Source: an uncultured Methanosarcinales archaeon
Lineage (GTDB): Archaea; Nanobdellota; Nanobdellia; Woesearchaeales; DATGWN01
Direction of reading: 5' to 3'
Assembly (NCBI GenBank): GCA_964557345.1
Contig: CAZKZU010000004.1
Span: 1-57,803 of the forward strand
DNA length: 57,803 bases
Under the pieces are notes generated by a model. That model had not been told where the DNA came from and made no database searches. It saw nothing but the letters and a program-made list of their open reading frames with translations. The position numbers and the translations under genes were made by a program. This document shows, piece by piece, positions 1-57,803 of the stretch; within the stretch, counting starts at the first letter, position 1; every line of letters starts with the position of its first letter.

Positions 1-506
1 AATGGGAAGACACAGGCATTTTCAAGTTCTTTGAAGCATTCCCTCAAGAGTTCTTTAAACATTCAGATGCATACTTCAACACTTGCTCCGAGGTAGCGCA
101 GAAGTATCCCGTTCGAGAAGTATTAGATTATCCATATCTAACTTCTTGGGCGGATACTGAACGCGATCTTTCTGCATGGATTGGAAATAAAATACAAAAT
201 TCAGCAATTCAAGATTTATTTAAAATGGAACAAATTGTTAAAGAAGCCAAAAATGAACTTTTGATTGAAGATTGGAGGAAGCTTACTACTTCAGATCATT
301 TCTATTATATGTGTACTAAGTACTTTAACGATGGAGATGTGCACAAATACTTCAATCCGTACGATAGTCCGTATGATTCATTTATTGCATTTATGAATGT
401 TCTGCGGGATATTAAAATTAGAGCAGATGTAATTAATAAATTGAACATTAAGACAAAAATATTAGGCAATAAAAGTAGTTTACAAATAGGTGACAAAAAA
501 AAATGA
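1..506 (+). CDS. Glycoside hydrolase family 57 (alpha-amylase-like), C-terminal part; 5'-truncated by the window edge
   Basis: The frame is open from position 3 (WEDTGIFKFFEAFP...SWADTERDLSAWIGN...WRKLTTSDHFYYMCTKYFNDGDVHKYFNPYDSPYD). These are GH57 signature motifs. Confidence 0.9.
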   Translation, partial: WEDTGIFKFFEAFPQEFFKHSDAYFNTCSEVAQKYPVREVLDYPYLTSWADTERDLSAWIGNKIQNSAIQDLFKMEQIVKEAKNELLIEDWRKLTTSDHFYYMCTKYFNDGDVHKYFNPYDSPYDSFIAFMNVLRDIKIRADVINKLNIKTKILGNKSSLQIGDKKK

Positions 507-871
507 TGGAAAAACACAGCACTAAATGGAAGTCAATTATAGAAAATACAACACAAAAAATATTAACACAATTGAAAAGTATAAAATCGGATGTCGGAAT
601 AATTAAAAGGTATGCAAATAATGCTAAAGAGGAACAACATTTCTATTTCTTTAATGGAAAAAAAACTAGAAATATCTTTGAATTAATTCTTACAATTAAT
701 GAACTTAGTGATCAGGAATTTCTTAAACATGTTCAAAAAAATAAAAATGATTATTCAGAATGGCTAAAATTTAGTCTTGGAGAAGAAGAACTTGCAAATA
801 AAATTTCAAAAGTTAAAGATAGAAGAAAATGCATTAAAATATTAGTGAGATTTTTAAAATCTCATTTATGA
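503..871 (+). CDS. DUF5752-like protein
   Basis: Pattern FYFFNG...ELI..I......F..HV...KNDYSEW; overlaps the GH57 stop codon. This family is often found near archaeal glycogen genes. Confidence 0.65.
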   Translation: MMEKHSTKWKSIIENTTQKILTQLKSIKSDVGIIKRYANNAKEEQHFYFFNGKKTRNIFELILTINELSDQEFLKHVQKNKNDYSEWLKFSLGEEELANKISKVKDRRKCIKILVRFLKSHL

Positions 872-872
872 G

Positions 873-1145
873 GTGAAAAAGATGAATGAAAAATTAGTAA
901 ATACAGTAAGGCCTTTTGTTTGCCACAATGGGGCACATTTAAATTCTGTTAAAGATTTGGCATTAGCACTTGAAGATATGGATGAAAATGTCTATAGATA
1001 TCACGTCACTGAAAATAAAAATGATTTTGCAACATGGATTTCAGAAACTGTTGTAGAAAAAAATCTAGCTGAAAAAATCGGCAAGATTAAAAATAGAAAT
1101 GAAATGAAATATCAAATAATGAAATACATATTGGTTTCACTTTAA
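873..1145 (+). CDS. DUF5752-like protein (paralog of the upstream gene)
   Basis: PFVCHNG..LNSVKDL...L......Y.YHVTENKNDFATWI. Confidence 0.7.
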   Translation: MKKMNEKLVNTVRPFVCHNGAHLNSVKDLALALEDMDENVYRYHVTENKNDFATWISETVVEKNLAEKIGKIKNRNEMKYQIMKYILVSL

Positions 1146-1214
1146 TAACTTAGATTATAAAAATATAGATACAATATTTATTTATTTTTTACTTTCATTT
1201 ATATTTAGTAGCTC

Positions 1215-1643
1215 TTATTTTAATCCATAAAATAACTTTATACATTCATCTTGAATCAGATTCATTTTTAACGAATTTTTTGGGGAAGCCCAAACATAAT
1301 CTTTGTGTTCTTTTAGGTTTATTGTTATTTCTGGCTTTTTCTTTAAAACTAAATGAAATATGTGATATGTAAAGTCATAAGTAGAATAACGCACATAAAC
1401 TTTGCCAAAATATGTAACATTATCTTTTGATGCATCGTAATTAGTTTCTTCTTTAATTTCTCTTATAATTGCAGCAGTTGCACTTTCTCCTTCGTCAATT
1501 TTTCCTGCAGGAACGCCTAAAGTATTACCTTCAGCCTTATGATCTTGTCGATGAAGTAGAAGAATTTCCCCATTATGTTCCATGAAACAGCTAACTATTT
1601 CAAATTTAGGATTAAAGTCTTTTGGTACAGATTCGTAAATCAT
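1215..1643 (-). CDS. NUDIX hydrolase
   Basis: Nudix box PAGKIDEGESATAAIIREIKEET. Confidence 0.9.
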   Translation of the reverse strand: MIYESVPKDFNPKFEIVSCFMEHNGEILLLHRQDHKAEGNTLGVPAGKIDEGESATAAIIREIKEETNYDASKDNVTYFGKVYVRYSTYDFTYHIFHLVLKKKPEITINLKEHKDYVWASPKNSLKMNLIQDECIKLFYGLK

Positions 1644-1711
1644 AAGTTTAAAAGAATATGTTGGTTAAAAAAGGTTTCTAAAAGTTTAAACTATATTTTT
1701 TAATAATTTAT

Positions 1712-2848
1712 TTATTCTAATACGGTTTTTGCAATAGCTAATCCAACAATATTTTTTTGATAACCGATATCTCGAAGTAAAGATGCGGTACATCTCATTG
1801 CAGTTCCAGTTGTTATAACGTCGTCAAGTAGAATAATATTATCTACGCTTAAATCTAAATTATATGCTGGATCTGCGGAGTTAACTAGTATACCTAATGT
1901 GCCAATATTTTTATTTCCCCCTCTAATTCCTGTTGTATGCGCTTCAGGAACTGGTTTTAATCTATAGATATTTCTGCCTGGACTTTTATCATTCAATAAA
2001 TAGGCAATTCGGTAATTAAGATCAGTAAGATATGCATATTCAGGAAGAGAGTTAGGTAAACCAATAACTCTTGTTGATCCTTTTAGATCTAGCGATTTAA
2101 TTTTATCAATAATTTGATTGTATAGTAAATTAACCGAAGGTAATAAGACTGCACCACTTTTTATTCTTCCATTGTAATAATAAGCGTCAGTTTGATTTTT
2201 TTGTATTTCATCCCAGGAATGGTCTTTTACTTTTTTATAAGCTAGTATAATTCGAGACCCAGATAAATCAAATTTTGGACTTCCCCATCGATAATAATCT
2301 CTTATATGGTGAACTGGAATATCAGTTGAATTCAATCTGTTTAAAATAACATGATTTTCAATTTTAAATGGAACATAAGATAAATTTTGTGAAAGTATAT
2401 TCTCTAATTCACTTGAATTTTTTGCTATTGCATTTGGTTGTGCCTTATTTATTTGTGCTTCTGGAAAAAATGAGCCTTCAGTAATTATTATGCTTGGTAT
2501 TTTTTGTTCATGTGCAAATAACGCATCAAGTGGCTCATCTCCAATAAATATAGAATTTTTATCTAGTCGTAGATGAGAACAAGGTTTACTCGCACTTCCA
2601 AATACAGACACATTTGGAAGATTGTGCTTTTTCATCATAGCCAGTGCATAATCCTCAGGACTATTTGTCACAATAACTGCATCATTTTTTAATTCTTGTA
2701 AAAGATTATGAATTCCAGGACTAATAATATTAGTTTTTACAGAGTTAGGATTAGCTATCAAGAAAGCTTTTCCTGCAGCATTTTTCATGTATGGTCTTAA
2801 GTGTCGAGTATTAATTAGAGTACCATCTAAATCAAAATAATATTTCAT
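1712..2848 (-). CDS. HAD hydrolase + phosphoribosyltransferase (ComF-like) fusion; ShosT-like toxin
   Basis: N-terminal HAD motifs FDLDGTL, VTN, KP and IGD; C-terminal PRPP-binding motif IILLDDVITTGTAM. Confidence 0.8.
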   Translation of the reverse strand: MKYYFDLDGTLINTRHLRPYMKNAAGKAFLIANPNSVKTNIISPGIHNLLQELKNDAVIVTNSPEDYALAMMKKHNLPNVSVFGSASKPCSHLRLDKNSIFIGDEPLDALFAHEQKIPSIIITEGSFFPEAQINKAQPNAIAKNSSELENILSQNLSYVPFKIENHVILNRLNSTDIPVHHIRDYYRWGSPKFDLSGSRIILAYKKVKDHSWDEIQKNQTDAYYYNGRIKSGAVLLPSVNLLYNQIIDKIKSLDLKGSTRVIGLPNSLPEYAYLTDLNYRIAYLLNDKSPGRNIYRLKPVPEAHTTGIRGGNKNIGTLGILVNSADPAYNLDLSVDNIILLDDVITTGTAMRCTASLLRDIGYQKNIVGLAIAKTVLE

Positions 2849-2854
2849 AATGTT

Positions 2855-3712
2855 TTATTTTGCACCCCGTATTAAGCCATGATCTTCCCAATTGTAATTA
2901 TTTGTCCAAGTTATTTCTGGAATGAAATTTCCTCTCATCGCATAAAGTGGTCTTCCAAAATTTTGGGCTTCATGAATTGCATTTTGAGTTCCACCTTTAT
3001 CTAAAGTTTTAATAACTAAAACTCCTTTATTTGCAAGTGCAACAGTTGTTTGATTTCGTTTTTTGAAATTTAGTGGTTGATGAAATCTATAATCTAAAAA
3101 TCGATCTATTCCAATTGGAAATTGACTTATTAGTAAATGATCTCTAGCGATAGTTTCTTGTAATTCTTCATTTTCTTTTGGATAATACTTGTTTATTGGT
3201 GTACCAAGTACTGCAATTGTACCAGTAGAAAGTCCAGCTCTATGAGCAAGAGTATCACATCCTAATGCTAATCCACTAACTATAACATAATTCTTTTTTA
3301 CTATTTGAGCTAATACATTATTTGCATCTTTTAATTCGTTTTCTGATAAAGGAGCTCTTGTTCCAACTACAGCAATTGAATCACGTTTTGTTAAATCCAA
3401 ATTTCCACGATAATATATTACAGGAGTTGTTTCTGCTCTTAATTTTAGAAAAGAAGGGTAATTGTCATCGTTAATTGTTGCAAATTTGTATTCTAAATCT
3501 AGTTTTTCTATATACTTTTCTGCTTTTTTTAGTTTTTCCGCTATATCTTCAGACGGAGGAGTTATTTTGAGTTCTTTATATGCTGATTCAAAACTACCAT
3601 ATTTAGTAAGTAAAAATCTTAGATCATGATTGTTTTTTATTGTTGCAATAGTTTGAGGTTTAGAACAAGCTAATATTGCAAGATGAAAATAAGTTTCAGT
3701 TTTAAAATCCAT
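2855..3712 (-). CDS. DprA/Smf (SLOG) family protein; ShosA-like
   Basis: YP..L...P.V.YYRGN, IAVVGTR, IVSGLALGCDTLAH, YYPKEN..LQ, F..RN and GGT motifs. No C-terminal wHTH. Confidence 0.9.
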   Translation of the reverse strand: MDFKTETYFHLAILACSKPQTIATIKNNHDLRFLLTKYGSFESAYKELKITPPSEDIAEKLKKAEKYIEKLDLEYKFATINDDNYPSFLKLRAETTPVIYYRGNLDLTKRDSIAVVGTRAPLSENELKDANNVLAQIVKKNYVIVSGLALGCDTLAHRAGLSTGTIAVLGTPINKYYPKENEELQETIARDHLLISQFPIGIDRFLDYRFHQPLNFKKRNQTTVALANKGVLVIKTLDKGGTQNAIHEAQNFGRPLYAMRGNFIPEITWTNNYNWEDHGLIRGAK

Positions 3713-3786
3713 TATTAAGAGTAATTATTTTATATTTTTAAAGTGTGTGTCTTTTAATTCGAAAATTTGTATTTAAATTTTATCAT

Positions 3787-4791
3787 TCAGACCTTTTTAA
3801 TAGTTTCCGGATACATAATATCGACAATATAAATAGCTAAATTTCTTGATTTTCCTTTATCTGGGAACATATGCATTTTAATTCCTGGAACGGTATTTAC
3901 TTCTAATATTCTATACATGCTTGGAGTTTGCGGTAATAATATGTCTTTTGTCATGAAATCTATTCCAGCATATGGAAGGCCATGAAATTGTTTTAATGCT
4001 TTTTTTGCTATCTCTAATACTGAGGGATGAATCTTATCAGTAAAGTCTTCACACGTGCCTCCATGAGCAACATTAGAATTATGTCTTAGATATATTTTTT
4101 CGCCTGATTTTGGCACATACGATAAATCAATTTGACTTTTGGCAAGGTATTTTATTACTACGTCATCTAGTTGTATTGGACAAAGAGAGGTCTTTTTAGG
4201 ATCACGTTTTTTTGTTTCAATATTTGCAAGTGTTTTAATATTGTGCTTTCCATCACCAATAATATGGCTTGGATCTCTATGTAAAACTGCATAATCTCCT
4301 TTTTTTGTTACAAACACACGATATTCTTTTCCTTCGAATTGTTCTTCAACCAAAAATGGCCGTTTCCCTATAGAAGATACAACACTATCAATCCCTGCTT
4401 TAACATCACAAAGATTTTCTAAATCCATGTTTACATCATTTCCATGAGATCCAAATACTGGCTTGACGACAATTGGAAAACCTAAACTTTGTGCATATAT
4501 CAATGCATCATCAATGTCATCCTTATTAAATTGCATTCCTTTAACTACGCTAATCCCAGCATGTTGCAATATTAATTTTGTTTTATATTTATCACCAGCT
4601 ATAACAGATGCCGGATATGGATTAATAGAAGAATCCCTATCTAAAATAAATTCTTTGTGCCCTTTGAATTTTGCTTCTAACCATTCTTCTTTTAGTGAAA
4701 TTACTTTTACATCAACGTTTCTTCTTTGAAGCTCTAATACAAGTAATCTTTGATTCGTGTGCAATTCCGCCAATTGTTTTTTGTTCAACAT
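3787..4791 (-). CDS. ATP-grasp ligase (cyanophycin-synthetase/GshF-type ATP-grasp domain, stand-alone)
   Basis: DKYKTK, PIVVKPVFGSHG, EEQFEGKEYR, IGDGK, SNVAHGG, YAGIDFM, ILEVNTVPG. Confidence 0.88.
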   Translation of the reverse strand: MLNKKQLAELHTNQRLLVLELQRRNVDVKVISLKEEWLEAKFKGHKEFILDRDSSINPYPASVIAGDKYKTKLILQHAGISVVKGMQFNKDDIDDALIYAQSLGFPIVVKPVFGSHGNDVNMDLENLCDVKAGIDSVVSSIGKRPFLVEEQFEGKEYRVFVTKKGDYAVLHRDPSHIIGDGKHNIKTLANIETKKRDPKKTSLCPIQLDDVVIKYLAKSQIDLSYVPKSGEKIYLRHNSNVAHGGTCEDFTDKIHPSVLEIAKKALKQFHGLPYAGIDFMTKDILLPQTPSMYRILEVNTVPGIKMHMFPDKGKSRNLAIYIVDIMYPETIKKV

Positions 4792-4794
4792 TTC

Positions 4795-5316
4795 TTAATT
4801 TCTAGACTCACTACTAGTATTTCTACTTTCAGATGAAGTATTCTTTGGAGTTTTCACATATTTTACTTGTTGCCTACTTTCAGATGCGTCAACTCTACTT
4901 TCTGAAGATGAAACTTTTTTAATTGAAACTACTACGGGGCTACTTTCAGATGGTTCTCTTGATTCACTTGAAACTGTTGGAGCTTTAGCATATCCTTTTT
5001 TTGGCAAGTGCGGAATTTTTCCTTGATACATATCTTCATGTAAAATAATTTTATCAATGCCAGCATAAGGTTGAATTTTGATTAATCTTCCAAGAGGATT
5101 TGGTAAATCATCTAATCTACTTCTGATATGACTTGCATCATAACCATTAGCTCCGATTCCCTTATCTAATCCAAAAACGTGAAGTGTTGTTCCTTTTTTC
5201 TCTACCCAATATTTAGTAGTTTCTCTTAAATATAAAGGCATATTCGTTACAAAGTCTACACATGCAGCTATATCTTTTGCACCATATTGTGCAACTAATT
5301 CAAATAATTGTTTCAT
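4795..5316 (-). CDS. Small protein with C-terminal repeated SES(R) motifs; candidate multi-core precursor peptide
   Basis: The C-terminal ~60 aa contain VSSESR, PSESS, SSSESR, ASESR, TSSESRN and TSSESRN*. A GGAGG Shine-Dalgarno lies upstream, and the stop is 3 bp from the ATP-grasp start. Confidence 0.6.
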   Translation of the reverse strand: MKQLFELVAQYGAKDIAACVDFVTNMPLYLRETTKYWVEKKGTTLHVFGLDKGIGANGYDASHIRSRLDDLPNPLGRLIKIQPYAGIDKIILHEDMYQGKIPHLPKKGYAKAPTVSSESREPSESSPVVVSIKKVSSSESRVDASESRQQVKYVKTPKNTSSESRNTSSESRN

Positions 5317-5346
5317 TTTTTTCCTCCTATTAATAACTATAATAAT

Positions 5347-6318
5347 TTATTTTTGTAGTATTACTACTGCATCTTTTTGATCGGGAATTACTCCTTTAAA
5401 CATTAATTCGCTATAATCCATCCTCAAAGATGAAAAGATTTCTTTCCTTTTTTTCGGAATGTCAATTCCTGATCTGAACCAAGTATCTTTGTCCGAAGAA
5501 GTTCTTGCATTATATATGTATGCTGCGCAAATAATTCCATTAGGTTTTAAACATTTTTTTAAAGGTTTAATTGCAAAATTTGCAAAAGCCGTTAAATGGT
5601 CATTATACATCGGATACATGTATTCTGCATAATCTGCTATATTTGAAAGTAATATAACATCAAATTTTTTATCTAAACTTCTAGAAAGTTGTTCTAATTT
5701 TTGACATTGCCATTCTGTTTTTCTTAAATTTTGGCTCGCTTGTAGGTAGGACTGTGCAGAATGAAGATATAAATTACTTGATAATGAACCTGCATTGTCG
5801 TTGGTTGTGTCATTTTTAAACAAAGGAGAACTTCTCATTGATGCGCCATAATTATTAAAGAAATTATATGCTGTATCCCAAAAATTAGCACAAAGTACCG
5901 TCAAATCATTTTTAATCGAAAGGTATGCGTCATGATGAAATGCATCTTCTCCCTTTAAAAAAAAGCTTAAATAATCTTGATAAGAAAATCTCTGCAATCC
6001 CACTATTTTCAATTCAGTAATAAATGCAGATAATCGATTTGAATCAAAACTCATCACTTCTTTTGCTTTTAATAAATGTGAATTAATGATTTGATCTCCG
6101 GATGCACTTACTGTTAAAATACTTTTATCCCTAATATCTAATAGCGGAAAATATCCTGCTAAATTTTCTGTTGCAAATGGATATATGGCACTATGTTCTG
6201 AAAACTTTTTTTCTAAAAGGTTTATTTCAAAATCATCATCAAATAACTGTTTGAATCTAATACGGGCTAATTCAGAATCTTTAAGATCAATTCCCTTAAG
6301 CCAGCTTTTTTGTTTCAT
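5347..6318 (-). CDS. DUF3419/BtaA-like class I SAM-dependent transferase (methyl- or 3-amino-3-carboxypropyl transferase)
   Basis: YPFATENL..Y, ILTVSASGDQ, FDSN and FDVILLSNIADY. Start placed at ATG 6318, an ATGA overlap with the upstream stop. Confidence 0.65.
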   Translation of the reverse strand: MKQKSWLKGIDLKDSELARIRFKQLFDDDFEINLLEKKFSEHSAIYPFATENLAGYFPLLDIRDKSILTVSASGDQIINSHLLKAKEVMSFDSNRLSAFITELKIVGLQRFSYQDYLSFFLKGEDAFHHDAYLSIKNDLTVLCANFWDTAYNFFNNYGASMRSSPLFKNDTTNDNAGSLSSNLYLHSAQSYLQASQNLRKTEWQCQKLEQLSRSLDKKFDVILLSNIADYAEYMYPMYNDHLTAFANFAIKPLKKCLKPNGIICAAYIYNARTSSDKDTWFRSGIDIPKKRKEIFSSLRMDYSELMFKGVIPDQKDAVVILQK

Positions 6319-7355
6319 CTTTTTCTCACCGGACAACCAAAATATCCTTGATGTTTTAAGCTGTCTACATTATCAAGATGAAGTTTTATAGATGGAGAAT
6401 TTAATACTTCTTCAAATGATGCTTGTTTTAATGTTAATTTTGATTTGTATGCAGGCTTTTCTTCAACTAGCCAACTACAAGGAGAAATTTGTCCTATATT
6501 GTTTATGAAAAGTAATTTTTGTATACCAGGGCAAGTTTTATTGTTACAAGTACTACTAGTATTTGGATCTTGAACTACACTTTCAGTAAAACTATGAGAT
6601 ACTTTTATTTTGCCTGAATATGTTTTCGCTAACTGTTCTATTTCGGATTTCAAACTTTCTGATGGTCGCATAGAGATTCTTGGATCATATTTTTTCATAT
6701 TTCCTGATGGATCCATGTATGAGAAAACTATCTCTCTTACCCCCAGATTTGCAACAGATTCGATAGTATCTTGAATGTGATTTTCACTTCCTCTGAAAAT
6801 TAATGAACCAATTCTGACATATATTCCTTCGTCAACAAGATATTTTACACCCCTGATTGTTCTTTCATAAGTGTTTTTGTTTCTAACTGATTCATGAACT
6901 CCTTGATTATGGCCATCAATACTCGAATGCACCATTTTAAGTTTTAATGCTGATAACATTTTTGCTTTTTCAGGAGTTATTAGTGATGCATTAGTTGAAA
7001 GATCTGAAATAAATGCTAACTCATTTGCTTTTTCAAGAATTTGAAATAAATCTTTTCTAATAAATGGTTCTCCTCCAGTAAATTTAATATGTGAGAATCC
7101 TTTTGCTTTCAGTCCTTCAAGTGTTGAAAACATTTCCTCTGTAGTTAATTCTTCTTCTGGTTTTGAATGAGTAATACTAAATCCGCAGTAATCGCAAGTA
7201 TAATTACATCGATCAGTTAATTCCCAGACAACACGTCCTCCAGTTTCTGGAATTCTAAATACGCAGAATGGATATCTTGCTATTTCTTTATCTTGCAAAT
7301 TATTTCCATTTTGATTTTGCAATTGATTATTTTTTTGATTTTGTTGGTCTATCAT
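6315..7355 (-). CDS. Radical SAM protein with C-terminal SPASM/twitch-like cysteines
   Basis: CNYTCDYC (CX3CX2C), FTGGEPF, STNA and SIDG; C-terminal CPG...I...GQISPC...GCP. Confidence 0.9.
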   Translation of the reverse strand: MIDQQNQKNNQLQNQNGNNLQDKEIARYPFCVFRIPETGGRVVWELTDRCNYTCDYCGFSITHSKPEEELTTEEMFSTLEGLKAKGFSHIKFTGGEPFIRKDLFQILEKANELAFISDLSTNASLITPEKAKMLSALKLKMVHSSIDGHNQGVHESVRNKNTYERTIRGVKYLVDEGIYVRIGSLIFRGSENHIQDTIESVANLGVREIVFSYMDPSGNMKKYDPRISMRPSESLKSEIEQLAKTYSGKIKVSHSFTESVVQDPNTSSTCNNKTCPGIQKLLFINNIGQISPCSWLVEEKPAYKSKLTLKQASFEEVLNSPSIKLHLDNVDSLKHQGYFGCPVRKR

Positions 7356-7386
7356 TTTCTGTGCTTATTTTATATAACTTTTCTAT

Positions 7387-8127
7387 TTAATTTATCGTTG
7401 TAATAATTTTTTCTAATAATCTATGATGAGCTTCTGATTTAGGGTTATTAGTAGTATCAAATGTATAAACATTTCCTTTTTCAAAAATTGCTTGTAGTAA
7501 TCTTAGGCAGAGTATATGAGTATTAAATTTCTTAGAAGAGCTAATGCCTTTTTGTATTTGTGATAAAGTCAAATTACTTGATTGAAGAAGTCTTTTTACT
7601 TGTATATCATAATCACAACTTATAGCTAGATAATTATCATTAGTTAAATTATTAAAACCATCATGCTCATGAAGTGTTGGCCATTCTACAAGGAATAAGC
7701 CAGTTTTGTCTTTTTTAATATTTTGTATATAATCTGAAAAAGGTTTATTCATTACAGTATTGAAAAGCTTTTGAATGTCATAACTACTTTGTGTGTCAAA
7801 AAGAATTTGTCTAAATGCAATTCTATCAATTGATGTGTCTGCTTTTAGTATTTCGGTTCCAACTTCTTTTGCTAATTTTTGACGTATGGGATAGTATTGA
7901 GGATTGTTACTTAATACTTCTATTCTTATATCATCTAATTTTATGTGAGTTACATTTAATTTCAAACTATTTCCTATTTGATAAAGCTGATTACTAGTGT
8001 AGCTTTTTCCACTACCCATTGTTCCAACAACTCCTAACATGTATGTACCACTATTAATTTTTGAAATATAATCCTGTTCAATTGTTTTTCCCAAATCTGT
8101 GAGGCGTACTTTTTTGTTTGCACTCAT
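7387..8127 (-). CDS. Dephospho-CoA-kinase-like P-loop kinase
   Basis: GVVGTMGSGKS Walker A, LDD, IDR..R..LF, VEWPTL.E, Q.KRL. Start at 8127, an ATGA overlap with the upstream gene. Confidence 0.7.
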   Translation of the reverse strand: MSANKKVRLTDLGKTIEQDYISKINSGTYMLGVVGTMGSGKSYTSNQLYQIGNSLKLNVTHIKLDDIRIEVLSNNPQYYPIRQKLAKEVGTEILKADTSIDRIAFRQILFDTQSSYDIQKLFNTVMNKPFSDYIQNIKKDKTGLFLVEWPTLHEHDGFNNLTNDNYLAISCDYDIQVKRLLQSSNLTLSQIQKGISSSKKFNTHILCLRLLQAIFEKGNVYTFDTTNNPKSEAHHRLLEKIITTIN

Positions 8128-16335: not shown

Positions 16336-19302
16336 ATGATTAGTGTAATAGATAAACCTAATGAAGATTCTGAGATTTATCATATTTTAAATCCATTAGT
16401 TAAGAAGTGGTTTTCTTCCAAATTTCCGTCATTTGCACTTCCACAGAAGTATGGAGTGATGCCAATTCATTGTAGAGAGAATATTTTGATTTCTTCGCCT
16501 ACTGGATCGGGTAAAACACTTACTGCGTTTTTATCGGTTTTAAATGATCTTGTTGATAATGCCGAAAAAGGAATCTTAGAAAACAAAGTTTATTGCATTT
16601 ATATTTCTCCATTAAAAGCGCTTGGATCTGATATTAAGCATAATCTTCTTCGACCACTTGAGGAAATGGAAGAAATTGCAGGTAAAAAATTTGGAATAAA
16701 GGTAAGCATTCGTACTGGAGATACCACTGCTTATGAAAAGCAAAAGATGCTAAAAACTGTACCACATATTCTAATTACTACTCCAGAAAGTCTTGCGTTA
16801 ATGCTTGCGTCGCCTAAATTTAAAGAAAATATACAAAAAGTAGATTGGGTTATTATCGATGAAATTCATGCAATGGCTGAAAATAAAAGAGGAGCACATC
16901 TTAGTTTATTTCTTGAGCATTTGCAACATTATAATCCAGGAATGGCAAGAGTTGGACTTTCTGCAACAGTTTCTCCGCTTGATGAAGTTGCAAAATATTT
17001 AGTTGGAACTAATCGAGATTGTAAGGTTGTAGATATTTCTTATATCAAACAATTGGATCTAAAAGTAATAAGTCCCGTCGAGGATTTAGTTAATACGGAC
17101 TATCATCACATACAAGAAAAAACCTATCATCTTCTTAATGATTTAATTCAATCGCATAAAACAACTCTTGTTTTTACTAATACTAGGTCCGCAACTGAAA
17201 GAATTGTTCATACGCTAAAACAAAAGTTTCCTAAAAGTTATGTTGAAATTAGCGAAGAAACTGACAACCCAAACCTGTCTTTGATTGGAGCACATCATGG
17301 AAGTTTAAGTAAGGATCATCGTTTTGATATTGAACAAAAGTTGCGTGATGGAAAGTTAAAAGCTGTTGTTTGCTCAACGTCACTTGAACTTGGAATTGAT
17401 ATTGGGTCAATTGATTTAGTTATTTTGCTTGGAAGTCCTAAGTCTGTTGCTCGAGCTCTACAGAGATCGGGACGAAGTGGCCACAAATTACACGCGACGA
17501 CAAAAGCAAGACTAATTGTAACCGATAGAGATGATTTAATTGAGTGTGCTGTTTTATTAAAAAATGCACTTGAACATAAAATAGATACTATTCGAATTCC
17601 TAAAAATTCTCTTGATGTGCTTGTTCAACACGTTCTTGGATTTGTGTTAAGTCAAGATATTGACGTCGATGAACTTTATGAAATAACAAAAAGAAGTTAT
17701 TGTTATGAAAATTTGAATTACGACGAATATTTAGAAGTAATTAGATATTTGTGTGGCTCATTTCCAGCTCTTGAAAATAGTTATATATTTGCAAAGATGA
17801 AATTAGAAAATAATATTTTATCTAAGCGTGGAAAAATGACACGAGTTTTATATTGTAGTAACTTAGGAACTATTCCTTCATCAGGCGGAATTCTTGTTAA
17901 AATTGGAGAGTATCCTATTGGTATGATTGATGAAGGTTTCCTTGAAAAATTAAAAAAAGGAGATACTTTTGTTCTCGGAGGAGATGTTTATGAATTTAAT
18001 TTTGCAAGGGGAATGACTGCACAAGTAATTGCTGCAAATCATCGTACTCCAACAGTTCCAAGATGGTTTTCTGAAACTTTACCACTTAGTTTTGATTTAG
18101 CAAATTGTGTTCAACATCTTCGAGGGAAAATGCATGATGCGTTTATTAAGCGAGAAGCGGAAAAATCTGTTGTCCACACTGGAAGTCTTTTTGCCGATAG
18201 CGATAGTTTTCTAAAAATGCTGCATGACTATCTTTATGTTGACGAGAATGCAGCAAAAGCTATTTTTAATTATAATGCAGAACAATATTTATTTAATAAG
18301 CAATCTTTTCCAAAAAATGACAATTTTGTTGTCGAAATATTTTATGACGATATTTTTAATACTCATAAACATTATCACATTTTCCATTCATTAAATGGAC
18401 GACGAGTTAATGAAGCTCTTTCTCGTGTTTTTGCATATATACTTGGGAGATACCATCATCTTGATATTGAAGTTGGATTAAATGATAATGGTTTTTATTT
18501 GGCGGCAAATAAAACTATTGAAGTTGCTAGATTACCTGAATTACTTGAAGAGCATGATTTTAGAAAGATATTAGAATATGCACTTGAAAATACTGAAATC
18601 CTTAGACGGCGATTTAGACATTGTGCAGAAAGATCATTTATGATTCTTCGCAGTTACATGGGACATAAACGTCGACTTGGAAATCAACAAGTAAGTAGTC
18701 AGATTCTCCTTAAAGCAGCTCGAAAAATAAGTCCTGACTTTATTATATTAAAAGAAGCACAACGTGAAGTAATGGAAGATTTAATGGACGTTTATAATGC
18801 TAAAAAGGTAGCTGAGAAAGTAAAAATAGGAAGACAAAAGCTATCGATATTTGATATGTCAATGCCAAGTCCATTTGCTATGAATTTAGTTTTACAAGGA
18901 TACTCAGACATTATTGCTGTCGAAGATAGACATAGATTTTTGCAAAATATGCATATGTTAGTTATGGCTAAAATATCTAAACACGATTCTGGAGCAAAGT
19001 TACTTGGAGCTAATTTTGAAGGAGGAATAGATACACCTAAGCTTTCATCGTTTAATTATGAAAAATATTGGGAAGATAAACAAAAAGAAAAAGAAGATGT
19101 TCTTAGAAAAGAATTAATTTATGCATTCCAGTGCAAGAAAACTCCTGTTGATGTAAAATTAGACGTATTACATTGCCTTGAAAATCCCGAAAAGAAACTT
19201 AACGAGAAATCAGCAGACTATTTTAAACAAGAATTCTCTGGTGTAGTTGATGCAATTTGGACTGATAAGATTGTTTTTACATTAAAGAAAATGTATTGGT
19301 GA
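16336..19302 (+). CDS. lhr: Lhr-family ATP-dependent SF2 helicase
   Basis: SPTGSGKT, YISPLKAL, RTGDT, ITTPESL, DEIH, GLSAT, FTNTR, HHGSLS, SLELGIDIG, QRSGRSGH, PTVPRW. Confidence 0.95.
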   Translation: MISVIDKPNEDSEIYHILNPLVKKWFSSKFPSFALPQKYGVMPIHCRENILISSPTGSGKTLTAFLSVLNDLVDNAEKGILENKVYCIYISPLKALGSDIKHNLLRPLEEMEEIAGKKFGIKVSIRTGDTTAYEKQKMLKTVPHILITTPESLALMLASPKFKENIQKVDWVIIDEIHAMAENKRGAHLSLFLEHLQHYNPGMARVGLSATVSPLDEVAKYLVGTNRDCKVVDISYIKQLDLKVISPVEDLVNTDYHHIQEKTYHLLNDLIQSHKTTLVFTNTRSATERIVHTLKQKFPKSYVEISEETDNPNLSLIGAHHGSLSKDHRFDIEQKLRDGKLKAVVCSTSLELGIDIGSIDLVILLGSPKSVARALQRSGRSGHKLHATTKARLIVTDRDDLIECAVLLKNALEHKIDTIRIPKNSLDVLVQHVLGFVLSQDIDVDELYEITKRSYCYENLNYDEYLEVIRYLCGSFPALENSYIFAKMKLENNILSKRGKMTRVLYCSNLGTIPSSGGILVKIGEYPIGMIDEGFLEKLKKGDTFVLGGDVYEFNFARGMTAQVIAANHRTPTVPRWFSETLPLSFDLANCVQHLRGKMHDAFIKREAEKSVVHTGSLFADSDSFLKMLHDYLYVDENAAKAIFNYNAEQYLFNKQSFPKNDNFVVEIFYDDIFNTHKHYHIFHSLNGRRVNEALSRVFAYILGRYHHLDIEVGLNDNGFYLAANKTIEVARLPELLEEHDFRKILEYALENTEILRRRFRHCAERSFMILRSYMGHKRRLGNQQVSSQILLKAARKISPDFIILKEAQREVMEDLMDVYNAKKVAEKVKIGRQKLSIFDMSMPSPFAMNLVLQGYSDIIAVEDRHRFLQNMHMLVMAKISKHDSGAKLLGANFEGGIDTPKLSSFNYEKYWEDKQKEKEDVLRKELIYAFQCKKTPVDVKLDVLHCLENPEKKLNEKSADYFKQEFSGVVDAIWTDKIVFTLKKMYW

Positions 19303-19309
19303 TGTAAAT

Positions 19310-19792
19310 TTATTGATCGTGATAGAAATATTTTCTAAATTCAACCATTAATTGTTTGCATTTAAAGTAATGTTCTGTAATTCGGTCAATATTTACTTCT
19401 TCTATAGAGCCATCTTGCATTTTAGCAGTCATTGTTACATGTCTTCTAAATTCTCTAGATGCTTCGTATTCTGCATTATGTACTTTTCTTAGATAAGAAT
19501 AGAAATTTAACATTTCTTTAATCAATTCATCGTTTGGATATAATCTTTTTACTTCGTTAACTCTTGCACCAGGTGCTGAAGGCATTTCAAAAATTTGGCC
19601 TCTATCTTCAGCGACTTTTAGAAGTCCTTCAATAACATGATCAAAACAAGCAATCATTCTATTAATTGTATTTTTAATTACATCAACAGTTCTTGTATAT
19701 TTTAAACTTACGTAGATTAAATGGTCTACTCTCTTTAATTCATCTACGCCCTTGTCAAAATAAGATACTTCTTCATCTAAAAATCTAGTCAT
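19310..19792 (-). CDS. Hypothetical helical protein
   Basis: ELKRVDHLIYVSLKYTRTVDV...EFRRHVTM; ATGA overlap with the upstream gene. Confidence 0.7.
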   Translation of the reverse strand: MTRFLDEEVSYFDKGVDELKRVDHLIYVSLKYTRTVDVIKNTINRMIACFDHVIEGLLKVAEDRGQIFEMPSAPGARVNEVKRLYPNDELIKEMLNFYSYLRKVHNAEYEASREFRRHVTMTAKMQDGSIEEVNIDRITEHYFKCKQLMVEFRKYFYHDQ

Positions 19793-20271
19793 TGTTTTTC
19801 ACTCACTGGTTTAATTGCGTTTTCTATTTCATGCACAAACGCTTTGCATGTATCAATATATTTTTTTATGTCAGCTGGAGTAACTTTTTTTAAATTTTCA
19901 AAATCATCCGCTATTATATAATTTTCTTTTCGTTGAAATTCAGTTGAAGCATTTTGTCTTGCATCAACCAGGTTTTTTATTTCCACCAAAACTTTAAGGT
20001 ATTTCGCATCTAGTTTATATTTCTTTTGGACTTTATCAGTATAAATGTCTATAATGATGTCTGGATTTTTAGAAAAAGGAGGGATTTTTTTTAATGAACG
20101 CTCATAGTACAGAATTGATTCAACTGCACTCATGTATGCAAGATTAATATTTTCTAATATGGAAAGAAGAAGTTTTGGTTCTTTTAACATAGCGTATGTG
20201 TTTCCAAGCATATATTCTGCAACGTAGATTTTTTTTCTCGCGGTATCGATTTTCAACGCAAACTCTTCCAT
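19789..20271 (-). CDS. Hypothetical helical protein, possibly a distant paralog of 19310..19792
   Basis: Same length (160 aa) and similar helical pattern; EFQR vs EFRR. Confidence 0.7.
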   Translation of the reverse strand: MEEFALKIDTARKKIYVAEYMLGNTYAMLKEPKLLLSILENINLAYMSAVESILYYERSLKKIPPFSKNPDIIIDIYTDKVQKKYKLDAKYLKVLVEIKNLVDARQNASTEFQRKENYIIADDFENLKKVTPADIKKYIDTCKAFVHEIENAIKPVSEKQ

Positions 20272-20398
20272 TTATTGAAGAAATAGGAAGGACATTTATA
20301 TACTTTTACCCTATGAAACATATTTATTTTCGCTTTTGCTATTGCAAAGGAAGAATAAAGGAATAATTATATAAATAAAAAAGGGTTTTCTTTAAAAT

Positions 20399-20770
20399 AT
20401 GGTATATTATAATCTTAGTGGAATTTACGCATTTTGCGGAAATAAAGGAGAATTAGATGCTGTTGTAGATATTGACGGAGCAGGAAATATTTCAGGATCT
20501 ATAAAAGATACTTCATATACTAAAGTTGTTTCTAGAGGAGAAGTAATGGGAAAATTAACTGTAGAAGAACTTGGAGTAAGTAATGTTTTAGAACTAATTA
20601 TTCAAATAAATAGAAGTGCATGGGATGACTCAAAAATAAGACTTACGAATAAAACCTTAGGCATATCCGGCATTTATGAAACCCCTAAAAAGGCGGAAGA
20701 TGTATTTGGTAAAGCTCAATTACAAAGTGTTGAATTAACTACTATTTTAGATCCTGTAAAAAAAGATTAA
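20399..20770 (+). CDS. Hypothetical beta-rich protein (paralog 1)
   Basis: Shares Y...G.Y, G.ISGSI.D, LE and S.I...I.G.Y with the downstream ORF. Confidence 0.6.
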   Translation: MVYYNLSGIYAFCGNKGELDAVVDIDGAGNISGSIKDTSYTKVVSRGEVMGKLTVEELGVSNVLELIIQINRSAWDDSKIRLTNKTLGISGIYETPKKAEDVFGKAQLQSVELTTILDPVKKD

Positions 20771-20819
20771 AAATTATATCCGAAATATATATTAATAACA
20801 GGTAAAATATTAATTTAAA

Positions 20820-21269
20820 ATGGCAACTAAAGAATTAACAGAATACAAGTTTAATGGGACATATACTCATGAAAATGGAAAATATGCACTAGTAGGAAAA
20901 TTATATATCTCTCAGGTTGGAGAAATTTCAGGCAGTATACAGGATGAAGGACCACTTCATAAAGGAGCTAGTTTAACTGCAGAAGGCGGAGTCATATCTT
21001 TTGAAGGCGCGTCACATTTAGAAATACTATTGTATAACTCTGGATCACGATTTGTTAATTCTCGAATAAGTGCAGAAAAGTTAGGCAATCTTATTGCAGG
21101 TGCATATCAAGGCATTTTAGCACCTGCTGAAAAAGTTACTTCTGAAAAAAATCTTGGAACAAAAGCTTATGGAAATGGAGTAAATGCAAAATCTGTTTTA
21201 AGAGAATGCTTAGTTCCGGTTTTTAATAGAAATAATTATAACTTTATTGTTATCGAGCTAAACAAGTAA
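20820..21269 (+). CDS. Hypothetical beta-rich protein (paralog 2)
   Basis: GEISGSIQD vs GNISGSIKD in the upstream ORF. Confidence 0.6.
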   Translation: MATKELTEYKFNGTYTHENGKYALVGKLYISQVGEISGSIQDEGPLHKGASLTAEGGVISFEGASHLEILLYNSGSRFVNSRISAEKLGNLIAGAYQGILAPAEKVTSEKNLGTKAYGNGVNAKSVLRECLVPVFNRNNYNFIVIELNK

Positions 21270-21368
21270 GGTAAATAATTATGCATATAATATTTGACTA
21301 ATTATCATTCTGCAGAAAAACTTTAACAATATAAACAAATTAATTAAACAAAAAAACTAAAATACTAC

Positions 21369-21719
21369 TTATTTCTTTAATTTAAGAATTGCTTCTGCTA
21401 AATCGCCTTGTGTTATTTCAATAGTCAATTTTGCTAATTCTTTTGAAACGCCAGTTTGATCTACAACAGTTTGAATGTCATCATCACTAATTACTAATTC
21501 TGCTTCTTCTTCGTCTTCTAATGATTCTTCTCTTGGTGATCCAACTACTTGATATGTCTCTTGACCCATCATAGTAATTTTAGAAACATTTGGATTTCGA
21601 AAAACTAATTTTCTGTCTTTTAAAACCATAATTATTTCGGAAACGTCCATTTCTGTTTGGTTCATTCCCATTTTACGCATCATTTGTTGCGCTTGTCTAG
21701 AATTCATTCCTGGCATCAT
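21369..21719 (-). CDS. nac: Nascent polypeptide-associated complex protein (archaeal NAC)
   Basis: MMPGMN.RQ..QMMRKMG, NP.V....MMGQETYQVVG; C-terminal UBA DIQTVVDQTGVS...GDLAEAIL.L. Confidence 0.93.
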   Translation of the reverse strand: MMPGMNSRQAQQMMRKMGMNQTEMDVSEIIMVLKDRKLVFRNPNVSKITMMGQETYQVVGSPREESLEDEEEAELVISDDDIQTVVDQTGVSKELAKLTIEITQGDLAEAILKLKK

Positions 21720-21802
21720 TGTGAGTTTTGTATAACTGATTTTTAAAAAATTATAAGTTTGTGTTTATCATCAGATTAATTAATCTAAATTATGTATATT
21801 AA

Positions 21803-21970
21803 TTAAACCCAATTTTGACCGAAATAATGTAATGCGCCAATTAGTATTATTACTATTATAACTGCAGCAACTACATGACCAGGTTTTAGGTGAAATTTAC
21901 TGTGAGTTTCTTCTGAAAAGTTTACTACACCAGCAGTACTGCTTGGCATTCTCATTTTATTGTCTGACAT
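21803..21970 (-). CDS. secG: Preprotein translocase subunit Sec61-beta (archaeal SecG); missing from the ORF track
   Basis: Translates to MSDNKMRMPSSTAGVVNFSEETHSKFHLKPGHVVAAVIIVIILIGALHYFGQNWV* (55 aa): P.S.AG...F...S....P followed by one TM helix. Confidence 0.85.
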   Translation of the reverse strand: MSDNKMRMPSSTAGVVNFSEETHSKFHLKPGHVVAAVIIVIILIGALHYFGQNWV

Positions 21971-22063
21971 AAATACAGAAGTTATTGGGGCCTTTTTAAA
22001 TATTTCGCGGGTTTAATGGTAATATCGCTAATCGTATCAAATTAAAACAGATAATCAAATCGT

Positions 22064-22267
22064 TTAAGAATATTTTTGAGGAGGAGTTACTTGACCTGGT
22101 TGATAAGGCGGATCTTGATATCCTGGAAATGCCAATCTTGTTGTAGCAGGTTCAACTTTCCCATCATTATCGACTAGTGCACCTAAATCTTTTTGCCTTG
22201 GAGGACAGGGTAAACGAGTTCTTGCTCTTTCTTCAGCCATTAATTTATAGACCCATCTTGGTATCAT
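22064..22267 (-). CDS. Small proline-rich hypothetical protein
   Basis: ATG with an upstream TTATATA box; no family recognised. Confidence 0.35.
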   Translation of the reverse strand: MIPRWVYKLMAEERARTRLPCPPRQKDLGALVDNDGKVEPATTRLAFPGYQDPPYQPGQVTPPQKYS

Positions 22268-22542
22268 ATGAATATTGAAATAAATATTAATATATAAGGT
22301 TTACTAAAAAATAATTATTATATTTTGTAAGTATATTTATATTGTTTAATAACCTACTCTTAATTTAATTTTTTAGATTATGTTTTTTCTCTGACTTCGC
22401 ATATTCGAGAAAATCAAAGAAAAAATAAAGTACTTTAGTAATATAATAATCACTTTTTAGTTAGTAACATGTGTTTTGATTTTAAAAAAAACATAATATA
22501 TTTAAAGGGGTAAGAAAATGCAAAGTACAGGGGGAATTAAAT

Positions 22543-23052
22543 TTGCAACTAACAATCGATAAGTTTTCAGAACTAAACAAGATTAAAGAAGAGTTCACAG
22601 AAACTATGGGCGATATGCGTGAAGAATTAACTGATCACCTTGATGCAATCAACCAAAATAGCCTTGAAATTCAAGCTAATTACGATTATCTAGAAGAATT
22701 AAGCCAAAAGATAGATAAAATTAATAATAAGCTAGACGAGCTTTATTCTATTGTTTTAAAAGGTCAAAACACTCAGCAATCATCCATCATATTTCCAGCT
22801 AAAACTGAACTTAGTCCAAAGGAAAAAGAAATATTCTTGGTTCTATACACATCAACTGAACCTTTAAGCCATGAAGAAATTGCTGCAAGAGCAGATTATC
22901 CTATATATTTAGTTGAAGATATAGTTGAGGCACTAGAAAGAAAAAAGATACTTTTGGTTAGAAAATATTTTGCAGGTAAATCATTGTTATTACTAGACGA
23001 AGATTTTAAGAAAATGCAAAATCAAACAGGTATGATTAAAGTTAGAAGTTAA
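22543..23052 (+). CDS. Coiled-coil + C-terminal winged-helix DNA-binding protein
   Basis: Heptad-rich N-half; LSPKEKEIFLVLY...LSHEEIAAR...V..LERK helix-turn-helix pattern; TTG start after GGGGG. Confidence 0.6.
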   Translation: MQLTIDKFSELNKIKEEFTETMGDMREELTDHLDAINQNSLEIQANYDYLEELSQKIDKINNKLDELYSIVLKGQNTQQSSIIFPAKTELSPKEKEIFLVLYTSTEPLSHEEIAARADYPIYLVEDIVEALERKKILLVRKYFAGKSLLLLDEDFKKMQNQTGMIKVRS

Positions 23053-23298
23053 GTTATTTTCTAAATTATTAGATTTATAGTTTTCTTGTTATTGAATACT
23101 TTAAAGGACACTTTTTTGAGCTTTTTACGCTCAAATCCGTTGTTTTGTTATTATTCTGAAGTTACGATAAACGTTATAAACTAAAAAAACTTCTTTTTAT
23201 TCAAGTTAAGCTAGAAACACTCTTATTTTGCTGCTGAAATAGTAAATTAAGATGTAACTTAAAAAAATTAGAAAATACAATAATTGCAAGGAAAAATC

Positions 23299-24069
23299 AT
23301 GAATCTTACAAATGCACAAAAACAATATGTCTTACGGGAGGCATTTAATGGAGGAATTCCTTTATTTGTTAGACATATTTATAATTCTGTTGAACAGCTT
23401 GAAAATGCAGTTCTTTCTACTAGACGTTTATTGTATGATCTTGAAAAAAGTCCCTCTGAATATTATTTTTGGTTTGTCAAAAACGGCAGAGGGGACATCA
23501 AGTCAAGTAAATCAAACGCAAATTCACAATCTAACCCCCTGCCGTATTTTGAGCACAGTCGGAATTCCGTAAATGGATCTGAAAAATCACCTGTCAAAAC
23601 TCAAGAGGAATTCCGATGTTTACAAAAACCGGGAGCAACCAATCAGCCATTTGAAACTTTATATTTTACTAATCTAAGTCATATTTTAGCTGTTGAAAGA
23701 CAAGAGACAGGAAATTCAAGTGAGAAAATTTGGTCTGAAAAAATTAAAGATGAGGATTTATTTAATAAAATAAAATCTAATACAATAACTTCTACTAGAG
23801 CATTACTTAATCAAAGATTGTTTGCAAATCATCCTGATTGTTTAATTACATATAACGAATGGAGTCAAAATATATACAATCCTTGGCAAATAAAGTTTCC
23901 TCTTCCTCAAGGTCAATTTTTGACTAGTTCAGTTTCAGATGAGCAAATTTATGGGCAAATTAAAGCAGGACTTGGAGATTCAATTGGCGAATTTTTGGGA
24001 TTATTAGATCAAGAAATAAGTCAGGAAGATAAAAATAAACTAAATAAGGACGGATTGTCTTTAGGATAA
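23299..24069 (+). CDS. Hypothetical protein
   Basis: Long intact ORF. Confidence 0.6.
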   Translation: MNLTNAQKQYVLREAFNGGIPLFVRHIYNSVEQLENAVLSTRRLLYDLEKSPSEYYFWFVKNGRGDIKSSKSNANSQSNPLPYFEHSRNSVNGSEKSPVKTQEEFRCLQKPGATNQPFETLYFTNLSHILAVERQETGNSSEKIWSEKIKDEDLFNKIKSNTITSTRALLNQRLFANHPDCLITYNEWSQNIYNPWQIKFPLPQGQFLTSSVSDEQIYGQIKAGLGDSIGEFLGLLDQEISQEDKNKLNKDGLSLG

Positions 24070-24077
24070 ATATTTGT

Positions 24078-24488
24078 ATGAGCCAAGATCAAAATTCAGT
24101 GTTAAAAAAAATCGTGTTTGGAACTACACTGGTAGGCGCGTTTATGTACGGTCACATTAAAAGTGCTGAAATTGTAAAAAAACAAACTGAACTTAAAAAA
24201 ATACCAGGAGTAATTTGCGAATTTTTTTCACTTGAAAGTAAACTTGAAGACGCAAAAAAGAATAATTTTGATTCATGTGAAAATATTGCAACAAATATGA
24301 ACAGGTATGGAATATTAATGCGAAACAATTATGTTAAAACAAAGTACACTGAAATTAATAAACTTCAGCAAGATAAAAATTTTTATTCGAGTATACAACT
24401 TACAGCGGGGTTAGTAGGGCTTGTAGTATTTTTTAATTATTTAACATCGACAGAGACAAGAAAAAAAGATCGTAAATATATAGTATAA
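24078..24488 (+). CDS. Hypothetical membrane protein (2 TM)
   Basis: Hydrophobic segments at both ends. Confidence 0.55.
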   Translation: MSQDQNSVLKKIVFGTTLVGAFMYGHIKSAEIVKKQTELKKIPGVICEFFSLESKLEDAKKNNFDSCENIATNMNRYGILMRNNYVKTKYTEINKLQQDKNFYSSIQLTAGLVGLVVFFNYLTSTETRKKDRKYIV

Positions 24489-24523
24489 AATATTAAGAAC
24501 AATAATATATTGAGGTAAATACA

Positions 24524-24853
24524 ATGAGTACAACTTTAACAGAAATAAAAACAGAAGAAACAGCTCAACAATTTATCGACGGAATAGTTATAAATTTATT
24601 ATCATTGAAGGATAGAGCAGAAAAAAGTAAAAATGATCCAAAAGATATTGATTATTTTTGTATTGCAAAAATAAGTTTGGATTTAATTGCAGAACTATCT
24701 CCTTTTACTAATCCTAAAACGCAAAAAAGTTATCAACAGCTTATAGATTGTACAGCAAACTTAAGAAAAACACAAGTTGCAACACTTTCGGATTATGAAA
24801 TAGCACAAACTGCAGTTAGAAATGTAATTACTGAAGTACTTGGATATAAATAA
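24524..24853 (+). CDS. Hypothetical protein
   Basis: GAGGT Shine-Dalgarno upstream; intact ORF. Confidence 0.55.
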   Translation: MSTTLTEIKTEETAQQFIDGIVINLLSLKDRAEKSKNDPKDIDYFCIAKISLDLIAELSPFTNPKTQKSYQQLIDCTANLRKTQVATLSDYEIAQTAVRNVITEVLGYK

Positions 24854-24922
24854 GAATTGAAGAGGATGTAGAGTGGGTTTTAAAAAATTTATAACTTTTA
24901 AGAAAGTATAATTTATAAAAAG

Positions 24923-24993
24923 AAGGAATAGCGGGAATCGAACCCGCGACGGAGGTGCCACAGACCCCCATGTTACCATTACACCACATTCCT
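24923..24993 (-). tRNA. tRNA-His (GUG)
   Basis: Minus strand AGGAATG TG GTGT AATGGTA ACAT G GGGGT CT-GTG-GC ACCTC CGTC GCGGG TTCGATT CCCGC TATTCCT T folds as a cloverleaf. CCA is not encoded. Confidence 0.93.
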
Positions 24994-25098
24994 TATGATG
25001 AACATTCAAACTTTGCTGAATGATGATTATTTTAAATGAAAAATTAATGATTTATAAGCTTTTTCTCTCACGTAATTTACCTTTACACACAACTTTCT

Positions 25099-25226
25099 CA
25101 AAAGTATACTGCCGAGTTCGCATTCTCCTAATAAATGTAATTACCATTACGCTCCGGGGAACATCCCGTCGCTATGGTTTAATGGTTAACGTCGTTAATG
25201 CTCACGATTTAGGCAGTATACTTTTG
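25099..25226 (-). mobile_element. TATAC...GTATA MITE-like structured repeat, divergent copy D
   Basis: 15 bp perfect IR CAAAAGTATACTGCC/GGCAGTATACTTTTG; shares subterminal GAGC/GCGA motifs with copies A-C. Confidence 0.65.
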
Positions 25227-25277
25227 GCTTCATCTTTGGTATAAGCTTTTGGTATTTTATCTAAATCTTTTGAAAAT

Positions 25278-26570
25278 CTAACCTTTAATTATCGCTGAGG
25301 CTTCGTCTACTGTTACTTCTTTTTGTTCGCCTGTGATTAAGTTTTTTAACATTAATTTGCCACTTTTTGCTTCATTTTCGCCTATTATTGCAGCGAATGG
25401 AATGCCCATAACGTTTGCATAGTCTAGATTTTTTCTTATTGTTCTTCCTACTATGTCGATTTCTGCATTGATGCCATTTTTTCTAAGAGCTGAAACTGTT
25501 TTAATTGCAGTTTTGTCTTCGTTAAGCGATATTACTAATATTTTCGTTACTGTTTTTATTGTTTTAATCTTTTCTGCTGCAACAAGTGCATCAAATATTC
25601 TACTTACTCCAAAACTAATTCCAACAGCAGGATATTCTTCTTTGCTTTCTAAAAAGTCGCCAATCATTTTGTCGAATCTTCCACCAGCACAAACACTGCT
25701 TGTGATTGCGTTGTTTTGAATGATTGTTTCGAATACAGTTCCTGTATAATAAGATAATCCTCTTGCTAACATTGGATTGAATTTAAGGCAAGTTACGCCA
25801 TACGCACTTGAAAGATTGAAAACTTCTTTTAGTTCAGCTATTCCTAATTTTCCTTCATCAGTTTTAATTAATTTTTCACATTCTAAAATAATTTCTTCAT
25901 TTGTTCCTTTGGTTAATTTTTCAAAATAATCAATCATTTTTTCTGATTCATCTTTATAATAACCTAAGTCAAGTAATTCTTTTACTAATTCTTCTTTTTT
26001 TAGTTTGTAGAATTTGTCAAGTACAAGTATGACTGGACCTTTATTATCGACGTTGAAATTGTCAAGAATTGAGTTCATGATTTTTCTATTGTTAATCATT
26101 ACATTTATTTGGAAATCGTAGCTGGAAAAGAATTGTTGAACAATACTAAGTAATTCTGCTTCAGCTTTCATTGATTTTGCGCCAACTACATCAATATCGC
26201 ATTGCCAGAATTCTCTATATCTTCCTGGACCAACTGGGCCATCTCTGTAAACTTTTTCCATTTGATATCTTTTGAAAGGAAATTTAAGTTGAGGATTTTG
26301 ACCGATTATTCTTGAAAATGGAACTGTAAGATCGTATCTAAGGCCTAATTTTCGCTTACCTTGATCTTCAAACTGGAAAGTTTCTTTTAGAATTTCCGCA
26401 CCACCTGCATATTTTGCAGATAATATTTCAACTCTTTCAATTGCAGGAGTTGTAATTGGATTAAACCCAGCACTTTCAAAATATACTTTTAACTTTGACA
26501 TAATTTCATTTAGTGCAATCATTTCTTCAGGCAAATAATCTTTAGTTCCTCTAGCATTTTGTAGTTCCAT
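25278..26570 (-). CDS. hisS: Histidine--tRNA ligase (eukaryote-like clade motifs)
   Basis: RGTKD, LRYDLTVPF, GRYREFWQCDIDVVG, LARGLSYYTG, AGGRFD, PAVGISFG.SRI. Confidence 0.96.
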   Translation of the reverse strand: MELQNARGTKDYLPEEMIALNEIMSKLKVYFESAGFNPITTPAIERVEILSAKYAGGAEILKETFQFEDQGKRKLGLRYDLTVPFSRIIGQNPQLKFPFKRYQMEKVYRDGPVGPGRYREFWQCDIDVVGAKSMKAEAELLSIVQQFFSSYDFQINVMINNRKIMNSILDNFNVDNKGPVILVLDKFYKLKKEELVKELLDLGYYKDESEKMIDYFEKLTKGTNEEIILECEKLIKTDEGKLGIAELKEVFNLSSAYGVTCLKFNPMLARGLSYYTGTVFETIIQNNAITSSVCAGGRFDKMIGDFLESKEEYPAVGISFGVSRIFDALVAAEKIKTIKTVTKILVISLNEDKTAIKTVSALRKNGINAEIDIVGRTIRKNLDYANVMGIPFAAIIGENEAKSGKLMLKNLITGEQKEVTVDEASAIIKG

Positions 26571-26933
26571 TTTTCCTCTTGTTTTTTGTTCAATTATTTT
26601 GTTGTATAGTATCAGTATTTTGTTTAGCAGACTTTTTTAGTCTTTTTTAATTAACTCTTGAATTAAAGTCAGCATTAATAACTTTTATGCTTAATAGCGC
26701 TAGAAGAGGATGGAAAAAAACGATTTTTTTAAAGTTTAGAGCTAGAATAGGGTTAAATTGACCTTCAATGAAGATAACCACTTAGCTTTGCCATACAATA
26801 AGGGAAGACATAGGAATATATAAAAGTTGCGATTCTTTTAAGCAATAATTAAACGCAGAATTAGTTTAAAAATAGATAATTTAATTATTTTTTTAGATTA
26901 AAGATTCATGATTATTAAATATTTATCCAAAAT

Positions 26934-27448
26934 TTATCTTCTTAGTAACAAATCGCTATAAGATACTGAAAGTAAATCTGCAGGATTAATATTAAACATA
27001 TTCATATAATTATTGCATTGGTCAAGAAGTTTAGATTTTCCTATGATTCCATTTTTGTCTATCGCTTCTATTTCTACGAATGTGCCTAGTTCCTTTACTC
27101 GATCTAGATGAAATTTAACGTTGTCGATAAAATATATTTCTCTTTGCTTATCAACTATGACTAGAATGCCTAAAGCTTTTGTTAATAACGGTTTTAATGA
27201 GGAGTTTGGTTGAGATCGGTATAAAATAACATTTGATTGCTTTGGACCTTCTTTATCTTCCCTGTCATAATGAATTAAACTATTTCTATATTACCTTCTC
27301 GCAATTTAAGTCTACCAAAAGGAACGTTAAAGTAGGTATCTATTTGATGATCAAGACCTTTAAAATCAGCTTTATGCATTTGCAAAATAGCTCTTACTTC
27401 ATCTAAATTGTCACTTTTTGCTTTAATTTCAATATTTATATGTGCCAT
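26934..27448 (-). pseudogene. cyaB: CYTH / class IV adenylate cyclase (CyaB-like), single frameshift
   Basis: MAHINIEIKAK...QIDTYF...GRLKLREGNIE, then a 1-nt loss in the A-run at ~27283-27285. The other frame continues SLIHYDR...VDKQREIY...KFHLDRV..LGTFVEIEA...SYSDLLLRR*. Confidence 0.85.
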
Positions 27449-27477
27449 AATTATAAAAATATTTGAGGTTTAATAAT

Positions 27478-28626
27478 TTATCTTGTTTTTTCAAGTGCCT
27501 CTAATACAACTTTGTTGTCAACATACGTTGCATAAGTTCCATTAAAGTCATGCATTTTTCCTATTGCAACAGGAAGTACATATCTTGCTTGACCATTTTT
27601 TGCTTTTTTATCTCTTGAAGTTACTTCGATAATGTCTTCATTTATGAGTCCAAAAGGAATTGTCGTTGGTAAACCTGCTTTTTCAAGTAAAAACTCTTGC
27701 TTGTCTAATTCTTCTTTTGAAAGATAACCTAATGTATTTGAAATTCTACCTGCAACCATCATCCCAATTGAAATTGCTGCGCCATGAGATAAATATTTCT
27801 TACTTTGCTCTCTATCAAATTTGTCTACGCTTAGTTTTTCAATTGCATGACCTGCAGTATGACCGTAATTTAGTATTCGACGCAAACTTTTTTCATGAGG
27901 ATCTATTTCTACAACAGTTCCTTTAATTCTACAATTATTTTTTGCAATATTGAGCAAGAAGGCAGGAGATTTTGCATTCATCAGCTGAATATTCTCGAAC
28001 AAATAATTAAAAAATACAGAGTCTTGAATCATTCCATGTTTAATAGTTTCAGCAAGTCCTGAGGAATAATCTCTTTGAGTTAGAGTACTAAGTGTTAAAA
28101 TATCTAAATATACTTTTTCTGGTTGTTTAAATGCTCCAACTAAATTTTTTCCAAATTCAGTGTCTACCGCAGTTTTTCCACCAATAGATGAATCTGCTTG
28201 AGCAAGAACTGTTGTTGGAATTTGAATATATGGAACGCCTCTATTGTAAATTGCTGCAATAAATCCAGCCATATCACCGACAACTCCTCCACCAAGTGCA
28301 AGAATTGCAACATCTCTTCCAAATTTTTCTCTACTCATATCTCTCATTATTTTCATGCAATTAGTTATATTTTTATTAGGCTCTCCGGCTTCAAATGAAA
28401 ATGTAGATGCAATTAAGCCTTCATCTTTGAGTCTATTTTCAAGAGAAGTAGCATATAACTTTTGTACATTAGAATCAGTAATTATTGCGTATTTATCACC
28501 AAGAGGTTTTTGTTTTAAGTCAATTGCAATTTGAGGAAATAAATTTTCTCCGAAAACTAAATCATAAGATTCATCTACTTCTCTTTTTAGAGAAATTCTT
28601 AGAGAACTATCATTTATTGCCACCAT
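27478..28626 (-). CDS. aroB: 3-dehydroquinate synthase
   Basis: GEPNK, ALGGGVVGDMAGF, YNRGVPYIQIPTT, DSSIGGKT, KNLVGAFKQP, LNYGHT.GHA, HG.A; likely start ATG 28626. Confidence 0.93.
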   Translation of the reverse strand: MVAINDSSLRISLKREVDESYDLVFGENLFPQIAIDLKQKPLGDKYAIITDSNVQKLYATSLENRLKDEGLIASTFSFEAGEPNKNITNCMKIMRDMSREKFGRDVAILALGGGVVGDMAGFIAAIYNRGVPYIQIPTTVLAQADSSIGGKTAVDTEFGKNLVGAFKQPEKVYLDILTLSTLTQRDYSSGLAETIKHGMIQDSVFFNYLFENIQLMNAKSPAFLLNIAKNNCRIKGTVVEIDPHEKSLRRILNYGHTAGHAIEKLSVDKFDREQSKKYLSHGAAISIGMMVAGRISNTLGYLSKEELDKQEFLLEKAGLPTTIPFGLINEDIIEVTSRDKKAKNGQARYVLPVAIGKMHDFNGTYATYVDNKVVLEALEKTR

Positions 28627-28729
28627 TATACAAAAAGAAAGTTTAATGGTTTTAAATAAGTTTAGGTTATAAGAATGAAAAAGCAAAAACAGAAAAATAA
28701 GCGATATATAGAAAAAATTGGAATAAAAA

Positions 28730-29698
28730 TTATTCAAACTTAATATTATATTTGTCTTCGGATTTTATTGAATTACCTAAGCCTTGACCTATACTCATGC
28801 CAAAATTGTTTATGCTTGTCTCTGCTGAGCCTGAAAGTAATTCAAGGAAACTAGATGGTTTTTGATATGTTTTGAAAGTTACTGTTGTATTTAATGTTTC
28901 TTCTAAATATGCCTTCGCATCATCTAAATTTCCGACTTCATCAATTAAACCAAGATCTTTTGCATCTTCTCCTAAGTAAACCCAGCCTGTTGCTATTTCA
29001 GTTACTTTTTCTACAGAAAGATTTCTGTTTGTTGCAACATCTTCAATAAAGTAAGAATGTAATTTGTCTAACATACCTTGATATAAATTTTGTTCTTCTG
29101 TTGTCATCGTTGTTAATGGGCTGCCAATATCTTTAAATTTTCCAGCAACTAGTCTTCGATAAGTCATATTATATTTGTTTAGTAATCCTTCAACTTCAAC
29201 ATAACTTCCAATTACTCCAATACTTCCAGTAATACTCATTCGATTAGCGTAAATTTTATCACAGGAAGATGCTACCCAATATGCGCCAGATGCACCAACT
29301 TCTCGAATAACAGCAATTGTTGGCTTAGTAGATTTTTTTATTTCTCTAACTATTTCATCAGTTGCAACTGGACTTCCACCAGGACTATTTATTTCAATAA
29401 CTATTGCTTTAATAGAATCATCTTTTTCAGCTTCTCCAATCCACTTAACTAACTGAGAAGATGTTGAAACGTCATTACTCATAAATCCACCGCTTGTTGC
29501 AGTTGTGATTTCTCCATTTAATGGAATTAGAGCTACATTACCTGTTGAATCAGTTTCTGAACTTCCTGAAAAAATAAGAGATATAATTATGAATATAAAA
29601 AGACAAAATGCTCCAAAAATAGATGCTAATACAATTAAGAAAATTTTCCATCCAGAAAGAGGTTTTTTCTCGGTAATCTGTGAAATAGTTTTTGCCAT
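28730..29698 (-). CDS. sppA: Signal peptide peptidase SppA (S49)
   Basis: N-terminal TM; INSPGGS, GASGAYW, ITGSIGV, AGKFKD, GLIDEVG. Confidence 0.93.
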   Translation of the reverse strand: MAKTISQITEKKPLSGWKIFLIVLASIFGAFCLFIFIIISLIFSGSSETDSTGNVALIPLNGEITTATSGGFMSNDVSTSSQLVKWIGEAEKDDSIKAIVIEINSPGGSPVATDEIVREIKKSTKPTIAVIREVGASGAYWVASSCDKIYANRMSITGSIGVIGSYVEVEGLLNKYNMTYRRLVAGKFKDIGSPLTTMTTEEQNLYQGMLDKLHSYFIEDVATNRNLSVEKVTEIATGWVYLGEDAKDLGLIDEVGNLDDAKAYLEETLNTTVTFKTYQKPSSFLELLSGSAETSINNFGMSIGQGLGNSIKSEDKYNIKFE

Positions 29699-29881
29699 AA
29701 TTAGTGTATGCCAACGGCATTAATAAAGATTGCTATATTAACTAAAGCACATAATTAGAAAAGTATCATTAAGTCTTAGAACCTAAACAATAATGAAAAG
29801 GGCATTAAAATCTAAGCTATAAATAATCAATTAAAAATATTCTTTTTTAAGTAGCAATTATAATAACCTTTAAATAGCTGT

Positions 29882-30310
29882 TTGTTATCCCCCATTGCAA
29901 TAAATACCCAAATGATAGACCTAATACCATATATGACTGAACAGAGCACAAAAGATGCATATGCAGAAGATGTCTCTCGAAGAATAGAAGGAAAATCTAA
30001 ATTAACAGTTTTACCTGATCCTTTGTCATACGAACTTATAATTTTGAAAAGAACTGGTATGCCTGAATTTAAAGAAGACATTTTAGAAATGTATGTCTTA
30101 GGGTTTCCTGCAGAAAGAGGAAACGAAGAAGCAAGAGGAATTGGAATTAAGATGATTTCTACTGATAATCCTTTATATCAAGAACTTTTGAAAAATCATA
30201 ATTATAGAAGCGTTAAAGATATTTCTCCGACATTAATTAAAAAGTTAGAAACAACAGATCAAGTAGTTGAGGAACTTGGAAATTTAGAAACTTTAGTTTT
30301 TGCTGCTTAA
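29882..30310 (+). CDS. Hypothetical protein (start may be ATG 29912 or 29933)
   Basis: Intact ORF with an upstream TTTAAATA box. Confidence 0.55.
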   Translation: MLSPIAINTQMIDLIPYMTEQSTKDAYAEDVSRRIEGKSKLTVLPDPLSYELIILKRTGMPEFKEDILEMYVLGFPAERGNEEARGIGIKMISTDNPLYQELLKNHNYRSVKDISPTLIKKLETTDQVVEELGNLETLVFAA

Positions 30311-30403
30311 GTTATAGTACTACAAAAAAAGAGTCTAAACAAAAAAACTAGTATGAATAATATTTAAAACGAATAAATCTGTATTAGAAATTATAATTAA
30401 AAA

Positions 30404-30955
30404 TTAAAATTTGCCATAAAATGGACAGTCTAGTGCAACAATAAGATCATTTGCTTGTTTTTGTTTTTTGTAAAATGATGCGAGTTTAAAAGCTAATTCT
30501 CCTGCATCTCTATTTCCTGGAAGATTACCTTTTACAATAAATAAATCTATTGGAGAGGAATCTAAAAGTTTACCTAACTCAATTACTTCTCTATCTTCTG
30601 CCATATAAGGAAAAACTGAATCAGCAAAAGCAATACAATTTTTTCTATATTCTTCTACTTTTGTAATAAAATCATCTGGAACTTTACAGTCTTTAGATAA
30701 AGTTGGTAAAAGTAATTGTCCAAAAGGTTCCATTTCATTTTGTAATATATCAGTATTAACTTGATAAGGATTTGAAAAGACATTAAATCCGAATGCAAGT
30801 GTATCATTTTGAAGACAATTTGTTAAAAGAATTCCTTTTAATGTTTTAGAAAAATCTCTTCTTACATCTAGTTCTCTTTTTAATTCTAGAGCTACGCTTT
30901 TACTATTAGGATCAATAAGTCCAACTGCAATGTATAATGTTGATGTGTCTGTCAT
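30404..30955 (-). CDS. Hypothetical protein, tandem paralog 2
   Basis: TLYIAVGLIDPNSKS...R..FSK.L.G.L.T.CLQND...VPD.FI..VE.Y...LD.SPID; start ATG 30955. Confidence 0.7.
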   Translation of the reverse strand: MTDTSTLYIAVGLIDPNSKSVALELKRELDVRRDFSKTLKGILLTNCLQNDTLAFGFNVFSNPYQVNTDILQNEMEPFGQLLLPTLSKDCKVPDDFITKVEEYRKNCIAFADSVFPYMAEDREVIELGKLLDSSPIDLFIVKGNLPGNRDAGELAFKLASFYKKQKQANDLIVALDCPFYGKF

Positions 30956-30986
30956 TTTGAATTTATTATTTGTTTTCAAATTAATA

Positions 30987-31532
30987 TTAATGAAGTAGCA
31001 TTTGTTTTGCAACTAGCAAATTATTTTGCTTTTTGTCTTGAGCATAAATATTTACTAATTTACTTGCTAATTTATCCACAAAACAAGCAGTTCTACGATC
31101 TCCTTGAACTACATAAATATCTATTGGAGATTGGTCTAAGTGCATAGCCAGGTCTTTAACTTCTCGATTCATTGCAACTGGAGGAGATATTAAATCAACA
31201 TAATTTCGTGAGGAGCTAATATAGTTTTCTACTTCTTCAATAAATTGATCAGGAACTTTTCCATTGCTAACTAAAACATTTTGAAGCGCTATTTCTAAAG
31301 TTCTTGCTTTGTCCTTAACAAAGTCAGTATTAACTTTCAAAGGATTTGCTATCTCATCTATTGAGCTATATTTCAAAGCATCATTTTGAAGACAAGTTGT
31401 AAAAAGAACTCCATATAAGTCTTTAGAAAATTGTTTTCTGGTGTCAAGTTCAGCAATTAATTCATCTGATAAACTCTTACTGCTTGGGTCAATTAAGCCA
31501 ACTGCAAAGTATAATGTTAATTCATCTGCCAT
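30987..31532 (-). CDS. Hypothetical protein, tandem paralog 1
   Basis: Collinear similarity with 30404..30955. Confidence 0.7.
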   Translation of the reverse strand: MADELTLYFAVGLIDPSSKSLSDELIAELDTRKQFSKDLYGVLFTTCLQNDALKYSSIDEIANPLKVNTDFVKDKARTLEIALQNVLVSNGKVPDQFIEEVENYISSSRNYVDLISPPVAMNREVKDLAMHLDQSPIDIYVVQGDRRTACFVDKLASKLVNIYAQDKKQNNLLVAKQMLLH

Positions 31533-31671
31533 AAAAGAGGTAAAACTTTTGCCTTTTTAAAACTTTCCAGGAGTAAAAATAATGCACTTTTAAAATTATT
31601 AATTAAGACTCCTAATTTGTGAGAACGAATTAGTTAACTTAATAAATCGATGGCCTCGCACGACTTTTGGA

Positions 31672-32343
31672 ATGAAAACAATAATTGGAATTGTCGGTAC
31701 AATTGCGTCGGGAAAGGATACTTTAGGCGACTATATTGCTAAAAAACTTAAAATTAAACATTTTCATGCTAGTAAAGAAATTTTTGAAACTGCTAGAGCT
31801 GAAAAAATACCTATTACTCGAGAAAACCTTAACAATCTTGCATACAAAATGTCTAAAGAATATGGCGAAGATTACTTAGTTAGAAGCATTTTAAATAAAG
31901 TTGAAGGAAAAATAGCAGTTATTTCAGGAATCAGATTAATTTCACAAATTGCATATCTTCAAAAAAAATCAAATTTGATTCTTATTTCTATTGATGCTAA
32001 ACCGCAAATAAGATTTTATCGTGCTATGAAAAAAAGCAAGATGAATGATTCTGATGATCTTATGGCAGATTCAGATAGTGAAAGAATTGTTTGCTTAAGG
32101 CTAAATCTTCGACATTTATTTGAGTGTATGTCTTTAGCTAAATATAAATTAAGAAGCGATGATGGAACTGAAAAGCTGTTCTTAGACGCAGATTTGGTAC
32201 TTTTACAAGAGAACTTGCTTAAAACTCAAAGTAGAAAAAAGAAATCCCAAAAAGACGAAATGATTGTTGTTGAATCAGATAATACAAATAATAATACTAA
32301 TAATAATAGTTCTAATAAATTAAAAATGTATTTTACGGCTTAG
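31672..32343 (+). CDS. Nucleotide kinase-like P-loop protein (archaeal dephospho-CoA/NMP kinase family)
   Basis: IIGIVGTIASGKDT, RENL, VISGIR, IDA...RF.R. Confidence 0.75.
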   Translation: MKTIIGIVGTIASGKDTLGDYIAKKLKIKHFHASKEIFETARAEKIPITRENLNNLAYKMSKEYGEDYLVRSILNKVEGKIAVISGIRLISQIAYLQKKSNLILISIDAKPQIRFYRAMKKSKMNDSDDLMADSDSERIVCLRLNLRHLFECMSLAKYKLRSDDGTEKLFLDADLVLLQENLLKTQSRKKKSQKDEMIVVESDNTNNNTNNNSSNKLKMYFTA

Positions 32344-32411
32344 AATGTATAATCTAATAATTCTTTAAGTAGGTCTCATACTTATTACTTCAATTATAGC
32401 TTCTTTTAATC

Positions 32412-32543
32412 GGTATACTGCCAATTCGCCAGTATTCTTTTTGCCGGCATTCGCCTGTTTATTGTCGCAACGCTCGTCACTATGCGTTCCTCGCTGCTTC
32501 ATCGAGACATACGCAATATTGGCTCATGAACAGGCAGTATACC
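32412..32543 (-). mobile_element. TATAC...GTATA MITE-like structured repeat, copy A
   Basis: IR GGTATACTGCC/GGCAGTATACC. The reverse complement aligns with 43386-43520 and 54372-54507. Confidence 0.85.
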
Positions 32544-32640
32544 TTACAGAATTTGGAGAGCATACTAATTGGATGATTATATTTTTTATTCCAACAAAAA
32601 CAGAAACATATAAAAAGCGAAGACCACAAGAAGTATAATT

Positions 32641-34032
32641 ATGGACGTACAATTATTTGGAGCAGCTAAAACGGTTACAGGTTCTTGCTATGGCGTTCAC
32701 ATTAATGCATCTAAAATTATAATTGATTGTGGTATGTTTCAAGGAAGTAAGGAACTTTCAAAAAAGAATTTTGAACCTTTTGGATTTAATGCTAAAGAGT
32801 ATACATCTATGCTTCTAACTCATTCTCATCTTGATCATTGTGGAAGAATTCCTAAATTAGTAAATGAAGGGTTTAAAGGAAAAATTTATTGCACTGCGCC
32901 AACTAAGGAGTTAACTCAAATTATTTTACTAGATTCTGCGCACATTCAAAAGATGGATACTGAGCAAGAAAATACTAGAAGAGAGAGAATGGCACTTCCT
33001 CCAAGAAATCCTCTTTACACGGAAAAAGATGTTATTGAAGCAATGAAGCACTTTGTTGTTATAAAATACAATCAAGAATTTCAAGCAGCACCAGGAATGA
33101 TGGTTCGATTTTTTAATGCTGGCCATATTTTAGGAGCAGCATCAATTAGAGTTGAATTAAAAGAAAAGGGAAAAATAAAGACAGCTATTTTCTCGGGAGA
33201 CGTCGGACAGTACGGGGCACCAATTATTCCTGATCCAGATCATTTTGAAGGAGCAGAATATTTATTTTGCGAATCAACTTATGGAAACAGAGTTCATGCG
33301 CCACTTGAAGAGCGAAAAGATAAACTTGCGCAAGTAATAAATGATAATTTTGAAAAACACGGTAAATTATTGATACCATCTTTTGCAATTGAAAGAACTC
33401 AAGAACTTTTATACGATATTGATGAGTTAATTACAAAGAAAAGAATTCCAAAAATGCCGATTTATATTGATTCGCCTATGGCAGAAAAAGCAACAAAAGT
33501 TTTTGTTAAATATAGTTCTTTTTATAATGACAGAACTTCTAAAAGACTTAAAGCAGGAGATAATCCCTTTGACTTTGAAGGACTTAAATTTACAAATTCA
33601 GTTCAAGATTCAATGAAGCTTAATGATGCAGAAGGACCTATGATAATTATTGCAGGATCAGGCATGTGTAATGCAGGACGAATCAAACATCATATTAAAC
33701 ATAACATTTGGAATCCTAAAAATACAATTTTATTTGTTGGATATCAATCAGTAGGCACACTTGGGTATTATATCAAAAATGGCGCTAAAGTTGCAAGGTT
33801 ACTTGGAACTGAAGTAGCAGTTAAAGCAAAAGTTGAGTCAATTGACAGTTATTCAGGTCATGCTGATTATCGAAATCTCCTTAGATGGATTAAAAGTTTA
33901 ACACATTATCCAATGAAAGCAATTGTGTGTCATGGTGAAGAAGAAGCATCAAATTCATTTGCTGAAAAATTAGAAGAAATTGGAATTGAAGCATATGTTC
34001 CTTCGCTAAAAGAAAAAATAGGATTGAAATAA
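32641..34032 (+). CDS. Metallo-beta-lactamase/beta-CASP ribonuclease
   Basis: GAAKTVTGS, DCGMFQG, LTHSHLDHCG, AGHILG, FSGD, ESTYG, GSGMCNAGRI, SGHAD, HGE. Confidence 0.93.
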   Translation: MDVQLFGAAKTVTGSCYGVHINASKIIIDCGMFQGSKELSKKNFEPFGFNAKEYTSMLLTHSHLDHCGRIPKLVNEGFKGKIYCTAPTKELTQIILLDSAHIQKMDTEQENTRRERMALPPRNPLYTEKDVIEAMKHFVVIKYNQEFQAAPGMMVRFFNAGHILGAASIRVELKEKGKIKTAIFSGDVGQYGAPIIPDPDHFEGAEYLFCESTYGNRVHAPLEERKDKLAQVINDNFEKHGKLLIPSFAIERTQELLYDIDELITKKRIPKMPIYIDSPMAEKATKVFVKYSSFYNDRTSKRLKAGDNPFDFEGLKFTNSVQDSMKLNDAEGPMIIIAGSGMCNAGRIKHHIKHNIWNPKNTILFVGYQSVGTLGYYIKNGAKVARLLGTEVAVKAKVESIDSYSGHADYRNLLRWIKSLTHYPMKAIVCHGEEEASNSFAEKLEEIGIEAYVPSLKEKIGLK

Positions 34033-34033
34033 A

Positions 34034-34864
34034 TTAATTTATCTGTTTTTTATTTTTAAGATCAAGATTATTTTCAGAAGCGATTACTTTTTTTCCGATT
34101 CTTTTTTCTAACTCTTTTCTTGCATTTCCAGCAATAGTTCCACCTTTTTTTGCAACTTCTTTACTTTCTTCAAAATGAGCAGGATTTTCTACCTTCGAGA
34201 TTTCTTTTGTTGCTACTTCTGCTAGCATGTTTAAAACTAATTCTGTATTATTCATATTATCTCTAAGACTTTCTTTTTTTAGTTGTTTTAATTTTTTATA
34301 GTCTTTTACGTTTAATCCAGACCATGCATTTGTTATTTCATTCGTAAGAATTGCGAATTCAGAAGGTTCATTTATACCAACTCTTTCCCACTCATTGGTT
34401 AACTCTTTTCTAACTTCAATTGTTTTTAATCTTTTATTAATCCATTCTTTAGAAAAGCCTTTTTGTAAATAAGAGCGCATTGCACGATCTATCGCAAGCT
34501 CAGGATCATGAGTTTCATCAATTCGATCATTTCCTACTTTAGCAAGCCACAATTTGAAAGGTTCTGCATTTTTAGAAGGAACAGATTGAATTAGACGTAA
34601 TAATAATTCAGTACTTGCACAATCAGTTTCGTAATTCTTACCATCTGAAGACATTAACTTCAGTTGTACGATTTTATCGTACAACTCAAATCCCTCATTT
34701 CGAAGTTTAATCTTTAAATCAGACCAATATCTTCGTGGTTCAGAACTTTCAGTCAAAACTTCAACAACATCAACTATTGAAAAATACCATTTTTCTTTAT
34801 CTTCATCCCATAAAGTTCTAACTTTTTTATCTTGAAATAATCTGACTGCATTTTTGTCTACCAT
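34034..34864 (-). CDS. Bro-N domain protein (phage antirepressor-like)
   Basis: VRTLWD..KEKWYFSIVDVV..LT....R.YW.DLK, RLIQSVPS..AEPFKLWLA, SLRDNM. Confidence 0.85.
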   Translation of the reverse strand: MVDKNAVRLFQDKKVRTLWDEDKEKWYFSIVDVVEVLTESSEPRRYWSDLKIKLRNEGFELYDKIVQLKLMSSDGKNYETDCASTELLLRLIQSVPSKNAEPFKLWLAKVGNDRIDETHDPELAIDRAMRSYLQKGFSKEWINKRLKTIEVRKELTNEWERVGINEPSEFAILTNEITNAWSGLNVKDYKKLKQLKKESLRDNMNNTELVLNMLAEVATKEISKVENPAHFEESKEVAKKGGTIAGNARKELEKRIGKKVIASENNLDLKNKKQIN

Positions 34865-34994
34865 AACATATTATAGTATTTCAATTATTTATAAATCTCA
34901 CGCGCGCATATGTCCAGTGGAAGTTAGAATAAAAAGACGATAATAATTAAAATAAAATCAATAAAAAATTCTAAAAAAATAGTAACCTATATCT

Positions 34995-37900
34995 CTAAGT
35001 ATCATATTGAGAATATGGAATTGCACCAACTGAAGCGAAAGTTGCACCGCCATTTGTACTTTTAATAATTTTTCCATAATAGCTAATCATATAGAATACT
35101 CCATCTTGATTTGGATTTACAATTTGAGAATAACCAACCCAATCGCCTGAATTTAAAGAAGGTATAGAGCAACTTTGAGCAGTTGTTCCACCATTTGTAC
35201 TATAAAGAGTACCTCTTGATATTAACATTTTACTTAAGTTTAGAGGATGAGCAGTAATTAAATCCCAACCACCACAGCCACTATTTGCACCCGATACTCC
35301 AGACCAAGAAAAGCTAGATATTGGCGAATATTTTAATTGCGTACAAGCTCCACCAATTAATAATCTACCTGTTGCACCATTTGCAGCTCTTTCAATACCA
35401 CTTGCATAACAGGCTGTTGCACCAGTAATTTGGGTGAAACTAGTTCCACCATTATTAGTTATATATGCACCAGGAGTTCCTGGACATGAACTTGGCATGC
35501 TCATATAATAAAACGTTGTTGTATTATTTGGTTCGAATGTAATTGGATCGGAATAAGAAGGCCCAACTGAACCAGCAGAAGCAATTGCAGGATTTAAATT
35601 TTGCCAAGTATCTCCAGAATCAATTGATCGATACATTAATCCACCTACTTGACCATAACCAGTCTGACGAGCAGTATATGCTATCAAATGATTTGAATGA
35701 TAAGGAGATTGTAAAACTTTAACAATACCGTCAGCATAATTTAAACTTGATAATTGAGTTTCATAATTAAATGTTGCACCTGAATCTTTACTTACATAAG
35801 TGCCTACCCCTGGAATAGAAAGCCAAATTCGTTGCCCATCAAAACTTGTAGCAATAACTGTCCATCTCGTACTTGAATTAATTAAACCTGAAACATCAAC
35901 AAGAGTCCAACTATTACCTTCATCCGTCGAATAAACATAACCACGATAATAGCCTGCATATAGTTTTCCATTATGATCCATTACAGCGGAATGTCCTGGG
36001 TCATACTGTTCATAAAGATAATAAATTCCACTTGGCAAAGTTTCACCTGCTAAATAAGTTCTATTCCAAGTACTCATAGAATAACTAAGTGTAGAAGAAT
36101 TAGTATATCCGCAATTTCCTGAGACATTTCCTAAATCAACCCAATTTCCATTTGTACAACTAAGAAGTCTTGTACTATTACATTGAGTTTGGCCTGCTGC
36201 ACAAATTGGTGCCTGTGCACCTGATAAAGATAAACTGTAACCATTAGTTGAATTATATAACTGAAGAATTTCTCCATCTACAAGAGCTCTATTCCAAATT
36301 GCAACCTCGTCAACTTTACCATTGAAAAACTCATTTGCCCCAGGAGGATCACAACCAATACAAATATCAGCATTAGTTTGACTAAATGAAGTTGAAAAGG
36401 AAGTAGTTCTATCTAAATTCCCATTAATATAATGCTTCACATTTGAACCATCATAAGTTATTGTAACTAAAGACCATTGACCTTGAGAAATAATAGAATT
36501 ACTATCCAAATAATTTGTCCAAGGATCTTGCATATTATAAGATAATCTTAAATTAGAATTACCACTTCCTAACTGCATAGAATAAGGTCCAAAAGAACCA
36601 TCACCTTTTCCTACAATGCCCCCCCAAGAAACATAATTTGAAATATAAACCCAAGCCGACAAAGTAATTTGATTTGTTAGATCTAATACACTAGAATCTG
36701 GAACATTAATATAATCATTACTTCCATCAAAACTATATGCTCCGCCTAATTTTCCAGATTGAGTATAAGTAGCACCACTATTAGTTCCATCATTCCCATT
36801 GCCACTTAAATCAGAAGTATTTCCATCTAACGGATAATATGCAACTAATCCATTTCTTAGTTCACTTAAACTTTCAGGAATGTAAAAACCACAATGTCCA
36901 GATACATCCCCGTTATTAACCCAAACACCATTAGTACAAGTTAAATAATTGGTATTACTACAATTAATTTCATCTGCTTGACAATCCGGTGCTTGTGGTC
37001 CAGATAAAGATAAACTTAAACCTGAATCGTTATTATATAACTGAGTAACTTCAGAATCAGTCAAAGCTCTATTCCAGATACTAACTTCATCCATACTACC
37101 TAAAAGATTGTATACATCATAATCATCCCAACCTAATTTCCAAGTACTATCCTCTAATATAGTTCTATCGTATCCATAGGTTTTTTCAAGAGCGCCATTA
37201 ACATATATTTTCCAAGTAGTTCCAGACATACTAAATGTTACCATAGTCCAATCGTCAACAGGAACAATACTTGTACTAAAATCCATATTTCCATAAAAAC
37301 TACCATCATAAACGAAAAAATCAAGTTTTTGAGAATCTGCTCCTTGAAGTTCACCACCTATTATTAACATTGTAGCATCATAATATCCTCCTCTTGAACG
37401 TATTAGAGGAGTTGTCCAACTTCCTGAAACTCGATTAGATTTTACCCACATGTTAAAAGTAACTTGACTTGTTCCGCCTAAACCTAATGTTGGTATTTCA
37501 ACTGTAGACGAATCTCCATTGAAACTATATGCACCACCAACTTTTCCAGACTGATTATAACTAGCACCAATATTAGTTCCAGTATTTCCATTTCCACTTA
37601 AATCTGAAGTGTTTCCATCTAGCGGATAATATGCAACTAATCCATTTCTTAGATCTAAAACAGTTGAACTTGGAACATAAGGTTGTCCGCCACTTTGATT
37701 TTCATTTCCAGAACTTGTTGAATTATAACTTTGAACATTACCAGCAGTTCTTGTTGCACCTAAATTATCAGTATAAGAAATCCCCACAACTGGAGTTTGT
37801 TTATTTGTTATAGCATAATTCGAAGAATTTACTGCAGAACAATTAATTAATTTACTTTCTCCAATATTCAATACGACCGGCAAAGAAGGATTTGTATTAG

Positions 37901-38189
37901 AGGAATTACAAGTTAAATTTGATTGCTGATTAACCCTAAATTCAGTAACAGTAATAGTATCAAAATAATTGTTCTTTAATTTAAATATGGAACTATTTGC
38001 TCCAATACTATAGGACTCAATTCCAATTGTATCAGAAGAAAGTTTAAAATCGGAAACTTTTTTATTATTATTTGAACCTATTCCTGGAAAACCACCAAGA
38101 GTGTTTATTGCAACAAGAGCTATAATTATAACTACTGCAAGTATAACAAGATACTCCGTAGAAGTTTGCGATTTACCCATTACAAACAT
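34995..38189 (-). CDS. Class III signal peptide (pilin-like) surface protein with 2 LamG domains and a BNR/beta-propeller domain
   Basis: KSQTSTEYLVILAVVIIIALV; two LVAYYPLDGN..D.SGNGN.GT...GAYSF.G...DEV.IWNRAL repeats; S.D.G.(T/S)W Asp-boxes. Confidence 0.85.
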   Translation of the reverse strand: MFVMGKSQTSTEYLVILAVVIIIALVAINTLGGFPGIGSNNNKKVSDFKLSSDTIGIESYSIGANSSIFKLKNNYFDTITVTEFRVNQQSNLTCNSSNTNPSLPVVLNIGESKLINCSAVNSSNYAITNKQTPVVGISYTDNLGATRTAGNVQSYNSTSSGNENQSGGQPYVPSSTVLDLRNGLVAYYPLDGNTSDLSGNGNTGTNIGASYNQSGKVGGAYSFNGDSSTVEIPTLGLGGTSQVTFNMWVKSNRVSGSWTTPLIRSRGGYYDATMLIIGGELQGADSQKLDFFVYDGSFYGNMDFSTSIVPVDDWTMVTFSMSGTTWKIYVNGALEKTYGYDRTILEDSTWKLGWDDYDVYNLLGSMDEVSIWNRALTDSEVTQLYNNDSGLSLSLSGPQAPDCQADEINCSNTNYLTCTNGVWVNNGDVSGHCGFYIPESLSELRNGLVAYYPLDGNTSDLSGNGNDGTNSGATYTQSGKLGGAYSFDGSNDYINVPDSSVLDLTNQITLSAWVYISNYVSWGGIVGKGDGSFGPYSMQLGSGNSNLRLSYNMQDPWTNYLDSNSIISQGQWSLVTITYDGSNVKHYINGNLDRTTSFSTSFSQTNADICIGCDPPGANEFFNGKVDEVAIWNRALVDGEILQLYNSTNGYSLSLSGAQAPICAAGQTQCNSTRLLSCTNGNWVDLGNVSGNCGYTNSSTLSYSMSTWNRTYLAGETLPSGIYYLYEQYDPGHSAVMDHNGKLYAGYYRGYVYSTDEGNSWTLVDVSGLINSSTRWTVIATSFDGQRIWLSIPGVGTYVSKDSGATFNYETQLSSLNYADGIVKVLQSPYHSNHLIAYTARQTGYGQVGGLMYRSIDSGDTWQNLNPAIASAGSVGPSYSDPITFEPNNTTTFYYMSMPSSCPGTPGAYITNNGGTSFTQITGATACYASGIERAANGATGRLLIGGACTQLKYSPISSFSWSGVSGANSGCGGWDLITAHPLNLSKMLISRGTLYSTNGGTTAQSCSIPSLNSGDWVGYSQIVNPNQDGVFYMISYYGKIIKSTNGGATFASVGAIPYSQYDT

Positions 38190-38258
38190 TCTCGGGAGAA
38201 TTATTTATAAATATTGCGTTATTCATTATAATAAAAATAAGTATAATTCTTATTATTT

Positions 38259-39911
38259 CTAAGTATCATACTGAGAATATGGAATTGCACCAACTGCAGT
38301 AAAAGTTGCACCACTATTTGAACTTTTTAAAATTTTTCCATAATAACTTACTATGTAAAATACGCCATCTATATTTGGATTTGCAAGTTGAGAATAACCA
38401 ACCCAATCACCTGAATTAAGAGCAGGGACAGAGCAACTTTGTGCAGAAGTTCCACCATTTGTACTATACATCATACCTCTAGAACTTATTAATTTACTTA
38501 AATTAAGAGGATGAGCAGTAACTATATCTCCTCCACCACAATTTCCATTTGCGCCAGATGTAGACGTCCAAGAATAACTAGTTATCGAAGTGTATTTTAC
38601 AGCATTACAAGCACCAGCAATTAATATTCTGCCTGTTGCACCATTTGCAGCTCTTTCAATACCATTTGCATAACAAGTTGTTCCGCCTGTTATAGAAGAA
38701 AAACTAGTTCCATTATTATTAGTAATATAAGTATGAGAACTACCTGGACAGGAACTTGGCATACTTACATAATAAAAAGTACTTGTATTAGTTGGCTCGA
38801 ACGCAACTGGATCAGAATATGTAGGACCAACTGAACCAGCAGAAGCAATTGCAGTATTCAAATCTTGCCAAGTATCACCAGAATCTATTGATCGATACAA
38901 TCTTCCGCCAACTTGACCATAACCAGTTTCATGAGCTGTATATGCAAGTAAATGATTTGCATGGAAAGGAGAATGAACAACTCTTACAATACCATCAGAA
39001 TAATTTAAACTAGATAATTGAGTTTCATATGTAAAATTAACACCTGCATTTTTGCTGACATAAGTTCCTACACCTGGAATAGAAAGCCAAATTCTTTGTC
39101 CATCAAAACTAGTTTCAATAACAGTCCATTTAGTACTAGCATTAATCAAATTAGAGATGTCAACAAGAGTCCAAGTATCCCCTTCATCACTAGAATAAAT
39201 GTAACCACGATAATAACCACCATACAATACACCATTGTGATCCATTACAATCGGGTGTCCCATACTATAATTATCATAAGAATAAAAAACTCCCCCTGGA
39301 AGAGTTTCTCCTGCAGAATACGATCTATTCCAAGAACTCATTGAATAAGTATAAGTGTTTGAACAAACACCATTAGAGCTGTGATAGCCTGTTGGACAAG
39401 ATACAACTACTGATCCACCACTACCCGTTGAATTCGTATTATTATAACTTTGAACATTACCAGCAGTTCTTTGCGCACCAAGATTATCAGTATATAATAC
39501 CCCAACAACAGGAGTTTGCTTAGTTGTAATTGAATAAGTCGAGCTATTAACAACATTACAAGTAATTAATTTACTTTCTCCAATATTTAATACAACCGGT
39601 AATGCAGGATTTGTATTAGAAGAATTACAAGTAAGATTTGCTTGTTGATTAACCTTAAATTCAGTCACTGTAATGGTATCAAAATAATTATTTTTTAATT
39701 TAAATGTTGAAGTAGAATTTCCTATATTATAAGATTCAATTCCAACAGTGTCAGTTGCTAACTTAATATCAGAGACTTTTTTGCCAGAATTAGAACCAAT
39801 TCCTGGAAATCCACCCATAGTATTTACGACGACAAGGGCAATTATTATTACAACTGATAAGATTACTAAATACTCTGTTGCAGTTTGCGATTTGCACTTG
39901 TGCTTAAACAT
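38259..39911 (-). CDS. Class III signal peptide surface protein with a BNR/beta-propeller domain (paralog lacking LamG)
   Basis: KSQTATEYLVILSVV; N- and C-terminal regions closely similar to 34995..38189; both end VGAIPYSQYDT. Confidence 0.85.
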   Translation of the reverse strand: MFKHKCKSQTATEYLVILSVVIIIALVVVNTMGGFPGIGSNSGKKVSDIKLATDTVGIESYNIGNSTSTFKLKNNYFDTITVTEFKVNQQANLTCNSSNTNPALPVVLNIGESKLITCNVVNSSTYSITTKQTPVVGVLYTDNLGAQRTAGNVQSYNNTNSTGSGGSVVVSCPTGYHSSNGVCSNTYTYSMSSWNRSYSAGETLPGGVFYSYDNYSMGHPIVMDHNGVLYGGYYRGYIYSSDEGDTWTLVDISNLINASTKWTVIETSFDGQRIWLSIPGVGTYVSKNAGVNFTYETQLSSLNYSDGIVRVVHSPFHANHLLAYTAHETGYGQVGGRLYRSIDSGDTWQDLNTAIASAGSVGPTYSDPVAFEPTNTSTFYYVSMPSSCPGSSHTYITNNNGTSFSSITGGTTCYANGIERAANGATGRILIAGACNAVKYTSITSYSWTSTSGANGNCGGGDIVTAHPLNLSKLISSRGMMYSTNGGTSAQSCSVPALNSGDWVGYSQLANPNIDGVFYIVSYYGKILKSSNSGATFTAVGAIPYSQYDT

Positions 39912-40000
39912 ACATAAATACTTAGAACTATATATTTATAAGTTTTATGTTACCCTAAAATAAAGGGAAAAAGGTTATTTTTAGAAAAATAAAAAAATAC

Positions 40001-40573
40001 CTACATCAATTCTCTTTTTAAAATTTTATGATGGTGATTTAATTCTTTGAATTTGTCGATATCACCATTAGGCATATCTGGATGTAATTCTTTAGCTAAT
40101 TCTTTGTATTTTTTGTTGATTGTATCAATATCAGTGGTATCGTGTTCTAAGCCAAAGAATGCTCTTGCTTGTTTTCTTGTATCTTCAACGTCTGATTCTT
40201 CTTTGAATTCTAAGTAAAATTCTTCAATGGGCTTAGTTCCAGCTATTACTAAAGCAACTTCATTTTCAATTACTTTCATTACTATAAATAAGTTGTCTAC
40301 GTATTTTTCTTGTGAGTTATTAGAATAATGCATTCTATGTCCATTCATATACCATGTTGCATCGGCTTTTACTCTTTTTATTGCAAGTCTTTCAAGTTCA
40401 ATGTCTACATCATCAGCTTTTACGCCAATACTTTGTAATACTGTAATAATTTTGTTCTTAAATTGCATAGCTCTTCTATTAAAAGAATCTTTAACAATTG
40501 TTGGAGTTATCTCATTTCCTTTTATTTTTACCATTTTAGCATTCATTTTTGTACTTATTATCTTATCAAGCAC
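40001..40573 (-). CDS. Protein with C-terminal DnaJ (J) domain; start may be ATG 40534
   Basis: AR.FFGL...I.KKYKELAKELHPDMP.GD...FKELN. Confidence 0.85.
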   Translation of the reverse strand: MLDKIISTKMNAKMVKIKGNEITPTIVKDSFNRRAMQFKNKIITVLQSIGVKADDVDIELERLAIKRVKADATWYMNGHRMHYSNNSQEKYVDNLFIVMKVIENEVALVIAGTKPIEEFYLEFKEESDVEDTRKQARAFFGLEHDTTDIDTINKKYKELAKELHPDMPNGDIDKFKELNHHHKILKRELM

Positions 40574-40735
40574 ATTTTCCTAGAAATTTATTACTGTTTA
40601 TAAATTAATTCATGTCTAAAACAACTTAGAATTACTTAAATAATCTAAAACCAAAATAAATAAGGTATATCATATATATTGACAATGTTTATATCAAAGC
40701 ACTATTTGTTGTATTATAATATAAGGGGTAAAATT

Positions 40736-41890
40736 ATGGTTGAAAAAATAGTTCTAGTTACTGCAGGTGGACACATTTCTTCGTTTCATGCTGCAATGAA
40801 AAAGATGCACGAAACTTTGAACAGCAAAGCTCCAGGTAAATTTGAGTTATGGGGAGCAGACGGAGGTCTTGAAGGATTAGTTTCAGGTAAATTTATTCCT
40901 ATTAAAGAAAATGATATTGATGAAAATTTAGCGGGATCTTTAATTGGAGCTGATCGAAAAGTTGCAGATTCTTCAAAGGTTGCTGAGGTTATTAAGGCTA
41001 ATAAAGATATTTATGCTGTTGTTATGATGGGAGGAGATAATCATCTTGGAGAAGCAGCTAAACTTTACAAAGAAGCAGGAATAAACATAGTTGGATATCC
41101 AAAAACAATGGATGGAGATTTAAATTCATTAATTACTCTTGGTTGGGAAAGTGCAGTTACAGTTGGAGCAATTCAAACAAGAAATCATCATACTTCTGCG
41201 ATGACTTATAAAAGAGTATTTTACGTTGGACTATTTGGAAGAAATACAGATTGGACTACAGCTGGCGTTTATGCATATGGAGGAGCTGATCGAGCAATTC
41301 CTTGTGAACAAGAATACGAGTTTGAGTATATTTGGAGTAAAATTGAAGAGTCTTTAAAACAAAATAAAGAAAAATATGGGAAAGAATTTGCAGTTGTACC
41401 ATATTCGGAAGGAGCTAAAATAATTGGAGTAAATGAGCCACCAAAGGAACATTGCAGTTATGATGCACATAATCTTCCAAAACTTCAACCAGAATGGCTT
41501 GGAATGGAACTTGTAAGGTTAACTAAAAAAATTAAAAAGAAAGATTCTGCGTTTCAAGCACACACCTATGATATGAGAGATAGTCCTCCAACTGAAACCG
41601 ATAAAAAACTTTCAGGCATGGCTGGCTCTGAATGTGTGTGTATGATTATCGACGGAGACTTTGGAAAGTCTGCTGTATTTAGCCCAGTAAATGATTTTTA
41701 TGAGGTAGGTCGAATGCCACTTGAAAAAGTTGCAGTTCAAAGAATGCTCAAGCCTACGGGATTTTTTGATTATGATGAATTGAAAACAAATAAATCGTTT
41801 ACTCAAACTTATAGTGATTTATTTAGAAAATCGCTTGGAAATCCTCCTACCAAAGATGACCTCGTTTATAGAAATTTACGTCGAAAGTAA
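40736..41890 (+). CDS. 6-phosphofructokinase family protein (divergent, possibly PPi-dependent)
   Basis: TAGG, GGLEGL, MGGDN, VGYPKTMDGD, LGWESA, FGR, PYSEG, Y.MR..P.T..D. Confidence 0.8.
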   Translation: MVEKIVLVTAGGHISSFHAAMKKMHETLNSKAPGKFELWGADGGLEGLVSGKFIPIKENDIDENLAGSLIGADRKVADSSKVAEVIKANKDIYAVVMMGGDNHLGEAAKLYKEAGINIVGYPKTMDGDLNSLITLGWESAVTVGAIQTRNHHTSAMTYKRVFYVGLFGRNTDWTTAGVYAYGGADRAIPCEQEYEFEYIWSKIEESLKQNKEKYGKEFAVVPYSEGAKIIGVNEPPKEHCSYDAHNLPKLQPEWLGMELVRLTKKIKKKDSAFQAHTYDMRDSPPTETDKKLSGMAGSECVCMIIDGDFGKSAVFSPVNDFYEVGRMPLEKVAVQRMLKPTGFFDYDELKTNKSFTQTYSDLFRKSLGNPPTKDDLVYRNLRRK

Positions 41891-41947
41891 GTTTTAAAAA
41901 ACAATAGACTAAATTTAAAACAAACGATTAAAAAAGAAAAAAAAGAT

Positions 41948-42127
41948 TTAAGTTATTAAATCAACAGGGTAAAATGATCCCTTTCCTATCCAGTGTTTTC
42001 TTTTTCTTGCTTTTTGCGATAAAAATGATGAATATTCATCAGAAGGATTTTTTGTTAAATTTGGCACGTAATAGTTGCTTGACGCTTCCTCTTCTTCCCT
42101 TAGTTTATATGTGTATTTTTGACTCAT
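41948..42127 (-). CDS. Small hypothetical protein (59 aa)
   Basis: ATG at 42127 preceded by GGAGGA; no family recognised. Confidence 0.35.
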   Translation of the reverse strand: MSQKYTYKLREEEEASSNYYVPNLTKNPSDEYSSFLSQKARKRKHWIGKGSFYPVDLIT

Positions 42128-42387
42128 TTTTCCTCCATTTTCCTGAAACAATTTTAAATATAAAATAGAAAACAAAAAATCCGTTTCATGTAAAGATTTG
42201 GGGGAATCCATTTCTTTGCGTTGAGAGCATATTTCACGGATTTTTAGGCATTCTAAATCATAACCAATTGTTTTTTCTAATTAAATTCTATAGATATACT
42301 TGTTTGAAGCATTATAAATAGCTTAGGAAGGTTAAACCTAGAGTGCCATTTCATAAGCTTTTTAAACAAGTTTTATACTGAAACTAT

Positions 42388-43092
42388 ATGTTCGACTCTA
42401 ATATATTAGTAAGCTGGTTTTATGGCAAAGATATAATAATTGATTTACTTGGAGCGATAATTTTACTATTTCTAGTTATATTTGCATTTAGATATTATAA
42501 ACTTAATACAGAAAATAAAAAATTTTTATGGTTTAGTGCATCAATGGGACTTTTATTTATTTCATACTTATTTGAAATATTAACACATATTCGAATTTAT
42601 ATTACAGATGTCGAAGAAAAACATATTGGCGCAATAGTTTATACATATAATACAATTGAAGTAGCGAATTTACCAGTATATATAGGATATTTCGGATACA
42701 GATTTTTAACATTACTAGGTTTTTATTTACTTTATTCTATTTATTATAAAGAACAGAAAAAATCAAACTTTTTTTTTGTAGGATATCTTTTAGTTTTAGC
42801 AACTATGCTTAGTTTCTTTAATATTTGTGTGTTTTTTATTACTGCGATCATTATTTTAACTATGATTATTGTAGCTTATTTTAAAATCGCACCGAATTGT
42901 AAAGACTATAAGACTAATCTTATCGGAGTGAGTTTTATTTTGCTTTTATTGAGCTATCTCATTTCAATTTTTACATATAAAAGCGAATTGGGATTTGTGT
43001 CATCTGAAATAATACAGTTATTTGCATTCCTATTATTATTATTTACATTCATTAAGGTACTAATTGATGGCAAGAAAAAGAGAAAGAATTGA
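42388..43092 (+). CDS. Polytopic membrane protein (~7 TM)
   Basis: Seven hydrophobic segments; overlaps the downstream wHTH gene. Confidence 0.75.
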
Positions 43093-43339
43093 TATCATAG
43101 AAGATATGCTTTCTTCAATACAACAAAAAGGAGGCAGGATTAAGCCAACTCATCTTATGTACAAGAGTAATCTAGCTCATACACAGATGAAATCATATTT
43201 AGAGGAATTAGTTAGCAAAAGCCTTATATCGAAAGTTAAAAATGATAATAATGAATATATTCTGATCACTGATGCTGGATGCGAATTCATAAAAAAAATC
43301 AGAGAAATGAAAGAATTCCAAAAGACATTCGGATTGTGA
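43064..43339 (+). CDS. Archaeal winged-helix transcriptional regulator
   Basis: [10 protein letters not shown]...[12 protein letters not shown]....MKSYL.EL...LI......Y.IT..G..F. Confidence 0.85.
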
Positions 43340-43385
43340 GATTCTTAGTATTAATTATGTATGAGCGTCTAGAAAAATCGCAATT

Positions 43386-43520
43386 AAGTATACTGTCTAT
43401 TCATGAGCCAATGTGACGTTTACATTGATGGAGCAGCGAGGAACGCATAGTGACGAGCGTTCGCGACTATCGACAGGCGAATGCCGGAAAATAGAAGTTG
43501 GGCGAATTGACAGTATACTT
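43386..43520 (+). mobile_element. TATAC...GTATA MITE-like structured repeat, copy B
   Basis: IR AAGTATACTGTC/GACAGTATACTT (compensatory change relative to the other copies); shared core GCAGCGAGGAACGCATAGTGACGAGCGTT. Confidence 0.85.
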
Positions 43521-43545
43521 TTTCTTGAAAGAATTCGGCACTTTA

Positions 43546-44316
43546 CTATTTCTTAAATGAAACTGTTTGTGCCCATAAATCATTAAAATATGCTCTAAAT
43601 GAATCAGTTATATCTTTGTTTTCTATTTCTACAGCTACTGCTTTATTTTGCTGCAAGATAATAAGTGTAACATCTGCGAATACCATAAACCAAGCAGGAG
43701 TAATTAGTTTGTTTGGCATATATCTTGCATCACAGCCCCAATAGGAATTTCTATTAATTAAAGTTTCTTTATCTGTATTGTAATTAAACAATAACTTATT
43801 TGTTATTCCAAACTTTTTTCTTCGTACGTGATCCATTTTCCAATAGCTGTGATATTTCTCGTCTTGAACTGCAACAATTCCCCAAGTTAAAATTTCATCG
43901 CCTTTTTTTGATTTAGTATAATATTGTTCATAAGCAGTTCTTATACCATTAAAACCCTCATAAACTTTTACAGTTGTGTCTTCTTTGAAATTAATTAGTG
44001 CGGATAATTGGGGAAGGATTGAACTTATTTTGTCTTTTTTCTCCTCTAATTTGTTTTTTTTCTCGTCAATATATTCTAAAATCTTTTTTGGATCAGCGGC
44101 TTGAAAATACTTAGTTTTCTCTTTTATTATATAAGATGCAAGCCCTTTTTCTATTAAACTGTCAAGCAATCTATATATAACAGAATTAGCTACTCCTGAT
44201 TCTTCTAGTAATGGGCCGGTTGTTGTAGACCCGTATTTAAGTAAAGCTAAATATACTTTAGCCTCGCCTTCAGTAAGCCCAGCTTCTTGTATTAGATTTA
44301 TCCAAGTATTGTCCAT
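43546..44316 (-). CDS. TrmB-family transcriptional regulator
   Basis: GLTEGEAKVYLALL.YG, Y..L..LIEKGL, KYFQA..P, VKVYEG..GI, AVEIE...I...F...F..LW. Confidence 0.88.
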   Translation of the reverse strand: MDNTWINLIQEAGLTEGEAKVYLALLKYGSTTTGPLLEESGVANSVIYRLLDSLIEKGLASYIIKEKTKYFQAADPKKILEYIDEKKNKLEEKKDKISSILPQLSALINFKEDTTVKVYEGFNGIRTAYEQYYTKSKKGDEILTWGIVAVQDEKYHSYWKMDHVRRKKFGITNKLLFNYNTDKETLINRNSYWGCDARYMPNKLITPAWFMVFADVTLIILQQNKAVAVEIENKDITDSFRAYFNDLWAQTVSFKK

Positions 44317-44371
44317 ATATTCAACTCTATAAAGTGTAATTACTTTCTACAATATAAATGTTTCGATTTAC

Positions 44372-44389
44372 TCCACCAGTAGTGGTGGA
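44372..44389. promoter_or_regulatory. Palindromic putative operator TCCACCA-N4-TGGTGGA between divergent TATA boxes
   Basis: Perfect 7 bp IR, GC-rich in an AT-rich spacer. Flanked by TATAAA (44353-44358, minus-strand TATA box) and TTTAAATA (44396-44403). Confidence 0.6.
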
Positions 44390-44450
44390 ATAAGGTTTAA
44401 ATAGGTGTTAGTACTTATTAAGAGTAACAAAGCAAAGATAAGATACTACG

Positions 44451-44888
44451 ATGACACAAAACACGAACGAACGCGAATGTAACTTAACTAAGTCTAGTTT
44501 GACTAAATTAGCAAAAGAAAGCCAAGTCAGAGGGTATCAGAATCAAAAAGGGATTTATATTGCAGTAGACAAAGGATTTGACACACTTCTTTCAAACAGC
44601 AGCAGTGAAAATTCACAAGAGTCTTTAGAAACTTATATCCAAACTTGTGAAAAAGGGTTAAAGTCGATTGTTGGTACAATTCAATTGAAAGGTATTCTAT
44701 TAAAATTAGTTGAACTTGGAACTGTATTAGGCACAGAGTGGGATGCTCGTCTACAAGTTAGTAAAGATTTTATCGCAGGGCCATTTGAAACAGAAAGACT
44801 AGCAATGAAAGTTGCACCATATGTTTTACAGCAAAGATATGGATGGAATCCAGAAAAAATGGAACGAATTAATTTTTACACACTTTAA
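44451..44888 (+). CDS. Hypothetical protein
   Basis: First gene of a + strand run divergent from TrmB. Confidence 0.55.
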   Translation: MTQNTNERECNLTKSSLTKLAKESQVRGYQNQKGIYIAVDKGFDTLLSNSSSENSQESLETYIQTCEKGLKSIVGTIQLKGILLKLVELGTVLGTEWDARLQVSKDFIAGPFETERLAMKVAPYVLQQRYGWNPEKMERINFYTL

Positions 44889-44939
44889 AAATAATTTAAA
44901 AAATAGAGAATAAAAAATTAAATAAAAGAGGAAACAAAA

Positions 44940-45674
44940 ATGGAAACAAATGATTTTTCAGGAATTATCGGCGGAAAAAGATATGCACTTGTTGCAGAAC
45001 TAATCCCTCATTTTAAAGAAATGCAAGAAAATATTGCATATTTTGCAACTTGTAAAGCAGTATGCACTATAGGAACATACAAAGTACTAGAAGTCGGATG
45101 TGGACCTGGACCTACTACTGATAAGCTTTTGCAAACTAGAGAGAATGTCAATGTTACAGCAGTTGATATTGAAAAACAAATGATTGATGAAGCAAAAATA
45201 AATCTTGCAAAATATGGAGGGAGGGTTAATTTTGTATTAGAGGATATGTTAAAATTTCTACCAACAATCAAAGACAATACTTATGATTCATTTGCATCGG
45301 GTTGGACATTACACAATCTGAATTCCACTCAAAGACACCAAGCATTAAGTGAAATTTATAGAGTATTAAAACCAGGAGCGCTATTTGTAAACGGAGATAA
45401 ATATGCTCAAGATGATGTCAGAAAACATAAGAGAGATTACAAACAATTCAAAGATTGCCTTACAAAAATGGATCAGAAATATGGCGATGCAGAGTGGACT
45501 AAACAATGGATTGAACACTATAATTTCGACGAGAAACCAGAAATTATTATGTTTGAAAATAAGGCTATTGAAGAAATGAGTCAAATTGGCTTTGTAAAAG
45601 TAAAAAATACTTTTAGAAGACAAATGGAATCAATTGTTGTTGCATATAAACCAAAAAAATATATGAGGGAATAA
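44940..45674 (+). CDS. Class I SAM-dependent methyltransferase (paralog 1)
   Basis: VLEVGCGPG, TAVD...MI, SGWTLHN, IYRVLKPG. Confidence 0.9.
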   Translation: METNDFSGIIGGKRYALVAELIPHFKEMQENIAYFATCKAVCTIGTYKVLEVGCGPGPTTDKLLQTRENVNVTAVDIEKQMIDEAKINLAKYGGRVNFVLEDMLKFLPTIKDNTYDSFASGWTLHNLNSTQRHQALSEIYRVLKPGALFVNGDKYAQDDVRKHKRDYKQFKDCLTKMDQKYGDAEWTKQWIEHYNFDEKPEIIMFENKAIEEMSQIGFVKVKNTFRRQMESIVVAYKPKKYMRE

Positions 45675-45676
45675 AA

Positions 45677-46390
45677 ATGGAAACACATGATTTTTCAGGA
45701 GTAATTGGAGGACGAGGTTATGCAATGTTTGAACAAGCATATTCGCACTTCAAAGAAATTCAAGAAGCAATTGTAGATCACGTTCAATTTTGGTTTGACG
45801 CCACAAATAAATATCAAGTGCTTGAACTAGGGTGTGGACCTGGACCGACTACAAATGCGTTATTGCAAAAAAGAAAAAATATTTTTGTAACTGCTGTCGA
45901 TAATGAAAAACAAATGATTGACGAAGCAAAAGTTAATCTTGCTAAATATGGAGAAAGAGTAAACTTTGTATTAGAGGATATGTTAACATATTTGAAAAAA
46001 GTTCCTGATAATACTTTTGATGCTTGCGCATCTGGATGGACTTTACATAATTTGGAAAAAACAGAACGACATAAAGTTCTCGAACAGATTTATCGAGTAT
46101 TAAAACAACCCGGATTTTTTGTTAATGGAGATAAATATGCTCAGGAGAATTTACTAGATCACAAAAAAGCTTACGACTGGTCAATTAATTCATTAAAAGC
46201 AATTGGTAAAAAATACAACGACGAAAATTGGGCAAATGAATTGATAAAACACATGGAATACGACGAGAGGCCTGAGATCAGCATGCCACTTGAAGATGCA
46301 CTTAAAGAAATGGAAGATATTGGATTTAAACATACATCATGCCTTGATAGAATACAAATGGAAGCTATTGTTGTAGGAATGAAAAAATAA
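45677..46390 (+). CDS. Class I SAM-dependent methyltransferase (paralog 2)
   Basis: VLELGCGPG; highly similar to the upstream paralog. Confidence 0.9.
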   Translation: METHDFSGVIGGRGYAMFEQAYSHFKEIQEAIVDHVQFWFDATNKYQVLELGCGPGPTTNALLQKRKNIFVTAVDNEKQMIDEAKVNLAKYGERVNFVLEDMLTYLKKVPDNTFDACASGWTLHNLEKTERHKVLEQIYRVLKQPGFFVNGDKYAQENLLDHKKAYDWSINSLKAIGKKYNDENWANELIKHMEYDERPEISMPLEDALKEMEDIGFKHTSCLDRIQMEAIVVGMKK

Positions 46391-46422
46391 ATTAATAATT
46401 AATAATAAAGGAGGAAATAAAA

Positions 46423-47094
46423 ATGAATACTAAAATAAAACAAAATATAAGCAAATCAATTAAGACAATTACTTTAGCTAGTTTAGTTGGACTAAGTACA
46501 ATATTAGGAACTGCAAGAGCAGGGTCAGTATCAGGAGATATAGGTTATGTTGCTCGAGAGCAAAATAAAGATTCATATGCTGAAGCAAATGTTTTTTATG
46601 GGCTTCCAGGAAAAATAAATGGATATACTTATCTTGATAAATATAATGAAGATGGAGCAGTTTATGGAAAAACAACTTTAACTAAAGCAATAGCAGATTC
46701 AGCAGTAAGTGCAAGAGTTCAAGGGATTCATAACGACGAAGAATTGCAACATACTGGAATTGGATTAGAAGCAAAATTACAAACACCGAAAAACATTTTT
46801 GCTACAGTAAATTGCACACCAGTTTGGCTAAATGGAGATGGACAAAAAGAAGAAGACGTAATTAAAGCGAAATATTATATTTCTATTGACTTGCCGATGA
46901 AATTTAACTTAAGTAGTTTTGGAGAAGTAAATGTTGCAAACACAAAAGGAGTTACTTGGGAATATGGAGAAATTGAACTTGCGAAAAGATTTGGAAATTT
47001 CGCTATCGGATACAATGCTGGGCTGTGGAGCAAAGGAGACGGAATTATTGCACCCAAAATTGTTAATGGAATTGCAGTTAGATACAAATTTTAA
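46423..47094 (+). CDS. Secreted all-beta protein resembling an outer-membrane beta-barrel
   Basis: Sec signal ending TARA|G; about 12 alternating amphipathic strands; C-terminus NGIAVRYKF. Confidence 0.55.
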   Translation: MNTKIKQNISKSIKTITLASLVGLSTILGTARAGSVSGDIGYVAREQNKDSYAEANVFYGLPGKINGYTYLDKYNEDGAVYGKTTLTKAIADSAVSARVQGIHNDEELQHTGIGLEAKLQTPKNIFATVNCTPVWLNGDGQKEEDVIKAKYYISIDLPMKFNLSSFGEVNVANTKGVTWEYGEIELAKRFGNFAIGYNAGLWSKGDGIIAPKIVNGIAVRYKF

Positions 47095-47253
47095 ATTTAA
47101 TTATTTTTAATTTTATTATTAATAATATTTTTTACTAATTAAATTTTCACATTATTTGTAGACCTATCCCCAACAATAAATTAAATACTAATGGAGATTA
47201 TTTTTATTAAATTAAAAATAAATTAAGAGATTTCAGTAAAGGAGAATAATAAT

Positions 47254-47922
47254 ATGAAAAAGGATTATGTGCTAATTGTGGAAGATCGAAATAAGGAAGC
47301 AGATGTTGCAAAAAAAATCGCAGAATCACTTAATTTGGAAACTAAATTAGTTACCGAATATAGTTCTGCACTAAGTCTGATTACATACGATAAACCAATT
47401 GCAATTGCATCAGACTTATTTTTTCCCGCTGGAAGCATGGATCAAACGCCTTTTATTAACGAAGTTTTACCAAAATACATCGATCATCTTAAAACGTTTA
47501 GAAAAATTACTGACGGACCTTTAGTTAATGTTTTGCAACAAGTATTTGAAAAACCCAGCGAAATGTCTAAAGAAGAATTCTTTGACGAATTTTTGATGAA
47601 GCATTTCTTGAAGGATTGGGATGATGAAGGAGTGGAAGCAGTTAGAGATGCATATTTCGGAATTCAATTTTATACTAAATACACTAAACTTCAAAAACAC
47701 ATTCAAGAGATTGCAGAAGGGCGCGGATTACCGTATGGAATTTTGGTAAGTAGAGAAGCTGAAAAATTAAATATCCCGATTCAAATTGTAACTTCAACAA
47801 ATCATCACGACGTCTCATTTGAACCTGTCAGACGGTTAATTGGTAATTATACAGACAACATTGTTGATGGGCATAAAGACTGGAAGTATGCATTTAATAG
47901 TCTTATTGCTAAACTAAAGTAG
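47254..47922 (+). CDS. Receiver (REC)-domain-like protein with a large internal insertion
   Basis: VLIVED, IASDLFFP (phospho-Asp position), about 100 aa insertion, then G.....A....IPIQIVTS and KDW. Confidence 0.6.
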   Translation: MKKDYVLIVEDRNKEADVAKKIAESLNLETKLVTEYSSALSLITYDKPIAIASDLFFPAGSMDQTPFINEVLPKYIDHLKTFRKITDGPLVNVLQQVFEKPSEMSKEEFFDEFLMKHFLKDWDDEGVEAVRDAYFGIQFYTKYTKLQKHIQEIAEGRGLPYGILVSREAEKLNIPIQIVTSTNHHDVSFEPVRRLIGNYTDNIVDGHKDWKYAFNSLIAKLK

Positions 47923-47965
47923 GCACTATAAAAGTAATGTGACTATTTTGAGAAAGCAGAGTAAA

Positions 47966-48622
47966 TTATTTCTTTTTTCTAGGTTTGGAGTTTAAGTCTA
48001 CCTTATACACATAATAAGAATAAATTAATAAAAATATTACTACAATAAGGATAAGTAATAAAACAAATAGGAAGACGTATTTCTGAAAAAATAATCCTAT
48101 TAAACAAAGTATCCCTACTAATTTAAATAAATCTCCTCCTAATTTATGAGTTTTATCCCATACAACATCACTGCTTAATGTCCAAGGAGTTCTTATTCCA
48201 ATAAACCAGTTTCTTTTTACATGTTTTAATAAAATACCTAAATAAAAGAAAAGAAAACCCATTGCAAGAGGAATAACTAAATTCATGCTGAATTTAATTC
48301 CTAGATTCCATAAAATTATTTGGCAATGAATTAATAACATAAAAAATGTAAATGATAAAATAAATCCCTCGTAATACGACTGAAATTGTTTTATATTTTC
48401 TTTTAAAGGATCAAGTCTAGGAACAAATGATAATAATAACACCAAACCCAATGTAATTAGCGGAAGTAAAAATAATCCCCACAATTTAGACATATAGCCA
48501 TTTACATCACCATTAGCATTCCAATGACTTGCAACTAAGTTTGGCATTTGAGGATAATAGTAAATGGATATGAGAAAGGAAAGTAAAACAAGCAGATATG
48601 TTGCAAATATGGTTTTTTTCAT
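47966..48622 (-). CDS. SdpI/DUF1648 family membrane immunity protein
   Basis: YPQMPNLVASHWNANGDVNGY, RNWFIGIRTPWTLSSDVVWDKTH; likely start ATG 48622. Confidence 0.9.
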   Translation of the reverse strand: MKKTIFATYLLVLLSFLISIYYYPQMPNLVASHWNANGDVNGYMSKLWGLFLLPLITLGLVLLLSFVPRLDPLKENIKQFQSYYEGFILSFTFFMLLIHCQIILWNLGIKFSMNLVIPLAMGFLFFYLGILLKHVKRNWFIGIRTPWTLSSDVVWDKTHKLGGDLFKLVGILCLIGLFFQKYVFLFVLLLILIVVIFLLIYSYYVYKVDLNSKPRKKK

Positions 48623-48638
48623 TTTTATTTTCTCATAA

Positions 48639-49328
<690 letters not shown>

Positions 49329-49360
49329 CTACCTTTTATATGTTTCGATTTACATAATAC

Positions 49361-51505
49361 CTAACGGAAAAATTGTTCTGGATCAAATAAATCAGTTATC
49401 CAAATATAAAACTTTTGCCAAAGAGTTCTTTCTTCCATATAAATATTAAAATCTGCAGAATCAGTTTGTCTTTCTTGAACATCAGTCTCAGGAATATCTG
49501 AACTAGAGCTTAAATTTCCTTGACTAGAAGAAAAATCTACTTGAATTTTAGGCGGAGTATTAATGTTAATATTTGTGCCTGAACTTTTTCCTGCATCATA
49601 GCCTACTTCAATACTTATTTTATTTTCACCATCGTTTAAATATCTTGTATTAATTGGAATTTTAATGTCAGTATTTTGGTCAATTACACCAACGTCCCAA
49701 TCAGAAGTGTGACCGTTTACGACCATAGTGATTACTGTATCAGTGGGAGAGGTATTTGAAAGTTTAATTAGTTTAGCATTTACTGATAAATCATCGTATA
49801 GTTTTGTATCATTAGGGCCAGATAATTCTATTTTTAATTTAGGCCTTTGAACAACAGTATACTGAATTTGTTTAGTTATTTTATTGCCATCAAAAGTAGC
49901 ATCAACAGTTACGTTTTGTATTCCCATAAGTGAATTTTGGGTGAAAAAATCTTTTGAGATATTTCTTTGAAGTGCAATTTCGTTATTATCACAAGTAATT
50001 TTACCATCATTTAAAGTAATACAAACTTTAGCAACTATATGAGTATTACCTTTATTTTCTAATAGACATTTAATTGAATTAGACTCATTTTCATATATTT
50101 GAGGATTATAAGCGCATTCTATTTCAAGAGTGCCGTTTATTTTTTCTTGCCTTGCATCTATAAAAGCCTGTATATCTTGATAAGTAATATATCTTCTATC
50201 ATCAGCAACATCAAATGAAGTTGAATACATTGTTCCAAAACCTGTTACAACTTCTAAAGGTATTGTATAAATGTAATTTGCAGATAATTCCTTGACTTTT
50301 AATGGAACGTAATAATATTTCTCCTCGTTTGGTTTAAGAAAAATAGGAATTGCTTTAGGCAAGTCAACTTCTGAAGGAGCATAAATATTTAGAACAGATG
50401 AGACGTAATAATTTTTATTATTTTTAGCTTTAATTTTTAATAAATCATATGATCCTTGTTTTACTGAGAAATAAATTGGATCAATTACAAGACTAAAATC
50501 ATCTTCAACTTTTCCTGTATGATTAAGAATTACTGCTTTAAAAGAGGTATCTTTGGGCGTTACTTCTATTTTATCGAGATTTCTCGCTTTCCAAGTATAA
50601 TCAGTGCTCGTTGAATCTGCATCATAACTTTCTTTCATGATTATGTGACTTGCATCAACAAATCCAAATTCACCATAAGTTAAATCGAATGGAACCCAGC
50701 CATATTCTGGAAAATAAACTTCCGCCCAAGCATGAAGACCCCATTTTTCTTTGAAAAGGGGAGAGTTCGTATAAGACATTCCTGAGACAAATCGTGTTGG
50801 TATTCCTAGACTTCGCATCATTGAAATAAATAAAACAGTAGATTCATCACAAACTCCTCTTTTATTTGCAAATACCCAACTAGCCTTTTGCTGAGCATTA
50901 AGAGAAATAGAACTTAAATCATAATTAATATTTTTATAAACCCAATATGCTACTGTTTGTGAAACATCAAATAAATCATCTTTTCCAGAAGCTAATTCTG
51001 ATGCTTGAGAGATTATTTCAGGAGTTTGGTCGATTAACTCAGTCTCTTTTAGATATATCTGATAGTCTTTTGGAACAGATTTTATAGGGAAAATTATTTT
51101 TGACCCAACTTTTTGATATTCATTTTTTGTTTCTACGATATATTTTGCACTAAAATCGATATTTGTTTCAGAAGTATCTGCCCAAGTAAAAGTTAAATTA
51201 TTTCCAACTATTAATGGCGTGGGAAGAAAATCTGCAGAAAGTAAAGTTTGTCTAAAAGTATTTAGAGGATAAAATTGATATTTTGCATTTAACTCCATTA
51301 TAGATAATCCAGGTTTGCTGTAGACTATAGTTGCCCCACCTGAAATAGTTTGTTCGATAACTAAATCTTGACTGGAGTAAATTGTTGATGCTTCAGGATC
51401 AAGAGCAGCAATTACGCTAGTTGCTAAAAACATTATAAGTAATATAAAAATTAAAATAAACAATACCTTGCGCAGTTCTCGCTTTAAAATCATATTTTCA
51501 TTCAT
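49361..51505 (-). CDS. Secreted transglutaminase-like domain protein
   Basis: Signal peptide; RGVCDE...LF....RSLGIPTRFVSG, HAWAEVY..EYGWVPFDLT (Cys-His-Asp triad). Confidence 0.88.
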   Translation of the reverse strand: MNENMILKRELRKVLFILIFILLIMFLATSVIAALDPEASTIYSSQDLVIEQTISGGATIVYSKPGLSIMELNAKYQFYPLNTFRQTLLSADFLPTPLIVGNNLTFTWADTSETNIDFSAKYIVETKNEYQKVGSKIIFPIKSVPKDYQIYLKETELIDQTPEIISQASELASGKDDLFDVSQTVAYWVYKNINYDLSSISLNAQQKASWVFANKRGVCDESTVLFISMMRSLGIPTRFVSGMSYTNSPLFKEKWGLHAWAEVYFPEYGWVPFDLTYGEFGFVDASHIIMKESYDADSTSTDYTWKARNLDKIEVTPKDTSFKAVILNHTGKVEDDFSLVIDPIYFSVKQGSYDLLKIKAKNNKNYYVSSVLNIYAPSEVDLPKAIPIFLKPNEEKYYYVPLKVKELSANYIYTIPLEVVTGFGTMYSTSFDVADDRRYITYQDIQAFIDARQEKINGTLEIECAYNPQIYENESNSIKCLLENKGNTHIVAKVCITLNDGKITCDNNEIALQRNISKDFFTQNSLMGIQNVTVDATFDGNKITKQIQYTVVQRPKLKIELSGPNDTKLYDDLSVNAKLIKLSNTSPTDTVITMVVNGHTSDWDVGVIDQNTDIKIPINTRYLNDGENKISIEVGYDAGKSSGTNININTPPKIQVDFSSSQGNLSSSSDIPETDVQERQTDSADFNIYMEERTLWQKFYIWITDLFDPEQFFR

Positions 51506-51617
51506 TTTAAACTAATCTTAATACTTCCATATCTCAAGCATTTATATATTTAGGGGTATGTTTTTCAGTTATCTTGTACGCACTGATTTTCTATTTTAGG
51601 AAATTATGCCGATACTC

Positions 51618-51869
51618 GGCTAATATGAAACCCTCCGGTTTTTGGTCTGCATCCGTCCTAGTGATTCGCTGTTTGTATTCGCGAGTTCTACTTCCCCGTT
51701 GGGGGTAATCTCACTTCGTTCAGTATATTTTCCTTTCAGTCAAATCCCTTTCGTACGTCGTACTTCAAGGGTTGCAAGACGTGACTTTGCAACCTTCCCC
51801 CGTTACGAACATACTGTCAACATAAATTGTACTGCGGTAAAGATGCAGGCCGAGGGTTTCATATTAGCC
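51618..51869. mobile_element. Non-autonomous MITE (252 bp) with 18 bp TIRs and a 9 bp target-site duplication
   Basis: TIR GGCTAATATGAAACCCTC (51618-51635) / GAGGGTTTCATATTAGCC (51852-51869). Direct repeat CCGATACTC at 51609-51617 and 51870-51878. GC-richer than the flanks. Confidence 0.88.
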
Positions 51870-51914
51870 CCGATACTCAAAACCTTTTTAAAGCTAATAG
51901 TCAATTAATGAGTT

Positions 51915-53384
51915 ATGAAAAAGGGGTGTACGCGATTTGCAGTATTAGTATTGCTATTTCTTTTTAGTGCAATTACACTTATTTCAATTCCTGCCTTTGC
52001 TTTAGACACAAATTCATCTGCGCCTATTTTTGGATTTTTAGGTTGTGACATTACTGAAAATACCGTCGCAGGTTATAAAATAATGAATTCAGGACCATCT
52101 TTATTTTGGTCTGAAAAAGAAATTAATTATGCTTCTGGAAACGTGATAACATTATACGATCAAATACATTCAACTGATTCTTCCAATAACTGGCTTTACT
52201 TTAAAGGAATGCTGGATAGATATCCATCAACTAAATATATTTGGCTAGAACTTTGTCCTGGTCAAAATATGAGCGGGTTTAAGTATGAAAACCTTTTAGC
52301 AATTCAAACAAAAATTGAGGAACTTGCACCTGGAAAACAGATTTATGTTTCTATTGAACCTGAGAAAGAAGTTAATAATTGCGTAAATGAAGATCCAGCA
52401 GGATTTACCATGCTTGAAAGCTACAAAGATATGTTAGTTTTAGAAGGAAAAGCAATAGCTGGACCTTCTTTTGTTCCACTGAAAAATAACGAAGTAACTT
52501 TAAATTGCATAGCTGGAACTAATGGTAAATCCAGTCTTGGATTACAATTAAGTAACTTTTTTTATTATAAAAATTTTAGTGGTTCAACAACATTAGACCA
52601 AACTACTCCAAACAATTCGAATGGTGGTATAACCAATAATTTAAGTAACAACTCAACTAATAATAATACTGATATCAATGGAAATAATAGTTATAATGAT
52701 TCTTTTTTCACAAACCTTAATTTATCTAATTTAAATAATACAAATAATAGCGGAAATAATAATACGAATAATGAATATAATGATATTGCAAATAATTCTA
52801 CTGTTTACGATAATAATAGTGAATATAATAGTAATAACAATGGTGGTTTAAATCTAAATTTAGGACTTGGAAGCAATGTTGTGAATTCTGGTAACAATAT
52901 GAATAATATAGATTATCCAAAACTAGCTTCAGAAATCTCTAATTATATGGCAGTACCAGAAGCCGTACCAGATTATACATTTAACTTTATTTTAATTTAT
53001 TCTCTTATAGGATTTCTTATATTTTTGAACATTTTTGTTTTAGTTTTTGTATTGCGAGGAAGAAATGCATATACTCCTAGTTCTGATGAAATTAAACCAT
53101 CATATGCAAATTATTCAAGTAAAGATTTTGAAAGAAGCACAGATAATTCTAAAAGTATTTCAAACAGTCCTACAAAATCAAAAATTCCGGTTTATGATAA
53201 TAAAGCGCCAATAGCTAAAAGCCCAGTTAATCAGAAATTAAAAAGTTATATTTTAGAAAATCTTAAATCATATGCATATGATACAATTAGATCTGCACTT
53301 TTAAAAGAAGGATTTAAGGCAGAAACAGTTGATGAAGTTTATTACGACATAAGAATAGAATTAGAAGATAAACCTAAGAAATAA
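51915..53384 (+). CDS. Secreted/membrane-anchored protein with an Asn-rich linker
   Basis: Signal peptide, globular N-domain, N-rich low-complexity stalk, TM helix and cytoplasmic tail. Confidence 0.7.
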   Translation: MKKGCTRFAVLVLLFLFSAITLISIPAFALDTNSSAPIFGFLGCDITENTVAGYKIMNSGPSLFWSEKEINYASGNVITLYDQIHSTDSSNNWLYFKGMLDRYPSTKYIWLELCPGQNMSGFKYENLLAIQTKIEELAPGKQIYVSIEPEKEVNNCVNEDPAGFTMLESYKDMLVLEGKAIAGPSFVPLKNNEVTLNCIAGTNGKSSLGLQLSNFFYYKNFSGSTTLDQTTPNNSNGGITNNLSNNSTNNNTDINGNNSYNDSFFTNLNLSNLNNTNNSGNNNTNNEYNDIANNSTVYDNNSEYNSNNNGGLNLNLGLGSNVVNSGNNMNNIDYPKLASEISNYMAVPEAVPDYTFNFILIYSLIGFLIFLNIFVLVFVLRGRNAYTPSSDEIKPSYANYSSKDFERSTDNSKSISNSPTKSKIPVYDNKAPIAKSPVNQKLKSYILENLKSYAYDTIRSALLKEGFKAETVDEVYYDIRIELEDKPKK

Positions 53385-53387
53385 GGT

Positions 53388-54263
53388 TTAATCTTTTTTC
53401 TCAAGAACTAATATTAATTTTGAAAGAGACTTATGCATGTATACTTTATGTTTAAAAGTAGTTTTCCAGCCCTTAATAGTATATTTATCATCAGGAACTA
53501 CAATTACTGCTTTATCAGTACAAGGTTTGACTTGTTCAAGAAAGTCTAGTAAAAGATCATTTACACTTCTATCAATTTTAGTCGATAATCCAAAAGGAAG
53601 TTCTGTGATAATTGCATCACATGTCTCATTTAATTTTAGTGCATCACCGATTTCAACAGTTGCATCGGATTTGAAAAATGCAATATTCTTTTTTGCTTTT
53701 TCAATCATTGAATATTCAATATCGTATCCTTTTGCAACAAGACCTAAAAATGAAGCTTCCATTATTATTCCACCAGTTCCACAGAACGGATCGATGATTT
53801 TTCCTTTTTTTAAGCCAGAAAGATTGACTAAAATTCTCGCGAGTTGAGCTTTACATGCTCCTGGATGAAATCCTGGTCGAAATTTAGGATCTCTTTTTAG
53901 GAATGGTTTTTTATTTATATAAAATAATTCGCAGAATTTATTTCCACCAACATTAATAATAGAATAAGTTTTTTCTGGGTTTTTTAAGTCAACTTTTGAA
54001 CCTTTATCTTTTAATATATTTACTATGTGAGGATTGACAGGACCTTCAAATTTGAATGTTTTTGGAATCTCAGGGAAAACGTGCTTGAAAACCATACTTT
54101 CATCACACAGTATTCTAAACCCTCTTCGAGTTAATCCAAATCTGAAATAAACTCCATCATCTTTAAGCAAAAAAAGATTACCAAATTGTTTAGCTTCAAC
54201 AAAGGATTCAATCTCCTGTTTTGCTAATTCAATATCTTCTTTTGATGTTTCAAGTATTATCAT
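53388..54263 (-). CDS. tRNA (guanine-N2) methyltransferase, Trm11/TrmG10-like (THUMP + MTase)
   Basis: KVDLKNP, RP.FHPG....LARILVNL, IDPFCGTGG, GYDI, TELPFG. Confidence 0.8.
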   Translation of the reverse strand: MIILETSKEDIELAKQEIESFVEAKQFGNLFLLKDDGVYFRFGLTRRGFRILCDESMVFKHVFPEIPKTFKFEGPVNPHIVNILKDKGSKVDLKNPEKTYSIINVGGNKFCELFYINKKPFLKRDPKFRPGFHPGACKAQLARILVNLSGLKKGKIIDPFCGTGGIIMEASFLGLVAKGYDIEYSMIEKAKKNIAFFKSDATVEIGDALKLNETCDAIITELPFGLSTKIDRSVNDLLLDFLEQVKPCTDKAVIVVPDDKYTIKGWKTTFKHKVYMHKSLSKLILVLEKKD

Positions 54264-54371
54264 ATCAATAAAATAGACTTTAATTGCTTTTATAAGTCTT
54301 TAGATTTTTAATTCAAACTAAACAGATACAACATAAATATAATCATCATACATCTCTCTAAATACAATCAA

Positions 54372-54507
54372 AAAATATACTGCCTGACTATGAGCCAATA
54401 ATTCGTATGACTCAATGGAGCAGCGAGGAGTGTTAACGAACGAGCGTCGCGACTATACTCAGGCGAATGCCGACAAAAAGAAGGAAGGCGAATTGGCAGT
54501 ATATTTT
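54372..54507 (+). mobile_element. TATAC...GTATA MITE-like structured repeat, copy C
   Basis: IR AAAATATACTGCC/GGCAGTATATTTT; aligns with copies A and B. Confidence 0.85.
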
Positions 54508-54635
54508 ACCAATGAAGCAATAAGTGAAGTTATTTAATACTAATAACCTAATTTCTAGAGCAAGCTTTAAAAAGCCGGGTTTTTTCAATAAATTCAACTT
54601 ATTATAGCTTTGGAATGTTAGTCCAACAATATTAA

Positions 54636-54710
54636 GGGCCGTTAGCTCAGCCTGGCTAGAGCGTCCCCCTCTTAAGGGGAAGGTCGTGAGTTCAAATCTC
54701 ACACGGCTCA
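54636..54710 (+). tRNA. tRNA-Lys (CUU)
   Basis: GGGCCGT...TCCCC CT-CTT-AA GGGGA...GTGAG TTCAAAT CTCAC ACGGCTC A cloverleaf. Confidence 0.95.
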
Positions 54711-54759
54711 TTTTTTTATTTTATTTAATTATTTAAAAAATCAGAAATCAAAATCATAT

Positions 54760-54832
54760 GCTCTTGTAGTGTAGCGGCCAATCATACGGGATTCTCGATC
54801 CTGTGACTCGGGTTCAAATCCCGACGAGAGCA
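54760..54832 (+). tRNA. tRNA-Glu (CUC)
   Basis: GCTCTTG...CGGGA TT-CTC-GA TCCTG...TCGGG TTCAAAT CCCGA CGAGAGC A cloverleaf. Confidence 0.95.
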
Positions 54833-54954
54833 TTTTATTCTTCATTAGAATTAACAATTTTGGGGATTTGAACATCTACGAAATCTACGGATTTCTTGAC
54901 CTTTCGTAAGCATCGGCTACTTCAAGGAATCCCGATAGGAGCATTTTATTCTTC
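54817..54954 (+). repeat. Direct repeat of the tRNA-Glu 3' end (att-like) enclosing a short structured segment
   Basis: AATCCCGACGAGAGCATTTTATTCTTC (54817-54843) vs AATCCCGATAGGAGCATTTTATTCTTC (54928-54954), 24/27 identical. Confidence 0.8.
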
Positions 54955-55101
54955 TTTTGAAATAATATATTATCTGATTTTTTCACTTGCAAGTTAAGAT
55001 TAATCTCAATATTTATAAGGAATATATTATTCTTTATTTTACAAAAAAGGGTTAATTAAATAAAAATTAAGTTATAATATCTTAAGAAATCAAAAAGGAA
55101 T

Positions 55102-56556
55102 ATGGAAAAAAATAAAGTTGTTTGGGATAGCGAATCAGCGGATAATTATTCTTTAGACCTAGTTGGAGGAAAAGGGTACAATTTACTTAAACTTGCAGAT
55201 TATTCTCGAAGCTCGGGACTATTTGTTGTCCCGAAATTTTTTATGATTCCTCCAATTTCTCAAGAATGGACAGATGGAACAAAAGTAAAATACGACTCTC
55301 TTTTTGTTGAAGAAGCGTTTGCTAAATTGAGTAAACCAGTTGTAGTACGTTCATCTTCGCCTTTGGAAGATGGAATTAAAGCTTCATTTGCAGGAAGATT
55401 TTTGACAAGAAAAAACGTTGATGATTTAGAGGGACTATATAGAGCAATTAATGATGTCAAAGAATCAGTATTTTCAAATTTTGTAGAACAATATGCAGAA
55501 AAAATGGATATAGAAATGGAATATCATATGCCTGTAATTATTCAAGAACAAGTCAGAAAAGACAGCGAAAGGATAGTTTTGCAATTTGACGAAGACGGTG
55601 CAGTTCTAGAATCTTTTTATGGAAAAAATGGGGAAGAAGTTAGCACTCATGACTATTCATGGCGAGAATTAGATAATTTATTTGAAGATTCTAAATTAGA
55701 AAAATATGCTAAATCTTCTAAGGAAGAGTCTCTTTTTAATCTGCCTCATATTGGAGAAGGACAATATTATTATGCGTTACAAGTTGCTAGAAGAGCAAAA
55801 AAAATAATGAATTTAGAAGGAACAGTTCAAGTAGAAGCATTTTTACATGGAAGATCTTTGCCTATTTTTGTTCAAATACGACAACTTCCCAAGTTATTAG
55901 CAGTTGGCAGTTGTTCAGATATTTCTATTCCTGATGGTACTCCATATATTGAATCGAAAGTTTGTAATGGAATTGCTGGAGAAGCATCTCTTCCTGCATA
56001 TGTTACATTTAGCCAATCAGGTTTTAAAAGAATAATGATTGAAACCGGTCAGTCTAATTTAATCGGTTTGCGTGGAGAAGGAGATGAAAGAGCAGATCGA
56101 TTTAGAAAAGAAAGTAAACTTGCTACTAATGGAGACTACAGAGATTTTGTAAATATTGCTTTAGCAGAAAGATTTGAAGGACTACAAAGAATTATGCATG
56201 CATACAACAGTGTTTGGAAAAGAGGAAATAAATTATTCCCAGAATATGTTTTGGTTTGTGATAAATTAGATGAAACTATCGCAGGGATGACTAATCTAAC
56301 AACAAATAAAAAAGCAATTATAACTTGCGCAGAAGCAAGTAAAACGTCTCATGCGATGACTGTTGCTAGAGATTTAGGAATTATTGCAATGGGTATAGAA
56401 GGAGATTATTATGACTTGGAACCCAAATTCTTTCATAAAATTCAAACAGGAGATTTAGTTAAAATCAAAAGTGATGGTAAAAGAGCTGTAGCTTACATAG
56501 AAAAGAAAAGAGAAGCTGATCCTACTATTCAACTTGAGTCTCCTCCTGAAGTTTAG
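55102..56556 (+). CDS. PEP-synthase/PPDK-like ATP-binding domain + phosphohistidine swivel domain protein
   Basis: VGGKG.NL..L, VVVRSSSPLED...SFAG.F, MPVIIQE, VQIR; C-terminal SHAMTVARDLGI...IQTGD.V...DG. No PEP-binding TIM barrel. Confidence 0.8.
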   Translation: MEKNKVVWDSESADNYSLDLVGGKGYNLLKLADYSRSSGLFVVPKFFMIPPISQEWTDGTKVKYDSLFVEEAFAKLSKPVVVRSSSPLEDGIKASFAGRFLTRKNVDDLEGLYRAINDVKESVFSNFVEQYAEKMDIEMEYHMPVIIQEQVRKDSERIVLQFDEDGAVLESFYGKNGEEVSTHDYSWRELDNLFEDSKLEKYAKSSKEESLFNLPHIGEGQYYYALQVARRAKKIMNLEGTVQVEAFLHGRSLPIFVQIRQLPKLLAVGSCSDISIPDGTPYIESKVCNGIAGEASLPAYVTFSQSGFKRIMIETGQSNLIGLRGEGDERADRFRKESKLATNGDYRDFVNIALAERFEGLQRIMHAYNSVWKRGNKLFPEYVLVCDKLDETIAGMTNLTTNKKAIITCAEASKTSHAMTVARDLGIIAMGIEGDYYDLEPKFFHKIQTGDLVKIKSDGKRAVAYIEKKREADPTIQLESPPEV

Positions 56557-56645
56557 ATTTTTTATTTAATACGTCTACAGAACTCTTTTTCAATACTAAT
56601 GAAAAACAGCTTTATTCTTTTATTAATTGATACTTAAATTAAAGT

Positions 56646-57299
56646 TTATCCAATCATTATATTAGAAACTTTATGTGGATATGGGAAACCTATTACTTTT
56701 AGAGGTCGTTTTAATGACGGAATATGATTATATACTGATTCTACTCGTCTAGGCATACCATTTGTAGAACCAAAATCTCTATGATATTTAGATTCACTAA
56801 AATATTCTGTTAGAATCGCTGGAGATAATTCAGTACCAAATACTGTTACGCCTTTTGATATGGGCTTTTGATGATGCAATCTTCTCCAAATTTCTATTTC
56901 AACATCTGAAGAATTATGAAGATTTTTTCTTAATTCATCAGTTCCTTTTGCATACCAAGAAATAGGAATACCTTTTTTTGATTTTCCTGTAAAATCAACA
57001 CATCTATAAATTCCTTCATCCCAAACTCTTGCACCTGGAAGAAAGCGTATCTTTCCCTTAACTTCGGTTTCAATTGCTTCAAATAAATCTTTTGCCGTTA
57101 CGACTAAATCATCGAGTTGTCCTTTAGAAATATATTCTCTCCATTTCTCAATTTTGAGATTTTCTCGTTTAATTCTTTGATAATGATCATTTTGAAATAT
57201 TCTGCCGATTGCAAGAGCATTGGCTGTAACTTCACCATGAAGTCTAGCTTCTAATTTCCATCGCTTACTATCTCGAACATTATTCATGACCATTTCCAT
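56646..57299 (-). CDS. Hypothetical protein
   Basis: Intact ORF with an upstream TATA box. Confidence 0.6.
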   Translation of the reverse strand: MEMVMNNVRDSKRWKLEARLHGEVTANALAIGRIFQNDHYQRIKRENLKIEKWREYISKGQLDDLVVTAKDLFEAIETEVKGKIRFLPGARVWDEGIYRCVDFTGKSKKGIPISWYAKGTDELRKNLHNSSDVEIEIWRRLHHQKPISKGVTVFGTELSPAILTEYFSESKYHRDFGSTNGMPRRVESVYNHIPSLKRPLKVIGFPYPHKVSNIMIG

Positions 57300-57395
57300 A
57301 ATAAAAGTAGAAAGGTTGATATTTATATATTTATTCTCTATAGTTAGTATTTTTCTGTTGCAAAATTATTTAAACAAGTGAATTTAATCATAAAT

Positions 57396-57704
57396 ATGAG
57401 CATCATAATAGTTTACATAACGTATCCAAATATGAAGGAAGCTAAGAAAATAATCTCTCACTTAATCCAAAAGAAGATTATTGCTTGTGCTAACTTTTTC
57501 CCTGTTGAAAGTTGTTTTTTTTGGAAAGGGAAAGTTGAGAATTCCAAGGAAATTGTATCCATTGCTAAAACTAAAAAAGCTAATTGGAAAAAAATTAAAC
57601 TTGAAGTTAAAAAAATGCATTCCTATGAAACTCCTTGCATCCTAAAATTTGATGTTGAAGCAAATGAAGAATTTGAATCTTGGGTTAAATCTGAAACTAA
57701 ATAA
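57396..57704 (+). CDS. cutA: Divalent-cation tolerance protein CutA
   Basis: VYITYP...EA..I...L.....IACAN, S.F.WKGKVE...E, KT, HSYETPCI. Confidence 0.92.
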   Translation: MSIIIVYITYPNMKEAKKIISHLIQKKIIACANFFPVESCFFWKGKVENSKEIVSIAKTKKANWKKIKLEVKKMHSYETPCILKFDVEANEEFESWVKSETK

Positions 57705-57743
57705 ATATTTTCTATAAATTTTAATAATATAAAAAAAGAAAAT

Positions 57744-57803
57744 CTAATTTACAATATAATCTAAGGCTTTCTTTGCAAGATCTTTATCTCTTGCAGCAAC
57801 GTA
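57744..57803 (-). CDS. 3' end of a CDS truncated by the window edge
   Basis: YVAARDKDLAKKALDYIVN*. Confidence 0.4.
   Translation of the reverse strand, partial: YVAARDKDLAKKALDYIVN

Follow-up and report, generated by a model that had tools for sequence, protein, structure and literature searches.

Multi-core RiPP precursors, for example those of the triceptide type, carry repeats of a short motif that are tailored by radical SAM/SPASM and B12-radical-SAM enzymes. Diphthamide involves Dph2, Dph5 and Dph6 and a single His site on EF-2, LysW-type carriers are zinc ribbons with a C-terminal Glu, and CoaE-type kinases have a nucleotide as their known substrate. A further chemistry is that of BtaA (DUF3419) and BtaB, which are fused in Bta1 according to excerpts of PMC10685587. 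Here we describe a locus that shares individual traits with these systems, found in a window of archaeal DNA (the whole stretch that was analysed, 57,803 nucleotides), in which a 173-aa protein with repeated E-S-R motifs (the ESR protein) is encoded beside a set of tailoring-type enzymes. A search of the openly searchable literature found no published description of the system, and no Pfam or NCBIfam model covers it.

As judged from sequence, the motif array is accompanied by the same six enzyme families in DPANN archaea and in gut Firmicutes, and the remainder of the substrate protein is non-homologous between the archaeal and bacterial groups. On balance we think that the 173-aa protein is probably a dedicated multi-site substrate of a conserved post-translational pathway, whose recognised unit would be [G/S]-E-S-R repeated on a disordered end. 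Cluster and repeats together suggest that proteins or peptides are modified here in a way not described before.

The ESR protein and its archaeal family

The ESR-repeat protein (4795-5316, minus strand) consists of an N-domain (residues 1-93), in which L7, L30, H46, I54 and H93 are conserved, and a tail rich in Ser, Gly, Arg and Glu (residues 94-173). The tail holds five E-S-R motifs and one E-S-S variant, an array that spans 4801..4965 (coordinates derived by hand), with the ESR codons at 4957-4965, 4894-4902, 4873-4881, 4822-4830 and 4801-4809 and the ESS variant at 4939-4947, all on the minus strand. Against a mean of 0.13 ESR in 2000 shuffles of the tail, five are observed, a count reached in none of the shuffles. 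The repeated core peptides described in the initial annotation are real. The final two copies form the heptapeptide TSSESRN twice, and the chain ends in ...PTVSSESREPSESSPVVVSIKKVSSSESRVDASESRQQVKYVKTPKNTSSESRNTSSESRN*, with Asn as its last residue (4798-4800) before the stop codon (4795-4797), which confirms the tandem ending and C-terminal Asn of that annotation. Also as annotated, a Shine-Dalgarno-like GGAGG lies 8 nt upstream of the ATG, and 3 nt separate the stop codon from the ATG of the ATP-grasp gene.

A further claim, that the copies use differing codons and did not arise by recent slippage, stands in part. Tandem Repeats Finder found no tandem repeat in the array DNA, and the motif Ser is encoded by both TCN and AGY codons, but four of the six motif sites have a 15-nt word in common at an identity of at least 87%, and codons differ clearly only in the first and last copies (tca/aga, and tct/aga with gag). 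Selection at the peptide level is best supported by the relatives, which keep the same motif at N-domain identities of 28-36%, and less by the codons. One RNA library contained a single 208-nt contig (4713-4920), the only piece within a 3.6-kb stretch; it is no proof of transcription, because DNA can be present in such a library.

A word-index protein search with the 173-aa protein returned itself as the sole match. Among 1.84 billion representatives, a full HMMER scan detected 18 small homologues, and ESR motifs are present in the tails of 16; two family members have no ESR, P0011 having DEN(K/R)-type motifs and P0005 none. Across 25 distinct archaeal-type members, 129 ESR motifs are found in the tails and 0 in the N-domains, and the preceding residue is Gly in 99 and Ser in 20 of the 129. 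The family consensus is [G/S]-E-S-R, and by these counts the motif is the hallmark of the family. For 20 of the 25 proteins, the observed ESR count was reached in none of 2000 tail shuffles. The motifs are often paired, 5-6 residues apart. In 20 of the 25 members the chain ends no more than two residues from an ESR, and in 12 it ends exactly in ESR; a terminal Asn is present in one member, the others ending in R, W, Y, WW or R-R. ESR proteins have no match in Pfam, NCBIfam or PADLOC, and a profile search against the PDB gave a best match at chance level (E 1.6). The distribution is patchy, with the family found in 6 of 401 genomes of the order and 3 of 401 genomes of the class, own genome included.

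Archaeal clusters and the genes of the window

The cluster set comprises a B12-radical-SAM enzyme, a CoaE-like kinase, a radical-SAM/SPASM enzyme, a BtaA-like DUF3419 protein, the ESR protein, a cyanophycin-synthetase-like ATP-grasp and usually a class I methyltransferase, and the hosts of the archaeal type are DPANN archaea from freshwater. All six enzymes and the ESR gene are present in G013, G373, G238, G665, L020, L023 and L030, and G335, G173 and G493 have parts of the cluster as far as their contigs allow. The ESR gene lies nearly always between the DUF3419 and ATP-grasp genes, with stops and starts that overlap or abut, and in most clusters the methyltransferase directly follows the ATP-grasp. 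In one locus, L036, DUF3419 and the methyltransferase are fused, and no ESR gene was seen within its 5.4-kb contig; in one archaeal locus the N-part of the ESR protein is truncated. The enzymes are far better conserved than the substrate domain, with identities of 58-67% for the ATP-grasp against 28-36% for the ESR N-domain. A transposase adjoins the G665 cluster. A 284-aa wHTH-like gene near three archaeal clusters was left out of the system, because a 40%-identical copy occurs elsewhere in the window's own genome (G000).

The initial annotation had proposed selection on the peptide motif and a tie to the neighbouring enzymes, and had named homologues without repeats or without enzymes as evidence to the contrary. 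The search for such homologues did not refute the proposal: homologues keep both the repeats and the enzymes.

All cluster genes of the window are on the minus strand. The ATP-grasp ligase (3787..4791, 334 aa) is a stand-alone protein with homology to the cyanophycin synthetase G domain and the glutathione-synthetase half of GshF, and is 58-67% identical to the orthologues of other archaeal clusters. The DUF3419 protein, a BtaA-like SAM-dependent transferase (5347..6336, 329 aa), scores 50.9 bits against a Pfam gathering cut-off of 28.2, a match limited to profile positions 3-126 of 385 (the first third), as in all orthologues scanned; no solved structural relative of it was found by sequence. 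The radical SAM enzyme of the SPASM/twitch type (6315..7355, 346 aa) is without an N-terminal RRE-sized extension, and its SPASM domain was detected in orthologues. None of the NCBIfam maturase models reaches its cut-off. This second radical SAM enzyme is about equally similar to MoaA, viperin and BlsE as to peptide maturases, and gives viperin-profile matches; being about as near to nucleotide-acting enzymes as to peptide maturases, it may have a small-molecule substrate for part of the pathway.

The CoaE-like P-loop kinase (7387..8136, 249 aa) has an intact P-loop (GTMGSGKS), and is followed on the map by a 796-aa fusion (8124..10514) of an NMNAT/NadD-like HIGH-type nucleotidyltransferase (about residues 50-280) and a B12-binding radical SAM enzyme (about 340-755). 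The NMNAT-like N-part is a separate gene in L011, L030 and L012. A CinA/PncC-like protein (10533..11327, 264 aa) is accessory and recurs beside the cluster in two other archaeal loci. The cluster methyltransferase is absent from the window, and no orthologue was found in the 90%-complete own genome (best match 27% identical), so the BtaA/BtaB-like pair of steps is incomplete here. Two cautions of the initial annotation proved well placed: the ATP-grasp is cyanophycin/GshF-like and not RimK-like, in agreement with profile and PDB matches, and the nucleotidyltransferase gives a NadD/HIGH-type match, with no MccB/ThiF Pfam match in 14 ORFs.

Three downstream genes (1215..3712, minus strand) are probably a module separate from the ESR cluster. 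They encode a DprA-like protein (match to the ShosA profile at 4e-53, covering most of its length), a 378-aa protein whose C-end is a PRTase (ShosT profile at 6e-8, a match confined to the C-terminal third) and a NUDIX hydrolase. Neither of the first two was found beside another ESR cluster, and the minus strand between the three genes and the ATP-grasp gene showed no terminator-like site. Across clusters there was no PqqD/RRE match and no conserved peptidase or transporter; in archaea and bacteria alike, the putative ribosomal precursor gene lies beside its tailoring enzymes, as is typical of RiPPs.

Bacterial clusters and rival explanations

The bacterial version, a feature of uncultured gut Clostridia and Bacilli, was found in 27 loci of uncultured Clostridia, Bacilli and Mollicutes. 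Its array is N-terminal (MSESRGGESR...) on a small protein non-homologous to the archaeal one, and hhalign aligns the two scaffolds over the ESR array alone (27 columns). An ORF with ESR motifs lies directly upstream of the ATP-grasp in all 24 loci in which that DNA is present (22 ORFs identified by script and 2 by eye; the other 3 loci are cut by contig ends). All six enzyme families are present in 20 of the 23 loci with enough flank, the other three lacking only a detected methyltransferase. ESR density is 32.5 per 1000 aa in the bacterial ESR proteins compared with 0.152 per 1000 aa in the other ORFs of the same loci (125,346 residues). MSESR opens 15 of the 21 distinct proteins; in an alignment of 16, all keep the first two motifs unchanged, and the C-end is not ESR. 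The cluster is compact (seven genes, ~6 kb), and in many bacteria the kinase and the second radical SAM enzyme are fused (CoaE~rSAM). Bacterial flanks hold NUDIX, MazG and UDG-superfamily genes as well as an integrase and a Mob relaxase, and in nine loci ABC genes lie 2-4 kb off with their own GntR regulator. Recurrent accessory genes around the clusters are NMNAT-like, CinA-like, NUDIX, Macro, HIT, HD and MazG.

Because the same enzymes accompany non-homologous carriers that share the array, the enzymes appear to follow the motif and not the domain. This supports the earlier suggestion that the motif is the substrate, and argues against the accompanying one that the ~105-aa N-terminal part is a leader or recognition domain: bacterial enzymes use an unrelated scaffold even though the ATP-grasps of the two groups are ~50% identical, and one archaeal N-part is truncated.

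Arrays that reach the chain end (12 of 25 archaeal proteins end in ESR and 15 of 21 bacterial proteins start with MSESR) could also belong to a carrier or scaffold, in which ESR units would hold an amino-acid- or nucleotide-derived intermediate on the Glu carboxylate, the Ser hydroxyl or the chain end and later release it as a small molecule, like LysW-type carriers or pearlin scaffolds. The lack of a conserved protease or exporter would fit, as would the exchangeability of the non-repeat domain, the extension of free alpha-carboxylates by ATP-grasp relatives, the type of the cluster kinase (its known substrate is a nucleotide) and the nucleotide-handling nature of the recurrent accessory genes listed above. 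Yet a release hydrolase is not conserved, the CinA-like amidase-type gene being present in only three archaeal loci, and a catalytic carrier needs no multiple copies per protein. The LysX match (44.7 bits) is far under the cut-off of 275.6, and a carrier extended at its C terminus fails for bacteria, whose arrays sit at the N terminus and whose ESR proteins do not end in ESR. We consider a carrier unlikely. The tail could alternatively be a disordered, charged partner (a regulator, an assembly factor or a nucleic-acid-binding tail) serving a small-molecule pathway, and that pathway might be a system of nucleotide-based conflict or defence on mobile elements. The Shosta-like pair and NUDIX gene among the window neighbours, the NUDIX, MazG, UDG-superfamily, integrase and Mob relaxase genes of the bacterial flanks, the transposase next to the G665 cluster, the patchy spread (6 of 401 order genomes and 3 of 401 class genomes, own included) and the viperin-profile matches would all be at home in such a system. 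However, simple charge or disorder would not keep an exact tripeptide, whereas enzyme recognition predicts just that, a tripeptide retained on two unrelated scaffolds while spacers and copy number vary. The ESR gene also sits almost always between DUF3419 and the ATP-grasp, with gene ends that overlap or abut, and together these points make a non-substrate tail distinctly unlikely.

Two analogies drawn in the initial annotation fare worse. With an invariant motif Ser and Glu, an adjoining ATP-grasp gene and motif pairs at 5-6 residues that could permit inter-motif rings, the protein might be a graspetide-like multi-core peptide, in which the ATP-grasp forms Ser-Glu side-chain esters within or between ESR units. 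Among the best 25 of 32 NCBIfam matches, however, the ATP-grasp groups with cyanophycin synthetase (G domain), GshF and N-acetylglutaminylglutamine synthetase, and RimK-type matches are weak (rimK_fam at 48 bits against a cut-off of 143); the PDB matches agree. Ester formation would also leave five other conserved enzymes and the invariant Arg unexplained, and archaeal and bacterial substrates are without a common leader-type conserved region, so we regard a graspetide as very improbable. A microcin-C-like peptidyl-nucleotide, in which an Asn-ending heptapeptide would be nucleotidylated and then aminocarboxypropylated, would match the TSSESRN end of the window protein and the presence of a nucleotidyltransferase domain and a BtaA-like gene. 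It is disfavoured to the point of being hardly credible, given that the terminal Asn is confined to 1 of 25 members, bacterial arrays are N-terminal, the nucleotidyltransferase is HIGH-type and missing from most clusters, and no ThiF/MccB-type gene was found by Pfam in the 14 neighbourhood ORFs. The aminocarboxypropylation idea as such would fit the BtaA-like DUF3419 gene of the cluster.

Proposed pathway and comparison with known systems

In the preferred reading, that of a multi-site protein substrate, the enzymes are tied to one another by fusions (CoaE~rSAM, DUF3419~methyltransferase in L036 and NMNAT-like~B12-rSAM in the window). By analogy with BtaA, whose acceptor is the diacylglycerol hydroxyl, the DUF3419 protein would transfer a 3-amino-3-carboxypropyl group from SAM to the hydroxyl of Ser, and the class I methyltransferase would then methylate that group, a BtaA/BtaB logic suggested by their fusion in one locus. 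To our knowledge, all characterised relatives of the cluster ATP-grasp activate a free alpha-carboxylate, so it would join an amine or amino acid either to the new carboxylate, in a diphthamide-like step order, or to the Glu side chain. C-terminal extension by the ATP-grasp (...ESR-COOH) was dropped as a general mechanism, bacterial arrays being N-terminal. The B12-radical-SAM enzyme would carry out C-methylation, for example of Arg or Glu, and the CoaE-like kinase and second radical SAM enzyme may act jointly on a further step. In some lineages a nucleotide moiety seems to take part, to judge from the recurrent NMNAT-like, CinA-like, NUDIX, Macro, HIT and HD genes.

This chemistry as a whole (an aminocarboxypropyl/betaine-type Ser modification, then ATP-grasp ligation, with B12-radical-SAM, kinase and second radical SAM steps) is tentative. 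In its fullest form, which we put forward as a possibility short of probable, each ESR triad would become hypermodified through the six enzymes: it would carry a Ser-O-homoserine-betaine-type ether lengthened by the ATP-grasp, with C-methylation by the B12 enzyme and, in certain lineages, an attached adenine or pyridine nucleotide. The enzymes would read the tripeptide alone, any scaffold could take up the array, and the system would have been exchanged between DPANN archaea and gut Firmicutes, in part by way of mobile elements.

If true, ribosomal peptides or proteins would be modified in a way that forms a class of its own, with a portable recognition motif of no more than three residues. 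A BtaA-like enzyme would for the first time have a protein proposed as its substrate, and an ATP-grasp of the cyanophycin-synthetase type would gain a new role. Protein engineering could make use of a three-residue tag that several tailoring enzymes recognise. The system spans two hard-to-study groups, freshwater DPANN archaea and uncultured gut Clostridia and Bacilli, and given its seven genes in ~6 kb the bacterial version is directly testable by heterologous expression and mass spectrometry.

Among known systems, LysW/LysX likewise combines a small protein, acidic and flexible at one end, with an ATP-grasp and a kinase, but the ESR cluster ATP-grasp is not of the LysX type (LysX_arch, 44.7 bits against 275.6), there is no zinc-ribbon carrier, the ESR protein has multiple internal motifs and no Pfam match, and the radical SAM enzymes of the cluster have no counterpart there. 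Diphthamide resembles the proposed order of steps, in that SAM donates an aminocarboxypropyl group to a protein side chain, followed by methylation and then ATP-dependent amidation or ligation, although the enzyme families differ and one EF-2 His stands against multiple ESR motifs. Homology to the cyanophycin synthetase G domain and GshF extends over the whole ATP-grasp (PDB 7lgm, E 5e-45; 3ln7, E 2e-32; NCBIfam TIGR02068, E 4e-67), whereas the 334-aa protein stands alone, without the N and M domains of the former or the GshA half of the latter. It scores 227 bits against an equivalog cut-off of 850 and aligns only to ~209-474 of the 862-position cyanophycin synthetase model, in place of the three domains (N, G and Mur-ligase-like M) of that enzyme.

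Multi-core RiPP precursors of the triceptide type likewise have a short motif in variable copy number beside radical SAM enzymes, with a constant motif and varying spacers. In contrast, the ESR system is without a shared leader or RRE, its motif has no aromatic residue or Cys and is placed at either terminus of non-homologous scaffolds, and its clusters add a BtaA-like transferase, a CphA-like ATP-grasp and a CoaE-like kinase. With no conserved RRE/PqqD-like domain, protease or exporter, the clusters would be atypical RiPPs. Compared with BtaA/BtaB, the presumed acceptor is a protein and not a lipid, the DUF3419 profile is matched in its N-terminal third only and the window is without the partner methyltransferase. 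Even so, DUF3419 is paired with a class I methyltransferase and fused to it in L036, as in Bta1 according to the same excerpts (PMC10685587), and a CH2-OH acceptor is plausible, with Ser here in the place of the glycerol hydroxyl of lipids.

The ESR protein and its archaeal relatives

The ESR protein is encoded by a 173-residue ORF on the minus strand (window 4795-5316), with a GGAGG 5' of its start codon and the ATG of the ATP-grasp gene 3 nt past its stop. Residues 1-93 have the look of an ordinary small domain. The tail (residues 94-173) is rich in Ser, Arg, Glu, Lys and Val and carries five E-S-R and one E-S-S, the chain ending in TSSESRN-TSSESRN-stop; the translated ORF agrees with the initial annotation on this description. 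Tail shuffling gives a mean of 0.13 ESR, and none of 2,000 shuffles reached five or more. From the differing codons of the copies it had also been argued that selection acted on the peptide rather than that the repeats arose by recent slippage. No tandem repeat was found in the array-coding DNA, but the argument is only partly right because four of the six motif sites have a 15-nt word in common at ≥87% identity. Lake-water contigs from two studies, at low depth, show two differences from the window in the tail-coding part, a synonymous one at Ile132 and E121A at the residue directly after the first motif (hand translation), with no indels and no ESR codon hit. A single 208-nt RNA-library contig (4713-4920) spans the ESR gene stop and the ATP-grasp gene start and is no proof of transcription, since such libraries may contain DNA.

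A word-index protein search with the ESR protein returned no match beyond itself. An exhaustive HMMER search over 1.84 billion representatives (E ≤0.001) gave 22 matches. Besides the query these comprise 18 small proteins (127-202 aa) and three long ones (739-3163 aa) that align in many short stretches and are taken for low complexity. The small homologues are ~30-38% identical in the N-domain, and 16 of them have ESR motifs in the tail. Six additions from genome searches bring the family to 25 distinct sequences, in which ESR occurs 129 times in the tails and never in the N-domains, preceded by Gly in 99 cases and Ser in 20; even the commonest near-variants are few (ESS 6, ESK 5, ESA 4, ESN 4). 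Twelve chains end exactly in ESR and a further eight end at most two residues beyond it (W, Y, WW, N, R). For 20 of the 25 proteins the observed ESR count was never reached in 2,000 tail shuffles, and for two it was reached once. One member (P0016) has a single motif, and ESR is absent from two (P0005 and P0011). In P0011 DEN(K/R)-like sequences take its place, with SGDENK, SGDENR and NSNDE in the tail position that ESR occupies in the others; this protein may be a motif variant with altered chemistry. The single-cell Nanoarchaeota locus L023 encodes a short ESR protein (7586-7999) with a truncated and divergent N-part, three GESR, two GESN and the end GGESNW.

Gene clusters in archaea and bacteria

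The genes of the window neighbourhood all lie on one strand, overlapping or with short gaps, and no terminator-like site was found within the row. They encode, in order, a CinA/PncC-like protein; a 796-aa protein (8124-10514) in which a NadD/NMNAT-like HIGH nucleotidyltransferase is joined to a B12-binding radical SAM enzyme; a P-loop kinase resembling CoaE; a SPASM/twitch-type radical SAM enzyme; a BtaA-like protein of family DUF3419; the ESR protein; and an ATP-grasp of 334 aa. The ATP-grasp has clear homology to the cyanophycin synthetase G domain (PDB 7lgm, E 5e-45) and also to the glutathione-synthetase half of GshF. The same row continues directly 3' of its gene, on the minus strand, with a DprA-like gene and a gene with a PRTase C-end (1712-3712; PADLOC ShosA 4e-53 and ShosT 6e-8), followed by a NUDIX hydrolase gene (1215-1643; PDC-S07 profile, 4e-17). 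The DprA-like and PRTase genes adjoin no other cluster examined and probably form a Shosta-like module of their own, right behind the ATP-grasp gene and with A preceding T, here in a DPANN archaeon. Judged by the NAC, TrmB and Lhr proteins encoded in the window and by the Woesearchaeota or Nanoarchaeota labels of the same-order relatives, the host is a DPANN archaeon. At least four studies of freshwater and lake metagenomes contain DNA near-identical to the window.

The archaeal gene order is B12-radical-SAM, CoaE-like kinase, radical SAM/SPASM, DUF3419, ESR protein, ATP-grasp and class I methyltransferase, complete in genomes G013, G238 and G665 and at loci L020, L023 and L030. Three further genomes (G335, G173 and G493) keep it as far as their contigs extend, and in G373 the ESR gene takes first place. 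Identity to the window protein is 58-67% for the ATP-grasps, compared with 28-36% for the ESR N-domains. The window cluster is without the methyltransferase, of which its 90%-complete genome yielded no orthologue; two adjacent class I methyltransferase paralogues at 44940-46390 are probably unrelated to the system, given that they share just 27% identity with the relatives' cluster enzyme. Joining of the nucleotidyltransferase to the B12 enzyme is peculiar to the window: G373 and L030 have, next to their clusters, nucleotidyltransferase and CinA-like genes that stand alone, and the G238 cluster has a small cytidylyltransferase-like gene. Divergent beside three archaeal clusters is a gene for a 284-299-aa protein with a winged-helix-like N-end (L011:16734-17588, L018:3757-4611, L012:8097-8993), with a weak PLD-like match in L030; in the window's own genome a different contig carries a copy at 40% identity (G000:C8:25100-25930), with one in-frame TAA. 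The system is rare and patchy, with six occurrences among the 401 genomes sampled at order level and three among the 401 at class level (window genome counted).

Searching with the ATP-grasp uncovered a second branch, at ~50% identity, in metagenome contigs and 27 genome loci. The labels of these loci are uncultured Clostridia, Bacilli or Mollicutes, and many of them come from the gut. HMMs for the six enzyme families, trained on annotated loci and run on the bacterial ones, found all six in the same order in 20 of the 23 loci with enough flank; the other three lack a detected methyltransferase alone. Directly upstream of the ATP-grasp, all 24 loci that include this DNA have an ESR-rich small ORF (22 by script, L040 and the decayed L064 by eye; three loci are cut at contig ends). 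The array is N-terminal in these proteins, 15 of 21 distinct ones start with MSESR, the first two motifs are invariant in 16/16 aligned Clostridial members, and the remainder is a charged, helical-looking segment. ESR is preceded by G in 58 of 95 cases and by S in 31, motif pairs 5-6 residues apart are frequent, and ESR density is 32.5 per 1,000 aa versus 0.152 in the other ORFs of the same loci (125,346 residues). A Bacilli-type protein (L040:8300-9200) has motifs at both ends, starting MSESRNNSESR and ending SSSESHNSGESRW, with a final GESRW as in several archaeal proteins. The clusters of L064, L041 and L052 look like decaying copies, with the B12-radical-SAM, ATP-grasp or second radical SAM gene in two pieces and, in L064, an ESR ORF of only 58 aa.

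Besides the fusion in the window, two others link cluster enzymes, kinase with second radical SAM (L035:6325-7770; also the arrangement of the Bacilli-type loci) and DUF3419 with methyltransferase (L036:2994-4583). In four Clostridial loci (L053, at 2058-4591, and L056, L058 and L063) the cluster is immediately preceded by a Mob_Pre relaxase and a phage-type integrase, and in G665 (L017) it is followed by a DDE transposase. The system seems to be carried by mobile elements. Genes next to bacterial clusters include those for Macro domain, NUDIX, histidine phosphatase and MazG proteins (L035:10693-11226, L032:2800-4780, L044:3801-4382, L043:10843-11256); taken with the NMNAT-like and CinA-like genes of the archaea, they lend the surroundings a recurrent nucleotide or ADP-ribose flavour.

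The array as a likely substrate

Two unrelated scaffolds carry one tripeptide array at opposite termini, in 2-13 copies with variable spacers, and both are wedged among the same six families, as would be expected of enzymes that recognise and act on the motif itself. We consider it fairly likely that the cluster enzymes have the ESR array as their substrate. This was the core inference of the initial annotation, and it is supported by the recurrence of array and enzymes. The refuting condition named there, that homologues would lack the repeats or the enzymes, did not refute it, since the homologues keep both. The companion idea of the N-domain as a leader or recognition domain is not borne out: when the archaeal profile is compared with the Clostridial one, only 27 columns align, all in the array, and the scaffolds have no other element in common.

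Other readings are less probable. The protein could be a carrier or scaffold from which a small molecule is released, which we think unlikely. We hold it distinctly unlikely that it is instead no substrate but a partner protein in a conflict system based on nucleotides, a reading that would fit the Shosta-like and NUDIX genes nearby, the integrase and Mob genes adjoining four bacterial clusters and the patchy distribution. The analogies first suggested fare worse. A graspetide-like ester is improbable, as an ATP-grasp related to the cyanophycin synthetase G domain and GshF is of the wrong type, and a microcin-C-like product is very improbable, given that an MccB-type enzyme is missing and the terminal Asn is found in the window protein alone among the 25 sequences.

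Proposed chemistry and known systems

If the array is the substrate, a tentative order of modification can be proposed from the gene content, although we doubt that it is correct as a whole. To our knowledge, every characterised relative of the ATP-grasp activates a peptide end at its free alpha-carboxylate and adds an amino acid there. Within a chain, ESR offers no such carboxylate, so the ATP-grasp would need a prior aminocarboxypropyl group; hence aminocarboxypropylation of the Ser oxygen is placed first. Methylation would come next, then ligation by the ATP-grasp onto the new carboxylate, with the Glu side chain as alternative acceptor. The B12 enzyme, which has protein Gln and P-/C-methyltransferases among its best NCBIfam neighbours, would then C-methylate, and the kinase and second radical SAM enzyme would act jointly in a fifth step. 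Nucleotide-handling accessory genes that recur over the loci (NMNAT-like, CinA-like, NUDIX, Macro, HIT, HD and MazG) hint that some lineages involve a nucleotide moiety.

No model in Pfam, NCBIfam or PADLOC covers the ESR proteins, none of the cluster enzymes reaches a curated NCBIfam cut-off, and the bacterial homologues are nameless in their source databases. Our full-text literature search, whose scope ended short of subscription journals and supplements, returned nothing relevant to the system. A parallel for the proposed chemistry lies in lipid synthesis. There the founding member of DUF3419, BtaA, moves the 3-amino-3-carboxypropyl group from SAM onto the diacylglycerol hydroxyl; trimethylation of the amine by BtaB follows, and Bta1 is a fusion of both enzymes (PMC10685587). 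The ESR cluster likewise pairs DUF3419 with a methyltransferase, fused in L036, and elsewhere the two genes flank those of the presumed substrate and the ATP-grasp on both sides. We rate the ESR system as falling within a known kind, that of ribosomally made substrates with dedicated tailoring enzymes, with a real chance that it lies further off.
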